A DNA stretch of 55,727 nt, taken from Promethearchaeota archaeon (GTDB lineage Archaea > Asgardarchaeota > Lokiarchaeia > Sigyniarchaeales > SOKP01). Within the stretch, counting starts at the first letter, position 1; each line of letters begins with the position of its first letter. The translations under genes were made by a program, and so were the position numbers. The notes below the pieces were generated by a model. The model was not told the DNA's origin. It saw nothing but the letters and a program-made list of their open reading frames with translations, and made no database searches. Of this stretch, positions 1-55,727 are shown piece after piece. The stretch covers positions 1-55,727 of the forward strand of contig JAHLWH010000212.1 in the NCBI GenBank assembly GCA_019058015.1, in the 5' to 3' direction.

Positions 1-886
1 AATCCTCATTGGAGATCTGTTGTGTACCTTCTAAACCCACAACTGTTGAGGTTTTTTTTTTATGCTCAATTGCTTTATGAACATTAAATCCATTTTTATT
101 ATAAATCCCTCCCTTTGTATCAGAAGCTCCAATTATCTTGCAACCAAATTCATCCTGTAAAATTTCAGCAACATGACTTCCAGCATTCCCAAAACCTTGA
201 ATCGCTATTTTTGCACCCTTTAACGAGATACCTGTTTCTTTTATTGCTTCTCTAATACAAAATGTTCCTCCTCTAGCAGTTGCACTTATACGCCCAACAC
301 TTCCTCCAAGCTCTAACGGTTTTCCTGTGATGACAGAAGGGGCTTTTATACCTTTGATTACTTCATATTCATCCATCATCCAAGCCATTATCTGAGGTGT
401 AGTATATACATCTGGAGCAGGTATATCTATACGAGGACCTATGAACTCTGATAATTTTCTAATATATAATCTCGCAAGCCGTTCAAGCTCATTATTACTC
501 ATTTCTTTTGGGTTACAAATAACACCACCTTTAGCACCTCCTAAAGGTAAATCGACACAAGCACATTTCCATGTCATCAATGCTGCTAATGCTTTTATTA
601 ACGAAGAATTTTCATCAGGATGCCATCTTATTCCCCCTTTGGTTGGCCCTCTTGCTGAATTAAATTGACATCTAAATGCTTTAAAAGTTTTTAAACTCCC
701 GTTGTCCATCCTCATTGTAAATTTTAATATAATAAGTCTCTCCGGTTCAGATAAAGCATTATAAATTTGTTCATCATATTCAAGTAATTCACACGCATGT
801 CCCAATTGCTGCTGTGCAATTGTAAATGGATCCAAATTTTCTGGCGTTTTAAATTCTTTAAAATTATTAGTATAGGTAATTTCCAT
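1..886 (-). CDS. gdhA: Glutamate dehydrogenase (Glu/Leu/Phe/Val dehydrogenase family), runs off the window at position 1
   Basis: Not in the ORF track. Manual translation from ATG at 886 gives MEITYTNNF...RGPTKGGIRWHP...MTWKCACVDLPLGGAKGG...DIPAPDVYT...TGKPLELGGSVGR...IQGFGNAG. A purine-rich AGGGGA lies upstream. Confidence 0.95.
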   Translation of the reverse strand, partial: MEITYTNNFKEFKTPENLDPFTIAQQQLGHACELLEYDEQIYNALSEPERLIILKFTMRMDNGSLKTFKAFRCQFNSARGPTKGGIRWHPDENSSLIKALAALMTWKCACVDLPLGGAKGGVICNPKEMSNNELERLARLYIRKLSEFIGPRIDIPAPDVYTTPQIMAWMMDEYEVIKGIKAPSVITGKPLELGGSVGRISATARGGTFCIREAIKETGISLKGAKIAIQGFGNAGSHVAEILQDEFGCKIIGASDTKGGIYNKNGFNVHKAIEHKKKTSTVVGLEGTQQISNED

Positions 887-1716
887 TTTTTATTTCCCCT
901 TTTTGTAGTAAATTTACATTTTAAAATATTTCTTTATATCAAACTAATTCAACATTTCAACTCCTCTAACCTTAAATTGAATTAGAAAATCCTTGCAGAA
1001 AAAATCTGAATTCCTTCCTAATCGATCAGGATAATCTCCAAAATATTCCCTTATGGGATATAAACCCACATGACCTCTTAAAGTCGATTTTAAAATCTCA
1101 TAAAAAATTGAATAATCGGTAATATAAATAAAATATATACCATATTCGTAAGAAATTTTAGCTCTAACTCTAACTCCCATCATACCTAAACTATATGTAT
1201 ATATTCTAAACATGGTCAAATTTTTTCCCTTAATTTTTAATTTAAACTGTCAAATATTGTTATTATTAAAAATAATTCTATATAATATAAAGTTTTCAGT
1301 ATTTCCGACGAAATTAACATACATTTTTAGAAAAATATGTATAATTATGAAACTTTTCAAAATATTCTGCGAAATTCTAAATCTTTTTTAAAAAATAGTA
1401 TTAAAATGCTAAAAATTTAAACATTTTTTAATTATTATCAAATTCTATATCATATTCGCCAAAAAATACTAAAAAAATTTTCCATTTTTGTAATAGAAGT
1501 CAATTCTTTACACTATAAGATGAGACACCTTATATTTAACTATTAACCAAATAAATGGGAATAATATGGGAAAACCCCCTTATTACAATTTCAGTTCTTA
1601 GTTTTAAAATATTGAAAAAGAAACATTAATTAATGAATCAAATAACAAACCAATTTTGATTTATTTCACTCCCAAAAGAAATAGATAAATTGAGTTAATA
1701 AATAATATTATTATAA

Positions 1717-1875
1717 TTAATAATTTTCCAAAATTTCCTTTTTCTTCCTTCTTAACATAAGTGGAACAAAAAGAATAACAGCAATAACTGATATTAAGAT
1801 AACTGGATTTGTCAAAGCGATTATTAACCAGCCGATAAATCGGATTTTCCCGCACAAAATTCCTAAAATACGATT
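1717..1875 (-). pseudogene. Possible 3' remnant of a membrane-anchored gene (Sec11/signal peptidase I-like C-terminus)
   Basis: A frame with no convincing start reads NRILGILCGKIRFIGWLIIALTNPVILISVIAVILFVPLMLRRKKKEILENY*, i.e. G..G.I..IGW, a TM helix and a basic tail. The upstream part is interrupted by stops. Confidence 0.3.
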
Positions 1876-2021
1876 TTATCGTTTTCAGTTGACCAGATCT
1901 CATTAACATATAAAAAAAATCCTATGAGATCTACTATTCCATTTAAAGCTGAAATTTTTTAAAAGAAAATGGATATTTCAATTTTATACATATAAATAAC
2001 TAATATCTACAATAATTTATT

Positions 2022-2429
2022 ATGTCGGAAACAAATAAAAAGTATGTACATTGTCCATATTGTAAAAGAAAAGTAAGAGCTAAACATAAATTTGATTGGC
2101 ATTTGTATCTGATTTTCCCTATGGTAATCTACGTTATTGATATTTTGATAATTTTTTCTGATTTTGATCATTTTATATTGATATATGCAGTCAATATCAT
2201 ACTAATGTTAGTGTGGCTTATCGTAATAATTTATAAGGGTCTAAAAACGGCTATATGTCCAATATGTAATATCTATTTAATAGAAACTCCTCAAATCCCA
2301 CCGCCTACACTTACTAAATTACCATCAGATCAAACAATATATGAAAAACAAAAATATTGCCCAAATTGTGGAGAAAAAATTCTATTAAATGCTCGATTTT
2401 GTAGTGGTTGTGGGGTTAGAGTTTTTTAA
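2022..2429 (+). CDS. LITAF-like membrane zinc-ribbon protein with C-terminal zinc ribbon
   Basis: CPYC, hydrophobic hairpin, CPIC, then a Pro-rich linker (PQIPPP) and CPNCG...FCSGCG. Confidence 0.7.
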   Translation: MSETNKKYVHCPYCKRKVRAKHKFDWHLYLIFPMVIYVIDILIIFSDFDHFILIYAVNIILMLVWLIVIIYKGLKTAICPICNIYLIETPQIPPPTLTKLPSDQTIYEKQKYCPNCGEKILLNARFCSGCGVRVF

Positions 2430-2656
2430 ATAAAAATTAATTAAAAAGACTTGCACATGAAATGTCCATATCAGAAATTATTAAAAAATATGACATTTCA
2501 AAGGTCACTGTCTATAAGCATTGAAAGAACTGGAATATTAAATTATCATCTCAAAAATAATATTTTTTTTCTTTCTTTTACTAATATTTATTAGAATGGA
2601 AAAATATGTAGAATTTTATTTAAAACTAATATTGAAACAGAGTAAATGAAGTTAAA

Positions 2657-4339
2657 ATGCAGTCCAATTGCAAATTTGTGTTTATAACGGGCGGGGTCAT
2701 GTCAGGGATTGGTAAAGGCATTGTAACTGCTAGTTTGGGCAAATTATTTCAATTTCGAGGGTTTAAAATCTCTGGCGTAAAGATCGATCCCTATTTAAAT
2801 GTAGATCCTGGAACACTTAATCCCATTGAACATGGAGAGTGTTTTATTACGGAAAAAGTTTGGGATTTTAAACCTGTTCCCAGTTCGAATGAATATATTT
2901 ATAGAATATCAGAGATAGACCAGGATTTTGGCTCTTATGAAAGATTTTGGGGAGAAAATATTCATCCTTCTCATAATATTACTTCTGGACAAATATATCT
3001 ATCCACAATTTTGCGAGAAAGAAAAGGAACATTTCTTGGAAGAACAGTTCAAATAATTCCTCATTGTACGAATATTATCAAGGATCGATTAAAGAAAATA
3101 GCAGAAGAGGAGGATTTAGATGTTTTATTAGTAGAGTGTGGGGGTACTGTTGGAGATATTGAATCTCAGATATTTTTAGAGAGTTTCAGACAATTAAGAT
3201 TAGAATTACCAAAAAGAAGTACTGCTCTAGTTCATGTTACCTTAATCCCATATTCCAGTGTAATTAGGCAGCATAAAACTAAACCAACTCAACACTCAGT
3301 TAAAGCTTTACAGGCTGCCGGTTTGCAACCAGATGTTCTAATCGGTAGATCTAAAAAACCTTTAGATAATGAAATAAAGGAAAAAATTTCCTTATTTACA
3401 AATGTCCCAATTAATGCAGTAATCTCAGATCCGGATTTAGATGTGGTTTATGAACTTCCTTTATTATTTGAAGATCAAAAATTGGGAGATTATTTATGCG
3501 AGCTTTTAGATTTAAAAGCAAAATTGGTGACTTATAGTACTGTTAATAATTATTCTGAATGGCAGAAAACCGTTAATCTTTTTAAAAACACAAAAGAAAC
3601 GATCACAATAGGCATGCCTGGAAAATACTTTAAAATCTCTGATTCATATATTTCAATAAATAGTGCATTAGAACAGGCTGCAGCTCATGAAGGGTTCATT
3701 GCAAATTTGAAAATGATTAATATCACAGAAGAAACAGATATTGAAAATGAATTAAAAGAATGTGAAGGGATATTATTAACACCCGGATTTGGGGAGCGAG
3801 CAATAGAAGGGATGATTAAAGCTGCCGAGTTTGCAATGGAAAATAAACGCAATTTCTTGGGCGTCTGTTTCGGGGCTCAACTGTTCTTCATTGCATTTTG
3901 CAGAAAATATTTAGGCTTGAAAAACGCAAATTCGACAGAAATAGACCCAAATACGCCCTATCCAGTTATTGATTTGCTTGAAAATCAGAAAAAAATCAAA
4001 TCAAAAGGGGGCACGATGAGATTAGGTGGGCACAAAATAAAATTAGAAAAAGGAACTAAGTTGTATGAGGCTTACCAAAAAGAGGAAATCATTGAAAGAT
4101 TCAGACATAGATATCACATTCAAGAACGATTTATTACCCAAGAAGCGAAAGAAAATGGTTTAGTAGTTTCAAGTAGAGATGAAACTGGAGAAATTATTAA
4201 TAGTATTGAATTAAATCGTGAAGACCATTGGATGGTTGGGGTGCAGTTCCATCCGGAATTCAAAAGTAAACCGTATGCTCCCTCTCCTTGCTACACAGCA
4301 TTCATAAAAGCATCAATTAAACATAAAAATAAAAAATAG
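2657..4339 (+). CDS. pyrG: CTP synthase (divergent, with insertion)
   Basis: TGGVMSGIGKG, KIDPYLNVDPGT, GGTVGDIES and KTKPTQHSVK; GATase nucleophile GVCFG and QFHPEF. Confidence 0.95.
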   Translation: MQSNCKFVFITGGVMSGIGKGIVTASLGKLFQFRGFKISGVKIDPYLNVDPGTLNPIEHGECFITEKVWDFKPVPSSNEYIYRISEIDQDFGSYERFWGENIHPSHNITSGQIYLSTILRERKGTFLGRTVQIIPHCTNIIKDRLKKIAEEEDLDVLLVECGGTVGDIESQIFLESFRQLRLELPKRSTALVHVTLIPYSSVIRQHKTKPTQHSVKALQAAGLQPDVLIGRSKKPLDNEIKEKISLFTNVPINAVISDPDLDVVYELPLLFEDQKLGDYLCELLDLKAKLVTYSTVNNYSEWQKTVNLFKNTKETITIGMPGKYFKISDSYISINSALEQAAAHEGFIANLKMINITEETDIENELKECEGILLTPGFGERAIEGMIKAAEFAMENKRNFLGVCFGAQLFFIAFCRKYLGLKNANSTEIDPNTPYPVIDLLENQKKIKSKGGTMRLGGHKIKLEKGTKLYEAYQKEEIIERFRHRYHIQERFITQEAKENGLVVSSRDETGEIINSIELNREDHWMVGVQFHPEFKSKPYAPSPCYTAFIKASIKHKNKK

Positions 4340-4416
4340 GTTAATTTATAAATTAATTACCAATTTTTTATTAAATCTCTCTTACTACTTTAAGATATAA
4401 GATAAAGTATTTTTGC

Positions 4417-5751
4417 GTGAAACTTATGAAAAGAGAAGAAAAAATTGAAGAGATTCTAAAAATCATAAAAGATAAAGAAATTAAATTTGCAAGTTTAGAA
4501 TTCACTGAAATTAATGGGATTGTAAAAAGCTTTGGAGTTAATATAAATCGAATTGAATCAATATTAAAAGAAGGGGAAAATTTCGATGGTTCATCAATTA
4601 CTGGGTATGGCTCAATAGAGGAATCTGATATGGTTGCACTTCCAGATCCATTTACTTTTCACATCATTCCATGGAATTCACAAAAAAAAGATGAATGTGG
4701 ATTTATTTGCGATATATATGAGCCTGATGGTAAAAGATTTGAAGGAGATCCGAGATATATTCTTCAAAATACTTATAAAGAAGTTCAAGAAATGGGCTAT
4801 GAATTTATGTGTGCCCCAGAATTAGAATTTTTCATATTAAGTGAAGAGGAATCAATCAAGCCTAGAGATTTACGCGGATATTTTGATTATGACCCACATC
4901 TTATAGACGAAAAAATGAGAAGGGACATGGCTGAGTATGCGAAAGGATATGGAATTGAAATCGAAACATTACACCATGAGGTTGCAGAAGGACAAAATGA
5001 GATTGATTTCAAATATGATACAGCCTTAAAAACTGCAGATCATACGGTTTGGCTAAAAATGATTGTAAAAGTAGTAGCAGCACAATATAACTGTATCGCA
5101 TCTTTTATGCCAAAACCTTTCCAAAATATCAATGGCTCTGGGATGCATGTACATCAATCTTTATGGAAGAATGGAGAAAATATCTTTTATGATGAAAATG
5201 ATGAGAATCATATCTCCCAAACTATGAAATATTTTGTTGGAGGGCAAATAAAATATGGGAGGGAAATGTGTGCTGTTTTGTGCAGCTGGCCAAACTCTTA
5301 TAAACGTTTAGTTCCCGGTTATGAAGCGCCAATTTATTTAGCGTGGGGTTTTAAGAATCGATCTCCATTAATTCGCGTACCAAGCTTTCCAACTAAGTCG
5401 GGAGCTCGATGTGAAATACGATGTCCTGATCCTGCAGGAAATCCATATTTACAATTTTCAGTGTTATTGGCAACGGGATTAGAAGGGATAAAGCAAAAGA
5501 TTGAGCCACCAGAACCTAGTGATTTCAATGTGTATAAAATCTCTACAAAAGAAATGAAAAAAAGAGGAATTAAGGCACTTCCAGCGAATCTTTATGAAGC
5601 TCTTGAAGAATATGAAAAGAGTGAACTTATGAAAAGAGTTTTTGGTGATAGACCATTCAGAAATTTTCTCTGGGCTAAATTAGAAGAATTTGATTTATAC
5701 AGGAAAGTTGTTTCTAATTGGGAATTTGATAGATATATCAAAAAATTATAA
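4417..5751 (+). CDS. glnA: Glutamine synthetase type I (start probably ATG 4426)
   Basis: FDGSSI, PELEFF, HHEVAEGQNEIDF, SFMPKP, NGSGMHVHQSL, NSYKRLVPGYEAP, NRSPLIRVP. Confidence 0.95.
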   Translation: MKLMKREEKIEEILKIIKDKEIKFASLEFTEINGIVKSFGVNINRIESILKEGENFDGSSITGYGSIEESDMVALPDPFTFHIIPWNSQKKDECGFICDIYEPDGKRFEGDPRYILQNTYKEVQEMGYEFMCAPELEFFILSEEESIKPRDLRGYFDYDPHLIDEKMRRDMAEYAKGYGIEIETLHHEVAEGQNEIDFKYDTALKTADHTVWLKMIVKVVAAQYNCIASFMPKPFQNINGSGMHVHQSLWKNGENIFYDENDENHISQTMKYFVGGQIKYGREMCAVLCSWPNSYKRLVPGYEAPIYLAWGFKNRSPLIRVPSFPTKSGARCEIRCPDPAGNPYLQFSVLLATGLEGIKQKIEPPEPSDFNVYKISTKEMKKRGIKALPANLYEALEEYEKSELMKRVFGDRPFRNFLWAKLEEFDLYRKVVSNWEFDRYIKKL

Positions 5752-6245
5752 AAATTCTCAATAATTTTCATGAATTTTTAATATATTTTAAAATTTTTAT
5801 ATTATTGCAATTAATTTTATATATTCAATAAAATTGAAAAAAATAATCGAGCAAAATTCCCGCGCAGAACTTATCATTACAGGACAGAAATTTAATAAAC
5901 ATCATCTTTATGGGCCTATAATTTTAATAATTTTAATTCTATTGATTGTTTTTGCAAATGGCATTAACTCATGGTTAACTTCCCTTTAAAAATTAAAGTT
6001 TTCAATAAATCTTTAATTTCTTGTTAGATAATGGCTGTTTAGTTAATTCTTTAATCATTTTTTTAAATATATTAAATTTTTAAAATAAAGGTTAAACTAA
6101 ACGCTTTGGATTTCATTAAATCTTGTTAAAACGAGTAAATTATTAATATTTTATTAGGATATAATTTATAATAAGAAAATATTAGTGATATCAAGCTAAC
6201 AATATTAAGTAAATATCGCCTTATACAGAATAATTTTAAATTAAA

Positions 6246-7802
6246 ATGGATACAGTTATAATTCTTGATTTTGGAGGTCAATATACTCACCTAATTGCTA
6301 GGAGAATTAGAGATTTAAATGTTTACTCAGAAGTCTTTCCTTACGATATTGATTTTAAAAAAATTAAAAGTATTGAACCTAAAGCGATAATATTATCTGG
6401 AGGTCCCAGTAGTGTATATTCGGAAGATTCTCCCAAGCTATCTGAGAATATTTATAAATTTATACGCCAGAATAAAATTCCAATTTTAGGAATTTGTTAT
6501 GGTTTTCATTTCATAATTCACCATCTTGGTGGGAAAATCGAGCCGAGGGAAAATAAAGAATATGGAAAAACATTATTACATATTCTCGAACATAAAGGAT
6601 TATTTGAACTTTTAAAAGACGAAGAAACCGTATGGATGTCTCATTTAGACCAAGTGATGGATATTCCTCCAGAATTTCAAGTTTTAGCAAGAACTGATAA
6701 TTGTCCAATTGCAGCTTATGGAAGTGAAGAACTCAATATATACGGAGTGCAATTCCATCCAGAAGTAAAGCATACTATCAGTGGAGTTAAAATATTTTCC
6801 AATTTTTTATTTAAAATAGCCAAATGTAAAAAAGAATGGAAATTAGAAAATTGGATTGAACATACAATTGATAAGATCAGAGGAGAAGTAGGAGACAATA
6901 GGATTATTTTAGGACTAAGTGGAGGTGTAGATTCGTCAGTCACTTCAATTTTACTTCATAAAGCTATAGGGGATAAATTACATTGTATTTTTGTAAATAA
7001 TAATTTATTACGTAAAAACGAGGAATTAGAAGTCCAAGAATTTTTCAAAAGAAAGTTAAAATTTAAAAATTTTCATTACATTGATGCAAAGAATTTGTTT
7101 ATGGAGCACCTTAAGGGAGTATCTGATCCTGAAAAAAAGAGAATAATAATTGCAAATTCATTTATTGAAGTTTTTGAACAAAAAACTAAGGAATTAGAAA
7201 CTAAATATCCAAATATTAAATTTTTAGCACAAGGAACAATATATCCTGATCGAATCGAATCTAAAGCTACAAGTAAATTTGCCTCAAAAATTAAATCTCA
7301 TCATAATGTAGTCTTGCCAGAAAAATTAAATTTTGATATAATTGAACCACTTAAAGATTTATATAAAGATGAAGTTAGAAAAATAGGTATAGAACTTGGA
7401 TTACCAGAAGAATTGATAAAAAGACACCCATTTCCTGGTCCTGGATTAGCCGTAAGGTGTGTCGGTTCTGTTGATGAGGAAAAAATAACTATGATAAGAG
7501 AAGCTGATCAAATAATTCAAGAAGAAATCAAAAGTGCCGGGATTTACGATGATATTTGGCAGATATTTCCAGTATTCCTTCCAGTAAAAACAGTTGGAGT
7601 TATGGGAGATCATAGAACATATGAATATATTTGTGCAATTCGAGCAGTTCAGAGCATAGATGGTATGACCGCTAATTTTGCTAAAATTGATTGGAATTTA
7701 TTAGAACAAATTTCAACAAGAATTATTAATGAGGTTAAAGGATTCAATAGAGTAGTATTTGATATATCCAATAAACCTCCATCTACAATTGAATATGAGT
7801 AA
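6246..7802 (+). CDS. guaA: GMP synthase, fused GATase + ATP-pyrophosphatase
   Basis: LDFGGQY, GICYG, QFHPEV, LSGGVDSS, QGTIYPD, IKSHHNV, RHPFPGPGLA, KPPSTIEYE. Confidence 0.97.
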   Translation: MDTVIILDFGGQYTHLIARRIRDLNVYSEVFPYDIDFKKIKSIEPKAIILSGGPSSVYSEDSPKLSENIYKFIRQNKIPILGICYGFHFIIHHLGGKIEPRENKEYGKTLLHILEHKGLFELLKDEETVWMSHLDQVMDIPPEFQVLARTDNCPIAAYGSEELNIYGVQFHPEVKHTISGVKIFSNFLFKIAKCKKEWKLENWIEHTIDKIRGEVGDNRIILGLSGGVDSSVTSILLHKAIGDKLHCIFVNNNLLRKNEELEVQEFFKRKLKFKNFHYIDAKNLFMEHLKGVSDPEKKRIIIANSFIEVFEQKTKELETKYPNIKFLAQGTIYPDRIESKATSKFASKIKSHHNVVLPEKLNFDIIEPLKDLYKDEVRKIGIELGLPEELIKRHPFPGPGLAVRCVGSVDEEKITMIREADQIIQEEIKSAGIYDDIWQIFPVFLPVKTVGVMGDHRTYEYICAIRAVQSIDGMTANFAKIDWNLLEQISTRIINEVKGFNRVVFDISNKPPSTIEYE

Positions 7803-7837
7803 AAAAAATATTGAGAAATGAGTTATAGAGGGATAAA

Positions 7838-8983
7838 ATGCATTTAAAGAATGACCGCCCCGCAATTTTAATGTTTCAAGATGGAAGATATTTTGAAGGA
7901 ATTGGATTTGGGGCTACAAAAAAGGTTTGTGGAGAAATAGTATTTACAACCAGTATGGTCGGTTATAATGAAACTATTACAGATCCCTCTTTTCATGAAC
8001 AAATATGTATTATGACTTATCCCTTAATTGGAAACTATGGTGTTCCGGATTGGATAAAAGATGAATATAAAATACACAAATGTTTTGAGTCAGATAGTGT
8101 TAAAATTAAAGGATTAGTAGTAAATGAATATTGTAAGATACCTAGTCACTATGAAAGTGTGAAATCTTTAGACGATTTTCTTCAAGAACAAGACGTCCCT
8201 GGAATTGAATGGGTTGATACTAGGGCTTTAACTAAGATAATTCGAGATGAAGGAGTGAAATTAGGATTATTGCAAGTATTTAACCCTGGTGAAAAACCAG
8301 ATATTGAACTAATAAAAGAGGAAGTTAAAGAAATTTCAGATCCAAATAATAAAGATTTAGTTAGTGAAGTTTCTACTGCAAGAGTAAGACATTTCACTCC
8401 CTCAAATTCTATTGGGACTGTGATTGTTTTAGATTTGGGCACTAAACTTAATATTATAAGAAATTTGTTGAAAAGAAATTTGAATGTAATTTTAGTGCCC
8501 CATGATTTTAGTTATGATCAAATCATGGATTACAATCCCAACGGTGTTCTAATTTCAAATGGACCGGGAGATCCCTTGAAATGTAAAAGTGCAATTGAAG
8601 TTGCTGAAAATTTAATCGAAAATTCTATTCCTACAATGGGAATTTGTTTGGGTGATCAAATAATTGGTTTAGGTGCTGGAGCGAAAACTTATAAACTTAA
8701 ATTCGGACACCGAGGAGGAAATAAATCAGTAATTCATAATCCAACGGGAAGATGCTTTATTACTACTCAGAATCATGGATATGGAATTAATACTGATAAT
8801 TTGGAAGAAGTAAGCTTTAAGGAATTCTTTTACAATCCTGATGATAAAACAAATGAAGGGATTATTCATAAAACTAAACCCATTTTTAGCCTTCAATTTC
8901 ATCCCGAATCATATCCAGGACCTAAAGATACTCAAGCATTTCTATTTGATATGTTTTTAAAATTTATGGGGATTCTAAAATAA
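7838..8983 (+). CDS. carA: Carbamoyl-phosphate synthase small (glutaminase) subunit
   Basis: GEIVFTTSMVGY, TDPSF, YPLIGNYG, SNGPGDP, GICLG, FGHRGGN, TQNHGY, QFHPE. Confidence 0.97.
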   Translation: MHLKNDRPAILMFQDGRYFEGIGFGATKKVCGEIVFTTSMVGYNETITDPSFHEQICIMTYPLIGNYGVPDWIKDEYKIHKCFESDSVKIKGLVVNEYCKIPSHYESVKSLDDFLQEQDVPGIEWVDTRALTKIIRDEGVKLGLLQVFNPGEKPDIELIKEEVKEISDPNNKDLVSEVSTARVRHFTPSNSIGTVIVLDLGTKLNIIRNLLKRNLNVILVPHDFSYDQIMDYNPNGVLISNGPGDPLKCKSAIEVAENLIENSIPTMGICLGDQIIGLGAGAKTYKLKFGHRGGNKSVIHNPTGRCFITTQNHGYGINTDNLEEVSFKEFFYNPDDKTNEGIIHKTKPIFSLQFHPESYPGPKDTQAFLFDMFLKFMGILK

Positions 8984-11900
8984 ATGCCTTTTGATAATAC
9001 AATTAAAAAGGTGTTAGTACTAGGCTCAGGTTCAATAAAAATTGGTCAAGCAGGTGAATTTGACTACTCTGGTTCTCAAGCATTAAAGGCACTTAAGGAG
9101 GAAGGAATTTATAGTATTTTAATAAACCCAAATATAGCGACAATTCAAACCGATCCCCAATTATCAGATAGAATATATTTACTGCCAATTAATATGCGTT
9201 ATGTTGAAAAAGTAATTAAAAAAGAAAGACCTGATGGGATTTTATTATCATTTGGCGGTCAAACAGCATTAAATATCGGTGTTGAATTAGCAGAAAAGAA
9301 AATATTGGAAAAATATAATGTAAGAGTATTGGGAACACCTGTCGAAGCAATAATTGCAACCGAAGATAGAGATTTATTTGTTAAAGCAATGGAAAAATCT
9401 GGTGTAGTTTGCCCTAAAAGTTTTGCAGTAGATAATTATCAAGATGCATTGAAAGCAGCAGAAGAATTGGGTTTTCCATTAATGATTCGAGTTGCATATA
9501 CATTAGGTGGTAGAGGATCGGGTATTGTTGAAAATCTAAAAGAATTTGAAGTGTTTGCGAAAAGAGCGTTAGCTCAATCAATGATACATCAAATTTTAGT
9601 AGAAGAATCAGTATGGGGATGGAAAGAAATCGAATTTGAAGTTGTTAGGGATGTATCTAACAATTGTATTATTAATTGTAGTATGGAAAATGTTGATCCT
9701 ATGGGGATACATACTGGAGAGAGCATTGTTGTTGCTCCCACTCAAACACTAACAAATGAAGAATATCAAATGATGAGATGTGCATCAATAAGAGTTGTTC
9801 AAAACTTGGGTATTATTGGAGAATGTAATATTCAATATGCATTAAATCCAATATCAAAAGAATTTAGAGCAATTGAAATAAATGCAAGGTTGTCTCGCTC
9901 ATCTGCACTTGCCTCAAAAGCAACAGGTTATCCTTTAGCCTATTTTGCTACTAAATTAGCACTGGGATATCTGTTAACAGAATTAAAAAATACTGTAACT
10001 GGTATTACAACGGCATGTTTTGAACCTTCGATTGATTATATAGTTTTAAAATATCCTCGATGGGATTTAGACAAATTTCAACGAGTAGACAGACACATTG
10101 GAACACAAATGAAATCAGTTGGAGAAGTAATGGCAATTGGACGAACTTTCGAAGAAGTATTACAAAAAGCAATAAGAATGTTGGATATCGATATGAAAGG
10201 AATTGTTGGTAATGACTTAGAATCAATTGATAATTATAATGATTTAAAGAATGAATTAAGGCATCCAACGGATAAAAGAATTTTCAGGGTGGTGGAAGCT
10301 ATTAAAAAAGGAATCTCCATCAATGAAATTTACCGATTATCACGAATTGATAAATGGTTTCTCCATAAAATTGAAAATATAATAAATATAGAAAGAGAAT
10401 TGAAAAGATTAAATCTTCTTAGGTCTTCAGATGAAGAAAAAGAATATCAATTAAGAAAGGCTAAACGTTTTGGGTTTTCAGATGGACAAATAGCAACAAT
10501 AATGGGGCTTGATACAATTACTATTCGACGACTTCGAAAACGATATAATATAATTCCCTATACAAATCAGATGGATACACTGGCAGCTGAATGGCCAGCA
10601 CAAACAAATTATCTTTATCTTACATATTCTGCAATGGAAGATGATATTGATTATGAAAAAGAAACCACTGAGAACCTTCAAAAAATAATTGTTTTAGGCT
10701 CAGGAACTTATAGAATCGGTTCTTCTGTAGAATTTGATTGGGGTTGCGTTAATATGGTATGGAAACTCAAGGAATTAAATGTTGATCAAGTAATAATGAT
10801 TAATTATAATCCTGAAACGGTCTCAACTGATTATGATATTTCAGATAAATTATATTTCGAAGAATTATCGGGCGAACGTGTTGTAGATATCTGCGAGAAG
10901 GAAAAAGGTTATGGTGTTGTTGTATCGGTTGGTGGCCAAATTGCAAATAATTTAGCGGTTAAATTCCAAAAATATAATGAGTTTTTTAGAAAAACTAATC
11001 TCAGATTATTAGGTACTCAAGGGATTAGTATCAATAACGCAGAAAATAGGAAAAGATTTAGCACCATACTTGACCACTTGGCAATATTACAGCCAATATG
11101 GAATAGTCTTGAGGAAAAAATTGAAGCGTTAAAATTTGCAGAAAAGATTGGATACCCCGTTTTAGTCCGACCTTCTTTTGTATTAAGTGGTGCTGCAATG
11201 AGAGTAGCACATGATCCCCAAACCTTACGGCACGTTTTAGATATCGCTTCTAAAGTATCTAAAGATAACCCAGTTGTTATCACAAAATTCTTTACCGACT
11301 CACGTGAAATTGAATGTGATGGTGTTAGCGATGGTGAGAATGTATTTATTGGCGCAATTATTGAACATATTGAGAATGCTGGGATACATAGTGGAGATGC
11401 CACAATGGCAATCCCCCCACAGACAATATCTAATGATATTATTGATAATTTAATCTCTATATCGAAAAAAATCGCTTTAGCATTAAAAATAAGGGGGCCA
11501 TTTAATATCCAATATTTATTAAAAGAAGGGAAATTATATGTTATAGAATGTAATTTGCGCTCAAGCCGTTCTATGCCTTTAGTTTCTAAAACTCGCGGAA
11601 TTAATCTTATGAAAATTGCTGCTGAAGTCATTCTTGGAAAAAAAATTGATCCAAAAATAATGAATATACCAACTGGAAATTTCGTGACCATTAAATGCCC
11701 CCAATTTTCTTTTATGCGCTTAGATGGAGCCGACCCTGTTTTGGGTGTTGAGATGGCATCAACAGGAGAAGTTGCATGTATTGGAGATGATTTTCCTGAT
11801 GCTTTAATAAAAGCATTAGAATCAACCGAATTAAAAATTCCTATTGAGAATGGTAATATTTTAATTACAGTTGGTGGCGAAAAACTTAAGAAGGATATTA

Positions 11901-12292
11901 TTCCTTTAGCTCACAAAATTAAATCTTTAGGTTTTTCAATTTATGCGACAGAACATACTTCAAAAGCTCTTGAATCCGCAGGAATAACAAACTTTAAATT
12001 ATCAAAAGTAAAAGAAATTGGAGAATTTCCGAATATCTTAACTTATATCAGAGAAGGAAAAATTAACATGGTAATAAACATCCCGACAATAGTAATGGAA
12101 GCAGAAAAACATAAAAGAATAATGGAAGATGAATATGAAATTCGTAGATTTGCAGTGGAATACAACATTCCAGTTATAATAAACCTGCAATTAGCATATG
12201 CAATATTTAATGCGATTGAACAGATTCGAGAAAGAAAAGTATCCATTAAATCATTAAATGAATACCATAATGGCGACATGCCATATTGGTAA
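8984..12292 (+). CDS. carB: Carbamoyl-phosphate synthase large subunit
   Basis: IGQAGEFDYSGSQ, NPNIATIQTD, duplicated ATP-grasp domains, NPETVSTDYD, C-terminal MGS-like domain. Confidence 0.97.
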   Translation: MPFDNTIKKVLVLGSGSIKIGQAGEFDYSGSQALKALKEEGIYSILINPNIATIQTDPQLSDRIYLLPINMRYVEKVIKKERPDGILLSFGGQTALNIGVELAEKKILEKYNVRVLGTPVEAIIATEDRDLFVKAMEKSGVVCPKSFAVDNYQDALKAAEELGFPLMIRVAYTLGGRGSGIVENLKEFEVFAKRALAQSMIHQILVEESVWGWKEIEFEVVRDVSNNCIINCSMENVDPMGIHTGESIVVAPTQTLTNEEYQMMRCASIRVVQNLGIIGECNIQYALNPISKEFRAIEINARLSRSSALASKATGYPLAYFATKLALGYLLTELKNTVTGITTACFEPSIDYIVLKYPRWDLDKFQRVDRHIGTQMKSVGEVMAIGRTFEEVLQKAIRMLDIDMKGIVGNDLESIDNYNDLKNELRHPTDKRIFRVVEAIKKGISINEIYRLSRIDKWFLHKIENIINIERELKRLNLLRSSDEEKEYQLRKAKRFGFSDGQIATIMGLDTITIRRLRKRYNIIPYTNQMDTLAAEWPAQTNYLYLTYSAMEDDIDYEKETTENLQKIIVLGSGTYRIGSSVEFDWGCVNMVWKLKELNVDQVIMINYNPETVSTDYDISDKLYFEELSGERVVDICEKEKGYGVVVSVGGQIANNLAVKFQKYNEFFRKTNLRLLGTQGISINNAENRKRFSTILDHLAILQPIWNSLEEKIEALKFAEKIGYPVLVRPSFVLSGAAMRVAHDPQTLRHVLDIASKVSKDNPVVITKFFTDSREIECDGVSDGENVFIGAIIEHIENAGIHSGDATMAIPPQTISNDIIDNLISISKKIALALKIRGPFNIQYLLKEGKLYVIECNLRSSRSMPLVSKTRGINLMKIAAEVILGKKIDPKIMNIPTGNFVTIKCPQFSFMRLDGADPVLGVEMASTGEVACIGDDFPDALIKALESTELKIPIENGNILITVGGEKLKKDIIPLAHKIKSLGFSIYATEHTSKALESAGITNFKLSKVKEIGEFPNILTYIREGKINMVINIPTIVMEAEKHKRIMEDEYEIRRFAVEYNIPVIINLQLAYAIFNAIEQIRERKVSIKSLNEYHNGDMPYW

Positions 12293-12307
12293 TAAGGAGG
12301 TTTAGTT

Positions 12308-12982
12308 ATGAAAATTATAATTTTTGCACCTCATCCCGATGATGAAGTCTTTGCAGCAGGTGGCTCAATTCTAAGATGGCTCGAAGATGAACATACCATT
12401 CACATAATTTGGTTTACTGATGGAAGAGCAGGATATAAAAAGGCAAGAGAGAAAAATGAACTTGAGGATTGTAAAGAAACTAGAATCGATGAAAATCAGC
12501 TTGCTGAAATAAGATTAGAAGAAGCAGATGCATCCGCTGAATTCTTAAGAATAAAAAAAGAAAATCGACATTTTCTAAAATTTTATGATCAAGAACTTAA
12601 AAATTATATACATGAGGCAGTAGAGCAAATAAAAGATATTGTAAAAGATGCAGATAGATTTATCATTCCAAGTGCTAATAATGAACACCCCGATCACCAA
12701 GCTACTCACGATATTGCTATTAAGGTAGCAGAAGAACTTAACCTTAAACAACTTGAATTTTATGTATTTGCAGTTCATTGTCCATTAAAAGCAGAAGGAG
12801 AGCATTTAATAAAGGTTAAGGTAGGAGAGTTAAGATTTAAGGCGTTTGAAGCCTTAAAATTACATAAATCACAATTTTATACTAAAGATCTGGGTCCTCA
12901 AAGCTCTTGGGTTAAAGGAAAACGAAGAGACCGATTTGGTTACTTTAAACTAAAAGATGTAGGTAAATTTTATAACTTTTAA
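12308..12982 (+). CDS. PIG-L/LmbE family deacetylase (copy 1)
   Basis: APHPDDE, TDG and HPDH motifs; GGAGG SD upstream. Confidence 0.9.
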   Translation: MKIIIFAPHPDDEVFAAGGSILRWLEDEHTIHIIWFTDGRAGYKKAREKNELEDCKETRIDENQLAEIRLEEADASAEFLRIKKENRHFLKFYDQELKNYIHEAVEQIKDIVKDADRFIIPSANNEHPDHQATHDIAIKVAEELNLKQLEFYVFAVHCPLKAEGEHLIKVKVGELRFKAFEALKLHKSQFYTKDLGPQSSWVKGKRRDRFGYFKLKDVGKFYNF

Positions 12983-13002
12983 TAAATAATTGAAGAGGAA
13001 TT

Positions 13003-13680
13003 TTAAAAATTGTAATATTTTCCAATATCTTCAAATTTATAATATCCGAACCGTTCTCTACGCTTTCCCTTTACCCAAAGACTGTTACGAGACATCTCTT
13101 TAGACCAAAATTGAGATTTATAAATTTGTAAACCTTCATACAATTTTTGGCGCAAATCACCCATCTTAATTTTAACCAAATGCTCGCCTTCAGCTCGTAA
13201 AGGATTGTATAAAGCATACACATAAAACTCTAGATTTTTTAAATTGAGTTTTTCAGTCGATCTTACTGCAATCTCATATGTTGCTTGATGATCTGGGTGT
13301 TCATTATTAGCACTTGGAATGACAAATCTATCGGCATCTTTTATAATCGGTTTCGCAAGTTCTACACCTTTATCAATATAGTCTTTAACACGAGAATCGG
13401 GTAATCCAAATAAATGAATTTGATTATCAGCAAAGCCAAGAAATCTTGCTGCTTCTCTTGCCTCTTTAAGTCCGATTTTTGCCACTTGTTCTTCAGTTAA
13501 ATTTTTATTTTTTTCAGTTTCAATAAAATTTCCATGCTTTTTTGCCCAAGTAATTATCGCTCTATTGTCAGAGATATAAAAAACATGAACATCATGTCCT
13601 TCTTCAATCCATTTTAATATGCTTCCTCCACAGCCAAAAATCTCATCATCTGGATGAGGGCTGAATACTATGATCTTCAT
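13003..13680 (-). CDS. PIG-L/LmbE family deacetylase (copy 2)
   Basis: SPHPDDE and HPDH motifs; close paralogue of 12308..12982. Confidence 0.9.
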   Translation of the reverse strand: MKIIVFSPHPDDEIFGCGGSILKWIEEGHDVHVFYISDNRAIITWAKKHGNFIETEKNKNLTEEQVAKIGLKEAREAARFLGFADNQIHLFGLPDSRVKDYIDKGVELAKPIIKDADRFVIPSANNEHPDHQATYEIAVRSTEKLNLKNLEFYVYALYNPLRAEGEHLVKIKMGDLRQKLYEGLQIYKSQFWSKEMSRNSLWVKGKRRERFGYYKFEDIGKYYNF

Positions 13681-13759
13681 TTAATCCTCTATTTATTATA
13701 TTTTATTTTTGGAAATTTATCGATAATTAGATATTAAGTGATAAAAACAAGAATCAAAT

Positions 13760-14734
13760 TTATTGAAGAAATCCTAGTGCTAATTTATCAATATTTGATA
13801 ATTCACTTTTTTCAAAAATTCTATGGTCTCTAAGATAATCGTTAACAAGGAGACTTTTTTCAAAAAAATCATCAAATTTCTGTTTAAAAATTTTCACAAT
13901 ATCTTTTTGTCGAGAAATATAAGAACCTAATAGAATATTTGATGGATCAAAGCTCGGTTGAATTAGCATTTCATCGTCTCTTAATGCAAAATTACTGAAA
14001 TCTTCATGTGTTATTCTCACTTCAATCTTCTGGGGTATCATCTCCTTTATATTTAAATGATCAACTAAATTTTTATATCGAATTGAATTTAAAAAAGCCT
14101 CCAATACATTTGAATTTAAAACAATGAAGATTTCAATTTGTCGAACATGTTCAGCTAAAAGTCTTAGATTTTCTTCTAATATTTCAGCTAATTCTTTCTC
14201 TATTTTTGAAAACTCACCTTTAGTGAGTTCATTTATAAATGGATTTTCATAAGCGATTCCAATTGCAATTCTCGAAACTCTGTTAGCAAAATATGGATAA
14301 TAAACCCAATTAAGATTTTTAGTATCAAAATTTAAGAATTCAATCGGTTCTCCCACTTCTTGCTCTTTCAATTCATATACTTTAAAAAATGAATTTAATG
14401 ACTCTTCAAGTGTATTTATTTTTTTATCTAAATCTTCACTTAATTCATTAATTTTTTTATTAATTATTTTCTGCCAGGCAACAATTGGATTTAATAAATT
14501 GATTTTCATTGGGCGATCGAAAATTTGTATTAAATCTAATTCATTTAGAACTGCACAGACTTTGTATCCTCTTTTTAATGTTATGCCTAAATCATCTGAA
14601 ACTCTTCTGAGATCTTCAATTTTTTTATTTTTAAGCAAAAAATCGTATATCTGTTCAATACTCTTTTCCGATTTTCCAATTAATTCAAATATTCTTCGTA
14701 TAGAATTAATTTTATCTCCTTCACGTTGCTCCAT
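13760..14734 (-). CDS. TrmB-like transcriptional regulator
   Basis: N-terminal winged-helix pattern (IYDFLL...VSDDLGITLKRGYKVCAVLNELDLI..RP), coiled coil, and a C-terminal effector-domain-like end (FALRDD...FDDFFEKS). Confidence 0.65.
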   Translation of the reverse strand: MEQREGDKINSIRRIFELIGKSEKSIEQIYDFLLKNKKIEDLRRVSDDLGITLKRGYKVCAVLNELDLIQIFDRPMKINLLNPIVAWQKIINKKINELSEDLDKKINTLEESLNSFFKVYELKEQEVGEPIEFLNFDTKNLNWVYYPYFANRVSRIAIGIAYENPFINELTKGEFSKIEKELAEILEENLRLLAEHVRQIEIFIVLNSNVLEAFLNSIRYKNLVDHLNIKEMIPQKIEVRITHEDFSNFALRDDEMLIQPSFDPSNILLGSYISRQKDIVKIFKQKFDDFFEKSLLVNDYLRDHRIFEKSELSNIDKLALGFLQ

Positions 14735-14737
14735 TTT

Positions 14738-15277
14738 TCAGAATTTACTCCTTTTTACTGCTTGTTCTAACATAAATTTACAAAGAGTTTCAAAAACATT
14801 ATCTACATTGACATTATTTTTAGATGATATTTCTATCCAACCAGCTAAATTATTTTCTTGGGCTACTTGAATTCCATACTCTCGAGGAACCGATCTTTCA
14901 TGTTTTTCTAGATCCAATTTTGAACCTACTAACATAATGGGAATTAATCCACTTCTTTGATATACAATTGATAACCAAGAATGAATGTTCTCTAAAGTAT
15001 TTAATCTAGTAATGTCATACAAAAATATAGTTGCGTTAGCTCCTAAACAATATGTTGGCAAAAGGAATCGAAATCGCTGTTCGCCTCCAAGGTCCCATAT
15101 TTGCAGTTTGACTTTTTTGTCTAAGACTTCAACAGTTTTTATATAAAAATCCACTCCGATAGTCAGCTTCTCATCTGGGTTAAAAATGCCTTGGACATAT
15201 CGTCTCGTCAAACTCGTCTTTCCTACTGACGCTTCCCCCAACATAAGCACTTTAAAGGTATAATCGAAACTAGGCAT
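14738..15277 (-). CDS. Rab-like small GTPase
   Basis: G1 GEASVGKT, TIGVDF, KLQIWDLGG, RFRFL, G4 SKLD, G5 SSK; no C-terminal Cys prenylation motif. Confidence 0.92.
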   Translation of the reverse strand: MPSFDYTFKVLMLGEASVGKTSLTRRYVQGIFNPDEKLTIGVDFYIKTVEVLDKKVKLQIWDLGGEQRFRFLLPTYCLGANATIFLYDITRLNTLENIHSWLSIVYQRSGLIPIMLVGSKLDLEKHERSVPREYGIQVAQENNLAGWIEISSKNNVNVDNVFETLCKFMLEQAVKRSKF

Positions 15278-15372
15278 ATTATATCAAATTAGTTTAATTG
15301 TATCGCTATGTTATATATTAACTTAAGATTTAATAAATCTTTATAGATTTAAAATTCTCATAATTTAAGGAA

Positions 15373-15933
15373 TTATACATTGAAATAATTAGAAATTAAT
15401 CGTTGAATGGTTTTTTTTATTACAAGGTTATTTTCTCTAGAATTCCTCTCCATAAGACGTATGAGAATATCGTTTTTTAAAATATGATTTAAATTTATAA
15501 TACCATCTTTAAGAAACATTTTTAATGTTTTACAGACTGCAAAACGAACAGATGGATCATCATCATCTATTAATTTTATCACTTCTGGTAAATAGGATTG
15601 TAATTTTAATTCTCCAATTTTTTCTACTGCCACAGCACGTCTAACGAAATCTGGGTCTTTTAATTGAAACAGGAACAATAAATTATTATTTTTATTTAAT
15701 TTTTTAAGTAATCTAAGAAGTACCTCACTTTGATTATCATCATAGTCATAGTTTTCTATTAAATATTTCTCTAAATATGGTTCAACTAACTCCTTTCCTA
15801 ACTTTATAAGACTTTTATAAGCGATATTTTTATCAACATCACTCGAATTTGAATTAAGAACATCTAATAACTTTATAATACTTTTAAGCCCAATATCTTC
15901 GATTCTTATATCTTCCCATTTAATCCTATTCAA
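15373..15933 (-). CDS. HEAT-repeat protein
   Basis: LKDPDFVRRAVAVEKIGEL and LIDDDDPSVRFAVCKTL repeats. Confidence 0.75.
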   Translation of the reverse strand: MNRIKWEDIRIEDIGLKSIIKLLDVLNSNSSDVDKNIAYKSLIKLGKELVEPYLEKYLIENYDYDDNQSEVLLRLLKKLNKNNNLLFLFQLKDPDFVRRAVAVEKIGELKLQSYLPEVIKLIDDDDPSVRFAVCKTLKMFLKDGIINLNHILKNDILIRLMERNSRENNLVIKKTIQRLISNYFNV

Positions 15934-16274
15934 CTTCTAAATATACACCAATATTAAATTTTTTTGTCAAATAAAATTTGTAAAATCATTTTTCTTTCAA
16001 TTTTTGTCAAATTCTCACTAAACTCTCTAAAAATTTCTATTTTTTTCCAAGCATCTTATTTTTATTTCTCTTAAAAAAGTATTATTTCTATTATTTATAT
16101 AATTTAATTATTAAATTAAAAATAAGCGACGTATTTATGGTTGATAATTTAGGAGATTAATATAAACCAGTAGTTATGATTAAATTTAGAAAAATATTTT
16201 CAATACCGACAAAATTATTTTATAGCTCTTTCTAGAATTTTAATTACATAATTTCAAATATGCAATTAAAAAAG

Positions 16275-16679
16275 TTATTCACCTTGCAATTGTATATGGA
16301 GTTTTCTATTACGGGGGCCGTCAAATTCCGAAAACATAATTCCTTGCCACGTCCCTAATACTAATCTTTTATTGTTAATTAAGATCTCTAAAGAAGGACC
16401 AACCAGTGTAGATTTGATATGAGCATCAGAATTTCCCTCCATATGTCTAAATCTGGCATTTTGAGGAATTAATTTTCCTAAGAAATTTACTATATCTTTT
16501 TTAACGGAAGGGTCAGCATTTTCATTAATGGTTATTGCCGCTGTTGTATGTGGAACAAATAATCGACAAACACCATTTTGTATATTAGATTCTGATACAA
16601 TTTTATTTATATATCTTGTAATATCCATTAAAATCTCACGTTGAGGGGTATTTATATTAATTGTTTTTAGTTCAATCAT
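16275..16679 (-). CDS. yjbQ: YjbQ/UPF0047 family protein
   Basis: FVPHTTAAITINENADP, HMEGNSDAHIKS, LGTWQGI, EFDGPR. Confidence 0.93.
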   Translation of the reverse strand: MIELKTININTPQREILMDITRYINKIVSESNIQNGVCRLFVPHTTAAITINENADPSVKKDIVNFLGKLIPQNARFRHMEGNSDAHIKSTLVGPSLEILINNKRLVLGTWQGIMFSEFDGPRNRKLHIQLQGE

Positions 16680-16856
16680 TTAATTTTTACACCAATTCTA
16701 TATTATATTGAATGAATTTAAAAATTTAATTTTTTGAATTCAAAAACAATCATTACTTCCTTTGTATGAAGATTTTTGATGAAAACTTGAAGGAGATTTA
16801 TTTTCAATTATATCTTGAAATAAAATTAGGTAGAAATGGTTTTAAAAAAAGAAAAT

Positions 16857-17942
16857 TTATTTTTGGTTTAAATATTCATTCATTTCTATAGTAGAACTGG
16901 TTCGAATTAAAGATGCTTTAAAAAATTGGAAGCCAATATCATAATAGGAGCCATCTCCTCCGATATTAATAACATATGGAATATCTCCGTCAAATAATCC
17001 TTTAGTTTTTCTAATTTTATATGCAACTGAAATAGCTTCGGCAACAGTTGCACCAGATTCAAATAAATGATGAACCCATGGAACATTCCAAGAACTGACA
17101 TTATCCTTAGAAGTGGAAACCTCACTACAGCTCGTATTATTTACATAAACTATATTCTTACCTGCTACTTGGGTTGCTGCTGTAGCTAACTGGTTCAATA
17201 CCATTCCTGCTCCACACCCTGGGCATAACCCATGACCTGGTTGTAGATGCGTTTGTGGTTCTAACTTTTTTTGATTCAATTTATATAGATCACTCGGTTT
17301 TTCCGCTCCCATAACTTCAATTAAATTTCTTAATCTTTTATTACGTAATTCAGTAAAGTAAATTATTTGATCAATTTCCTTCTCTCGCATAGTTGGTCTA
17401 AAAAGATGCTTAAATTTGCCCATTGACTTCAAATATTCTATAAATATCACCCTATCAACATCCAACCCACGATAATATGAAAATTTGGGCAGACCATTTT
17501 TTACTCTAATTGTATAAAGAGGCCAATATCCACTGTCTGTTGCCATTTTTGCAACTTTTATTGCATCTCCTGCGGCATGTCGCCATCCTCTCATGCAATC
17601 AGAATAAGCTTGGATAAACGAGCCTCCATCTGTTTTTAATGCCTCAATTGTTTTTCCCATAAAATCATTAGGATATGCTGGATTTACAGTTGCTAAAAAT
17701 ATAGAATTACCTCCAAAAAATGCCATTGGAGTAACCAAATCTTGCTTGACTCCTATTTTTCCAGGGATTTTCTCTCCAGCTGGTCCTGTGGTTGTGGAAG
17801 CAAACGGTGGTGTAGCTCCGCTTTCTTGAATCCCTGTATTCATAAAGGCTTCATTATCATAATTAAAGAATAATACATTGCATTTCTCCTTTTTTGCAAG
17901 TAAATCTTCAATTTTAATAATATTTCTTTCTATTTTTTTCAT
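16857..17942 (-). CDS. porB: Pyruvate/2-oxoacid:ferredoxin oxidoreductase beta subunit, circularly permuted
   Basis: YDNEAFMNTGIQ...TP...TTT and DCMRGW...GYWPLY lie in the N-terminal half. PGHGLCPGCG, TSC, VPWVH and GGDG..YDIG lie in the C-terminal half, the reverse of the canonical order. Confidence 0.9.
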   Translation of the reverse strand: MKKIERNIIKIEDLLAKKEKCNVLFFNYDNEAFMNTGIQESGATPPFASTTTGPAGEKIPGKIGVKQDLVTPMAFFGGNSIFLATVNPAYPNDFMGKTIEALKTDGGSFIQAYSDCMRGWRHAAGDAIKVAKMATDSGYWPLYTIRVKNGLPKFSYYRGLDVDRVIFIEYLKSMGKFKHLFRPTMREKEIDQIIYFTELRNKRLRNLIEVMGAEKPSDLYKLNQKKLEPQTHLQPGHGLCPGCGAGMVLNQLATAATQVAGKNIVYVNNTSCSEVSTSKDNVSSWNVPWVHHLFESGATVAEAISVAYKIRKTKGLFDGDIPYVINIGGDGSYYDIGFQFFKASLIRTSSTIEMNEYLNQK

Positions 17943-17943
17943 A

Positions 17944-19167
17944 TTATATATCTACTCCATAGATTTTATTTTTCCTTTCTCTTACACCAAGATACATGTA
18001 GAGTTGACCTTTCATATCTTTTACTTTTCCTATTTTTTTTTTAGCTATATCAAATTCATCTCTCGTAACGTCTCGCCCACCCAAACCAACTATGAATGAC
18101 CTAAATAATGTTCCTAGGGGATATACCGCCGTTGCAATTGAAGATGAGAATGGTGGTATAAGATTATTTAATGAATCACTTTTTTCTAAAATAATCAATT
18201 TTTCAATATGATTCTCTTGGATTATTTTTTGTAATTCTTCATAAGGAAATGGGCGATATGCACGAATTTTAATTAGTCCAACATCTTTATTTTTTGTCAT
18301 CCAACTTATAATGTTACCGCACATGGAACCCATTGTAATAAATGCAGTTTTCGAGGAATTGTTTAAATTATATGTTTCTATCAAATGATATTCTCGACCA
18401 GTATCTTTCTTAAAGCGTTCAAAAGCTGCATTTATATAATTCAAAACTGGCTTTTTATCTACATCTAATCTCATTCTACCTTCCATAAAATAACTAGGAG
18501 TAACAATTCCACCCCAAGTTCCTGGATGTTCTGGATCAATATGATGTCTTGGTTTTTTTGGAGTTAAACTCTGGACGATCTTATCAGGGATTAATGTTAA
18601 TTGTTGAATAGAATGAGAAATAATAAATCCATCATGAACAAACATAGTAGGAAATAATGAATCTTCTGAAATCATCACGGATAAAATGGCAGAATCATAC
18701 GATTCTTGAACATTTTCAGAAACCAAACAATTCCAGCCAAAGTCAGTTAAAACAAATTCCCAAGAGTTCCATATTGATAAATTAGGAGCATTAAATGCCC
18801 TCGCAGAAATCATCATGGTTAATGGAACTCGCCAACCAACCGCCATAGGTAATGCTTCTGCCATTAATAAATATCCTTGTGAGGCAGTTGCTGTAAATGT
18901 TCTTGCTCCTGCAGCACAAGCAGCAGTAGAATAACTCATTGCAGCTAATTCAGATTCAACGTTAATAAAGGCTGCCTTTAATCTACCTTGATGCACAACA
19001 TCAGATAAACCTTCAACAGACTGAGTTTGTGGTGTAATTGGAAATGCACATATCACATCGGGATCTGTTTGTGTTACGGCTCCCGCAACAGCATAATTCC
19101 CTATCATTGCAGTTTTAATAGGTTCTTTAATTTCACTAAAAAATAATCTCATTGGTTCTATTGACAT
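17944..19167 (-). CDS. porA: Pyruvate/2-oxoacid:ferredoxin oxidoreductase alpha subunit
   Basis: GNYAVA, AFPITPQT, VESE, GARTFTATASQG, DGFIISH, YRPFP, GLGGRD. Confidence 0.92.
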   Translation of the reverse strand: MSIEPMRLFFSEIKEPIKTAMIGNYAVAGAVTQTDPDVICAFPITPQTQSVEGLSDVVHQGRLKAAFINVESELAAMSYSTAACAAGARTFTATASQGYLLMAEALPMAVGWRVPLTMMISARAFNAPNLSIWNSWEFVLTDFGWNCLVSENVQESYDSAILSVMISEDSLFPTMFVHDGFIISHSIQQLTLIPDKIVQSLTPKKPRHHIDPEHPGTWGGIVTPSYFMEGRMRLDVDKKPVLNYINAAFERFKKDTGREYHLIETYNLNNSSKTAFITMGSMCGNIISWMTKNKDVGLIKIRAYRPFPYEELQKIIQENHIEKLIILEKSDSLNNLIPPFSSSIATAVYPLGTLFRSFIVGLGGRDVTRDEFDIAKKKIGKVKDMKGQLYMYLGVRERKNKIYGVDI

Positions 19168-19269
19168 TTAGTTTTTACCTCTAATTATTATTTATATTAA
19201 ATTTTGGTTGGATTCTATTATAAAAAAATACATTTTTAACATAAAATAATTATCGCCATTTTCTGGAAT

Positions 19270-20241
19270 TTAACACGATATTAAATGGATTTTTGCTTTA
19301 GACGATATTGCCTTTACTGGGCATATATTCATACAATTTAAACAAGATTTGCAGTGAAATTGATCAATACCAGCCATATGCCATAATCCTTCATCATCTT
19401 TTTCTCTTAAAATAGAAAAATCTGGACAAATAAACCAGCATCTACCACAGTCTATACATATCTCCTTATCCCAGAGCATTTCTAATTCACTCCATGAACC
19501 CGTGTTAACTTGAGAACTTCCATATGCAATGATATCTTCATCACAATACCAAACTCCAGCTTTATCTAATTCTTGAAAACCGGGTTTTTCTGGTTCTACT
19601 TGTTGCCATAATACTTTTGTATCAGATGTTAAATCAAGTTCTACGTCGCTTTCATATAAACAAGTTGCTTCTATTGCGTGTTTTACTGCTATAATATTTT
19701 TCTCAACAATTTCTCCTTTAAATCTTTTCCTAATTGCTTCGGATAATTCTTCTAATGTAAAAAGGTGTGAAACATGAACCAATGCACCTAAAATTATTGT
19801 ATTAGTAATATTTCTCCCAAGAATTTCCAAAGCTATACTTGAAGCATCAATTCTTGCAATATTTATATCCTTTCTCTTAATAATGTTTTGAATTTCCGAT
19901 TCCTCCATTATAGAATTAACAATAAGCCATCCACCTTGAGGCATTCCTGCAGTAACATCTATTTCCCTCAATAAAGAATCATCTAAAACGGAAACTAAAT
20001 GAGGAGCGTAAACCTGTTCATTTGATCTAATTAAATCCTTATTAAAACTTAATCGAACATAACTTTCAGTAGGGCTACCAGCTCGTTCAGCACCAAATTT
20101 TGGCTGAGAAATACCATAGCCAGAAAAGGCTTCTACAGATAAATTGGAGGCTGTGACTCCTCCTTGACCACCTCTTGCATGAAACCTTAAGTTTATACAA
20201 TATTCTTTTAAGATTTCTTTTATTTTTTCTGGAGTAATCAT
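19270..20241 (-). CDS. 2-oxoacid:ferredoxin oxidoreductase gamma-delta fusion
   Basis: Gamma part: RFHARGGQGGVT, FGAERAGSP, NTIILGAL. Delta part: TGSW, CIDCGRCWFICP, CKSCLNCMNICP. Confidence 0.9.
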   Translation of the reverse strand: MITPEKIKEILKEYCINLRFHARGGQGGVTASNLSVEAFSGYGISQPKFGAERAGSPTESYVRLSFNKDLIRSNEQVYAPHLVSVLDDSLLREIDVTAGMPQGGWLIVNSIMEESEIQNIIKRKDINIARIDASSIALEILGRNITNTIILGALVHVSHLFTLEELSEAIRKRFKGEIVEKNIIAVKHAIEATCLYESDVELDLTSDTKVLWQQVEPEKPGFQELDKAGVWYCDEDIIAYGSSQVNTGSWSELEMLWDKEICIDCGRCWFICPDFSILREKDDEGLWHMAGIDQFHCKSCLNCMNICPVKAISSKAKIHLISC

Positions 20242-20889
20242 TTTTTTCTAAACTTTAATTTTATTCTAAGTTAAGCATAATCTAATAAAACATTAAAATT
20301 TTAGTTTTATGAATTATATTTCCATATTTAATCTAAATTCATTTTTTTAGCGTATTGGAATGTTTTTTTTATAAAATAGAAGTTTTAAAAAATTTCGCAT
20401 TTTTATTAAAATCAATAAATTGTATTATTAAATCTATAAAACTAATTTGATCTTGTAAATTAAAATGGACAAGAGATACAAATGAATTTTACTTATCAAA
20501 TAATAGATTATTCTTTAAAAAGTGTATTATTGGTCAAAAATTAATGAAACTTCAATAGGACATATAAAATTTTTTGATAAAAAAATATTTATTATTCAAA
20601 TTAATCATTAGTTGATCAATCTCGAATTTACTCTTTCGAACCTTCCAAATAATTATGGCGAAATATTTAAATCATTTTATTGATATTAATATCATGGTTA
20701 AGTTTTTAGATCATAATAGTGTCATAATGTCAAAAAATCGTTGAAACCTAAAAAAAATTCTAGGATATCACTGAAAATAAGGTTATATCAAATTTCCTAA
20801 ATGCTTACAATGACATAATTCAATGAAAATCCAAGAAAATGTTTCTATATTAATACCAAGTAAAAAATAAAAAAGGGTTCCTAATAAAA

Positions 20890-21324
20890 ATGGAATATAA
20901 TATTGTAATTTTTTTTGGTCCAGAATGTAAATATAGTGAAACAGAATTAAAGAAATTATTTCGAAGTAAAAGTAATTTTCCAAAAAAAATTTCCAAAATG
21001 AATATAGAAGGATGCATTGACTTAAAGTATATGTTATATGCAATAGATCAAGGTGCTGATGGAGTTATTATCATCAAATCTATCTCTAATATAGGAACAT
21101 TCAATATGATAAGTGCTTCTGTTCAAAAAGATGTTGAATTGGCTAATCATATATTAGAAAGAAGAGGTTTTGGTAATCAAAGAATTAATATGTATTGGTG
21201 TAAAAGTGGTGACTACAAACATTTAGCTGAAGTTATTGAAGATACTTATAGAAAAATTAAAGAAATTGGACCAAATCCGATCAAATGTAAAATTGATAAA
21301 TATATAACTCCTATTGTTGAATAA
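20890..21324 (+). CDS. MvhD/FlpD-like protein lacking most [2Fe-2S] cysteines
   Basis: Matches the MvhD pattern (IVIF..ECKY, GADGVII, LE..GF..QRI.MYW, IKEIGPNP), but the CCxWC, MCSG and GCHxGDCH motifs are degenerate. Confidence 0.7.
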   Translation: MEYNIVIFFGPECKYSETELKKLFRSKSNFPKKISKMNIEGCIDLKYMLYAIDQGADGVIIIKSISNIGTFNMISASVQKDVELANHILERRGFGNQRINMYWCKSGDYKHLAEVIEDTYRKIKEIGPNPIKCKIDKYITPIVE

Positions 21325-21407
21325 ACTTTAAAGAATATTTATTTTAAAATGATTATCCTTACAAATGAATGGTAAAAAAAAATAAAAATAAATTTAATTA
21401 AAAAAAA

Positions 21408-22898
21408 ATGAGAAAGATGATTGAAAATATTAAGAGTTATGATTTTAAATTTTTATCTCCAAAAAATTTAATGAATGCAACTTATAAAGCAGTAAATAAT
21501 TTTCAGATTAGAACTATTTTTAAAGCTAAAGAAGATATTCTAAATCATGGAAAATATAGTGAAGAAGAGTTTCTCAATTTTTTAGATTCAATGATTGATG
21601 CTGAAACTTCGCGAAAATATATTCTAGAAAAATTAAAAGGTAAAAAACCATTAACCTTAGAAAAAATTATAAAAAACGTTAATTTTCCCCCAGAAAATAT
21701 TATTAGAGATATAATATATCTTAGAGAACAAGGTTTTATAGAGGAATTACACGAAATTAAAATAGAAAAGCAAATAATTAATGAAAAAATAGTAGAAATA
21801 AAAAAAGATATTTATAGATACCAAGTCAGAGAAATAACTGATCATTTTCAAGAACACTTTTTTTGTTCTGCTTCGCTAATTTATGATTCTGGTTTTTGTT
21901 GCCAATGTGGGTTTTGTCAAACAATATGTCCTTTAGATGCCATTAAGATTACAGACGAATTTTTGGAAGTAGATGATGGAAAATGTATTAATTGTTGTTT
22001 ATGTTACAGCGTTTGCCCACAATCATTTTCTTTCGAACAAGCATATAATCAAATTAAAAAATTAGATAGTTCCCTAAAATTTTCAGAACAAATAGGATAT
22101 TATAAAGATCTTTATACTGTAAAAACTACAAATTATCTAATTCATAAATTAGGACAAGATGGAGGGGCTGTTACATCACTACTTTATTATTTATTAGAAA
22201 ATAAATTAGTAGATGCCGTCGTAGCTGTTTCAAATTCAAAAAATCGGTGGAAACCTGAAGCTGTGATTGTAGAGAACGTGAAAGATTTGTATAAAACGGC
22301 AGGAACTAATTATGCATATGTTCCTATATTAAAAATATTAGAAAAAACAAAAAAATATAAAAATATAGCTATTGTAGGGCTCCCATGTAAGATAAAAGCT
22401 CTAACAAAAGGTAATTTATTTGCAAATAAATTGCCCTTTTTTGAAAATATTAAATATAAAATCGGATTATTTTGTATGGAATCATTTAATTATGATAATT
22501 TAATTAAACTTATTGATGAAAAATTTGGTAAGGATATTAATGAAATAATTAAAATGAATATTAAAAAAAGCAAATTTATTATAACTCTTAAATCTGAAGA
22601 AGAATTAAGTATGCCTTTATATGATTTTCTAGACTATGCTCGTGATGTGTGTAGCTATTGTGAAGATTTAACTGCTGAACATGCTGATATTTCTGTAGGA
22701 GGAATTGGTTCTAGGGCAGGATGGTCTTCTCTTATTATAAGAACGGAAAAAGGACAAGAAATTTTTGATGGAGCAATTAATACTAAAATAATTGAATCTC
22801 AAAAATTAAAATATTTTAAACTGGGTCGATATTTAATAGAAAAAATTGCAAAGATTAAAAAATCTAAGTATAAACCAATTAAACTTATGATAACATAA
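21408..22898 (+). CDS. FrhB/FpoF-like F420-binding flavoprotein with 2x[4Fe-4S] and N-terminal helical/wHTH domain
   Basis: CCQCGFCQTICP, CINCCLCYSVCP, GQDGGAVTSLL, VGLPC, IGLFCMESF, CSYCEDLTAEHADISVGGIG, GWS..IRTEKG. Confidence 0.85.
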   Translation: MRKMIENIKSYDFKFLSPKNLMNATYKAVNNFQIRTIFKAKEDILNHGKYSEEEFLNFLDSMIDAETSRKYILEKLKGKKPLTLEKIIKNVNFPPENIIRDIIYLREQGFIEELHEIKIEKQIINEKIVEIKKDIYRYQVREITDHFQEHFFCSASLIYDSGFCCQCGFCQTICPLDAIKITDEFLEVDDGKCINCCLCYSVCPQSFSFEQAYNQIKKLDSSLKFSEQIGYYKDLYTVKTTNYLIHKLGQDGGAVTSLLYYLLENKLVDAVVAVSNSKNRWKPEAVIVENVKDLYKTAGTNYAYVPILKILEKTKKYKNIAIVGLPCKIKALTKGNLFANKLPFFENIKYKIGLFCMESFNYDNLIKLIDEKFGKDINEIIKMNIKKSKFIITLKSEEELSMPLYDFLDYARDVCSYCEDLTAEHADISVGGIGSRAGWSSLIIRTEKGQEIFDGAINTKIIESQKLKYFKLGRYLIEKIAKIKKSKYKPIKLMIT

Positions 22899-22971
22899 TT
22901 TTTATAAATTCAATCCTTCGATTTTTTAATAATTTTTAAATTTTTTCTAATATTTCATTAGAATAATTTAG

Positions 22972-24399
22972 ATGAATGATTATAATCCTTCTGAAATAAA
23001 AGATATTTCATTTTTATCTGAAATCCAAAACATGGCAATTATTGGGGTTTCAAAAAGTAGAAACTACTTTTTTCTTAAGGCACATCAAGAGAATTTTAAT
23101 GGAAAAATTTTTGCAATTAATCCAAAAATAAAGATAATTCCAGGGTTTGACGACGGTACTCAAGGGAAAATATTTCCTTCAATTAAAGATATACCAGAAC
23201 CAATCGATTTTGCATTTATCGCAGTTGCAAAAGAACAGATCTTAGAAGTAATTGATGATTGTATAGAAAAGGGCGTTAAATTAGTAAGTATTTTTACCTC
23301 GGAATTCTCAGATTCGGGAACGGAAGAAGGAATCCAATTAGAAAAGGAGTTAATTAAACATGTACAAAATAAAATCAGAATTCTTGGACCCAATGGAATG
23401 GGCTTATATTATCCAAAAAAGGGAATAGCTTGGCGCATAGGGTTTCCAAGTAAACCAGGGCGAATTGGTTTGATCTGCCAATCAGGAGGCCTTGCAAATC
23501 TTGCAATATTTATGGCAAAGGAATTAGGTTTGACTTTTTCTAAAGTTTTTTCTTTCGGAAATGGAGCAGATCTTGATCTTGTGGATCTTTTAGCTTATTT
23601 ATCTAAAGATAGTGAAACAGATCATATTATTATATATTTAGAAGGCATAAAAGAAGGAAGGGGTAAAGTCTTAAGAAAAGTTTTAGAAAAAAATAAAAAA
23701 CCTATTATATTATTAAAGGGAGGCGTTTCAAATACTGGACAAATAGCTGCAAAGACACATACTGCAGCTCTTACGGGAAAAAATGAAATTTGGGATGCGA
23801 TATTTAAACAATTTGGAGTTATTCAAGTTGAAACTCTCACAGAATTATTATGTGGCGCGTTAATTTTAGACTATTATGGAACTTTTAAAGCTAAAAACTT
23901 TCTAATTATCTCCATATCCGGTGGATATGGAGTTATGCTTACAGATATAGTTGAAAAAAAATATGGTTTTAAAGTCCCACAATTTAATGTTGATATTCAA
24001 GAAAAAATTGCTAAATTGTTTTATATGAGAGGTACCAGTCCAAGAAATCCGCTTGATTTTGCTGCTCAATTCTATGATATGAAGACCTTAAAAAAGATTT
24101 TTGAAATTGCTCTATCTGATAATGAAATAGATGCAATGATTTTTGATGTTCCAGCTTTTTATTTCGATCCCCGTTATAGATTCCTCAAATATATTAATTG
24201 GGAAGAAAATTTATTAGATGCACTTAATTTCAGTAAAGAATTTCATAAACCTATTTTTATTATTATTCAACGTGTTGATTTTCCTGAACTTAGAAGTGAT
24301 ATTATTAAAATGCTAAGAGGAAAGAAAATTCCGGTATTTGGACAACCAAAAGAATTCCTGCCATTTCTAAAAGAATTAAACAAAATTTTTGATAAGTAA
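22972..24399 (+). CDS. CoA-binding protein, ADP-forming acyl-CoA synthetase alpha-subunit-like
   Basis: AIIGVS, RILGPNGMG, QSGG, SFGNGADL, YLEG, LKGG, phospho-His site THTAALTG, NPLD; no ATP-grasp domain. Confidence 0.85.
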   Translation: MNDYNPSEIKDISFLSEIQNMAIIGVSKSRNYFFLKAHQENFNGKIFAINPKIKIIPGFDDGTQGKIFPSIKDIPEPIDFAFIAVAKEQILEVIDDCIEKGVKLVSIFTSEFSDSGTEEGIQLEKELIKHVQNKIRILGPNGMGLYYPKKGIAWRIGFPSKPGRIGLICQSGGLANLAIFMAKELGLTFSKVFSFGNGADLDLVDLLAYLSKDSETDHIIIYLEGIKEGRGKVLRKVLEKNKKPIILLKGGVSNTGQIAAKTHTAALTGKNEIWDAIFKQFGVIQVETLTELLCGALILDYYGTFKAKNFLIISISGGYGVMLTDIVEKKYGFKVPQFNVDIQEKIAKLFYMRGTSPRNPLDFAAQFYDMKTLKKIFEIALSDNEIDAMIFDVPAFYFDPRYRFLKYINWEENLLDALNFSKEFHKPIFIIIQRVDFPELRSDIIKMLRGKKIPVFGQPKEFLPFLKELNKIFDK

Positions 24400-24402
24400 A
24401 AC

Positions 24403-25827
24403 TTATTTAGTTAAATAATGCTTCTTATGATTCTCTAATAAGTTCAAAATTCCCGCAACATCTTTATTGAGAATTAAATTTTTTAGAGTTTCATTCTGCT
24501 CCTTATTAAAATCTAAATATGGATATGTTTCAATTAATCGCTTTACATATATAAGCCCTAAATACTTTCTCGTGTATTTCGAATTAGAATATTTAAATGT
24601 TGTCAAGAATTCACTATCAAGTTTTTCTCGAAAGTGTTCTAATATAAGATTAAAAAAATTTTTTAATAATTTCTGATTTTCTACTGAGAGTTGAGGCGAG
24701 AAAAAAATTTGAATTGGATGTGTCCTATATGTATTACCTGAAACAAGAATCCCATCAATATTAAATTCATTTTTAATTATACTAATCCCTACTCTTCCCT
24801 CATCTGAGCCTGAATCCACTGTTCGAACAAATAATATATTCGATTTGATTCTGTTTTCTAATCCTTCATTAACTTCAAGTGTTAATTTTTTATATTCATT
24901 ATTTTGATAATTATTTGCATCAATTACGTTGATTTTATTAATTCCGTTGTTTTTTGATACTTCCTCCATTAGTAAGTAATATTTAATGTGTAGAGGATTA
25001 TTAGCTCGATGATTTTTAAGAAATTCTTCAAATTCTGAGCCAGCCCTATATTTAAATTTAGGTTTTAAAACGTAAATCTTTTCTAAAATCTGGTCTCCTT
25101 TTTTAATTTTTATTACATTAAATTCTTGAATTTCTATTAATGGCTTCACTTTTCTTTTAAAAAAACATAAGCATATATTTGTTCCAGTAAATTCGAAGAT
25201 TTGTTTTTCGAAGATAATAACTCTTTTAATATGATAATATTTTAGGAAATCTTCTCTAATCTTATTGGATACTGATGCACCAAAATAAAAATTTGATGGG
25301 ATAATATATATTAAATTCAAAAGTTTATTTCTCAAATCATTAACCATAGCAATTTGATATAAATCCTGATACCCCTTATTTTTATTATCGAAATAGGATA
25401 AGTATTTTTGCGTTTCTTTATGCTTTCGGATGTATCCTAAATATAAATAGGGGGGATTTGTAATATGATATATAGGATATTTGAATTTTTTTAAAAAAAT
25501 CGGGAAATTCTTTAAATTATCACGTAATTGAATATTTTGTTTAGCTATTTTTTCTTTAATTCCATAATTTTTAGCAGTTTTAATGCACTTATGAACCATT
25601 TTTTCCTGAATATCCGATAAAAATATATGGTCTTTAAAAAAATCATTTCTTTCCTTTTTAGGAAGATGATTTAATATTGGAAAAATCAGATTTCCCTCTC
25701 CAGCATAAAGATCCATCCATAAAAAATTATTTAAATCATTTTTTATTTCAGGAAAAATCAATTCGTCAAAGATTTCTGTAGATGTAAGATGTTCCCCTAA
25801 TAATCTTCTCTTCTCTTTAAATGACAT
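24403..25827 (-). CDS. Amino (probably N6-adenine) DNA methyltransferase
   Basis: Motif I DLYAGEGNL, motif IV ITNPPY, IIPSNF, IFEFTGT; C-terminal putative target-recognition region. Confidence 0.85.
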   Translation of the reverse strand: MSFKEKRRLLGEHLTSTEIFDELIFPEIKNDLNNFLWMDLYAGEGNLIFPILNHLPKKERNDFFKDHIFLSDIQEKMVHKCIKTAKNYGIKEKIAKQNIQLRDNLKNFPIFLKKFKYPIYHITNPPYLYLGYIRKHKETQKYLSYFDNKNKGYQDLYQIAMVNDLRNKLLNLIYIIPSNFYFGASVSNKIREDFLKYYHIKRVIIFEKQIFEFTGTNICLCFFKRKVKPLIEIQEFNVIKIKKGDQILEKIYVLKPKFKYRAGSEFEEFLKNHRANNPLHIKYYLLMEEVSKNNGINKINVIDANNYQNNEYKKLTLEVNEGLENRIKSNILFVRTVDSGSDEGRVGISIIKNEFNIDGILVSGNTYRTHPIQIFFSPQLSVENQKLLKNFFNLILEHFREKLDSEFLTTFKYSNSKYTRKYLGLIYVKRLIETYPYLDFNKEQNETLKNLILNKDVAGILNLLENHKKHYLTK

Positions 25828-25841
25828 ATTTTTATTCCTTT

Positions 25842-26669
25842 TTAAGGAAAAGTTAAAGTTGCTACGGTAGGATAATGATCAGAACCAAATTCAGCGGGAG
25901 TATCAACTCCGGGAATCATATCGCTAAGTATATAGTAATTAACAATCTCTTGATAACCCGAGGCATAAATATGATCTATTCTTGCTCGTTGATCAATAGG
26001 AACTGCTTCAGCGGTATTGTTAAAATAGGAATGAATTGGATAAAGTATTGATTCTTCGGAATGAGTCCAATTCTCACGTAGATTAAAGTCTCCCATTAAA
26101 ATTTTTGGTTTTGTAGAAGAAGTAAAAACTTTCTGGATATTTTCGACGAGAAAATTTACTTGTCTTGTTAAATTCTCTGCTCTAGTCCCAAGATGTGTTA
26201 CAAATACATCAAATTGGAGTGTATTATTTACTTCAACCACGCAATGGATATAAACCCTTCTCATAGAAATACTGGGTATCTGTTCGCCCATTTTAAATGT
26301 TATGGGATATTTGCTTAGGAGTGCGCAACCAAACGAATGTTCACTTTCTGCAGGGTAATAATAATAATGCATATTTAATCTTTTTGCTAACCAAAATGCC
26401 ATATCTACCCCTTGAGTTGTCATTCTACCATTTTCTACTTCTTGAAGTCCAATGATATCGGGCTCTGCGACTAAAATGTTCTGTGCTAACCGTTCAAAAT
26501 TTAGTAAATTATCTTCACCTTGTCCAAAATGAATGTTATATGTCATAAACGTAAATTCATTTTTTGTTGAACTTTCTACCGGTGTTTCGCTAACTCCAAA
26601 CATTATAATTGAAAATATCGGTGGAATGAAAAATAAAAATATAAGAATAATTCTATGATTTTTCCTCAT
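25842..26669 (-). CDS. Membrane-anchored endonuclease/exonuclease/phosphatase (EEP) protein, Cwh43/PGAP2IP C-terminal-like
   Basis: N-terminal TM segment; MTYNIHFG, DIIGLQEV, LLSKYPI, THL, MGDFN, IDHI, SDHYP. Confidence 0.85.
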   Translation of the reverse strand: MRKNHRIILIFLFFIPPIFSIIMFGVSETPVESSTKNEFTFMTYNIHFGQGEDNLLNFERLAQNILVAEPDIIGLQEVENGRMTTQGVDMAFWLAKRLNMHYYYYPAESEHSFGCALLSKYPITFKMGEQIPSISMRRVYIHCVVEVNNTLQFDVFVTHLGTRAENLTRQVNFLVENIQKVFTSSTKPKILMGDFNLRENWTHSEESILYPIHSYFNNTAEAVPIDQRARIDHIYASGYQEIVNYYILSDMIPGVDTPAEFGSDHYPTVATLTFP

Positions 26670-27949
26670 CTAATTCCCTCCTCCTTTTTTGATTTGAATA
26701 TAATTGAAAACCAAGTTGAAATAGAAAAAATAATTCCTGCTAGCATTAATATGAATGGCCCTAGATCTTTTAAAAATTTAAATGTATATGCCCATTCATC
26801 TGCAAAGGCATGCAAAAGAATAAATAAAACTAAAAAGGCGAGTCCAATTGTTATAGAATTAGAAATTGTTTTTAATTTCTCCCATTTGAAATTTATTTTT
26901 AATAATCGGAACAATAATAAATAGAAATTTAAATACATGATTACGAGAGAAATTGAAATGAGAATACTTGCAATATAGGTTAAAATTTTTCCAAGAAATA
27001 GGAATAGACACAGAGACAAAATCATAAAACCATTCAGAATTCCTATTATTTTTTTATTTGAAACTAAATCTATGTTTACAAATAGTATTATACAAATCGC
27101 AATCATTAGTGCAACTATACTTAAAATATTGTTAAAAGAATAACTAGTTCCAGTATATTGGGCAATTGCGTTGGGATAAAGGAAGAGATTAATTAAGAGA
27201 AATAAGAACATTCCTAATCCTATAAAGATTAGGGAATAAAAAGTGCTGAAATTATCTTTTTTCTCTATAACTTCTTTAGATTTTGTGGAAAATCTTAGAA
27301 AATGCAATCTCGTGAAATAGATACAAAAAAAGCTTAAAGGAATTTGAATAAATAACCAGATATATTGCGTTATAAACCAATAATCTGCGATTAAACCTGG
27401 TGGTAATAGTGAAATATCTTGGGAAAAACCAATTGTTCTAATTAAATAATCAATTAGAAAGGCACAAAAAATAGAAAATGTAATTATTATTACTTTATGA
27501 TTTAGTTCAATATCATCAGCTTCCTCTACCCAAAGGGTAAGGAATGTGCTCATAAAAAAGCCGTAAAATGTGATTATTACTCCCGAACAGATAACCTCCC
27601 ATATAAATGGTAGATGAAATGCCATTAATAATCTAATGATAGCAATGACATATATAGAAAAAATCATAAAACCACTTTTTTCAATCTTCTTGCCAATTGT
27701 ATTGGTCAAGGCTGGTAAAAAGAAAAAAATTAGGGTAAGAAGGATGGGATAATATTGTGGTTGCCCTGAAAATACTGCATAATACATGCCCATATATAAT
27801 CCTGTTAAATATGCCTTTAAACTTTGGATGTAAAACAAAGTCATTAATACTGTGACAAATATAAGCGTGAATAAGGGTTTAGATTTTAATTTATTTTCTA
27901 TTTCTGAAAATGAAAAATCAGATTTTGTTTTATTTGACATCTTTTTCAC
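26666..27949 (-). CDS. Polytopic membrane protein, translationally coupled to the EEP gene
   Basis: Roughly 12 hydrophobic segments; its stop overlaps the EEP start (ATGA, 26666-26669). Confidence 0.75.
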   Translation of the reverse strand: MKKMSNKTKSDFSFSEIENKLKSKPLFTLIFVTVLMTLFYIQSLKAYLTGLYMGMYYAVFSGQPQYYPILLTLIFFFLPALTNTIGKKIEKSGFMIFSIYVIAIIRLLMAFHLPFIWEVICSGVIITFYGFFMSTFLTLWVEEADDIELNHKVIIITFSIFCAFLIDYLIRTIGFSQDISLLPPGLIADYWFITQYIWLFIQIPLSFFCIYFTRLHFLRFSTKSKEVIEKKDNFSTFYSLIFIGLGMFLFLLINLFLYPNAIAQYTGTSYSFNNILSIVALMIAICIILFVNIDLVSNKKIIGILNGFMILSLCLFLFLGKILTYIASILISISLVIMYLNFYLLLFRLLKINFKWEKLKTISNSITIGLAFLVLFILLHAFADEWAYTFKFLKDLGPFILMLAGIIFSISTWFSIIFKSKKEEGIR

Positions 27950-28111
27950 TTAAAATAATCAAATTGGAATGATAAATTAAAAGATAGTTATATACTTAAT
28001 TCTACTAGTTTATATATTTTTATCAAACCTTTTTAATTAGATTTTATCTAATTTACCAAATTAAAAAATTAGTTTTTTACCTTTATAATTGACTTTATTC
28101 CTTATATTAAT

Positions 28112-28180
28112 TCATTTAAAAGGTAATTTTACAATAAAATTTGCACCCTTATTTCTTCCTTTGGACTCGACAAAAATTTT
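28112..28180 (-). pseudogene. 3' remnant of a sensor histidine kinase HATPase domain
   Basis: Reads KIFVESKGRNKGANFIVKLPFK*, matching the kinase C-terminus seen at ~54010-54081 ([19 protein letters not shown]); no upstream gene body. Confidence 0.7.
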
Positions 28181-28478
28181 TGTGCTAATGTATATAATTC
28201 AAAATTATAAATTTAAATATTTTGTAAAAATTAGGTTACAATTACCTACTAAATTCCAATTTTGAGCAAAAAAAAAAAATCCACTTGGATCCCAAAATCT
28301 AAGTATATTAATTTCTCTTCCGAAAATATGTATTATTCTTTAATATTCTCCCTTAACTTTAAATCCCAATCCGTATTTTGCCTTATTTCTTATGTTATAT
28401 CAATTTAGATTATATACTAGTTATATTAATTTTTCGAAAACTTAATGCTAAAACGAGTGTAATTCTTCAATAAAAAAT

Positions 28479-29021
28479 TTAGAGATGAATCATTTCTTTT
28501 TTGTTTGTATCTGCCAGTAAAATTTTAGTCATCTGTTCTATTGCAATTTCAACATTTTCACCTGATTTTGAGCTTAACTCAATAAATGAAAATAAACCAA
28601 ATTGCTTTGCAGCCTTTAGACCTTCTTTTGTGCTAACACTTCTATATTTTTTTAAATCTAGCTTTGATCCAATTAACATTATAGGAATATGTCCCTCTTG
28701 CTGTCTTACAACATCTAGCCATTCTTGAAGGTGTAAAAATGAAATTGAATTTGTAATATCATACATTAAAAAAACACCATTATCTCCTTCAATATACCCT
28801 GGTAATAAAAATCGAAACCTTTTTTCCCCGGCAAAATCCCAAATTTGTAGTTTTATTGAATCTCCTTTATATCTCACAAGTTTGGAATGGAGCATGGTTC
28901 CAATTGAACTTTTAAGGTTTTGTAAAAAATCTCCTGTTATAAATCTATATGTTAGAGTAGTTTTTCCAACGGAGGCATCTCCCAAAATAGCAACCTTAAA
29001 AATATATTTATATTCCGTCAT
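28479..29021 (-). CDS. Rab-like small GTPase
   Basis: GDASVGKT, KLQIWDFAGEKRFRFL, SKLD, SSK. Confidence 0.9.
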   Translation of the reverse strand: MTEYKYIFKVAILGDASVGKTTLTYRFITGDFLQNLKSSIGTMLHSKLVRYKGDSIKLQIWDFAGEKRFRFLLPGYIEGDNGVFLMYDITNSISFLHLQEWLDVVRQQEGHIPIMLIGSKLDLKKYRSVSTKEGLKAAKQFGLFSFIELSSKSGENVEIAIEQMTKILLADTNKKEMIHL

Positions 29022-29187
29022 AAACCTACTCTCAAACCCTTTTTAAAAATCTAGCAATTAATAATGCTATTGATAATAGATTTTTAGAAATTCAATATTT
29101 TGGTATTTAGTAAAAAAAAATAAGTAAATTACATTAATAATTTTTCACTCAACAAATATCAATTAAAAATCATTTTACTTTTTATTT

Positions 29188-30327
29188 TTATATCTTATTC
29201 CAAAATTCACTAGGTGTTATAGATTTATTAATTTTAGAAAATGGGCATACTGCGATGCAATTTCCGCAATCGCCGCTATTTTCTACCCAAAATTCAAAAC
29301 ATTTTTCGACATTTACGTAATATTTCCTAATACCTGGATTGTTTGATGGTGATTCTCCTTTAAAGCTCGGCTCTCTATCCTTAGTTATTGCACCATTTTC
29401 ACAAGCATCAGCACATTTATAACAATTCCTACAAGTTTTATCAACTATTTCAATAAATTTAGAGTTATGTTTATCAGATTTTAATGGTAGATCTGTAAAA
29501 ACTTTACAAATTCTAACCCTTGGACCATATTCAGGAGTGATTAGTAACCCTGATCTTCCTAAAGCGCCTAAACCCGCATCGATTGCTAGAGGAATGCTTA
29601 AAGCTGTATCATTTCCACATTGAATCGCCCTATACCCAAGATTTCTAATAAATTCGCCAACACATGCTATTGAAAATGCCATTTTAGAATACGCAATAGC
29701 AGTTGATGCCGAGGATGTCTGTGCAGGTGCAGTTGCTATACCATCTGAGTTCATTTCTATTGCTATTACAATAGCTTTATTAATTCCTTTCGGTAAGGAA
29801 ATGGGTTGTTTAGAAAAAGTATCATCTTTCTTAGTAGATTTAAATCGGTTTTTTTCCAAGACGATTTTTGATAATGCTTTCACTTTTAAACCAGTGTTAT
29901 AAATCCATTTTTCATCAATATCTGTAATTCCTACCAATGTTGCTCCATAAAACTTTGAAACTTTTTTAATTTTTTGAGTAAATTCATTAGGATTTTCAAT
30001 AATATATTTGGATTTTGTCCAATTTGTACCATATTCATCTATTGTATGAATTTTCTCCCCTTCCCATGCAAATGCAAATGGAAATTTCTCATAGATTGTC
30101 CATCCAGCTTTCACAAAAGCGAAATCAAAGCGTGTATATCCTTCTTTCTTAGATTTAATGTGATTTTCAATGTTAGTAAAAAACATTTGTCTGTAAGTTG
30201 GTAAAGTTTTGTCCCAGAAAGGCCTATAGATCATATGATTTTTTGCATCAAAACGTTGATATATACTATTATCAATTTCATAATATTGACTTATTGTACT
30301 TTTATTACTAGTCTTGTTTGCGTTCAT
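29188..30327 (-). CDS. Reductive dehalogenase-family (cobalamin/Fe-S) protein
   Basis: YGATLVGI, FIRNLGYRAI, AIDAGLGALGRSGLLITPEYGPRVRI, TDLPL, CRNCYKCADAC, C-x10-CGNCIAVCPF; no TAT signal. Confidence 0.85.
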   Translation of the reverse strand: MNANKTSNKSTISQYYEIDNSIYQRFDAKNHMIYRPFWDKTLPTYRQMFFTNIENHIKSKKEGYTRFDFAFVKAGWTIYEKFPFAFAWEGEKIHTIDEYGTNWTKSKYIIENPNEFTQKIKKVSKFYGATLVGITDIDEKWIYNTGLKVKALSKIVLEKNRFKSTKKDDTFSKQPISLPKGINKAIVIAIEMNSDGIATAPAQTSSASTAIAYSKMAFSIACVGEFIRNLGYRAIQCGNDTALSIPLAIDAGLGALGRSGLLITPEYGPRVRICKVFTDLPLKSDKHNSKFIEIVDKTCRNCYKCADACENGAITKDREPSFKGESPSNNPGIRKYYVNVEKCFEFWVENSGDCGNCIAVCPFSKINKSITPSEFWNKI

Positions 30328-30495
30328 TAATAATAATTACACACAATAAAAAATAAAAGGTTTTGAAATAGATCCAAATTTTATTACAAAGAATCTTAAA
30401 AGATAATGTAAATTAATTAAAAAATTAGTTTGAAAAAATGTTCTAAATATCAACTAATATAAATATATTTAAAATTTAAAATAATAGGAATTAAT

Positions 30496-31806
30496 TTGAT
30501 AAAAACAGTAGATTGGTCAAAACATTTTTCAATGGATTTGAAGAAAGTTGAAAATATACAAACAAATTTCGGAGTAAAGAAAATTTATGCTATGGGACTG
30601 ATGCCAGTTAGAGGTCCAAAAGGGTTTAGAAAATTAGATTATCAATTTGCTCAAAATAGTCTTAATGTAAATGAGGTAATGGAAAAATTAGAAGAGTGTT
30701 ATATTAAAATTTTTGGCTTAGTTATTAAAGATACTGATGGCGCATGTACTTGGAACACAAATATTGGATGGAATCCTACTGATCGAGACATCTTAGGAGA
30801 ATTTTGTGATGCTGGAAATGATAGAAATATTACATTAATGGTCTCATTCACATCAATGAATGATGCTTATCAAGGGTATTTGCATCCTGAAAGAGTTAGT
30901 GTTCACGGCAAAAGTGGAAAAGAGCACGGGAGAGAATATAAAAAAGGAGAAATATCAACACATAATGAAGGTGAAATGAGAGTGGATTTACCAGAGGGAG
31001 TTTCTTTTGAGGAATATCAGAAAAAAATTCCATTCTTAACAAATAAAATAGATGAAAAGCTTGGTGCTTCTAGAGCCACTCGTGGTCAAGGTTATATCCC
31101 CTTAACTAGTTTCATGTGTCCAAATAGTGAGCATATTGATTATCTTTTAGAGCTAACGAAAGAAATAGTAAAGAATTATCATATTAAAGCTTTTTTTGCA
31201 GATTATATCAGATATGATGGAGCATTTATTGATTTATGTGCTTGTGATCGGTGTGTTAAATTATTTCATGAAAAATACGGAGAGAAAGCAAAAATTATTA
31301 ATAGTGAGGAATGGTATGATTTTAAAGCTGATACTATTGCAGAATATGCTCAGAAATTACAAGATACGATAAAATCTGTTAATCAAGATTGTATCACAGG
31401 ATGGTTTTGTCTTCCTGGACCAAAAAAGCTATTTTCAAGAAAAAGGCTGGGTCAAAATTGGAAGAAATTATCTACGATTTTGGATTTTGTCTCACCCATG
31501 GAATACCCCTATTTAATGGGAACTAGAGATGATGGATGGTTTTGGGGTAAAGTGGGTGATTTCTTCTATTGGTATTTTATTAGAAATATGAAAAAGCGAG
31601 CTCACGAATTTGGTAATACTCCTGTATTATCAATCACCAATTCCGTAGAATGTAATACTGAAGAGATGTTAAAACAAATGAAAGGATTTGATTTTGGCTT
31701 AGGCATCGCTCTCTTTAAATATTATGGAACAAGTGAAAGCCAATGGAGTGCAATAAAAAAGTATGCGGAGGATGAATTAGGATTGAATAAAGATAATCCA
31801 ATTTAA
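30496..31806 (+). CDS. Putative glycoside hydrolase-like TIM-barrel protein
   Basis: KDTDGACTW...RDILGEFCDAG (fucosidase/GHL6-like), MCPNS, DYIRY (GHL10/DUF187-like), CACDRC, SPMEY. Confidence 0.55.
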   Translation: MIKTVDWSKHFSMDLKKVENIQTNFGVKKIYAMGLMPVRGPKGFRKLDYQFAQNSLNVNEVMEKLEECYIKIFGLVIKDTDGACTWNTNIGWNPTDRDILGEFCDAGNDRNITLMVSFTSMNDAYQGYLHPERVSVHGKSGKEHGREYKKGEISTHNEGEMRVDLPEGVSFEEYQKKIPFLTNKIDEKLGASRATRGQGYIPLTSFMCPNSEHIDYLLELTKEIVKNYHIKAFFADYIRYDGAFIDLCACDRCVKLFHEKYGEKAKIINSEEWYDFKADTIAEYAQKLQDTIKSVNQDCITGWFCLPGPKKLFSRKRLGQNWKKLSTILDFVSPMEYPYLMGTRDDGWFWGKVGDFFYWYFIRNMKKRAHEFGNTPVLSITNSVECNTEEMLKQMKGFDFGLGIALFKYYGTSESQWSAIKKYAEDELGLNKDNPI

Positions 31807-31943
31807 AAATAATAGAAAGGTTCAGATAAACAAGGAAGGTAAATAAAGTTTTATTGTTTAAAATTCGTATCAATATGATTAAATTTTTATAAAATCGATT
31901 AAATGAAATAAATTAAAATACGTTTTTATAAGGTAAATAAATT

Positions 31944-32237
31944 ATGAGTTATGAAGAAGAAAGAGATGAAACCTTCATTGACAAATTAAATAAATCATTC
32001 CTTGATTTTGTTGGGAGTGTTTTTGGTGATTCTGGAAAAGATTTTGTAAAAGAAACACAAGAGAAAGTTGAAGACTTATCTAGTAAATCGATTAAGAAGT
32101 TTATGGAATTCACCGATTCAGTTTTAGAGTCCTTGAACTTGAAAGATAACGAACAAGTTATGAAAACGAAAGAAACTGTTGAGGATATGTTGAAACAAGC
32201 AGGTTTGTTAAAGGAGGAAGAAGAGGAGGAATTTTAA
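31944..32237 (+). CDS. Small acidic helical hypothetical protein
   Basis: ATG-started ORF with a poly-Glu tail and amphipathic helices. Confidence 0.65.
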   Translation: MSYEEERDETFIDKLNKSFLDFVGSVFGDSGKDFVKETQEKVEDLSSKSIKKFMEFTDSVLESLNLKDNEQVMKTKETVEDMLKQAGLLKEEEEEEF

Positions 32238-32278
32238 CTTTATATATTTTAAATAATTTGAATACTAAATCATATTTT

Positions 32279-32575
32279 TCATAATATTTTTTCTTTCTTT
32301 AAAAGTGATTTAATCTCTTTTACTGAGGCATTAAACAATTCACTAATAACTGTTAAACTCATATCCATTGACATCCCCATTGCAATGTAATCTTTATAGA
32401 GTTGAATCCATGTAGTTCTATTCTCATGGTATTCTTTTGGATGCTTTTTTTGTAGATGTTTCCAATATGGTTTTTTTAACATTTTCCCACATATTGGGCA
32501 TTCTCTGGTCTCTTCAGTGATATCTAATGGTTTTTCTTTTGTCTTTTTTTCTTGATTTTGTGGCATAAATATCAC
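32279..32575 (-). CDS. C2H2-type zinc-finger protein
   Basis: CPICGKMLKKPYWKHLQKKH (C-x2-C-x10-H-x4-H) followed by a short helical C-terminus. Confidence 0.65.
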   Translation of the reverse strand: MIFMPQNQEKKTKEKPLDITEETRECPICGKMLKKPYWKHLQKKHPKEYHENRTTWIQLYKDYIAMGMSMDMSLTVISELFNASVKEIKSLLKKEKIL

Positions 32576-32692
32576 ATTAGTTTCTAAAATTGAAATATCT
32601 TAAATTTATATGAATTTATTATTTTATAATAAGTTTTTATTTACCTTTACCTAAATTTTAAAGGAAATATAAATTTTATGAGATTTCTTATG

Positions 32693-33193
32693 CTATAAAA
32701 GATCTTTAAGATTGCTAGTTTTGCAGTATTTTTCCAAATTTCTCAACAAGCCAGTTATTTTTGATCTCAGAATAAATTCCGAAGCGCCTTTACCAATAAG
32801 GTTAAGAAAATCACTACTTAATTCAAGATTTTGAATGAATACTCCAACTTTTGCAATATTTGTAGAGATCTGTTTAATTCTTAAGCGCCCTTCTAATCTT
32901 TTTACATCTTTATTATTTCGAACGTTAAATTCAATTAATCGCCCTTTCTGTGCTATTTCTCCCTTATCTAATAAAATCATTTCTCCGGTCATCTCTATTG
33001 GAATATTTAAAAGTTTTAATTTAACTTCGTCAATAATCTCACTCCGAAATACATTGGGGGAAATGAACTCTACTTCAATTTTAGTAACAGGACTCACAAT
33101 TTCCCAAAATTTTTCTTTATAAATTGCTGCTATAAGTGTATCTCCATTACAGTTATTTATTTCTACTACTTTTGTAATTATATTTGCAGTCAA
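32693..33193 (-). CDS. Hypothetical protein (possible SRPBCC/START-like fold)
   Basis: Strand-helix-multi-strand-C-terminal helix pattern; no diagnostic motif. Confidence 0.5.
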   Translation of the reverse strand: MTANIITKVVEINNCNGDTLIAAIYKEKFWEIVSPVTKIEVEFISPNVFRSEIIDEVKLKLLNIPIEMTGEMILLDKGEIAQKGRLIEFNVRNNKDVKRLEGRLRIKQISTNIAKVGVFIQNLELSSDFLNLIGKGASEFILRSKITGLLRNLEKYCKTSNLKDLL

Positions 33194-33241
33194 AGATTGT
33201 TCTAACTCTTTTAATTTTTTTTTTTAAAATTTTAAAAAGTT

Positions 33242-33931
33242 TTAATTATTTATAGTTTTTCTCCTTCTTTTTTTTACATAAGTTGCAAACAAAGAATCGA
33301 AGTGTTTTTTAAATCTTTGACAATCTTCTTCTGAAATTAAAATAGGGTCTCCTATTTGGAGTGCGCCCCAATAAATTCTTGCTAATTTTTCAACCAATTC
33401 TGCTAATTTAATAACATGTCCCATAGATCTTGCACATACTAAAACTCCATGATTGGCTAATAATACGCCATTTTTTATACCCATAACTTCAAGTGCTTTT
33501 TCTCCAATTTCTTCAGTATGTGCCTTACCAAATTCCGCTATATCAACAGATCCACCTAAAAATACAACTTGTTCTTCCATAATTAATGGTATTTTTTTTC
33601 TTACTACGGAAAGCATCGTTGCAAAGGGTGAATGAGTGTGTATTACACAATTAGCTTTTGGACGCGCTATATATATTGCTACATGAAGACGATATTCTGT
33701 AGAGGGCAGTTTTCCTGAACTTAAAGGTGTGCCATCAAATTTCATCCGAACAATTTCATCTTTCACTAAGGATGTATACTGATTAAATGATGGTGTGATG
33801 AAGAGTTCATCCTTTTTTGGAATTCGAATACTTACATTACCTTCTCCTGCTTCCACTAAGCCTTTGGCAAAGATTGCTTTCGCTCCATTTACAACTTCTA
33901 TTCTAAGTTGGTCTTCTTTATCATCTTCCAT
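33242..33931 (-). CDS. Class II aldolase (L-fuculose-phosphate aldolase-like)
   Basis: GNVSIR, ITPS, PSTEYRLH, HTHSP, LLANHG. Confidence 0.9.
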   Translation of the reverse strand: MEDDKEDQLRIEVVNGAKAIFAKGLVEAGEGNVSIRIPKKDELFITPSFNQYTSLVKDEIVRMKFDGTPLSSGKLPSTEYRLHVAIYIARPKANCVIHTHSPFATMLSVVRKKIPLIMEEQVVFLGGSVDIAEFGKAHTEEIGEKALEVMGIKNGVLLANHGVLVCARSMGHVIKLAELVEKLARIYWGALQIGDPILISEEDCQRFKKHFDSLFATYVKKRRRKTINN

Positions 33932-33986
33932 AATTTTCCATAAATATTTGAAAAATTATAAAAATTTCGATATTTAATTATAATTT

Positions 33987-35477
33987 ATGACAAAACCAAT
34001 GAAGAAATATATTGGAATAGATCTAGGTGCAAGTTCGGGAAGAGCAATAGTGGGGATTCTTGAAAGCAGACTCTTAAAATTGGATGAAGTATACCGTTTC
34101 TCCAATGGGGGTATTCAAATATTTGATTCATTATATTGGGATACTTTAAGACTCTTCGAAGAAATAAAAAATGGTTTGAAGATGTGTGTAGAAAAGTATG
34201 GACCCAATTTTGATGGAATTGGAATCGATAGTTGGGGAGTTGATTTTGTTCTTTTAGATGAAAATTATGAGCTTGTAGGGCTCAATCATCATTATCGAGA
34301 TAAGCGAACTGATGGAATGGTTGATGAAATGTTTAACGTCGTTCGAAAAGAAGAAATCTTTAATCAAACTGGAATTCAATTCATGCCAATTAATAGCTCT
34401 ACTCAATTATTTTCTATGGTAAAATCCAAATCCCCACAACTTACTGTTACAAAAAAATTCTTAATGATTGCAGATTATTTTAACTTCTTACTATCAGGAA
34501 AAATTAGTTCGGAATATACATTAGCAACAACATCGCAGTTATATAATCCAATTAAGAATGAATGGGCGTTTGATTTAATAAAAAAGTTAGGATTCAATCC
34601 TAAATGGTTTCCCGGTATTATAAACCCTGGAACTATTCTTGGAAAAATATATAACTCTATAACAAATAAAACTGGTTTAGATGAAAATACACCCGTTATT
34701 GCAACTCTCTGTCATGATACTGCTGCGGCAATTGCAGCAGTCCCACTTGAAGAAGATGTTAAGAATTGGGCTTATATCAGCTCGGGTACTTGGAGTTTGA
34801 TGGGGTTAGAATTATCTCAACCTATAATAAATCAAAAAGCCCTTAAATATAATTTCACTAATGAAGGAGGGGTTTTTGGAACAATTCGCTTTCTTAAAAA
34901 TATTATGGGATTATGGTTAATTCAAGAATGCAAACGAATATGGGAAGAACAAAATAGAACAAAAATTTCTTATGATGAAATTGAAAAATTAGCGCAAAGA
35001 GCAAAACCACATACTAGTTTTATTTTTCCAGATAATAAAATGTTTTTAAGCCCAAATAATATGATTAAAACAATCCAAAATTACTGTAAAGGAACAGATC
35101 AAGATGTTCCCACGGGGATAGGTTCTATTTCTAGAATAATTTTTGAGGGATTAGCTTTTAGATATCGTCAAATTCTCGACCAATTACAAGAATTTTCAGA
35201 TAAAAAGATCGAAAAAATTTATATTATTGGTGGGGGTTCACAAAATGAACTTCTATGTCAATTTGCATCCAATGCTACTAATCTTCTTGTAGATGCTGGA
35301 CCAAGTGAAGCTACAACTATTGGAAATATTTTAATGCAAGCTGTAGCAACAGGTCAAATAGAATCACTTCAGCAATTACGCTATATTGTTAGGAATTCAT
35401 TCGAAATAAAATCATTTAACCCAAAAAATAATTCAAAATGGGAAAAAGCTTATAAATTGTATTTAAAATATCAATAA
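33987..35477 (+). CDS. rhaB: Rhamnulokinase/L-fuculokinase-like FGGY kinase
   Basis: IDLGASSGR, GIDSWGVDF, HDTA, SSGTWSL, FTNEGG, LKNIMGLWLIQEC, GGGSQN. Confidence 0.85.
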   Translation: MTKPMKKYIGIDLGASSGRAIVGILESRLLKLDEVYRFSNGGIQIFDSLYWDTLRLFEEIKNGLKMCVEKYGPNFDGIGIDSWGVDFVLLDENYELVGLNHHYRDKRTDGMVDEMFNVVRKEEIFNQTGIQFMPINSSTQLFSMVKSKSPQLTVTKKFLMIADYFNFLLSGKISSEYTLATTSQLYNPIKNEWAFDLIKKLGFNPKWFPGIINPGTILGKIYNSITNKTGLDENTPVIATLCHDTAAAIAAVPLEEDVKNWAYISSGTWSLMGLELSQPIINQKALKYNFTNEGGVFGTIRFLKNIMGLWLIQECKRIWEEQNRTKISYDEIEKLAQRAKPHTSFIFPDNKMFLSPNNMIKTIQNYCKGTDQDVPTGIGSISRIIFEGLAFRYRQILDQLQEFSDKKIEKIYIIGGGSQNELLCQFASNATNLLVDAGPSEATTIGNILMQAVATGQIESLQQLRYIVRNSFEIKSFNPKNNSKWEKAYKLYLKYQ

Positions 35478-35551
35478 ATACAAAAAGATAAGCCGATTAA
35501 TTAACCTCAAATACATAAATATTAAAAAAGAAAATAATATATAATATTTGA

Positions 35552-35989
35552 ATGGATAAGAAAAGAATCGTAAGATATAGAGAAAAATTAGAACAAATAG
35601 ACGAATTCTTAAATTATCTTAAGGAATGGACTAGAGATATTAAAGAAAAAGATTTTATAAACAAATTGAATATAAGAAATCAATTGTCCATATATCATGC
35701 TTATCAAATTATAATAGAAGCAATTTCAGATTTAGCAGCAATGATCATAAAAGATTTAAATCTAATCCCCAAAGATGATTATACGAATATTAATCTTTTA
35801 GTTAAGAAACAAATTATTTCTAAAGAAATATCACTTGTTATAAAAGAAGCAACTGGCCTACGAAATAAAATTGTGCATAAATATAATCGCCTTGTTGATG
35901 AAATTGCATATAAGGGAATTTTGTCTCACATAAATGGTTTAGAGAAATATAAAGAGGTTGTTAAGAATTGGTATCAAAAGAACTTTTAA
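35552..35989 (+). CDS. HEPN/DUF86 (HepT-like) RNase toxin
   Basis: RNKIVHKY (R-x4-H followed by xY); PKDDYTNI. Confidence 0.9.
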   Translation: MDKKRIVRYREKLEQIDEFLNYLKEWTRDIKEKDFINKLNIRNQLSIYHAYQIIIEAISDLAAMIIKDLNLIPKDDYTNINLLVKKQIISKEISLVIKEATGLRNKIVHKYNRLVDEIAYKGILSHINGLEKYKEVVKNWYQKNF

Positions 35990-36363
35990 ACCAAATAATT
36001 AATGATTTTTCATTTTCATTTACAAATAAAGAGATATTAGGGATATTATTATTCGGATCTTATATATATAATTGGGAGACAAATAGAAGTGATATCGATA
36101 TTTGTATTGTTGCTCCAAATAAAGAAAATTACGAACTATTATCAGTATTCTTAAGAAATATAGACGTTGTTTCGAAAAAATATGACATTCGATTTTTCTC
36201 TGAATTACCATTATATATTAAAATTCAAGTTATCAAAGATGGAATTTTAATTTATTCACCAGACAAATTAGATTTATATGAATATTTTTATTTCTATCGT
36301 AAATTATGGGCAGATCAAAAACACCGACAAGAAATATCTAAAGAAGAATTATTATTGATGTAA
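35968..36363 (+). CDS. Minimal nucleotidyltransferase (MntA-like) antitoxin
   Basis: GS-x10-DID (FGSYIYNWETNRSDID); overlaps the HEPN gene by 22 nt. Confidence 0.9.
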   Translation: MVSKELLNQIINDFSFSFTNKEILGILLFGSYIYNWETNRSDIDICIVAPNKENYELLSVFLRNIDVVSKKYDIRFFSELPLYIKIQVIKDGILIYSPDKLDLYEYFYFYRKLWADQKHRQEISKEELLLM

Positions 36364-36374
36364 TTAACCGATAA

Positions 36375-36908
36375 TTAACCCCATTTTCTTTTTAATTCTT
36401 TACCTGTAACTTTTCTTACAAGATCAACAGCTTTAACAACGTATTTATAGCAAGTCTTTCCCCAAATATCATTATCTAAATATTTTTGGAGTCCGGAAGG
36501 ATCACTAAAATCTATTCCACAAAGATCTTCGCAAATTACAGAGCCAAACTCTTTCTCAAAGTAATGAACGAATTTAGCCGTTCTTAAATATATTCTTGGT
36601 TTAGCTCCAAATTTTAACTCTTGTTGCCCTCCCATTATTATTCCGATTGCAGCACAACCACCACAGATGGCTCCACAAGGCCCTTTCCACCCATGCATGC
36701 TCTTAAAACCCCCAAAACCTCCAGCAAGAGGAATTGCCAGATTATTAAAAAAAACACTTTCTAATCCTAATACATCCAAAATACTTATAAAAGTCCAAGC
36801 AGAACAGTTTTTATTTTGCTCCCCTTTTGGTAATAGTTTATTTAATTCTTCTATTTTTTCATCAAAACATTTATCTAAGTCAACTTGATCTGAATTTTTT
36901 GCAATCAT
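36375..36908 (-). CDS. C-GCAxxG-C-C family putative redox protein
   Basis: NCS, GGFGG, GPCGAICG, FGSVICEDLCG, C-terminal TC. Confidence 0.85.
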   Translation of the reverse strand: MIAKNSDQVDLDKCFDEKIEELNKLLPKGEQNKNCSAWTFISILDVLGLESVFFNNLAIPLAGGFGGFKSMHGWKGPCGAICGGCAAIGIIMGGQQELKFGAKPRIYLRTAKFVHYFEKEFGSVICEDLCGIDFSDPSGLQKYLDNDIWGKTCYKYVVKAVDLVRKVTGKELKRKWG

Positions 36909-37027
36909 AATAATTATTATTCAATTTAATTCTATAAAAAATTGAAGAAAAGTAGTAAAATTAAAAGTAAAGTTATTTCTATTTAGATTAAAATATTCTG
37001 TATAAATAAAAAATTTATAGATTTATT

Positions 37028-38068
37028 ATGAAAGTTGCAAAATATTATAATAATGATGATGTTAGATTAGAAGAAATGCCTAAACCTCAGATCAATTATG
37101 GAGAACTATTAATAAAAGTAAAAAAATCTGGAATTTGCGGGAGTGATATTTTGGAATATTATCGTTTTACTAAAATGAAAAAATTAGGAGTAGATAGTCT
37201 CGTTCTAGGTCATGAGATGACGGGTGATATTGTTAAAATAGGTGAAGGTGTTTCGGATTATAAATTAGGGGATCGAGTTTTTGTGTCCCATCACGTACCG
37301 GATTTCGTTTGCCATTACTGTCAACTTGGGCATCATACCGCTTGTCATTTATTACATAATACTAATTATGATCCTGGGGGTTTTGCAGAATATATTAGAA
37401 TTCCAAATATCAATTTAAAAAAAAAAGGGGTTTATGTTTTATCAGAGAATATGACGTATGATGAGGGAGTTTTTATTGAGCCATTAGGATGCGTATGTCG
37501 AGCTCAGCGTTTAGCAAATATTAAAAAAAGGCAAACGCTCTTAATTTTAGGTTGTGGAGTCTCTGGACTATTGCATCTTAAGTTAGCAAAGGCAAAAGGT
37601 GTTGAAAAAATAATTACAACTGATATTAGTGAATATCGATTAAAAAAGGCAAAAAAATTTGGAGCAGAAGTAGTTCTTCATGCAAGTAAAAATATACTCG
37701 CAGAGGTAAAAAAATTTAACGAAAACAGGCCTCCTGATTGTATAATTGTATGTACAGGTGCATTATCTGCTGCAAAACAGGCAATAGAATGTGCAGGTCC
37801 TGGAACGGTTATTATTTATTTTGCAGTCCCAAAACCCGGTATAAATATAGAAATCCCCATAAATGATTACTGGAGGAATGAGGTTGTTATCATGACTTCT
37901 TATGGCGCTGCTCCTGAAGATCTTGATGAAGCATTTGAATGGATTAAATCTAAAAAAATAAAGGTAGTAGATTTAATTTCCCACCGATTTCCACTAAGTA
38001 GAGCTGGAGATGCTTTTAAAGTAGTCTGTGAAGCGAATGAATCTTTAAAGGTCATTTTCGAACCGTAA
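37028..38068 (+). CDS. Zn-dependent polyol/alcohol dehydrogenase (L-iditol dehydrogenase-like)
   Basis: GICGSD, LGHE, D-x2-C-x2-C-x7-C, GGFAEY, EPL, GCGVSG. Confidence 0.9.
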   Translation: MKVAKYYNNDDVRLEEMPKPQINYGELLIKVKKSGICGSDILEYYRFTKMKKLGVDSLVLGHEMTGDIVKIGEGVSDYKLGDRVFVSHHVPDFVCHYCQLGHHTACHLLHNTNYDPGGFAEYIRIPNINLKKKGVYVLSENMTYDEGVFIEPLGCVCRAQRLANIKKRQTLLILGCGVSGLLHLKLAKAKGVEKIITTDISEYRLKKAKKFGAEVVLHASKNILAEVKKFNENRPPDCIIVCTGALSAAKQAIECAGPGTVIIYFAVPKPGINIEIPINDYWRNEVVIMTSYGAAPEDLDEAFEWIKSKKIKVVDLISHRFPLSRAGDAFKVVCEANESLKVIFEP

Positions 38069-38173
38069 CAATGTCAATAATAATTAAACTTAAATATTTG
38101 TAAATTTTGTAACTTTTAATATGAATTGAATATTATTTTTATGATAAATCTAATTTTTTTTAAAAATTAACTA

Positions 38174-39157
38174 GTGAAATTAATGAATATTCTTCTTACA
38201 GGAGCTTTTGGAAATGTTGGATTAAGCACTTTAAAGGAATTAACTAAAAAAAATTATAACATTAGAATTTTTGATATTGAGAATTCTAAAAATAAAAAGA
38301 TAGCAAAAGATTATGAAGGAAAGGTTGAAATAATTTGGGGGGATATACGGAATAGTGAGGATGTTAATAAAGCCGTCTCAGGAATAGATATCGTTTTACA
38401 TGTTGCTGCCATAATTCCTCCGCTTGCTGATGCACAACCAAAATTCGCCGAAGAAGTTAATGTTGGAGGGACCTCAAATATTATTAAGGCAATGGAAATG
38501 CAACCCCAAAAACCTCGATTAGTTTATACATCTTCAATAGCAATTTATGGAGATCGCCGTAAATCTCCTTTAATTAGGACTAGCGACCCTCTTAATCCCA
38601 CAATTGATGATGAATATGCCAAACAAAAACTAAAATGTGAAGATCTCATTAGATCTTCTAGTTTAAAATGGGTTATTTTACGCTTAACTTATATTGTCTC
38701 CCCTAATAAACTTCAAATGGACCCCATAATGTTTGATATGCCAATAGACACATGTATTGAGATTTGTGATACTAAAGATGTTGGACTTGCTCTTGCAAAT
38801 ACGGGGGAAAATAATGAAATTTGGGGTGAAACATTGAATATCGCCGGAGGACAAAAATGTCGGATCATCTATAGGGATTATCTTAATAGAATGTTTAAAT
38901 TATTTGGTCTTGGAACCAATTTTTTACCTTCCGAGGCCTTTAGTGAAGATGATTTTCACTGTGGATTTATGGATACAGAAAAAAGTCAAAATTTACTTCA
39001 ATATCAGAGATACACTCTTGATGATTATTTTAAAGAAGTCAAGAAAAAAGTTAAAGTCTCAAGATTTTTCAATAAAATTTTTCCCCTGATTATTCGGCCA
39101 ATTGCTAAAAAACATATACTTAGACAATCATCTTATTATGAAAGTAAAAATGAATAA
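38174..39157 (+). CDS. NAD-dependent epimerase/dehydratase (extended SDR)
   Basis: TGAFGNVG, HVAA, NVGGT, SS, YAKQK. Confidence 0.88.
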   Translation: MKLMNILLTGAFGNVGLSTLKELTKKNYNIRIFDIENSKNKKIAKDYEGKVEIIWGDIRNSEDVNKAVSGIDIVLHVAAIIPPLADAQPKFAEEVNVGGTSNIIKAMEMQPQKPRLVYTSSIAIYGDRRKSPLIRTSDPLNPTIDDEYAKQKLKCEDLIRSSSLKWVILRLTYIVSPNKLQMDPIMFDMPIDTCIEICDTKDVGLALANTGENNEIWGETLNIAGGQKCRIIYRDYLNRMFKLFGLGTNFLPSEAFSEDDFHCGFMDTEKSQNLLQYQRYTLDDYFKEVKKKVKVSRFFNKIFPLIIRPIAKKHILRQSSYYESKNE

Positions 39158-39209
39158 TCCCGTAAAATATAAATAAATGTGGAAAAAAAAATTAAGAAAA
39201 TTTTTTAAT

Positions 39210-39980
39210 TTACCCATTTTGGTAAATTTCAAATGCATCATCTACACTAGCGTTATTATGAACAATTTCTCTTACTGCTTTAATCATTCCAACAGGTTTA
39301 TCAGATTGAAAAATGTTCCTTCCCATGTCTACGCCAACTGCCCCTTTATCTATAGCATTTTTGGCCATTTGTAAAGCATCTCTCTCAGGAATTTTACGTC
39401 CGCCTGCAATAACAACTGGTGCCGGGCATATACTAGTAACTTCTTCAAAATCTTCGCAATAATAAGTCTTAACGAAAGTTGCACCCATTTCAGCTGCCAT
39501 TCGAGATGCCATACCCAAATATCTTGCATCTCTTACCATTTCTCTACCAACGGCAGTAACTGCTAAAACTGGGATGCCATATGTTTGACCCCAATTTACT
39601 AACTTCGAAAGATTCATAATTGATTGTTTCTCATATTCACCACCGATAAAAATCGAGCACGTGATAGCAGATACATTCAATCTAATCGCATCATCTATTG
39701 TAACATTGATCTCTTCATTTGAGAGTTCTTTAAGCATACTCGCACCGGCTGAAACTCTCAGAACTATTGGTTTATCAACTTCTGCAGGAACACAATTTCG
39801 AAGCATTCCACGTGTTAACATTAAAGCATCAGCATATTCAAAAAGAACATTTAAATCTTCAAAGCGTTTCAAAGCACCCGGAACATTTCCAAAATAACCA
39901 TGATCAACAGCTAACATTACACAATGTCCAGATTTTGGATTAATTATCCGTGATAAGCGATTTTTCATTCCCCAATCCAT
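39210..39980 (-). CDS. lsrF: LsrF-like thiolase/class I aldolase (3-hydroxy-5-phosphonooxypentane-2,4-dione thiolase family)
   Basis: MDWGMKNRLSRI, MLAVDHGYF, VTAVG, VKTYY, IAGG, GVDMGRNIFQ. Confidence 0.85.
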   Translation of the reverse strand: MDWGMKNRLSRIINPKSGHCVMLAVDHGYFGNVPGALKRFEDLNVLFEYADALMLTRGMLRNCVPAEVDKPIVLRVSAGASMLKELSNEEINVTIDDAIRLNVSAITCSIFIGGEYEKQSIMNLSKLVNWGQTYGIPVLAVTAVGREMVRDARYLGMASRMAAEMGATFVKTYYCEDFEEVTSICPAPVVIAGGRKIPERDALQMAKNAIDKGAVGVDMGRNIFQSDKPVGMIKAVREIVHNNASVDDAFEIYQNG

Positions 39981-40207
39981 AGTAATTCACTTACTTTTAT
40001 TATTTTTTTTTGTTTGATTATAATTTTTTAACGTTAATTTAAAATTCCTTATATCTAATACTTCTTAATAGATTAAATTTTTATTAACTTTTTTGATTTT
40101 TTTTAAAGACTTAAGGATACTAACTAATAAACTCATTATTAACTATATTTACTTTTATAACTAGATCTAAATTCGATTTAATTTATTACTTTGCAAGAAA
40201 AAAAGGT

Positions 40208-40231
40208 GGCTTCTCCTTATTAGGAGAAGCC
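40208..40231. terminator. Perfect GC-rich hairpin, terminator-like
   Basis: GGCTTCTCCT-TATT-AGGAGAAGCC (10-bp stem). An A-run on the left is a U-tract on the - strand; a T-run lies ~25 nt to the right. Confidence 0.55.
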
Positions 40232-40287
40232 GTTCTCCCCCCATTACCCTATGTGTTTTTTTTTTAAAAATTTTATTTCAAAGTGCT

Positions 40288-40491
40288 TTATAACTTTTTA
40301 ATCCTATTTGCTTTATTTCTTAATCTTTGTAATCGAGCAAAATCAATCTCAGTAAAAATATCTTTTACTCTAAATTTTTCAAGATAAAAATTATCTTGTT
40401 GCATTTTGCTTAATTCTTTAAACGGAGTATTTATATGTAAATCTTTTTTTAAATATATCAAATTATTTGATAATACTTTCATTATTTTCAC
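40288..40491 (-). CDS. Small basic hypothetical protein
   Basis: 67-aa ORF in a ~720-nt gap, followed by the 40208 hairpin; no motif. Confidence 0.35.
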   Translation of the reverse strand: MKIMKVLSNNLIYLKKDLHINTPFKELSKMQQDNFYLEKFRVKDIFTEIDFARLQRLRNKANRIKKL

Positions 40492-40698
40492 TTTTTGAGT
40501 TCTTTTTTTGTCTCGAACTTTTTTTTTTACCTAAAAAAAAAAATATTAAGTACTAAAATATTTTTTTTTACATATTTAAACCTTTTGTTATAAGACTTTT
40601 TTCAAAATCTAAAAATATAAATATAAAACACTTAGTATTGAATCTTTTTTTACAACAAAAGTATTAAATTAGGAATCAAGCTATAAATTTACTGGAAA

Positions 40699-41931
40699 TT
40701 ATAAAAAACCTATAGAAAATGAGAAAAATAAAAGAATTATTATTGTTAATGACAAATACAGTATTAAATTGATTATATTTTTTTTACTTCTTGTTTTTTG
40801 AAAGCGATAATAATATAATAATTTATTTAATATTGTAGCACATAATCCAAAAACAATCATATTAATAGCCAAGTTAATTTCAACTAATCCTGAAATATAT
40901 GCTGTAGATGTAAATAATGAACTTGCACCACCAGATAATAATCCAATCATAATTGCAATTGGTAGATACAACTGATATGGAATATGAATATTTTTAAATA
41001 TAATCGTTAAGAACACCGCAAATAAATAGGTTGAAGAAAAAATTAAAGCAGATTTTAAAGAAAGAGGATTCTTCACTTTTTGAAGAATATATTTTTTCTC
41101 TTTTTTCCTTAAAATTAAAATATTAATAATTATACCTAGTATGGTTGTTAATATTAATGGGTAAAATAGTCTAACGGTTAATTCAGATGAGATTAGAATT
41201 ATTACTAAAAGGATTCTAATGATCATAGTTTGCAGTAATAATGAAACAGTTGCAGGATGAGCGTCAATTTCAGCTAATTCTTTAGTTGTAGCTTCACTAT
41301 GAGCAAAGCCGCCTAATATCGATAATATATATAAACTCTTTTCCGACGAGGATTTAAGGAGAAAATATGAGAAATATTTAATCGCTAAAATGGTTAGAAA
41401 AACATATACTATAGCAACAAATTGAATATTATATATTATTAAATCTTGAGGGAAAAGAATAAGCGTTAATATCATAATTGCTAAAAATTCAACAGTTCCT
41501 GTCCATTCAATATCCTTTAACTTTTGTATTTTATAGAATTGCTTTTTAGTAGAAAGGATTATTAAAAATATAACTGAAATGGTTATAGCAAGAAAAGAAT
41601 TATAATAACTCATGATTCCAATGACCATTGCCAAAAGCATAGATAATGTTGTTGTATATCCCGGGTCATCAGTTCTAAATAATCGATAAGAAGTACCAAT
41701 TAATAAAAATACAATCATTCCTCCAAAAATAATAATAAGAATATATAAACCTAGATCTTGCAAAAATTTATCATATAGAATAATAATTGTAGTAGATATT
41801 ATTGAAAAAAATATATGATCTCTAGCACCATATTGTGCAGATACTCTTGTTCGTTCAATTCCAATAATAAAACCACAGAATAAAGAAACAAATATTGGTA
41901 TTAAAAATTCAATATAATTTTGATCCATCAT
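40699..41931 (-). CDS. MgtC/SapB family membrane protein with DUF4010-like C-terminus
   Basis: GFIIGIER...GARDH, GYTT, LGGFAHS, KNPLSLKSALIF. Confidence 0.8.
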   Translation of the reverse strand: MMDQNYIEFLIPIFVSLFCGFIIGIERTRVSAQYGARDHIFFSIISTTIIILYDKFLQDLGLYILIIIFGGMIVFLLIGTSYRLFRTDDPGYTTTLSMLLAMVIGIMSYYNSFLAITISVIFLIILSTKKQFYKIQKLKDIEWTGTVEFLAIMILTLILFPQDLIIYNIQFVAIVYVFLTILAIKYFSYFLLKSSSEKSLYILSILGGFAHSEATTKELAEIDAHPATVSLLLQTMIIRILLVIILISSELTVRLFYPLILTTILGIIINILILRKKEKKYILQKVKNPLSLKSALIFSSTYLFAVFLTIIFKNIHIPYQLYLPIAIMIGLLSGGASSLFTSTAYISGLVEINLAINMIVFGLCATILNKLLYYYRFQKTRSKKNIINLILYLSLTIIILLFFSFSIGFL

Positions 41932-41981
41932 TGGTTATAACAAAAAATATTGAGCGAATCAATTTATATTTATTTAGAAAT

Positions 41982-42776
41982 CTAATTCTCTTTCTTTATT
42001 AGAATTATTGCATTTTCTGGACATTTTGAAACGCATAAACCACATCCAAAACATTTAATTTCTTCAAAAAAAAATCCATTTCCTTCAATTTTTCTAGCTC
42101 CAAAATAACACCATTGCTCACAATTTCCACAACTCTTACATTTTGATAAGTCTGTTTTTGCTATGAAATCAGATTTTATCATTTGAGGTGAACCACTTTT
42201 TATAAATTTACTCAATATTACGCAACAACAAGGGCAACAGTTGCACACAATGTAGTAAAAATTCGGATTTGGAAAATATATTAACTGATGAACTAAACCT
42301 CGTTGATCACAATCTTCTAATAATTCAAATATTTCTTGTTTTGAAACTCGTTTAAAATTCTCTGATTTGTAAGGTATTTCGTATAAAGATTGTCCAAAGC
42401 CTATATGTATGCAAGTTCTAATTGGATTATCACAATTTTTGTAGGTTAATCTGCAATAACAATACCCAATACCTACTACATTTGACCTGGATATTAGTTT
42501 GAAAATTTCTTGGGATGGAAGAAATTTTGTTTCTGGATGAAAATTTACATTTAAAGGAATAACATGTCCACCCCATCTTTTTTTAAGGATGTAAGTATCA
42601 ACCACTTCAAGTATGTGCATCTTAGTAAATCTTTCCGTTAATCTAAATAACTCCAACATTGGTACTTCAATTATACCTAGCAAGAAAGAAAATATTCTAC
42701 CAAGATGAGGAATTATTTTTAATAATTTATCAATTTTAGTCTGAAATAAATATTTTTTCCGTTTAATTGGTGGCAT
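41982..42776 (-). CDS. 4Fe-4S binding protein
   Basis: CYCR, GLVH, CNCCPCCC, CKSCGNCEQWC, CFGCGLCVSKCP. Confidence 0.85.
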   Translation of the reverse strand: MPPIKRKKYLFQTKIDKLLKIIPHLGRIFSFLLGIIEVPMLELFRLTERFTKMHILEVVDTYILKKRWGGHVIPLNVNFHPETKFLPSQEIFKLISRSNVVGIGYCYCRLTYKNCDNPIRTCIHIGFGQSLYEIPYKSENFKRVSKQEIFELLEDCDQRGLVHQLIYFPNPNFYYIVCNCCPCCCVILSKFIKSGSPQMIKSDFIAKTDLSKCKSCGNCEQWCYFGARKIEGNGFFFEEIKCFGCGLCVSKCPENAIILIKKEN

Positions 42777-42870
42777 TATATTATAATTTGGAATAATTGA
42801 ATAAATACAATAAATTTAATTAAATGGAAATTAACTTAGATTAACTTTGTAAAAAGCAGGAATATAAATT

Positions 42871-43383
42871 TTATTTTTTAAGATTTTGTTTAAATATCTC
42901 AACTGTTTTTGATATTTCATTAATCCGAAGTGAAAATTCCTTTGGATGCATGCTCTTTAATTTTTCAAAATCCGAAATAATCTGATTTAATTCATCAATC
43001 CATAAATTCATAAGTAATTCCTGTTCCTTACCTTTAACAGCCATGTCTATCTCGGCACTTATCATCGATTTTAACCTTTCCAATAGGTGTTTTTCATTTA
43101 TTGCCAAGGAAATTTTCATTGTATCATATTCACTTTCAATTTCTTGTAATTTTGCTGTCATATTTTTTTTATCAATTAAATATTGCTCAGAAAATTCTTT
43201 AAATTTACTATTGATTACTTCTTCTTGAGTTTTTATTTGCTCTCGAATATAACTGATATCATTTTTTATAGTTTTTATCTCTCCATCAAAAAATTTTACC
43301 TAATTCTCAATATTAGTAAGTTGTTCATCTAATTCTTCAATCTCATCCATTGTAATTTCATTTGTGCTTTCTATCTGCTCCAT
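42871..43383 (-). pseudogene. Coiled-coil protein gene (~170 aa) with an internal in-frame TAG at 43300-43302
   Basis: ATG 43383 MEQIESTNEITMDEIEELDEQLTNIEN*VKFFDGEIK... continues in frame into ORF 42871..43161. Confidence 0.7.
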
Positions 43384-43409
43384 TTTATCTTTTTTTTCTT
43401 TAGGAATCT

Positions 43410-44413
43410 TTATTCGCCTCCAGTTTCTTTAAATTCTTCCTTTACTTCTTTCACATTTTGTTCACTTTTTTCTAAACTTAATATGGAATCTAAGTTAAAT
43501 TCAAAATCTTTTTTAATATCATTTAATTGTTTCATTGTTTTGTCAATTGTATCAATAAGTGAATCTATTGGAGTTGTTTTTAAATTTAAAATTACATCTT
43601 TTATTATGGTTAATTTATTATCAAATGAATCTATAATTTGATCTTTTATTTTATTAAATTCTTCAATTTTTTTCTTATATCTTACATAATCAATTAATTC
43701 AGTTCCAGAATCTAAATTAGGGACAGAAGATGAAATTTCTTTTTTAGTTAATTGAGGTACTGATTTACTTGAAATCATAATTGAGTCTACCTTATCTAAA
43801 TTTACAAATAAATCTTTTAGCTGATCTTCAGTTTTGTTAATTAAGTTCAAGAATTCATTTGATATTCCATGAAATTTTTTAGATGTAAGTCCTTTCTCCC
43901 ATTCCTTTAAAAAGCTAAATATGATTAAATTAAATGCTTCAGATAGATTTTCTTGAGTTTTAGCAGAAGCTAGAATTAATGGAATATTTTTTATGGTATA
44001 ATAATTTGCAATATTCTCTAGTTCTCCTTAGTTGAAATTAAATCTAATTTATTTCCAATTACAAATGCAATACATACATCTGTATATTTTGATAAATTTG
44101 CTAAATAATCAATTTCTAATCCAGGTAATGTTTCTTTTGGTTGACTTAAATCAAACACTAAAAAAGCAGTATCCACATTAGTAAAAAATACTGGGTTCAA
44201 AGGATTAAAGGATTTTTGACCACCAATATCCCATATATTAACCTTAATTGCAATATTCTTTAACATAAATTCCTTCCTTGCAATACTGCTTCCAATTGTT
44301 GGAATATACATTCTTGGAATCTCTTGATCTAAAAATGATTTGACTATTGAAGTTTTTCCAACACTTCCAACACCTAAAATTACTAATCTTATGTTAATTT
44401 CATCAACTAGCAT
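43410..44413 (-). pseudogene. Small GTPase with long C-terminal coiled coil (~334 aa), frameshifted near 44021-44027
   Basis: G1 GVGSVGKT, PTIG, WDIGGQ and GNKLD lie in ORF 44018..44413. The shifted frame gives ELENIANYYTIKNIPLILASAKTQENL (G5 SAK) and runs into ORF 43410..43850. Confidence 0.8.
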
Positions 44414-44613
44414 AAAATTCTCTCAAATTCTTACTCTATATTTGATTTTCAATTATAATTGTAATACTTAACAAAGGTATGAATGTTTTTCCTTATAAAT
44501 TTGCCTTCATATTTTTTAATATAATCAGATGAATAAGTAATAATGGCTCATATTTTAAATTCAAGAAAATTTTATTAAAAGTAGTTTATGTTTATAATAA
44601 ATTAAAGTAATGA

Positions 44614-45060
44614 ATGGTTAATAATTTGAAAGAATTATATGAAGTTGGAATAATACTTCGTGGATTTACGCTTGTAAATTATATCATTAAAAACATCTCG
44701 GTAAAAACAAAAAAGGAAGTTCATAAGGACCTTAGATCATCATTTATTTCTGCTATAACACAATTTGTAGAAAAAGCATTTCAAGGCTCTGCTTTAGAAT
44801 ATCTTGAATCAGGCGATATTCTTTTTATTTTTATTACTGAAACAATTCAAGCGGGAGATTTCAATACTGTAGAAAACATACTTGCATATGCAATTTGTGA
44901 TAAAAAGAAAAATATTGATAAACAAGTTGAAAAAGTCAAAGTTAAGTTGGATCTTATACTAAAACAATTTATACAGAGATATAATAATGAGAATTTTACT
45001 ATTATTGATAAATTCCAAGATTTTAAACCTGAGATTGAAAAATTTTTTACTAAAAAATAA
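44614..45060 (+). CDS. Longin-like domain protein
   Basis: GII.RGF.LV, DLRSSFISAITQFVEKAF, LEYLESG..LFIF pattern resembling Asgard longin-like domains; divergent from the GTPase. Confidence 0.55.
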   Translation: MVNNLKELYEVGIILRGFTLVNYIIKNISVKTKKEVHKDLRSSFISAITQFVEKAFQGSALEYLESGDILFIFITETIQAGDFNTVENILAYAICDKKKNIDKQVEKVKVKLDLILKQFIQRYNNENFTIIDKFQDFKPEIEKFFTKK

Positions 45061-45441
45061 CATGCGTTTTAAAAAAGTTATTAACAACTCAATTTACTAA
45101 GATCTTTTCATAATAATTGGGTAGAAGCACAGAATTATTAAATACATAATTTTACTGTATTCTAAATTTCTTTATAAGAATTATTTAATAAACAAGAATA
45201 ATTTTTTTTTACAATTCCTTTTTCCTTTATTATAACAAAAAGTTTAAATATGTGACTCAATTATTAATTAGGTAAACAAATTTTAAAAAAAAAAAAATAA
45301 AAAGTAAAAAATTTTAAATAATCGGTAAAAAATTAAAATATCTTTCTGAAATTTTAAAAAATAAATAATTTCCATTCTAAAGGTTAATCAATAAATCCAG
45401 AGTGGCTCTATTGCCACTTTTCTCTATTGGGAGGTGTAGGG

Positions 45442-45603
45442 ATGTATAAAAAAGAAAATATACTTGTATTGAAAATTATGGAATCCAATCATATCCCAAT
45501 CATATCTAATCACTTCAAGCTCATTTTAAATTCACGCGATGTTGGGGGGCTCCAGGGGGAGGTACTCAACCAAAATATAAAGATTCTATCACCGGATAGA
45601 TAA
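45442..45603 (+). other. Candidate 53-aa small ORF or structured RNA
   Basis: GGAGGTG SD at 45430-45436, ATG 45442, TAA 45601-45603; GC-rich hairpins within and upstream. Confidence 0.35.
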
Positions 45604-45703
45604 TACTTATCCTATTCTAACAAAAAATCATCCCCCCTGAAGAATCTTTTTATTCAATTTAATAAAAGGCAGATAAATCATCTAACAAAAATCTTTTTAT
45701 TAT

Positions 45704-47128
45704 TCAATCAAATGATAAGATTCCTATTGTTAGATCATTCACATTTATGCCAGTATAACCAGTGATAATTTCATCCATTAACATTTTGAAAAAAGTATTT
45801 GAGTCATTATTTTTTAGGAATGCTAAAGGGTTTAAATTCATATCCTTAAATCTTTTTATCGTATAATTATCAACAATTGCTCCCATTGCCTCAGAGTTCC
45901 CCTCAATTCCATCAAGGTTTACTGCCAGGATTAAAAAATTGTAATTAATTTCTTTATTTTTAATTGAATTAAGAAAGCTTACTAGCATCTCTTGATTTCT
46001 ACCACCAATACCATCCCCTTTTATCGTAACAGTTAATTCGCCCGTTCCAATTAAGGCAAATTTATCAGTTTTCACTTTTTTACCATTTTCTTCTATGAAT
46101 TGTGAAATAAGTTTAAATAAATTTGCTCCATATTCTCTGGCTTCTCCTTTAATTTTTTCTTGAATATATTTAACCTCTATATTTTTTTGACATAAATAAT
46201 TTTCTGCAGCTTTTGCAGCATCCTCTACACTTCCTATTATGAAATTATGAACTTTAAGAAAACATGGATCTTCTTTTTTAGGTGTCTCAGGAATCTCCTT
46301 CTTAATTCCTAATAATAAAAAATTTCTTACACCTTCTGGGATTTTATCAAATATTTGATATTTTTTTAAATACTTTATTGCATCCTCGTAAGTGGTTTGG
46401 TCTGGAACTGTAGGTCCTGAAGCAATTGTATCTAGACGATTTCCAATGACATCGGAAATTATCAATGAAATTATTGTTGGTTGTCCATTTTTATTTGCAG
46501 CTTTAACTAATCGACCGCCCTTAAAAGCAGACAGATGCTTTCTTATCGCATTAATTTCTTCAATACTGGCACCAGAAGCTAATAATAATGAATTCACATC
46601 TTTTAAATCTTCTAAAGTTAATCCTTTCATTGGTAAAGGTAATAATGCTGAACCCCCACCGGAAATTAGACAGAAAATTAAATCATTATTAGAAGTATTT
46701 TGGATTAAATCCATCATATTTTTAACTCCATTTATACCAGCATCATCAGGAATGGGATGAGATGCAAAATTTAATTTTATTCCACCAGAGAAATATTTGT
46801 CATCAATTATTAATCCTTTTGGGATATTAATGATTCCATTAAATGGAATTTTTCCATATGAAATCAAAATATTTTCCAACTCTGCTGCCATAGCACCAGA
46901 TGCTTTTCCGCCACCAATTATGATACATCTCTTAAATTGTGTTAAATCTAAAGATAAATTATAGATTTTGAGTTGGTTTTTATCAATAATTACGGCTCTC
47001 TTAATCAAAATTTTTGGGTTTTCTGCATCTAAAGCTCTTTCTAAAGCGTCGATAAGCACTCTTCTTAATTCTAGATTTTTCTGTGGAATATTCTCGTTCA
47101 ATAGTATGTCTCTATTTTTTATGAACAT
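45704..47128 (-). CDS. Glycerate 2-kinase (MOFRL/DUF4147 family)
   Basis: GGGKAS, ASHPIPD, LISGGGSAL, INAIRKHLS, SDVIG, IASGPT, GELTV, GGRNQE, TGINVND. Confidence 0.92.
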   Translation of the reverse strand: MFIKNRDILLNENIPQKNLELRRVLIDALERALDAENPKILIKRAVIIDKNQLKIYNLSLDLTQFKRCIIIGGGKASGAMAAELENILISYGKIPFNGIINIPKGLIIDDKYFSGGIKLNFASHPIPDDAGINGVKNMMDLIQNTSNNDLIFCLISGGGSALLPLPMKGLTLEDLKDVNSLLLASGASIEEINAIRKHLSAFKGGRLVKAANKNGQPTIISLIISDVIGNRLDTIASGPTVPDQTTYEDAIKYLKKYQIFDKIPEGVRNFLLLGIKKEIPETPKKEDPCFLKVHNFIIGSVEDAAKAAENYLCQKNIEVKYIQEKIKGEAREYGANLFKLISQFIEENGKKVKTDKFALIGTGELTVTIKGDGIGGRNQEMLVSFLNSIKNKEINYNFLILAVNLDGIEGNSEAMGAIVDNYTIKRFKDMNLNPLAFLKNNDSNTFFKMLMDEIITGYTGINVNDLTIGILSFD

Positions 47129-47236
47129 TTCTTTGGAAATCTCAATAATTTTTATATTAAAATTGCATAACTATTTTTATATAATATTTTGAATTTATTA
47201 TATTAATTTAAATAAATAAAAAGAAGATGGTAAATT

Positions 47237-48718
47237 TTGGAAGAAGAAAAGCCAAAACCTAAAAGTAAATTTATTATTAAAATTCAAGAACTATTAGATA
47301 AATATTTTTATAGAATCTTTAATGAAAGCCATTTACTATATACAATAATTTTCTTCATTTCTGCAATTTTGATTGCTTTAATAAGCTTAATTCCCAATTG
47401 GGGGGATCTAATTTTATTTTTAGCAACAACAATTTCATTAGCTTTTATATTTTTAATGTTTTTTGGATTAATCCCTAAATTGAATGATTTTTTATTTTCT
47501 ACAGAGAAAAGATTTGATAGGAATAAAATTTTTGGTTTCTTAATAGCATTTGGAATAAGTTTTGTTATAATCCTAGTATACTTCTTATTAGGCCATTCTA
47601 CTCAATTACCCATTCAATTCTTGGGTTGGGATTTAATTCTACCAACTATTTTCATTATAATTTATTTTGGATGGAATCTTATTCAAATATTTTTTCTCAA
47701 AGTAGGATTTGAAGATTTATCTGTTAAGATAAATAATAAAGTTCTTACAAAATTTGAATTATCTGAAAGAAAAGAATATATCACAATAACCTTTTTAATT
47801 TTAGGACTCGCTGCGCCAATCTTAATGCAAATTGGTACTTTTTATGGATTTTGGTCATATTTTGCGCCAGTAAATCAAGGAGATCCTCTTGATAATTTAT
47901 ATTTATATATTGGTTGGAATGTTGTCGTCTTTATTATTATTGGTATAACATCATGGCGCTTAATTAATCTTTATTTAAGAAGTAAAAAGAATGAAACCCC
48001 CAATGTATTTTCTTCTATGTTTTACATTTTTATTTGGCTCATTATTTGGTATAGAGTATTCAGTTTCACAAATGCATTACGTGGTGCAACTCAACCGACA
48101 GGCACGGATGTTATTATGGCAATTCTTGATGTGTTATTAATGGTAGCTACAGCTATTTTGGTTCTAAAAGGATTGGGTGATAAAATATATACCTCTCGAA
48201 TATTTAATGTTAATAATATGCCTTTTTTCCTTTTTGCTTTTACATTTTTATATATTGAAGGCCAGATTATAATGATTACAGGAGGAGGTTCATTACCAGG
48301 ATTTTTTACAGATCGCAATCAAGTGAATTTGATTAGTAATTTTTTAATGTTAATTATTACCGTTTTCTTCTATATGTGGTATTCTGAATATGTCTCAGAA
48401 AGGAAAGGGTTAATAATGAGAAAACGTTATAACCAGGAAGAAGTAATTTCGATTATAAGTGATTTCAAAAAATATTTAGAGGATAATGAAGCACTTGATA
48501 CAAATAAGATCGGAGATAAAGAATTTCAGGATTTTTTACAAATGAAAAAATTGGAAATTAAAGGACAAAAACCATTAGAAACTGAATCTAAGAAAGTTCA
48601 AGTTGAAGAAAAACCCTTTCAAGAAGAAAAAGTAGAGATAGAGAAAATCGATGAAGAAAAAGACTCTATAGAAGAAGAACAAGAAGAAGAAAATTTGAAC
48701 GAAGAGGAAATGGAATAA
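47237..48718 (+). CDS. Polytopic membrane protein with acidic C-terminal tail
   Basis: About 10 hydrophobic segments and a Glu-rich tail. Confidence 0.75.
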   Translation: MEEEKPKPKSKFIIKIQELLDKYFYRIFNESHLLYTIIFFISAILIALISLIPNWGDLILFLATTISLAFIFLMFFGLIPKLNDFLFSTEKRFDRNKIFGFLIAFGISFVIILVYFLLGHSTQLPIQFLGWDLILPTIFIIIYFGWNLIQIFFLKVGFEDLSVKINNKVLTKFELSERKEYITITFLILGLAAPILMQIGTFYGFWSYFAPVNQGDPLDNLYLYIGWNVVVFIIIGITSWRLINLYLRSKKNETPNVFSSMFYIFIWLIIWYRVFSFTNALRGATQPTGTDVIMAILDVLLMVATAILVLKGLGDKIYTSRIFNVNNMPFFLFAFTFLYIEGQIIMITGGGSLPGFFTDRNQVNLISNFLMLIITVFFYMWYSEYVSERKGLIMRKRYNQEEVISIISDFKKYLEDNEALDTNKIGDKEFQDFLQMKKLEIKGQKPLETESKKVQVEEKPFQEEKVEIEKIDEEKDSIEEEQEEENLNEEEME

Positions 48719-48757
48719 TTTAAGAAAAAATTAATTCTCTAATAACAAATTTTTTTT

Positions 48758-50008
48758 TTAGTTCTCTTTTTTAAATAACACAATTCGATTTGTATTGGTC
48801 CCTGATTCTTTATTTTTTATGCCCCAGATATTAGATGTTTTAGTAAAATCTTGTTCATTGATTACAATTCCTTTACAGATAAATCCTGCATTTAATCCTT
48901 CAGGAACAATATGATCTTCTAATTTTATTTTTCCTTTCTGTACTTCTCCCACTTCAAAAATTACCCATCCTTTTATTTTGGTGATTCTATATAATTCTTT
49001 AAAAACGCTACCCATCATCTTTGACCATTTATTTACATCAGATTCCATTGTAATTTTTTTAGATATTTCTTCCGCATCTATTGAATTGAACCAACATCTT
49101 AACCAATTATCCTTTGAATATTGCACTACTTTTAGAAAAGGGGGAGATGTAACCGTTAATTGAACCAAATTCTTTTTAATTTCTGGTGTATTTCTTGCAT
49201 CTTTCGTTAAAAATATTGAAGTTTTAGAAATTTCTTTTAAATTTTCTTTTTGTTGCGTAGTTAGGTTTCGTAGTAAAGAAATTGATTTTTTTATAATTCT
49301 TTCTTTCACATTTCTGTACTCTGGTTTTTGACGACGCTTCTTATTTATTTTAATTTGTCTTTCTTGGGAAACCGCTTGATTTGGAGGTAATGTATATACA
49401 GAAAAAAATCCTTTAGAATGTCCAGTTAATCTATTAGAAGCAACCATCTGGATCCATCTATCAATATCATCTTCTAAGTTATCCTTTTTTCTTTCATAAA
49501 GATAATTTTTCAAAGAAAGTATTTCCATCTTTGTTTTTTCGTGATAAAACATGGATAAATCAATTTCATTTTCGAATTCCAAATTTAACGCAATATTGTC
49601 TAATCTATCTTTGATATTATCAATAGAGGGAATATTTAATCTCGGTCGTGCTAAAATTTCACTTAAAGGATTAATATCATTGGAAATTGTATTTCTCTTT
49701 AGTAAACCCGCTTCAATTATGGTTGTACCCCGCCCACTAAAGGGATCATAAATAATATGATTTGGTTTCGTTAATAGTTTTATAAAAAATCTTGGAAGTT
49801 GTGCTTTAAAACAAGCTCTATATGAAATTTCATGAATAGATGATGCTTGTCTCTGTTTTGAAGTCCAAAATTCATTAATATACTTTTTTATGGATTTATT
49901 TTTTATTTTGAAATCATCAACTTGAGTTTTCTGGGAATCATCAAGAAAACTATCTAAATTTTTTTTAAGAGAAAAATTTATCAAATAATTAGAAATATCG
50001 AATTCCAT
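48758..50008 (-). CDS. Amino DNA methyltransferase (N4-cytosine-type motif)
   Basis: Motif I YDPFSGRGTT near the N-terminus; motif IV VTSPPF after a variable region. Confidence 0.85.
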   Translation of the reverse strand: MEFDISNYLINFSLKKNLDSFLDDSQKTQVDDFKIKNKSIKKYINEFWTSKQRQASSIHEISYRACFKAQLPRFFIKLLTKPNHIIYDPFSGRGTTIIEAGLLKRNTISNDINPLSEILARPRLNIPSIDNIKDRLDNIALNLEFENEIDLSMFYHEKTKMEILSLKNYLYERKKDNLEDDIDRWIQMVASNRLTGHSKGFFSVYTLPPNQAVSQERQIKINKKRRQKPEYRNVKERIIKKSISLLRNLTTQQKENLKEISKTSIFLTKDARNTPEIKKNLVQLTVTSPPFLKVVQYSKDNWLRCWFNSIDAEEISKKITMESDVNKWSKMMGSVFKELYRITKIKGWVIFEVGEVQKGKIKLEDHIVPEGLNAGFICKGIVINEQDFTKTSNIWGIKNKESGTNTNRIVLFKKEN

Positions 50009-50094
50009 GTTTCAAATCTATTTATATTATTCTTTTTCTAAATATTTGAATTTATTTTCATAAACTCCTTATTAGGTTAATAAGTTCATTTAAT

Positions 50095-51993
50095 TCATTT
50101 TGGTATAATTTTTACCTTGAAAGACTCTATTTTTCCTTTTTTTATTTTTATTTCTCTATATGCTCCACCTGCAGTAGGATGCTCGTAGGAACCTAACCCC
50201 AAAGCAGGCGTTTGAAATAAAAAAGGTTTCTTATCCCAAATATCTTTTTGATTTTTTAATAACTCTGAATAATCATCGAAAAATACTGCTGCAGGATTTT
50301 CAATTTTTATCAAATTGAATGGAACAGATTTGAATACTTTGCTTTTTTTAATCGGATTTTTTAATCTAAACTCTCTTAAGGTGTGCGTATGCCCACATAA
50401 CGCTAATAAACAGAAATCTTTACAAAAATTTATCATTTCTTGCCAGTTATTAGTAATAGTTCCATACTTGAGATTTATTTTATCATCAATATTTCTTTTA
50501 TCCTCTGGGATTCCCTTTTTAGCCAAATTTGATTCTTTTAATTCCTCAAAATTAAGAAAAGTATCTGCATTTATCTTTTTTTTCAGTTTTTGAATAAATT
50601 TTATCTTTTTTATGGGATTAATTATTGGTCCATGTGTAAAAAGAAATATATTTTCATTTCCTTTAAATTTATAATTTAAGAAATTCTCTAAAAGCTTTAT
50701 TTGGGCATCTGTCATACCAGTTGATGATGGAAATCCCGTAATAAAATCTCGAAAATCTTTGCCAGAATCATACCCTGAGTTCATAAAAATAAAGTGGTTA
50801 TTGCCTAAAGTTATGATATAATCTAAAGCCGGATTAATTTCTTGCCAATAATTAATCAAGCATTTTCTTAAGGGTGTTAGTGCTCGTATTGGATCTGCAA
50901 CCCATTCATCGTATAACATTATTGCTTCTGATAATACTAACCCTAATTTTCTATACATAAACCCCCATCTTAAATCATAATGTCCTAAGCGGAAATCATG
51001 ATTTCCAGGAATAGTGAAGATAGGACATAGTAATTCTTCACCGGTTATCATTCCAAGTTTATTATAATCTATTTTGTTTAAAATTATATCTCGGAATATC
51101 TTCCAGTTTGTGTTTGGAAAGTTGAAATTCATCATATCTTCTAATTTTTCAATTGCACTAATTAAACAGAAGTCTATAATATCTCCTGTAAAAACTAAAA
51201 AGTCAATTTGGTTTTTTTGAACTTTTTTATTTATGATTTTTATAAGTTTTCTAAGTTGATTATTTGGATTTATTAATCTATTTTCTATCGGTGTAATCTC
51301 TTTTTTCTTTAATCCATTAATTAAATCTCTAATTTTAGTCGAAACTCTTTTTGATATATCTGTTTTTAATTTTTCTAAAATTAGGTCATTTCTTTTGGCA
51401 AGATGAATATCTGTCGCTTGAACAAACGTAAAATTTTTCCAATCTTGTTTAATTAACACAAGTGAATGATAATTTATTCGGTTTAATTTATCTGAGATTT
51501 TATGAACGATATCGAACATTATAAAATTTTGATGTTTTAAGATAGTATTTACCTCAGAATTTTCAGCAAATGATACAGATACTTTAAAAAATTTATTCAA
51601 ATTTCCAAATGTCTTAAATTTAATAAGATAATCCTGAGGATTCAAATAATATTGATCTTCAAGAAAAGCTACCCGATTTATTGGTAGGATATCGGTGTTT
51701 TCGATTTTATCAATTTTTAAATCTATTGGAATACCTCGAATAGCAATATTTTTTAGGGAATTATCTTTAGATTCTTTCTCAATTTTCAATCTTTTAAGAG
51801 GGATGATTTGTATTGCTTCTTCTAGAGATATTTTTAAGATAGCACTAGATTCAATTTTGCTTGATATTACTAGTAAATTGAAAGAATATTCAATATATTT
51901 TTTTTTATTACCATATTTTAAAAAACAAGGAATCCCTAGATTCGGACTAACAATTATTGGGAAATCTAAATCAATATTTCTAAAATCAATCAA
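50095..51993 (-). CDS. Calcineurin-like metallophosphoesterase with N-terminal extension
   Basis: TDIH, TGDIID, PGNHD, THGP, CGHTH. Confidence 0.85.
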   Translation of the reverse strand: MIDFRNIDLDFPIIVSPNLGIPCFLKYGNKKKYIEYSFNLLVISSKIESSAILKISLEEAIQIIPLKRLKIEKESKDNSLKNIAIRGIPIDLKIDKIENTDILPINRVAFLEDQYYLNPQDYLIKFKTFGNLNKFFKVSVSFAENSEVNTILKHQNFIMFDIVHKISDKLNRINYHSLVLIKQDWKNFTFVQATDIHLAKRNDLILEKLKTDISKRVSTKIRDLINGLKKKEITPIENRLINPNNQLRKLIKIINKKVQKNQIDFLVFTGDIIDFCLISAIEKLEDMMNFNFPNTNWKIFRDIILNKIDYNKLGMITGEELLCPIFTIPGNHDFRLGHYDLRWGFMYRKLGLVLSEAIMLYDEWVADPIRALTPLRKCLINYWQEINPALDYIITLGNNHFIFMNSGYDSGKDFRDFITGFPSSTGMTDAQIKLLENFLNYKFKGNENIFLFTHGPIINPIKKIKFIQKLKKKINADTFLNFEELKESNLAKKGIPEDKRNIDDKINLKYGTITNNWQEMINFCKDFCLLALCGHTHTLREFRLKNPIKKSKVFKSVPFNLIKIENPAAVFFDDYSELLKNQKDIWDKKPFLFQTPALGLGSYEHPTAGGAYREIKIKKGKIESFKVKIIPK

Positions 51994-52174
51994 ATTTTTA
52001 GATTAAACGAAATTTTTGGAAATTTATCTTTTATAAATTAATTTAATAATATAAAATATTTTACTCTTTAATGAAATTTGGTGAATATCTTATGGAAAGT
52101 AGTCAATTTTTTTATATTTGAATTTTTTTTTGAGGATATAACGATATTTTCCATTAAAAAGTAAAAACCTATAT

Positions 52175-52608
52175 TTAAACTTTAATTTCTCGAATCTTAC
52201 TGGCAATTTCTTTTACTTCTTGAAAATCTTTTACTAATATCGCCTTAATTAAATCTATTTTTAATTTTTTGACCTTTTGTAAGACTAAAGTATATTTAAA
52301 ATTAATATCTGCAGATATATCATCTATATGATGATAAAGTACTTTAGCTTGATCTTCTCATGAACAATAAGGATTATTATTTCATACCCTAATTTTGCAA
52401 CTTTAGACATATCACAGTAGCTAAGTATAATTTGATTCTCCAGATTAATTTCCATTAACTCTTCATTTTGATTTTCCTGCCTATAAGCATGAGTCATATA
52501 TATTTTGTTAATTAAATTTTGTGATAAATCAAGATTTTCAGGATGTTTAATCTCTAAAACCGCACCCACCTTCTTATCCCAACTAAATAATGCAATGCCT
52601 ATAACCAT
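52175..52608 (-). pseudogene. Longin/uDENN-like N-terminal domain gene, frameshifted or internally deleted near 52357
   Basis: Begins MVIGIALFSWDKKVGAVLEIKHP...IYMTH. After VHE a second frame (52357-52175) continues 60 aa (EDQAKVLYHH...IREIKV*). Confidence 0.55.
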
Positions 52609-52755
52609 TAATTAAACCAAATTTTTAAGTTAATTTTGTCAATAAATTGAATAAATACTTTATTTCTTAGTTATTTAATTTGATTATTACTAAATAGATT
52701 ATGGAATTATGTAAAAGAAACGCTTTCTGTAACTAAGAAAAGAGAATTTTAAAAT

Positions 52756-53631
52756 TTATAGATATGTATATAAAATTTCAAAATCACTAAAATCAAATGG
52801 TTTCAAAATATATCCATCTGCACCAGCATGTTTAATTTTTTTCTCAACTTCTGAACTTGGAATTGCCGTTAAGAAAAAAACTGGAATGTCTTTAAGATTC
52901 TCGTCAGATTTTATTATTTCACAAACATCATATCCATTTATATCTGGCAATATTATATCTAATAATATTAATTTTGGAGGATTTACTTTTAATTCTTCTA
53001 TTCCCTTAGAACCACTAATTACCCCTCTACTAGAATAACCTTTACTTTCAAAAAAGGTGGTTAATAATTTTATAGTCGATGGGTCATCTTCAATTAATAA
53101 AAGGTCATATTGTGTCTTTCCATTTTCTCCTTTTTCCAAGACTTCCTTTATTTTATTTTCAAGAAATATACTTTTATTAAAAATCTCCTTAATTTTTGAT
53201 AATACATCTTCTTTTATATCATCCTTATAATTTTCAAGCAGTAACTGTGAAAATCCTTTTATGGTAGTTAAAGCCTCTTTTAAATCATGAGAAATATCAG
53301 TAATTGATTTTAAAGGTCCTGATTTTTTAAGTTTTTCATCAACACCTCCTCTTAATTTCTCATTAATAAAAAAATCCACCGCATCTCTTATCAATTTTGA
53401 AATTGAAGAATATTTGCTACTTTCAATAAAATTTTGCCATTTTTCTTTAGTTTCTTCCGATATATAGAGTGATATTCTCTCCTTATCTCTATCATAAATC
53501 TTTTCTCCTCTTTTCCACTTTTTAAATCCTTCAGTTATGATACCACGCCAAACAGCATATTTTCCTGTCTCTTTTTCATATTGTTCCATTTCACTATTTT
53601 TTTTTTCATTATTCAAAATTGAAATCACCAA
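52756..53631 (-). CDS. RHH-HisKA-receiver regulator (copy 1; likely start TTG 53616)
   Basis: YEKETGKYAVWRG motif; RHH-like RISLYIS...SISKLIRDAV; H-box SHDLKEALTTIKGF; receiver IEDD, LLDIILPDING, KPF. Confidence 0.85.
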   Translation of the reverse strand: MVISILNNEKKNSEMEQYEKETGKYAVWRGIITEGFKKWKRGEKIYDRDKERISLYISEETKEKWQNFIESSKYSSISKLIRDAVDFFINEKLRGGVDEKLKKSGPLKSITDISHDLKEALTTIKGFSQLLLENYKDDIKEDVLSKIKEIFNKSIFLENKIKEVLEKGENGKTQYDLLLIEDDPSTIKLLTTFFESKGYSSRGVISGSKGIEELKVNPPKLILLDIILPDINGYDVCEIIKSDENLKDIPVFFLTAIPSSEVEKKIKHAGADGYILKPFDFSDFEILYTYL

Positions 53632-53751
53632 TAAAAAAGGAAAGATTCACTAAACTTATTACGTTTCTAGATTATTATTATCACGAAGTATAATATAAGT
53701 TTTTTCAATTATTAGCACAAAATTTAATTTTATTTTTCCAATTTTAATTTT

Positions 53752-54081
53752 ATGATGCTTATATTAATAAACGCAATTAATTACACTCCTCCTGGAGGAG
53801 AAATTAAAATCTTTTCTGAAGTAAAATCTAACTTTTTTATAATCTCAATAGAAGATAATGGAATTGGGTTCTCCGCTGAGGAAAAGAATCGATTATTTAA
53901 ACAATTTGGAAAAATTGAAAGATATGGTCAAGGTTGGGATGTTTGAATTGAGGGTACAGGGCTTGGTCTATATATTGCGAAAAAGATTATTGAATTACAC
54001 GGGGGAAATATCTGGATGGAATCAGAAGGAAGAAATAGAGGAAGTAAATTTTATTTTTCTCTTCCCATTTTAAAAGATTAA
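53752..54081 (+). pseudogene. Isolated HATPase_c domain of a histidine kinase, 5'-truncated, with in-frame TGA at 53944-53946
   Basis: [71 protein letters not shown]. Confidence 0.85.
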
Positions 54082-54084
54082 AAA

Positions 54085-54945
54085 TTAATGTAAGTATTCC
54101 AATATTATATTAAAATCCGAAAAATCAAAAGGTTTTGAGATATAACCATCTGCTTTTGCTTTTTTAATAAGGGGCTCAACTTTTAAACTTGATACAGCAG
54201 TTAATAGAAAGATGGGGATATTTTGATATTCTTCATTAGATTTTATTATTTTGCAAACTTCAAATCCATTAATATCAGGTAAAATAATATCCAATAAAAT
54301 TATTTTAGGAATATTTCTCTTTAATTCATCCAATCCTTTAGAACCACTAATGACACCTTTACAACTATAACCCTTCCTTTCAAAAAATGATGTTAATAAC
54401 TTTATTGTTGATATATCATCTTCAATTAGTAAAATGTCATATTGTGATTTACCAATAAAAGAGTATCCTAACGATTCATTAATCTTGTTTTCAAGGAAGA
54501 TGCTTTTATTAAAAATTTCTTTTATTTTTAAAATGATTTCCTCATTGAGTTCTTCCTTATAATTTTCAATTAATAATTGAGAGAATCCTTTTATTGAAGT
54601 TAATGCTTCCTTTAAAACATAAGAGATATCTGAAAGATATCTAAGTTGTTCATCTTTAGTATAATTCTCTTGGGCTATTACTTTTATTTTTTTTTCAATG
54701 AAATTATTTACTGCATCCCTTATTAGTTTAGAAATTGAAGTATATTTTGAATTTCTTACAAAATTCTGCCATTCTTCTTTAGTTTCTTTAGATATATAAA
54801 GAGCTATTCTCTCCTTAAACCTATCATAAATTTTTTCTCCTCGTTGCCATTTTTTAAATCCTTCAGTTATTACTCCACGCCAAATTGCGTATTTGCCGGT
54901 CATTTTTTCATATTTTTCCATTTCTTCAGTTTTTTTCTCATTCAT
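54085..54945 (-). CDS. RHH-HisKA-receiver regulator (copy 2; H-box His replaced by Tyr)
   Basis: Paralogue of 52756..53631; SYVLKEALTSIKGF; receiver residues intact. Confidence 0.85.
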   Translation of the reverse strand: MNEKKTEEMEKYEKMTGKYAIWRGVITEGFKKWQRGEKIYDRFKERIALYISKETKEEWQNFVRNSKYTSISKLIRDAVNNFIEKKIKVIAQENYTKDEQLRYLSDISYVLKEALTSIKGFSQLLIENYKEELNEEIILKIKEIFNKSIFLENKINESLGYSFIGKSQYDILLIEDDISTIKLLTSFFERKGYSCKGVISGSKGLDELKRNIPKIILLDIILPDINGFEVCKIIKSNEEYQNIPIFLLTAVSSLKVEPLIKKAKADGYISKPFDFSDFNIILEYLH

Positions 54946-55374
54946 TCTTTCTCAAAAATTTTAAGTATGAGGATTTCAATATTGTATCAGAATCAAAGAA
55001 ATCAATTTAATAATTGAAATCATTTTTTTACAAGAAACCAAATTCCATACTGCCCTACTAATTCAATGCATTAATAAACACGCATTATTCAATTTTATTT
55101 TGTCTTTTTATATATAGGGTTTTACACACAAAAAACTGCATATTTGTAATTATTATATAATTCTTTTAATTTTTAAATATTTGTTATAATAGAGTAAAAA
55201 TTTAAAATGAAGAATTTAATAAACACATTACTACAACAAATATTTAATTACATTGTTTATTACTAATATTTTGTATCAATTTATTATCAAAGAGTGTTGT
55301 TATAGTAATATGCAAACATTTGATGATGAAAAGATGCGTATTTCATCATTACAATAATATAGAGTTAAGGTTTT

Positions 55375-55727
55375 ATGGAAAAACGAGTATATCTTGTGGA
55401 AGATATTGAAAAAAACATGAAATTATTTAAAGCAGTCCTAAATACAATGCCTGATATTGAAGTTATAGCAGAAACCCATGGTGGTCGAGCTTTTGAATTT
55501 TTAAAGGCAGATTGTCCAGATCTAATAATCTTAGACATTCAACTACCAGAAATGAGTGGAATCGATATTTGTAAAGAACTCCGTAAAATGGATAAATTTA
55601 AAGAGATTCCAATTATTGCCGCCTCTTCTTCTCCAGTTGAAGGTAATAGGGAATCCATATTTGCTAGGGCTGGTTTTAATAAATCGCTCTCAAAACCATT
55701 AAACCTCAAGGAATTCAAAGAAGTTAT
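55375..55727 (+). CDS. Response regulator receiver domain (DivK/CheY-like), runs off the window end
   Basis: Manual translation: MEKRVYLVEDIEKN...PDLIILDIQLPEMSG...IPIIAAS...LSKP. Confidence 0.9.
   Translation, partial: MEKRVYLVEDIEKNMKLFKAVLNTMPDIEVIAETHGGRAFEFLKADCPDLIILDIQLPEMSGIDICKELRKMDKFKEIPIIAASSSPVEGNRESIFARAGFNKSLSKPLNLKEFKEV

Follow-up and report, generated by a model that had tools for sequence, protein, structure and literature searches.

The window, a stretch of 55,727 nucleotides, carries on its minus strand the three-gene arrangement porGD-porA-cpB. porGD (19270..20241) encodes a 323-aa protein in which the gamma part, the CoA-binding domain III (Pfam POR, residues 24-190), is fused to the delta part, a ferredoxin domain with two [4Fe-4S] clusters (Fer4 families, residues 255-313); it scores 149.7 bits with the NCBIfam PorC/KorC subfamily model (cut-off 81.1) and 57.2 bits with PorD/KorD. 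The porA-like gene (17944..19167) encodes an alpha subunit of 407 aa comprising PYR domain I and domain II (Pfam POR_N, 1.1e-53; PFOR_II, 8.9e-13), whose best NCBIfam model is PorA_Arch at 298.4 bits, below the cut-off of 550. The third gene, cpB (16857..17942), encodes a circularly permuted beta subunit of a 2-oxoacid:ferredoxin oxidoreductase (OFOR). Its frame opens with ATG and runs through 361 aa, uninterrupted by stops, to its stop codon. porA and cpB are separated by a single base, TAA, one base, then ATG, as a sequence-only reading of this DNA had described. Right behind the cpB stop codon lies a T-rich stretch (16841..16856, same strand), a putative terminator that likely marks the end of the transcription unit.

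The permuted chain begins with a new N-terminal extension (residues 1-17; 17892..17942). The canonical C-terminal part, now first, follows (residues 18-216, equivalent to canonical 123-310; 17295..17891; hhalign E 2.3e-50) and holds the fourth cluster cysteine, Cys116, together with the Mg/ThDP segment N-Y-D-N-E...N-T-G-x-Q. This segment (residues 27-39, NYDNEAFMNTGIQ; 17826..17864) supplies the ThDP/Mg motif with its second half, and in it N27, Y28, D29, N30, E31, A32, N35, T36, G37 and Q39 are invariant. The gap between the two hhalign matches is the joint (residues 217-221; 17280..17294) at which the old C-terminus now meets the old N-terminus. Beyond it stands the canonical N-terminal part, now second (residues 222-347, equivalent to canonical 3-124; 16902..17279; hhalign E 6.2e-34), with C240, C243, C272, G329-D330-G331, D335-I336-G337 and R347. 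GDG (residues 329-331; 16950..16958), which forms the first half of the ThDP/Mg motif, is invariant in 38 of 38 sequences. A new C-terminal extension (residues 348-361; 16860..16901) completes the chain.

Swapped order of the two halves

Aligned separately to a canonical PorB, the two halves of cpB map with swapped coordinates, as had been anticipated. In phmmer comparisons with PDB chain 9bt4_C, residues 226-343 fall on chain positions 3-111 (i-E 3.9e-17) and residues 22-193 on positions 118-282 (i-E 2.5e-25). The beta subunit of oxalate oxidoreductase, 5c4i_C, gives the same swapped order, and the NCBIfam models for PorB, OOR-beta and VorB each match cpB in two separate stretches; the swap was found against every canonical model tried. 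Profile comparison by hhalign with a 311-aa canonical relative as reference shows that residues 18-216 and 222-347 jointly cover canonical positions 3-310 of 311. Thus cpB has what defines a circular permutant: swapped segments that cover the parent, old ends joined and new ends that are internal in the parent. The swapped order is a real, conserved and selected rearrangement, with matches much too strong to be accidental.

The profile alignments also place the break. Canonical positions 123/124, the E-R of the ERG segment, are matched at both ends of the chain, and since the break maps there, inside GDG-x26-N, the earlier placement of it at the loop where ERG sits was right. Motif residues that lie 26 residues apart canonically are found at opposite chain ends in cpB. 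A long linker at about residues 205-232, proposed in the same reading, is not borne out: because the canonical tail runs to residue 216 and the N-terminal arm starts at 222, the old ends are separated by only five residues, and these alone are new. The short extensions at both termini were correctly seen as new, 17 and 14 aa long and without detectable similarity to canonical betas; neither the N-terminal (E 0.15) nor the C-terminal one (E 0.16) matches the canonical profile significantly, and they are the least conserved parts of cpB (mean column conservation 0.53-0.54, the N-terminal one at 0.54). We also considered that the extensions are remnants of a duplicated helix, as a forced global alignment placed the N-extension as well as the C-end on the canonical post-GDG helix. 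Local profile alignment does not support this (residues 1-22, E 0.15; residues 344-361, E 0.16), the N-end does not match the C-end (E 0.091) and the canonical overlap is two positions only.

Such a protein escapes motif-based annotation, in line with what had been foreseen: among the relatives listed, all 27 that carry an NCBI name are called 'hypothetical protein'. Pfam TPP_enzyme_C matches cpB at residues 16-111 only, with 23 bits against a cut-off of 21.9, and the full-length models stay far from theirs (PorB NF008819, 200.5 bits in two stretches against 405; VorB, 162.7 against 405; OOR-beta, 174.4 against 590). Because of the name and the partial Pfam coverage, metabolic reconstructions of Asgard archaea can show an OFOR without its catalytic beta subunit. 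At threshold Pfam sees one third of cpB, an annotation gap that a dedicated family model would fix. The earlier remark that no description of a permuted OFOR beta was known agrees with our search of the full texts of papers, which returned no report of a circular permutation of an OFOR or of any ThDP PP domain.

Partner subunits and the proposed reaction

cpB is probably the beta subunit of a POR/VOR-type 2-oxoacid:ferredoxin oxidoreductase encoded by three genes; such a subunit comprises the PP domain, which binds ThDP, and the proximal [4Fe-4S] cluster. Of 12 distant loci, 10 keep the order GD-A-cpB and 11 keep A-cpB; in all four close loci A-cpB comes after the 3' end of GD, the sole portion of that gene within these shorter loci. 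In one genome (G279) cpB lies about 0.54 Mb away from GD-A, and in two others (G164, G270) no cpB follows GD-A on the contig. Only two neighbours recur across the 12 loci: a weak PD-(D/E)XK-like family, seen in five of them, and a histone, seen in three.

The structure models are consistent with this assignment. AF2 predicts a cpB structure (pTM 0.86, mean pLDDT 80.2) in which the N-terminal extension forms a strand (residues 6-10) and a helix (11-15) at pLDDT 77-95, a helix at the C-terminal extension extends to residue 354, and the loop after the NYDNE motif (residues 32-68) has pLDDT below 50. The best Foldseek matches of the model are 9bt4_C (E 8.2e-11) and the OOR beta, with TM values of only 0.40-0.49, as expected where a sequential aligner is applied to a permutant; such values do not by themselves establish the whole fold. 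Prediction of the complex with PorA, which had been suggested as a check, gives an ipSAE of 0.82 compared with 0.00 for the best of three controls, and so passes a mark that 58 of 80 solved complexes, and 2 of 110 mismatched pairs, also attained; three runs share at least 98% of contacts, with partner pLDDT of at least 84. As PorA-PorB complexes have been solved, this pass may reflect likeness to known structures. Residues 351, 355 and 357-358 of the C-terminal extension stand in the predicted interface with alpha, and the new tail may have been co-opted for additional contact with PorA. Set against the genome's two canonical alphas, this alpha shows no obvious co-adapted insertion facing the tail, the only additions being an N-terminal extension of about 11 aa and a 4-residue insert.

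Once folded, the two halves would together form a PP domain of the usual kind. Mg-ThDP would be bound where this domain meets the PYR domain of PorA, by D330 (in GDG) and D29/N30 (in NYDNE), which come from opposite chain ends. The cluster held by C240, C243, C272 and C116 would then hand electrons to the two delta clusters, from which they would reach ferredoxin, and porGD-porA-cpB would turn a small 2-oxoacid and CoA into acyl-CoA and CO2. Pyruvate is our best guess for the substrate, made with low confidence. The same genome encodes two further POR/VOR-type betas in canonical order (C83, 414 bits, and C18, 396 bits, with the VorB subfamily model), so the permuted enzyme is not needed a priori for pyruvate oxidation.

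The permutation might also be tied to a new function. It is conceivable, if rather unlikely, that the functional OFOR acts on a non-pyruvate 2-oxoacid or runs as a reductive carboxylase, with the new ends serving as a gate or as the alpha contact. The coexisting canonical enzymes would fit such a role, as would the tail residues in the predicted alpha interface. Likewise, the operon lineage is divergent, with alpha identities that are 58-100% within the class but do not exceed 34-40% elsewhere (the alpha-subunit search found none above 40% there), and all three subunits score under the cut-offs of their best-matching equivalog models. However, those top models are pyruvate enzymes (PorB 200.5, PorA_Arch 298.4, POR gamma 155.3 bits), none of the conserved neighbours in the 12 loci hints at a substrate, and the extensions that would carry the new function are the parts that vary most.

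Distribution, origin and conservation

A search for the same order in other Asgard genomes, proposed earlier, took in 400 genomes from the phylum and finds cpB collinear in 131, five of them single-contig (G135, G138, G143, G188 and G279). It is present in 129 of the 160 genomes of the window's class, as opposed to 1 of 239 outside, and this single genome is likely a contaminant. In a FastTree phylogeny of 109 sequences (of 171 put in, 62 were left out because their coverage fell short of 110 of the 185, or of 80 of the 123, profile positions) the 19 permuted sequences form one clade with support 1.0 on a stem of 0.80. Bacillota-named alpha-beta fusions stand as sister across this stem; taken as a candidate un-permuted sister lineage they were set aside, the placement probably being long-branch noise. 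The permutation appears to have arisen once, and we infer that it did so at the root of the class or close to it, the class being Lokiarchaeia by the source names of homologues. An apparently single origin and a distribution essentially restricted to the class make it a rare genomic change, usable as a class marker.

The most likely route would be an in-frame tandem porB-porB fusion whose outer parts were then lost, with purifying selection keeping the permutation thereafter. A less probable route is gene fission, a swap of order and re-fusion, or a mobile-element rearrangement within the motif. Mobile and inserted sequences do enter this motif: an intein sits immediately ahead of Y-D-N-E in the canonical PorBs from a cluster named Altiarchaeales, with two inteins in one protein, and two relatives have a 30-base insert in N-T-G|I-Q-E. 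In addition, among the best 150 representatives none has more than two matched stretches, as a tandem beta-beta intermediate would. Yet the intein site is about 8 residues off the break rather than at it, and stand-alone 'C-half' proteins of about 185-200 aa, which we considered as split intermediates, look like wrongly shortened gene calls because several of them start inside the ERG segment or without Met. The old termini, moreover, are joined nearly end to end, and a five-residue joint with ends that overlap by two canonical positions is exactly what an in-frame tandem fusion trimmed from outside predicts. We therefore prefer duplication and trimming.

The residues on which catalysis would depend are strictly kept. 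Those that the sequence-only reading had named stand at the positions it gave, and all are invariant across 38 aligned family members: N27-Y28-D29-N30-E31, N35-T36-G37, Q39, C116 and G138/P141/L142 in the first half, C240, C243, C272, G329-D330-G331 and D335-I336-G337 in the second. Its claim that all four cysteines are retained holds as well, since C240, C243, C272 and C116 align to the cysteines of 9bt4_C and 5c4i_C; we take them to be the cluster ligands by comparison with the PFOR of D. africanus. A decayed relic that binds no ThDP and is at most a structural or regulatory subunit is very improbable. The hallmark motif is split in the sequence, curated models stay under their cut-offs, canonical POR/VOR-type paralogues are present in the same genome and AF2 is unsure of the loop after NYDNE, all of which a relic would explain. 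In opposition to this, the Mg/ThDP and cluster residues are invariant down to sequences of 51% identity, and dN/dS is about 0.1 (0.084, 0.120 and 0.100 in three same-genus pairs by the Nei-Gojobori method, and 0.02-0.15 around the joint, residues 194-225). cpB is also translationally coupled to a conserved alpha whose T45, E71-S72-E73 and R123, presumably the substrate-binding and cofactor-activating residues, are invariant in 12 sequences. A functional cpB is thus supported by its conservation and the purifying selection on it, together with the operon setting and the predicted alpha-beta interface.

An assembly or binning error that put two fragments of an ordinary porB together in swapped order can be dismissed almost entirely: the window does come from a fragmented assembly of 283 contigs, and scaffolding did mislead in a relative (G258), where a run of 100 N created a 715-aa frame that passed for a natural alpha-cpB fusion, but the permuted order recurs in the 131 genomes, single-contig ones included, and in 120 of 120 among the listed homologues (protein clusters from several sources, 52-98% identity). 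Contigs of four studies, 26 kb, 16.6 kb, 1.1 kb and 0.48 kb long and with no joints reported, bridge the internal junction at 17250-17330, where mis-assembly had been named as a risk, and refute it; the porA-cpB boundary is likewise bridged by contigs of four studies.

Taken as a whole, we lean, by a modest degree, towards the fuller reading that cpB represents the first natural permutation inside a ThDP PP domain, with its ends within GDG...N, that it became fixed a single time, through tandem duplication and trimming at the root of Lokiarchaeia, and that it serves as beta subunit of the class's pyruvate:ferredoxin oxidoreductase, cultured strains included. If true, the gene is a class-level phylogenetic marker and natural proof that the cofactor site tolerates a backbone break. 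GDG-x(~26)-N is, to our knowledge, the signature of all ThDP enzymes, and a conserved natural enzyme whose chain is broken within this motif would reveal a place at which the PP fold accepts new ends, something useful for split or permuted designs. Because members with single-contig genomes exist, biochemistry and structure work are feasible.

Comparison with known systems

Natural circular permutants occur in other folds, among them DNA methyltransferases, transaldolases and swaposins, and a duplication-truncation model has been put forward for their origin. cpB resembles them in that two segments are swapped, a short linker lies between the old ends and functional residues are retained. In ThDP-enzyme superfamilies PYR and PP domains occur in differing order and splitting, as catalogued in the TEED database (PMC2831816). 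The cases described in that article are whole-domain shuffles, whereas the cut in cpB falls inside the PP domain and inside the Mg-ThDP motif; its main text contains no word starting with 'permut'.

The closest relative of cpB in both sequence (E 1.7e-45) and fold (Foldseek) is PorB of the four-subunit PFOR of Methanosarcina acetivorans (9bt4_C). The two share GDG, Y-D-N-E...N-T-G-I-Q and four aligned cysteines, and like PorB, cpB is encoded after porA and predicted to bind PorA. They differ in that in cpB the counterpart of residues 118-282 precedes that of 3-111, in that cpB has new ends of 17 and 14 aa and a 5-residue joint, and in that gamma and delta are fused in the window. This fusion recalls the oxalate oxidoreductase of Moorella thermoacetica (5c4i, 5exd, 5exe), a three-subunit OFOR whose third subunit likewise fuses domain III to the ferredoxin domain and whose beta is the second-best match of cpB (E 1.9e-41); the OOR delta model matches the window GD over residues 52-314. 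Nevertheless, OOR beta is in canonical order, unlike cpB, and the window subunits score far below the OOR cut-offs (beta 174.4 against 590, alpha 137 against 500, delta 66.3 against 230). At the position of T45 in the window alpha, OOR presumably has an arginine.

The swapped halves of cpB and their origin

The beta-subunit gene cpB (16857-17942, minus strand, an ORF of 361 aa) carries the two canonical parts of a 2-oxoacid:ferredoxin oxidoreductase (OFOR) beta subunit in exchanged order. Profile-profile comparison of 38 cpB family members with 56 canonical betas of 280-345 aa, on a reference of 311 aa, aligns cpB residues 18-216 with canonical 123-310 (E 2.3e-50) and residues 222-347 with canonical 3-124 (E 6.2e-34); therefore nearly the whole canonical protein is present. 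The old C- and N-termini are linked through five residues (217-221), rather than the linker of about 28 residues that the sequence-only reading had placed there. Two positions overlap at the break, which is located at the E-R of ERG, past GDG and ahead of the strand preceding D-N-E, and so lies at the ERG loop where that reading had put the cut. It had also described short new extensions at both termini, and these stand: aligned alone, neither residues 1-17 (E 0.15) nor 348-361 (E 0.16) have a counterpart in the canonical profile. Each of three NCBIfam models (PorB, OOR beta and VorB) hits cpB in two stretches, and every score is far under its cut-off (200.5 against 405 for PorB). Together with phmmer and the profile comparison they bear out the claim that the halves of PorB are swapped. 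Pfam detects residues 16-111 only, as the second half of TPP_enzyme_C (23 bits, cut-off 21.9); motif-based annotation does truncate or miss the protein, as predicted.

The permutation may have arisen by an in-frame tandem porB-porB fusion that was then trimmed from both outer ends, given that a five-residue end-to-end joint and a two-residue overlap at the break are the pattern expected from such a process. Less probably, porB may have undergone fission followed by re-fusion. No extant intermediate, tandem or split, was found among the best 150 matches of the representative library and the listed homologues.

Operon context and distribution

Three tightly spaced minus-strand genes make up the operon: porGD, a gamma-delta fusion (19270-20241, 323 aa; Pfam POR and two Fer4 domains), porA, encoding the alpha subunit (17944-19167, 407 aa; POR_N and PFOR_II), and cpB. 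The porA stop codon TAA, one base and the cpB ATG follow each other directly, which agrees with the single-nucleotide spacing first noticed, and a T-rich run lies 3' of the cpB stop codon. Directly downstream adjoins a UPF0047 gene (16275-16679, minus strand; Pfam 4e-44), whose position is kept in L011 and L012, two loci of the same genus, not in distant loci. Members of this family have been annotated as secondary thiamine-phosphate synthase, an activity that would connect the neighbour with thiamine. A 179-aa ORF near the operon (14738-15277, minus strand) displays small-GTPase motifs by eye; two distant genomes (L041 10240-10740; L042 10579-11085) encode relatives of it, 33-36% identical, a few kb away from the operon.

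Among 5.8 billion clustered proteins there are 190 homologues of cpB, and all 120 of those listed (52-98% identical) have the permuted order when the halves are blasted separately. Searching 400 genomes of the phylum in six frames, and counting collinear matches with E <= 1e-40, we detect cpB in 131, so that the same order recurs in other Asgard genomes. Leaving out the window's own genome, cpB is found in 129 of 160 genomes of the class Lokiarchaeia (107/134, 1/1, 12/14, 4/4, 1/3, 2/2 and 2/2 in families f1 to f7) and in one of 239 outside it. The sole outsider, G075, is probably a case of bin contamination by Loki-type DNA, because its cpB is a fragment at the end of a contig, with 75% identity to that of the window, and the same bin (contigs C23 and C29) has two alphas 83-84% identical to the window's. 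The permutation is characteristic of one Asgard class. A library of representatives clustered at 50% identity (1.84 billion proteins) yields, among its best 150 matches, one other full-length permuted representative, P0121 (named Helarchaeota), in addition to fragments.

Mis-assembly, the weakest alternative, is ruled out by the 120 listed homologues, the 131 genomes, five single-contig genomes among the positives (G135, G138, G143, G188, G279) and Logan contigs from four different studies that span the joint (17280-17294) with no joints reported (X5, 26 kb, and X7, 16.6 kb, both over 16748-19400; X11, 1.1 kb over 16968-18078; X10, 482 bases over 17199-17680), the porA-cpB boundary being spanned in the same way.

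Of 12 loci from more distant families, 10 keep the order porGD-porA-cpB and 11 keep porA-cpB; in all four close loci, which are shorter, porA-cpB follows the 3' end of porGD, the only part of that gene reached. On the single contig of G279, cpB (1502548-1503603) and porGD-porA (near 2045958-2048100) lie about 0.54 Mb apart. In G164 (L052, contig C65) and G270 (L051, contig C54) porGD-porA is present with no cpB after it up to the contig end. At the place of cpB in L052 (3295-4112), shortly before the contig ends, lie two ORFs on the opposite strand (145 and 127 aa); by eye they look like a HEPN/nucleotidyltransferase pair. A 715-aa alpha-beta frame in G258 (L057, contig C34) was rejected as a natural fusion, as it is made by a 100-N scaffold gap (2101-2200); downstream of the gene, at 3752-3958, a stretch of 69 aa that shares 45% identity with cpB 264-332 lies outside any ORF of at least 50 aa.

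The alpha partner is 58-100% identical inside the class and at most 34-40% in any other genome of the phylum; thus the whole operon is class-specific, and no un-permuted sister stands close to it. The permuted sequences in a tree of 109 betas (19 permuted, 90 canonical) form one clade (support 1.0, stem 0.80 substitutions per site), whose apparent sister group is not trustworthy; 62 of 171 inputs had been dropped for short coverage. The closest canonical-order matches, among the best 150, are PorBs with a large intein just before the Y-D-N-E of the same ThDP (thiamine diphosphate) motif (P0125, P0133, P0168, P0169, P0181, P0138). Two inteins interrupt P0138, at the positions following GGDG and Y-M-N, and cluster members of P0125 are named Altiarchaeales.

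Conservation, predicted fold and function

Across 38 sequences, down to 51% identity, both ends of the split Mg-ThDP motif are invariant (G329 D330 G331 and D335 I336 G337; N27 Y28 D29 N30 E31, N35 T36 G37 and Q39), as are the aligned cysteines C240, C243, C272 and C116, so that all four proposed [4Fe-4S] ligands are indeed kept. Measured by majority residue, the two canonical parts are conserved at 0.73 and 0.78, the joint at 0.59 and the new ends at 0.53-0.54. Three same-genus pairs have Nei-Gojobori dN/dS values of 0.084, 0.120 and 0.100 over cpB and of 0.02-0.15 around the joint (residues 194-225); the C-terminal stretch, 18 codons, is too short to be judged. In two relatives, at L054 (G162:C1:39140-40452) and L055 (G274:C195:2820-4141), 30 bases with an in-frame TGA are inserted into cpB behind base 112 of the gene, within N-T-G|I-Q-E, in a region that folds with z -3.67; the window's cpB is without such an insert.

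AlphaFold2, given the 38-sequence alignment, yields one compact model (pTM 0.86, mean pLDDT 80.2), with pLDDT below 50 only at residues 32-68 and 275-279. Its top Foldseek matches are 9bt4_C and OOR beta chains (E 8e-11 to 1e-6) at TM 0.40-0.49, the range open to a sequential aligner when the predicted model is that of a permutant. The predicted alpha-cpB complex reaches ipSAE 0.82 in three runs (best of three controls 0.00), a mark attained by 58 of 80 solved complexes and 2 of 110 mismatched pairs; because PorA-PorB complexes are already solved, this modelling with PorA, proposed at the outset, speaks for likeness to them and is no proof of binding. At least 98% of contacts agree between runs and partner pLDDT is at least 84. 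The predicted interface on cpB would cover residues 262-358, the new tail contributing 351, 355 and 357-358, and residues 339-343, just after GDG, are predicted to touch alpha 71-75, adjoining the invariant E71-S72-E73.

In our reading of these sequences, from which we infer function and site geometry, porGD, porA and cpB would form a working OFOR. The best model for each subunit is a pyruvate enzyme (PorB 200.5, PorA_Arch 298.4, POR gamma 155.3 bits), and pyruvate would be, at a guess, the most likely substrate. Neighbouring genes of the operon gave no metabolic hint. Besides cpB, this genome has a POR/VOR-type beta of canonical order on each of C83 (414 bits) and C18 (396 bits, VorB subfamily model), as well as two betas of KOR/OFOR type.

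cpB beside known enzymes

The sequence-only reading knew of no description of this arrangement, and we likewise found neither a permuted OFOR beta nor a permutation within the ThDP-binding PP domain in the main text of openly accessible papers. Six passages on 2-oxoacids or 2-oxoacid:ferredoxin oxidoreductases in the Nature article that describes the first Asgard archaeon in culture (PMC7015854) say nothing of a permutation, and no word starting 'permut' occurs in the main text of the TEED article, which treats how domains are arranged in ThDP enzymes (PMC2831816). Among the matches listed, relatives of cpB are named 'hypothetical protein' in all 27 rows with an NCBI name and 'pyruvate/2-oxoacid:ferredoxin oxidoreductase beta subunit' in 14 rows with a JGI name.

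As a circular permutant of the OFOR beta subunit, cpB is genuine, old and selected; it can be tested directly, and it holds real interest for annotators as well as for specialists in ThDP enzymes and OFORs. Its best match by phmmer among all PDB chains is 9bt4_C, the PorB of Methanosarcina acetivorans PFOR, in two pieces of swapped order: cpB 226-343 aligns with 9bt4_C 3-111 (i-E 3.9e-17) and cpB 22-193 with 118-282 (i-E 2.5e-25). The beta subunit of oxalate oxidoreductase (5c4i_C) gives the same picture, and both known enzymes thus align to cpB in swapped pieces.

Follow-up and report, generated by a model that had tools for sequence, protein, structure and literature searches.

Two paralogous open reading frames, copy 1 and copy 2, lie on the minus strand of the window (the whole 55,727-nucleotide stretch of DNA that was analysed, from a Loki-type Asgard archaeon), where the initial annotation had placed them (Table 1). 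The two proteins align without gaps over 284 amino acids with 69% identity, and each has the four-part layout ascribed to it earlier, with an N-terminal module, a ribbon-helix-helix (RHH) head, a DHp/HisKA hairpin and an intact receiver (REC), the hairpin and receiver being joined by a linker of about 8 residues in the full-length model. An alternative ATG start is present in copy 1 at 53587-53589. No HATPase_c domain is detected by Pfam in copy 1 or copy 2, in agreement with the initial annotation, and a search of longer proteins returned no fusion of the architecture to further domains such as HATPase_c, a negative that carries little weight. NCBIfam holds no model for the RHH-DHp-REC family, the matches being REC or DHp pieces far under their cut-offs.

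Table 1. Position, strand and distinguishing details of the features at the regulator locus
Feature	Position	Strand	Details
Copy 1, RHH-DHp-REC regulator	52756..53631	-	291 aa, TTG start; downstream gene of the pair, His115 kept
Copy 1 receiver, residues 178-283	52783..53100	-	D182, D183, D225, T255, K277
Copy 1 DHp/HisKA hairpin, residues about 108-167	53131..53310	-	H-box SHDLKEAL; His115 codon CAT at 53287-53289
Copy 1 ribbon-helix-helix, residues about 48-92	53356..53490	-	HMM, Pfam on isolated segment, fold matches
Copy 1 N-terminal mini-module, residues about 13-47	53491..53595	-	HMM match; helix, beta-hairpin, helix in models
HATPase_c remnant (N-box to G2-box) of a PAS histidine kinase, pseudogene	53728..54081	+	In-frame TGA 53944-53946; junction near 53762-53772
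Copy 2, RHH-DHp-REC regulator	54085..54945	-	286 aa; upstream gene of the pair; Tyr109 replaces the H-box His
Copy 2 receiver, residues 171-278	54112..54435	-	D176, D177, D219, T249, K271
Copy 2 Tyr109 codon TAT	54619..54621	-	L014 orthologue has His at this position
Divergent promoter region, copy 2 / receiver-only gene	54946..55374	.	Family's conserved element not found
Divergent stand-alone receiver gene	55375..55725	+	66.7 bits; cut by window end; L014 orthologue 122 aa

The RHH head lies under the 20.5-bit cut-off of Pfam RHH_1 when whole proteins are searched (17.3 bits for copy 1 and 13.5 bits for copy 2) and over it when the copy 1 segment is isolated (21.2 bits), with only 8 of 60 isolated segments matching RHH_1 at E<=0.01. 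Foldseek with the full-length model returned receiver matches only, and the N-terminal half was therefore folded alone. The AF2 model of residues 10-98 (pLDDT 88.5) has an extended stretch and then two helices, and nearly all of its top structural matches are RHH domains (ParD2, NikR, TacA, PutA-RHH and Arc), some of them DNA-bound, with modest Z scores of 5.7-3.7 over 44-50 residues. In the full-length monomer model, which has low inter-domain confidence (pTM 0.44), the RHH strand is drawn as a low-confidence helix. Searching PDB sequences with the RHH profile gave a marginal result, the CopG-family match (E 0.46) being level with chance-like S1 matches, and the family RHH HMM matches a NikR-like protein of the same genome (E 8e-4). 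The isolated-segment score, the strand-helix-helix model and the RHH domains at the top of the fold matches bear out the RHH assignment made earlier, the whole-protein scores remaining sub-threshold. The strand K50-E51-R52-I53-S54-L55-Y56 (copy 1 numbering) is near-invariant, KERISLY being kept in 149-153 of 154 family members, and alternates polar and hydrophobic residues as DNA-reading ribbons do.

The HisKA-like helix pair is recovered by the family profile, which matches the whole HK853 DHp at E 5e-10, aligning profile positions 2-65 to residues 20-83 over both helices, and DivL (PDB code 4q20) at E 3.6e-4. The codons are as first read, with His115 (CAT) in copy 1, Tyr109 (TAT) in copy 2 and Ala instead of Pro at H+5 in both, so that copy 2 has the DHp hairpin fold with its phospho-acceptor His replaced. 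Among the 154 members the family H-box S-H-x-L-K-E-P-L-T-x-I-K-G is invariant or nearly so, position H+1 being Ala or Thr in 141 of them and H+4 being Glu in 153. The canonical HisKA H-box, H-[ED]-x-x-[TN]-P, carries the residues for kinase and phosphatase chemistry and is found neither in copy 1 (H-D-L-K-E-A) nor in copy 2 (Y-V-L-K-E-A); as Ala/Thr at H+1 and Glu at H+4 are atypical for a catalytic DHp, the H-box His could be structural. The replaced His and missing Pro do not hold up as design features, for the family keeps His in 151 and Pro in 146 of its 154 members and the Tyr is confined to three close genomes.

Both receivers are intact as proposed, with Pfam REC scores of 75 bits (copy 1) and 72 bits (copy 2) and the catalytic D/D/D/T/K residues present; the E/D/D/D/T/K positions are conserved in 153-154 of the 154 members. 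The divergent receiver gene at 55375 is also real by its Pfam score and extends past the window end, and a stand-alone receiver of this kind lies divergently beside the pair in all four loci of the window's genus. This neighbour, together with the nearly invariant H-box, its lack of the residues needed for autokinase or phosphatase chemistry and the absent CA domain, would suit a histidine phosphotransferase that works chiefly through the DHp His, passing phosphate from receiver to receiver like Spo0B or ChpT, and whose RHH-like head is there for dimerisation or to bind partners and not DNA. Such a role is unlikely given that the RHH strand is invariant with the DNA-reading alternation, that DNA-bound RHH domains are among the fold matches, that copy 2 is still under purifying selection though its His is lost, and that a receiver-only or kinase gene is absent nearby in 77 of 81 loci, L081 being the one exception. 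Spo0B and ChpT are kinase-derived helical hairpins whose His relays phosphate without ATPase activity; their CA-like domain is degenerate, they are not known to carry an RHH or a receiver, and no sequence or fold match to them is among the matches obtained here.

Both window genes belong, by orthology with the Asgard clade, to an Asgard-specific family of RHH-DHp-REC response regulators. The best 120 matches listed have 59-95% identity with a query coverage of 71-100% (about 95% or more in all but one), and the organism names among these 120, where the source gives one, are all Asgard. Genome contigs contributed 169 relatives, the 80 loci kept being all Asgard or uncultured-archaeon records, and the window proteins share 59-65% identity with members of Loki, Thor, Hod, Odin and Hermod type. 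TFB usually adjoins the pair in 77 loci; the window pair is not beside TFB. Paralogues arranged as a same-strand tandem pair (69 of 81 loci), their division into two ancient clades of upstream and downstream genes with the label switching only twice on the tree, and a DNA-reading strand identical in both clades would be expected of an obligate heterodimer, in which the paralogues pair through the RHH and DHp and the Tyr copy is the non-relaying partner of an asymmetric regulator. Against this arrangement, both window copies nest within the downstream-paralogue clade (support 99), so the ancestral partner is gone from the genus and yet the system persists, and eight loci, some on short contigs, have one copy only. 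Obligate heterodimerisation is a lesser possibility on this balance, compatible with the explanation preferred below. In the window's genus the ancestral upstream paralogue has been lost, the downstream one duplicated anew and the pair relocated.

The spacer between the two copies contains part of a kinase gene, overlooked in the initial annotation. The HATPase_c remnant scores 35 bits with Pfam, and the start of its CA domain is missing. The PAS kinase is still whole in a 96%-identical relative, L014 having an intact gene for a 668-aa PAS-HisKA-HATPase protein between the two copies. A 1796-bp deletion is common to the window, L015 and L016, the remnant being the 3' end of the complete kinase. 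Its frame is open over 109 codons in L015 and L016; the remnant is damaged by the TGA in the window and by a changed G2 box in L016. The dN/dS of the remnant is 0.40-1.30, compared with 0.20-0.36 for copy 1 and 0.21-0.49 for copy 2, and by this measure copy 2 still evolves under purifying selection despite its His loss. Selenocysteine or other recoding of the remnant TGA was considered and rejected, as relatives have Gly or Arg codons there and the L016 remnant is further damaged.

A HATPase_c segment placed between two DHp-bearing, ATPase-less genes, and open to translation in L015 and L016, could be taken for a small protein that lends the DHp of both regulators the missing ATPase in trans. 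The probability of such a split kinase is very close to nil: the segment is the leftover of a deletion in a complete kinase, the nonsense codon in the window contradicts it, as do the changed G2 box in L016, the raised dN/dS and the missing CA start, and such a frame occurs in 0 of 77 canonical loci.

The Tyr of copy 2 arose by one CAT-to-TAT change and is found, in 3 of the 154 members, only in the three genomes with the kinase deletion, a link between Tyr and kinase loss that amounts to a single evolutionary event only. Copy 2 is a young, locally degenerated duplicate. A Tyr at the exact phospho-acceptor position also occurs in DivL of Caulobacter, the protein matched by the family DHp profile (PDB code 4q20); much as DivL senses DivK~P, the Tyr copy could have evolved to sense receivers in their phosphorylated state. 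The Tyr of DivL is conserved and functional and its CA domain is kept, whereas here the Tyr is recent and not clade-conserved, having arisen in one young lineage by one transition with His kept in the L014 orthologue, and the CA domain is absent, making a DivL-like sensor highly improbable.

The family members in the window are interpreted, with somewhat better than even confidence, as dimeric, phosphorylation-controlled RHH-DHp-REC regulators with predicted DNA binding. Control of transcription through the RHH is their most likely function, the DHp acting as a stalk and as the site of phosphotransfer. The original reading as a DNA-binding phosphorelay regulator, with the DHp for dimerisation or phosphotransfer, stands in its architecture, HATPase_c absence and receivers and is plausible, its novelty excepted; the derivation from a hybrid kinase suggested with it is conjectural, the search for longer fusions being weak evidence on the point. 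Two modules that dimerise obligately, the RHH and a DHp four-helix bundle, would hold the dimer together, the RHH requiring a partner strand to build the DNA-reading ribbon that would bind operator DNA. A full-length copy 1 homodimer prediction scored 0.31 versus a mark of 0.42, a result neutral for dimerisation and neither for nor against it. Lacking a CA domain, an RHH-DHp-REC protein should be incapable of autophosphorylation, and a separate kinase is predicted to phosphorylate the receiver at Asp225 (copy 1) or Asp219 (copy 2). Receiver phosphorylation would act through the short DHp-REC linker to alter the geometry of the RHH heads, or their oligomerisation, and thereby transcription. The near-invariant H-box is most likely a docking and phosphotransfer surface for a receiver, which may be its own, the stand-alone one at 55375 or that of the paralogue. 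In this lineage the kinase was probably the PAS kinase between the copies, intact in L014 and destroyed in the window by the 1.8-kb deletion. In copy 2 one C-to-T change has removed the phospho-acceptor His, and as the gene is still under purifying selection it is proposed to act now simply as an RHH-REC regulator with no His relay. The analysis establishes what the domains are, how well they are conserved, how the genes evolved and that the kinase has decayed; dimerisation, DNA binding, the direction in which phosphoryl groups flow and the kinase's identity are inferred. A literature search found no biochemical study of any family member.

A conserved element, G[AG]TAAAAAATTAC, closely follows a TATA-like box in 49 of the 69 spacers between paralogues and is present in 4 of the 303 remaining intergenic regions at these loci, counts for which the matrix was trained on the very spacers counted and in which many loci are related by descent. 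The element is possibly an operator and is treated here as a candidate. Within 52601-55400 no site scores at least 8, the best (7.4) lying on the opposite strand at 54076, and the repeats in the two promoter regions of the window are short, AT-rich and unremarkable.

Few archaeal response regulators are known to have a recognisable DNA-binding output. The RHH-DHp-REC family would be one of these few, with identity of about 60% between the Asgard classes sampled, and offers a good entry point to the coupling of phosphorelay and transcription in the closest prokaryotic relatives of eukaryotes. The window itself is a natural experiment, as the adjacent kinase gene and the His of one copy have been lost while that copy is still under selection, separating the function of the His from that of the rest of the protein. 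The architecture is already in print as an entry for the RHH-HisKA-REC design (GC14_75) in section 23 of the 2018 census by Galperin, Makarova, Wolf and Koonin (PMC5847659), though uncharacterised, and the novelty claimed for it at first is withdrawn. The entry, a single sentence, agrees with the window pair in domain order, phylum-level group and HATPase_c absence and gives no function, pairing, context or N-terminal module. Compared with the catalogued type the window pair is derived, with both copies of the downstream clade, a position away from TFB, Ala for the H-box Pro and one Tyr for His. The window adds no new kind of system; what is new is the Asgard-wide pairing, the genomic context, the H-box conservation, the history of the pair in the genus and the kinase remnant. 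Sections 7 and 13 of the census describe archaeal 'nonenzymatic HK-like proteins' and REC-PAS/GAF-HisKA regulators such as AF_1472, all with a HisKA and no HATPase, for which its authors propose phospho-acceptor, phosphotransfer or phosphatase roles, none of these proteins having been studied according to those sections (PMC5847659). Like the window proteins these have a DHp with a conserved His and no ATPase; as described there, they differ in having no DNA-binding domain and in placing REC N-terminal to HisKA, the order here being RHH-DHp-REC.

Further comparisons are provided by individual structures. With HK853/RR468 of Thermotoga maritima (PDB codes 3dge and 4jas) the DHp aligns over both helices and the receiver superposes on RR468, whereas HK853 has a CA domain and the H-box H-E-L-R-T-P in place of the Asgard H-[AT]-L-K-E-P without a CA domain. 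In a canonical HisKA sensor kinase HATPase_c follows the DHp; here the only nearby HATPase_c is the broken remnant on the opposite strand. NikR (PDB codes 1q5v and 2bj1) and PutA-RHH (PDB code 2rbf) share an N-terminal RHH followed by a domain controlling DNA binding (fold matches at Z 5.0-5.2), their sensor being a metal- or substrate-binding domain and that of the window proteins a DHp-REC phosphorylation module.

The N-terminal motif shared by the two copies, described earlier, is real and behaves as a separate module of roughly 35 residues with the core xYExETGKxAIWRGxxTxxFxxW, its HMM matching outside the regulator family. A PDB sequence search with its profile gave nothing meaningful (best match a xylanase, E 1), ESM Atlas look-ups with the module and with the RHH part gave no usable matches, and the VIA and Foldseek match lists span model residues 39-89 only and do not describe the module fold. 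Identification as the RNase H1 N-terminal domain (Cauli_VI) was dropped, with 1 of 55 module segments matching at E<=0.1. An undescribed Asgard docking domain, bringing signal-controlled regulators, small GTPases and the RNA polymerase A' tail to one common partner or surface, is a speculative interpretation with a low probability. If it were true, the RHH-DHp-REC proteins would be phosphorylation-gated factors sharing a docking code with RNA polymerase, and docking by the module would be a primitive counterpart of polymerase-tail recruitment. In the same genome the module HMM also matches the C-terminal tail of RNA polymerase subunit A' and a 258-aa protein with two module copies (18.9 bits against Cauli_VI in Pfam, under the cut-off), and the module is present in 407 library proteins.

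The two regulators are encoded in tandem in an AT-rich window (G+C 23-33% in 2-kb windows) and share 69% identity over 284 residues in a gap-free alignment. Pfam identifies a strong receiver (REC) domain in each (75 bits in copy 1 and 72 bits in copy 2), a HisKA match that is borderline in copy 1 (26.0 versus a cut-off of 26.9) and weak in copy 2 (14.4), and sub-threshold matches to the ribbon-helix-helix (RHH) family RHH_1 in both (17.3 and 13.5 versus a cut-off of 20.5). No HATPase_c domain was found by Pfam in either copy, in agreement with the initial annotation, which had described regulators with no ATPase domain, and the divergent receiver it reported is present as a stand-alone REC gene.

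Features of the regulator locus in the window
Feature	Coordinates	Strand	Description
Copy 1, downstream regulator	52756-53631	-	ORF, 291 aa, TTG start
Copy 2, upstream regulator	54085-54945	-	ORF, 286 aa
HATPase_c remnant	53728-54081	+	Single frame, N-box to G2-box; in-frame TGA at 53944-53946
Stand-alone receiver gene	starts 55375	divergent	66.7 bits (Pfam); continues past the window end
First GTPase remnant	52324-52608	-	ORF, 94 aa; residues 1-88 of a Gtr1/RagA-like GTPase (435 aa), its gene whole in related loci L014 and L015
Second GTPase remnant	52178-52354	-	3' end (59 codons) of another RagA-like gene (501 aa), in a different frame after the first remnant

The family alignment, 154 proteins drawn from the window and 80 fetched loci (81 in all), was used to build a profile of each part. 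Positions 2-65 of the family profile for DHp, the HisKA hairpin, match residues 20-83 of Thermotoga HK853, the whole DHp (E 5e-10), and the family DHp HMM matches a PAS kinase on contig C237 of the same genome (E 3e-15). The RHH segment of copy 1 in isolation scores 21.2 bits, above the Pfam RHH_1 cut-off, with only 8 of 60 isolated family segments matching RHH_1 at E<=0.01. In the AF2 model of residues 10-98 (120-row alignment, pLDDT 88.5), a helix, a hairpin and a helix lead into the extended KERISLY strand, which has no pairing partner in the monomer, and two further helices come after it. RHH domains top both the Foldseek and the independent VIA searches with this model (ParD2, NikR, TacA, PrpA, CopA, Arc, omega and PutA-RHH, the last a structure on operator DNA); the scores (Z 5.7-3.7, rmsd about 2 Å, 44-50 residues) are modest in absolute value, as expected with a 45-residue domain, and the list is consistent. 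On this evidence the four parts first named from the sequence (N-terminal motif, RHH, HisKA and REC) are all real. A NikR-like protein on contig C83 (27611-28009, +), with an RHH and then a C-terminal domain, is the sole match in the genome to the family RHH HMM other than the regulators (E 8e-4).

Identity to the top 120 database relatives is 59-95%, across 71-100% of the query, and the named organisms among them are all Asgard (Promethearchaeota/Lokiarchaeota, Thor-, Hod- and Odinarchaeota); one bears the JGI name 'CheY-like ... CopG/Arc/MetJ family transcriptional regulator'. The RHH-DHp-REC regulator is a known kind and the novelty of its architecture is limited, the design having been catalogued from Lokiarchaeum sp. 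in section 23 of Galperin et al. 2018 (PMC5847659), an entry that includes no functional study. One Lokiarchaeum 'HisKA; REC' protein stands uncommented in a table of a 2023 Asgard kinase survey (PMC10343646), and a literature search for characterisation of the family found nothing. Same-strand tandem pairs occupy 69 of the 81 loci, with opposite-strand pairs at 4 and a single member at 8. The tandem pair is an old duplication, because the upstream/downstream label changes only twice on the tree (FastTree, 154 proteins). A TFIIB-type gene lies upstream and divergent at 57 of the 81 loci, and other neighbors are a JAB-like gene (60), a DUF2110 gene (50) and a profilin-like gene (44); outside the genus of the window, kinase or receiver-only genes lie nearby at a single locus, L081.

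The family H-box reads S-H-[AT]-L-K-E-P-L-T-[ST]-I-K-G, with the His kept in 151/154 proteins and the Pro in 146/154, the RHH strand K-E-R-I-S-L-Y in 149-153/154 and the REC catalytic residues in 153-154/154. At H+1 and H+4 the H-box does not follow the kinase consensus, which fits a hairpin no longer active in autophosphorylation or as a phosphatase and still under constraint. We lean toward a dimeric RHH transcription regulator in which phosphorylation of the C-terminal REC would set DNA binding, with the DHp as a dimerization stalk and as a surface for receiver docking and phosphate exchange with the His. While the domains, their conservation and the missing ATPase are observed, we infer the dimerization, the DNA binding and the identities of phosphate donor and acceptor; the interpretation first offered was reasonable in outline. 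A rival to this dimeric regulator is a pure phosphotransferase hub, and another, an obligate heterodimer, is compatible with it.

A single clade (support 100), nested within the downstream-paralogue clade (support 99), is made up of the eight proteins from the window and its three nearest relatives, L014, L015 and L016; in this genus, therefore, either the ancestral upstream gene was lost and the downstream gene re-duplicated, or the upstream gene was overwritten by conversion. The H-box Pro, noted at the outset as missing from both copies, is replaced by Ala in 8/8 of these proteins. Copies 1 and 2 are the only family members in the genome (94% complete), and TFB and JAB are not beside them, their orthologues lying on contigs C177 and C238 with no regulator adjoining. 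Next to the pair lie instead one receiver-only and one kinase gene, joined in relatives by two Gtr1/RagA-like GTPase genes. Compared with L014, the window is missing ~2 kb across both GTPase genes, a second deletion at the locus.

The kinase deletion, of 1796 bp with an ~11-nt overlap at the junction, is common to the window, L015 and L016 and takes roughly the first 560 codons of the kinase and the region upstream, leaving the HATPase_c remnant between the copies. L014, in which copy 1 is 96% identical to that of the window, has a complete 668-aa PAS-PAS-HisKA-HATPase_c gene at the same position. The nonsense codon in the remnant of the window is Gly or Arg in relatives, the L016 remnant has GLGL changed to GLDL plus other changes, and dN/dS of the remnant is 0.40-1.30 (copy 1, 0.20-0.36; copy 2, 0.21-0.49). 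The remnant is decaying, and a split kinase, with the remnant as its ATPase part, is contradicted by the nonsense codon, the deletion and the raised dN/dS. Copy 2 is no pseudogene, being intact and constrained. Another histidine-kinase frame of the same genome (contig C272, 37227-39539, -) has one in-frame TGA within a 779-aa open frame, which may reflect either a second broken kinase or a misassembly.

Only the upstream copies from the window, L015 and L016 carry Tyr in place of the phospho-acceptor His, the product of a single transition, CAT -> TAT. Because Tyr is confined to the three deletion-bearing genomes and the L014 upstream copy retains His, the pattern of one His-intact and one His-to-Tyr copy, real in the window, is no family design and rather a recent, local, degenerative loss accompanying the death of the neighboring kinase; as a single evolutionary event, the association of Tyr with kinase loss is suggestive only. 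A DivL-like pseudokinase (DivL is also matched by the family DHp profile, E 3.6e-4) is contradicted by the same restriction of Tyr, the His of L014 and the single transition. Copy 1 is nearest L014 (dS 0.056), but copy 2, like the deletion, goes with L015 and L016 (copy 2 dS 0.070 to L016, 0.235 to L014); this mosaic suggests recombination between related strains inside the locus.

Inter-paralogue spacers of the family carry a conserved G[AG]TAAAAAATTAC directly 3' of a TATA-like TTTATAAA, present in 49/69 spacers (L017-L093, loci of relatives; e.g. L017 5665-5922) as counted with a matrix trained on the same spacers, from loci related by descent. Gene-strand orientation is seen for 50/54 sites, and a similar TGTAAACAAT site often follows ~20 nt beyond. 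The element occurs upstream of the first gene in 5/69 regions and in 4/303 of the remaining intergenic regions at these loci, and is absent from the spacer of the window itself. It is a candidate operator.

The N-terminal motif, a stretch of ~35 residues preceding the RHH, is a separate, mobile mini-domain, and the HMM proposed for it also matched other proteins of the genome. These are a 258-aa protein on contig C233 (L007 1213-1989, -), with two tandem copies and a C-terminal zinc ribbon (a weak TFIIB-type match) and no further recognizable domain, and RNA polymerase subunit A' (contig C204, 21330-24260, E 2.8e-5), the C-terminal tail of which (L094 534-650, -) has a lysine-rich linker and then one module copy. 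When 1.84 billion representatives were searched with a profile of the module, 407 proteins passed E<=0.001, with as many as 8 stretches in one protein; no solved relative or Pfam family of the module was found. Among the 20 of 150 listed proteins covered by a Pfam scan, 5 have Ras/Arf/Rag-type GTPase domains (one also with a receiver), 2 are Na/Pi cotransporters and 1 is a fragment of RNA polymerase Rpb1 (domains 4-5; P0169), its tail carrying three module copies with acidic linkers between. NosD beta-helix, BBS-like propeller, Cap4-LRR-reverse-transcriptase and zinc-ribbon proteins occur once each, and 8 lack a Pfam family. A putative docking role for the module is the boldest reading. The 415-aa protein P0129 combines an Arf-like GTPase, the N-terminal module and a receiver much like that of the regulators, with RHH and DHp missing, and looks like a recombinant of GTPase and regulator.
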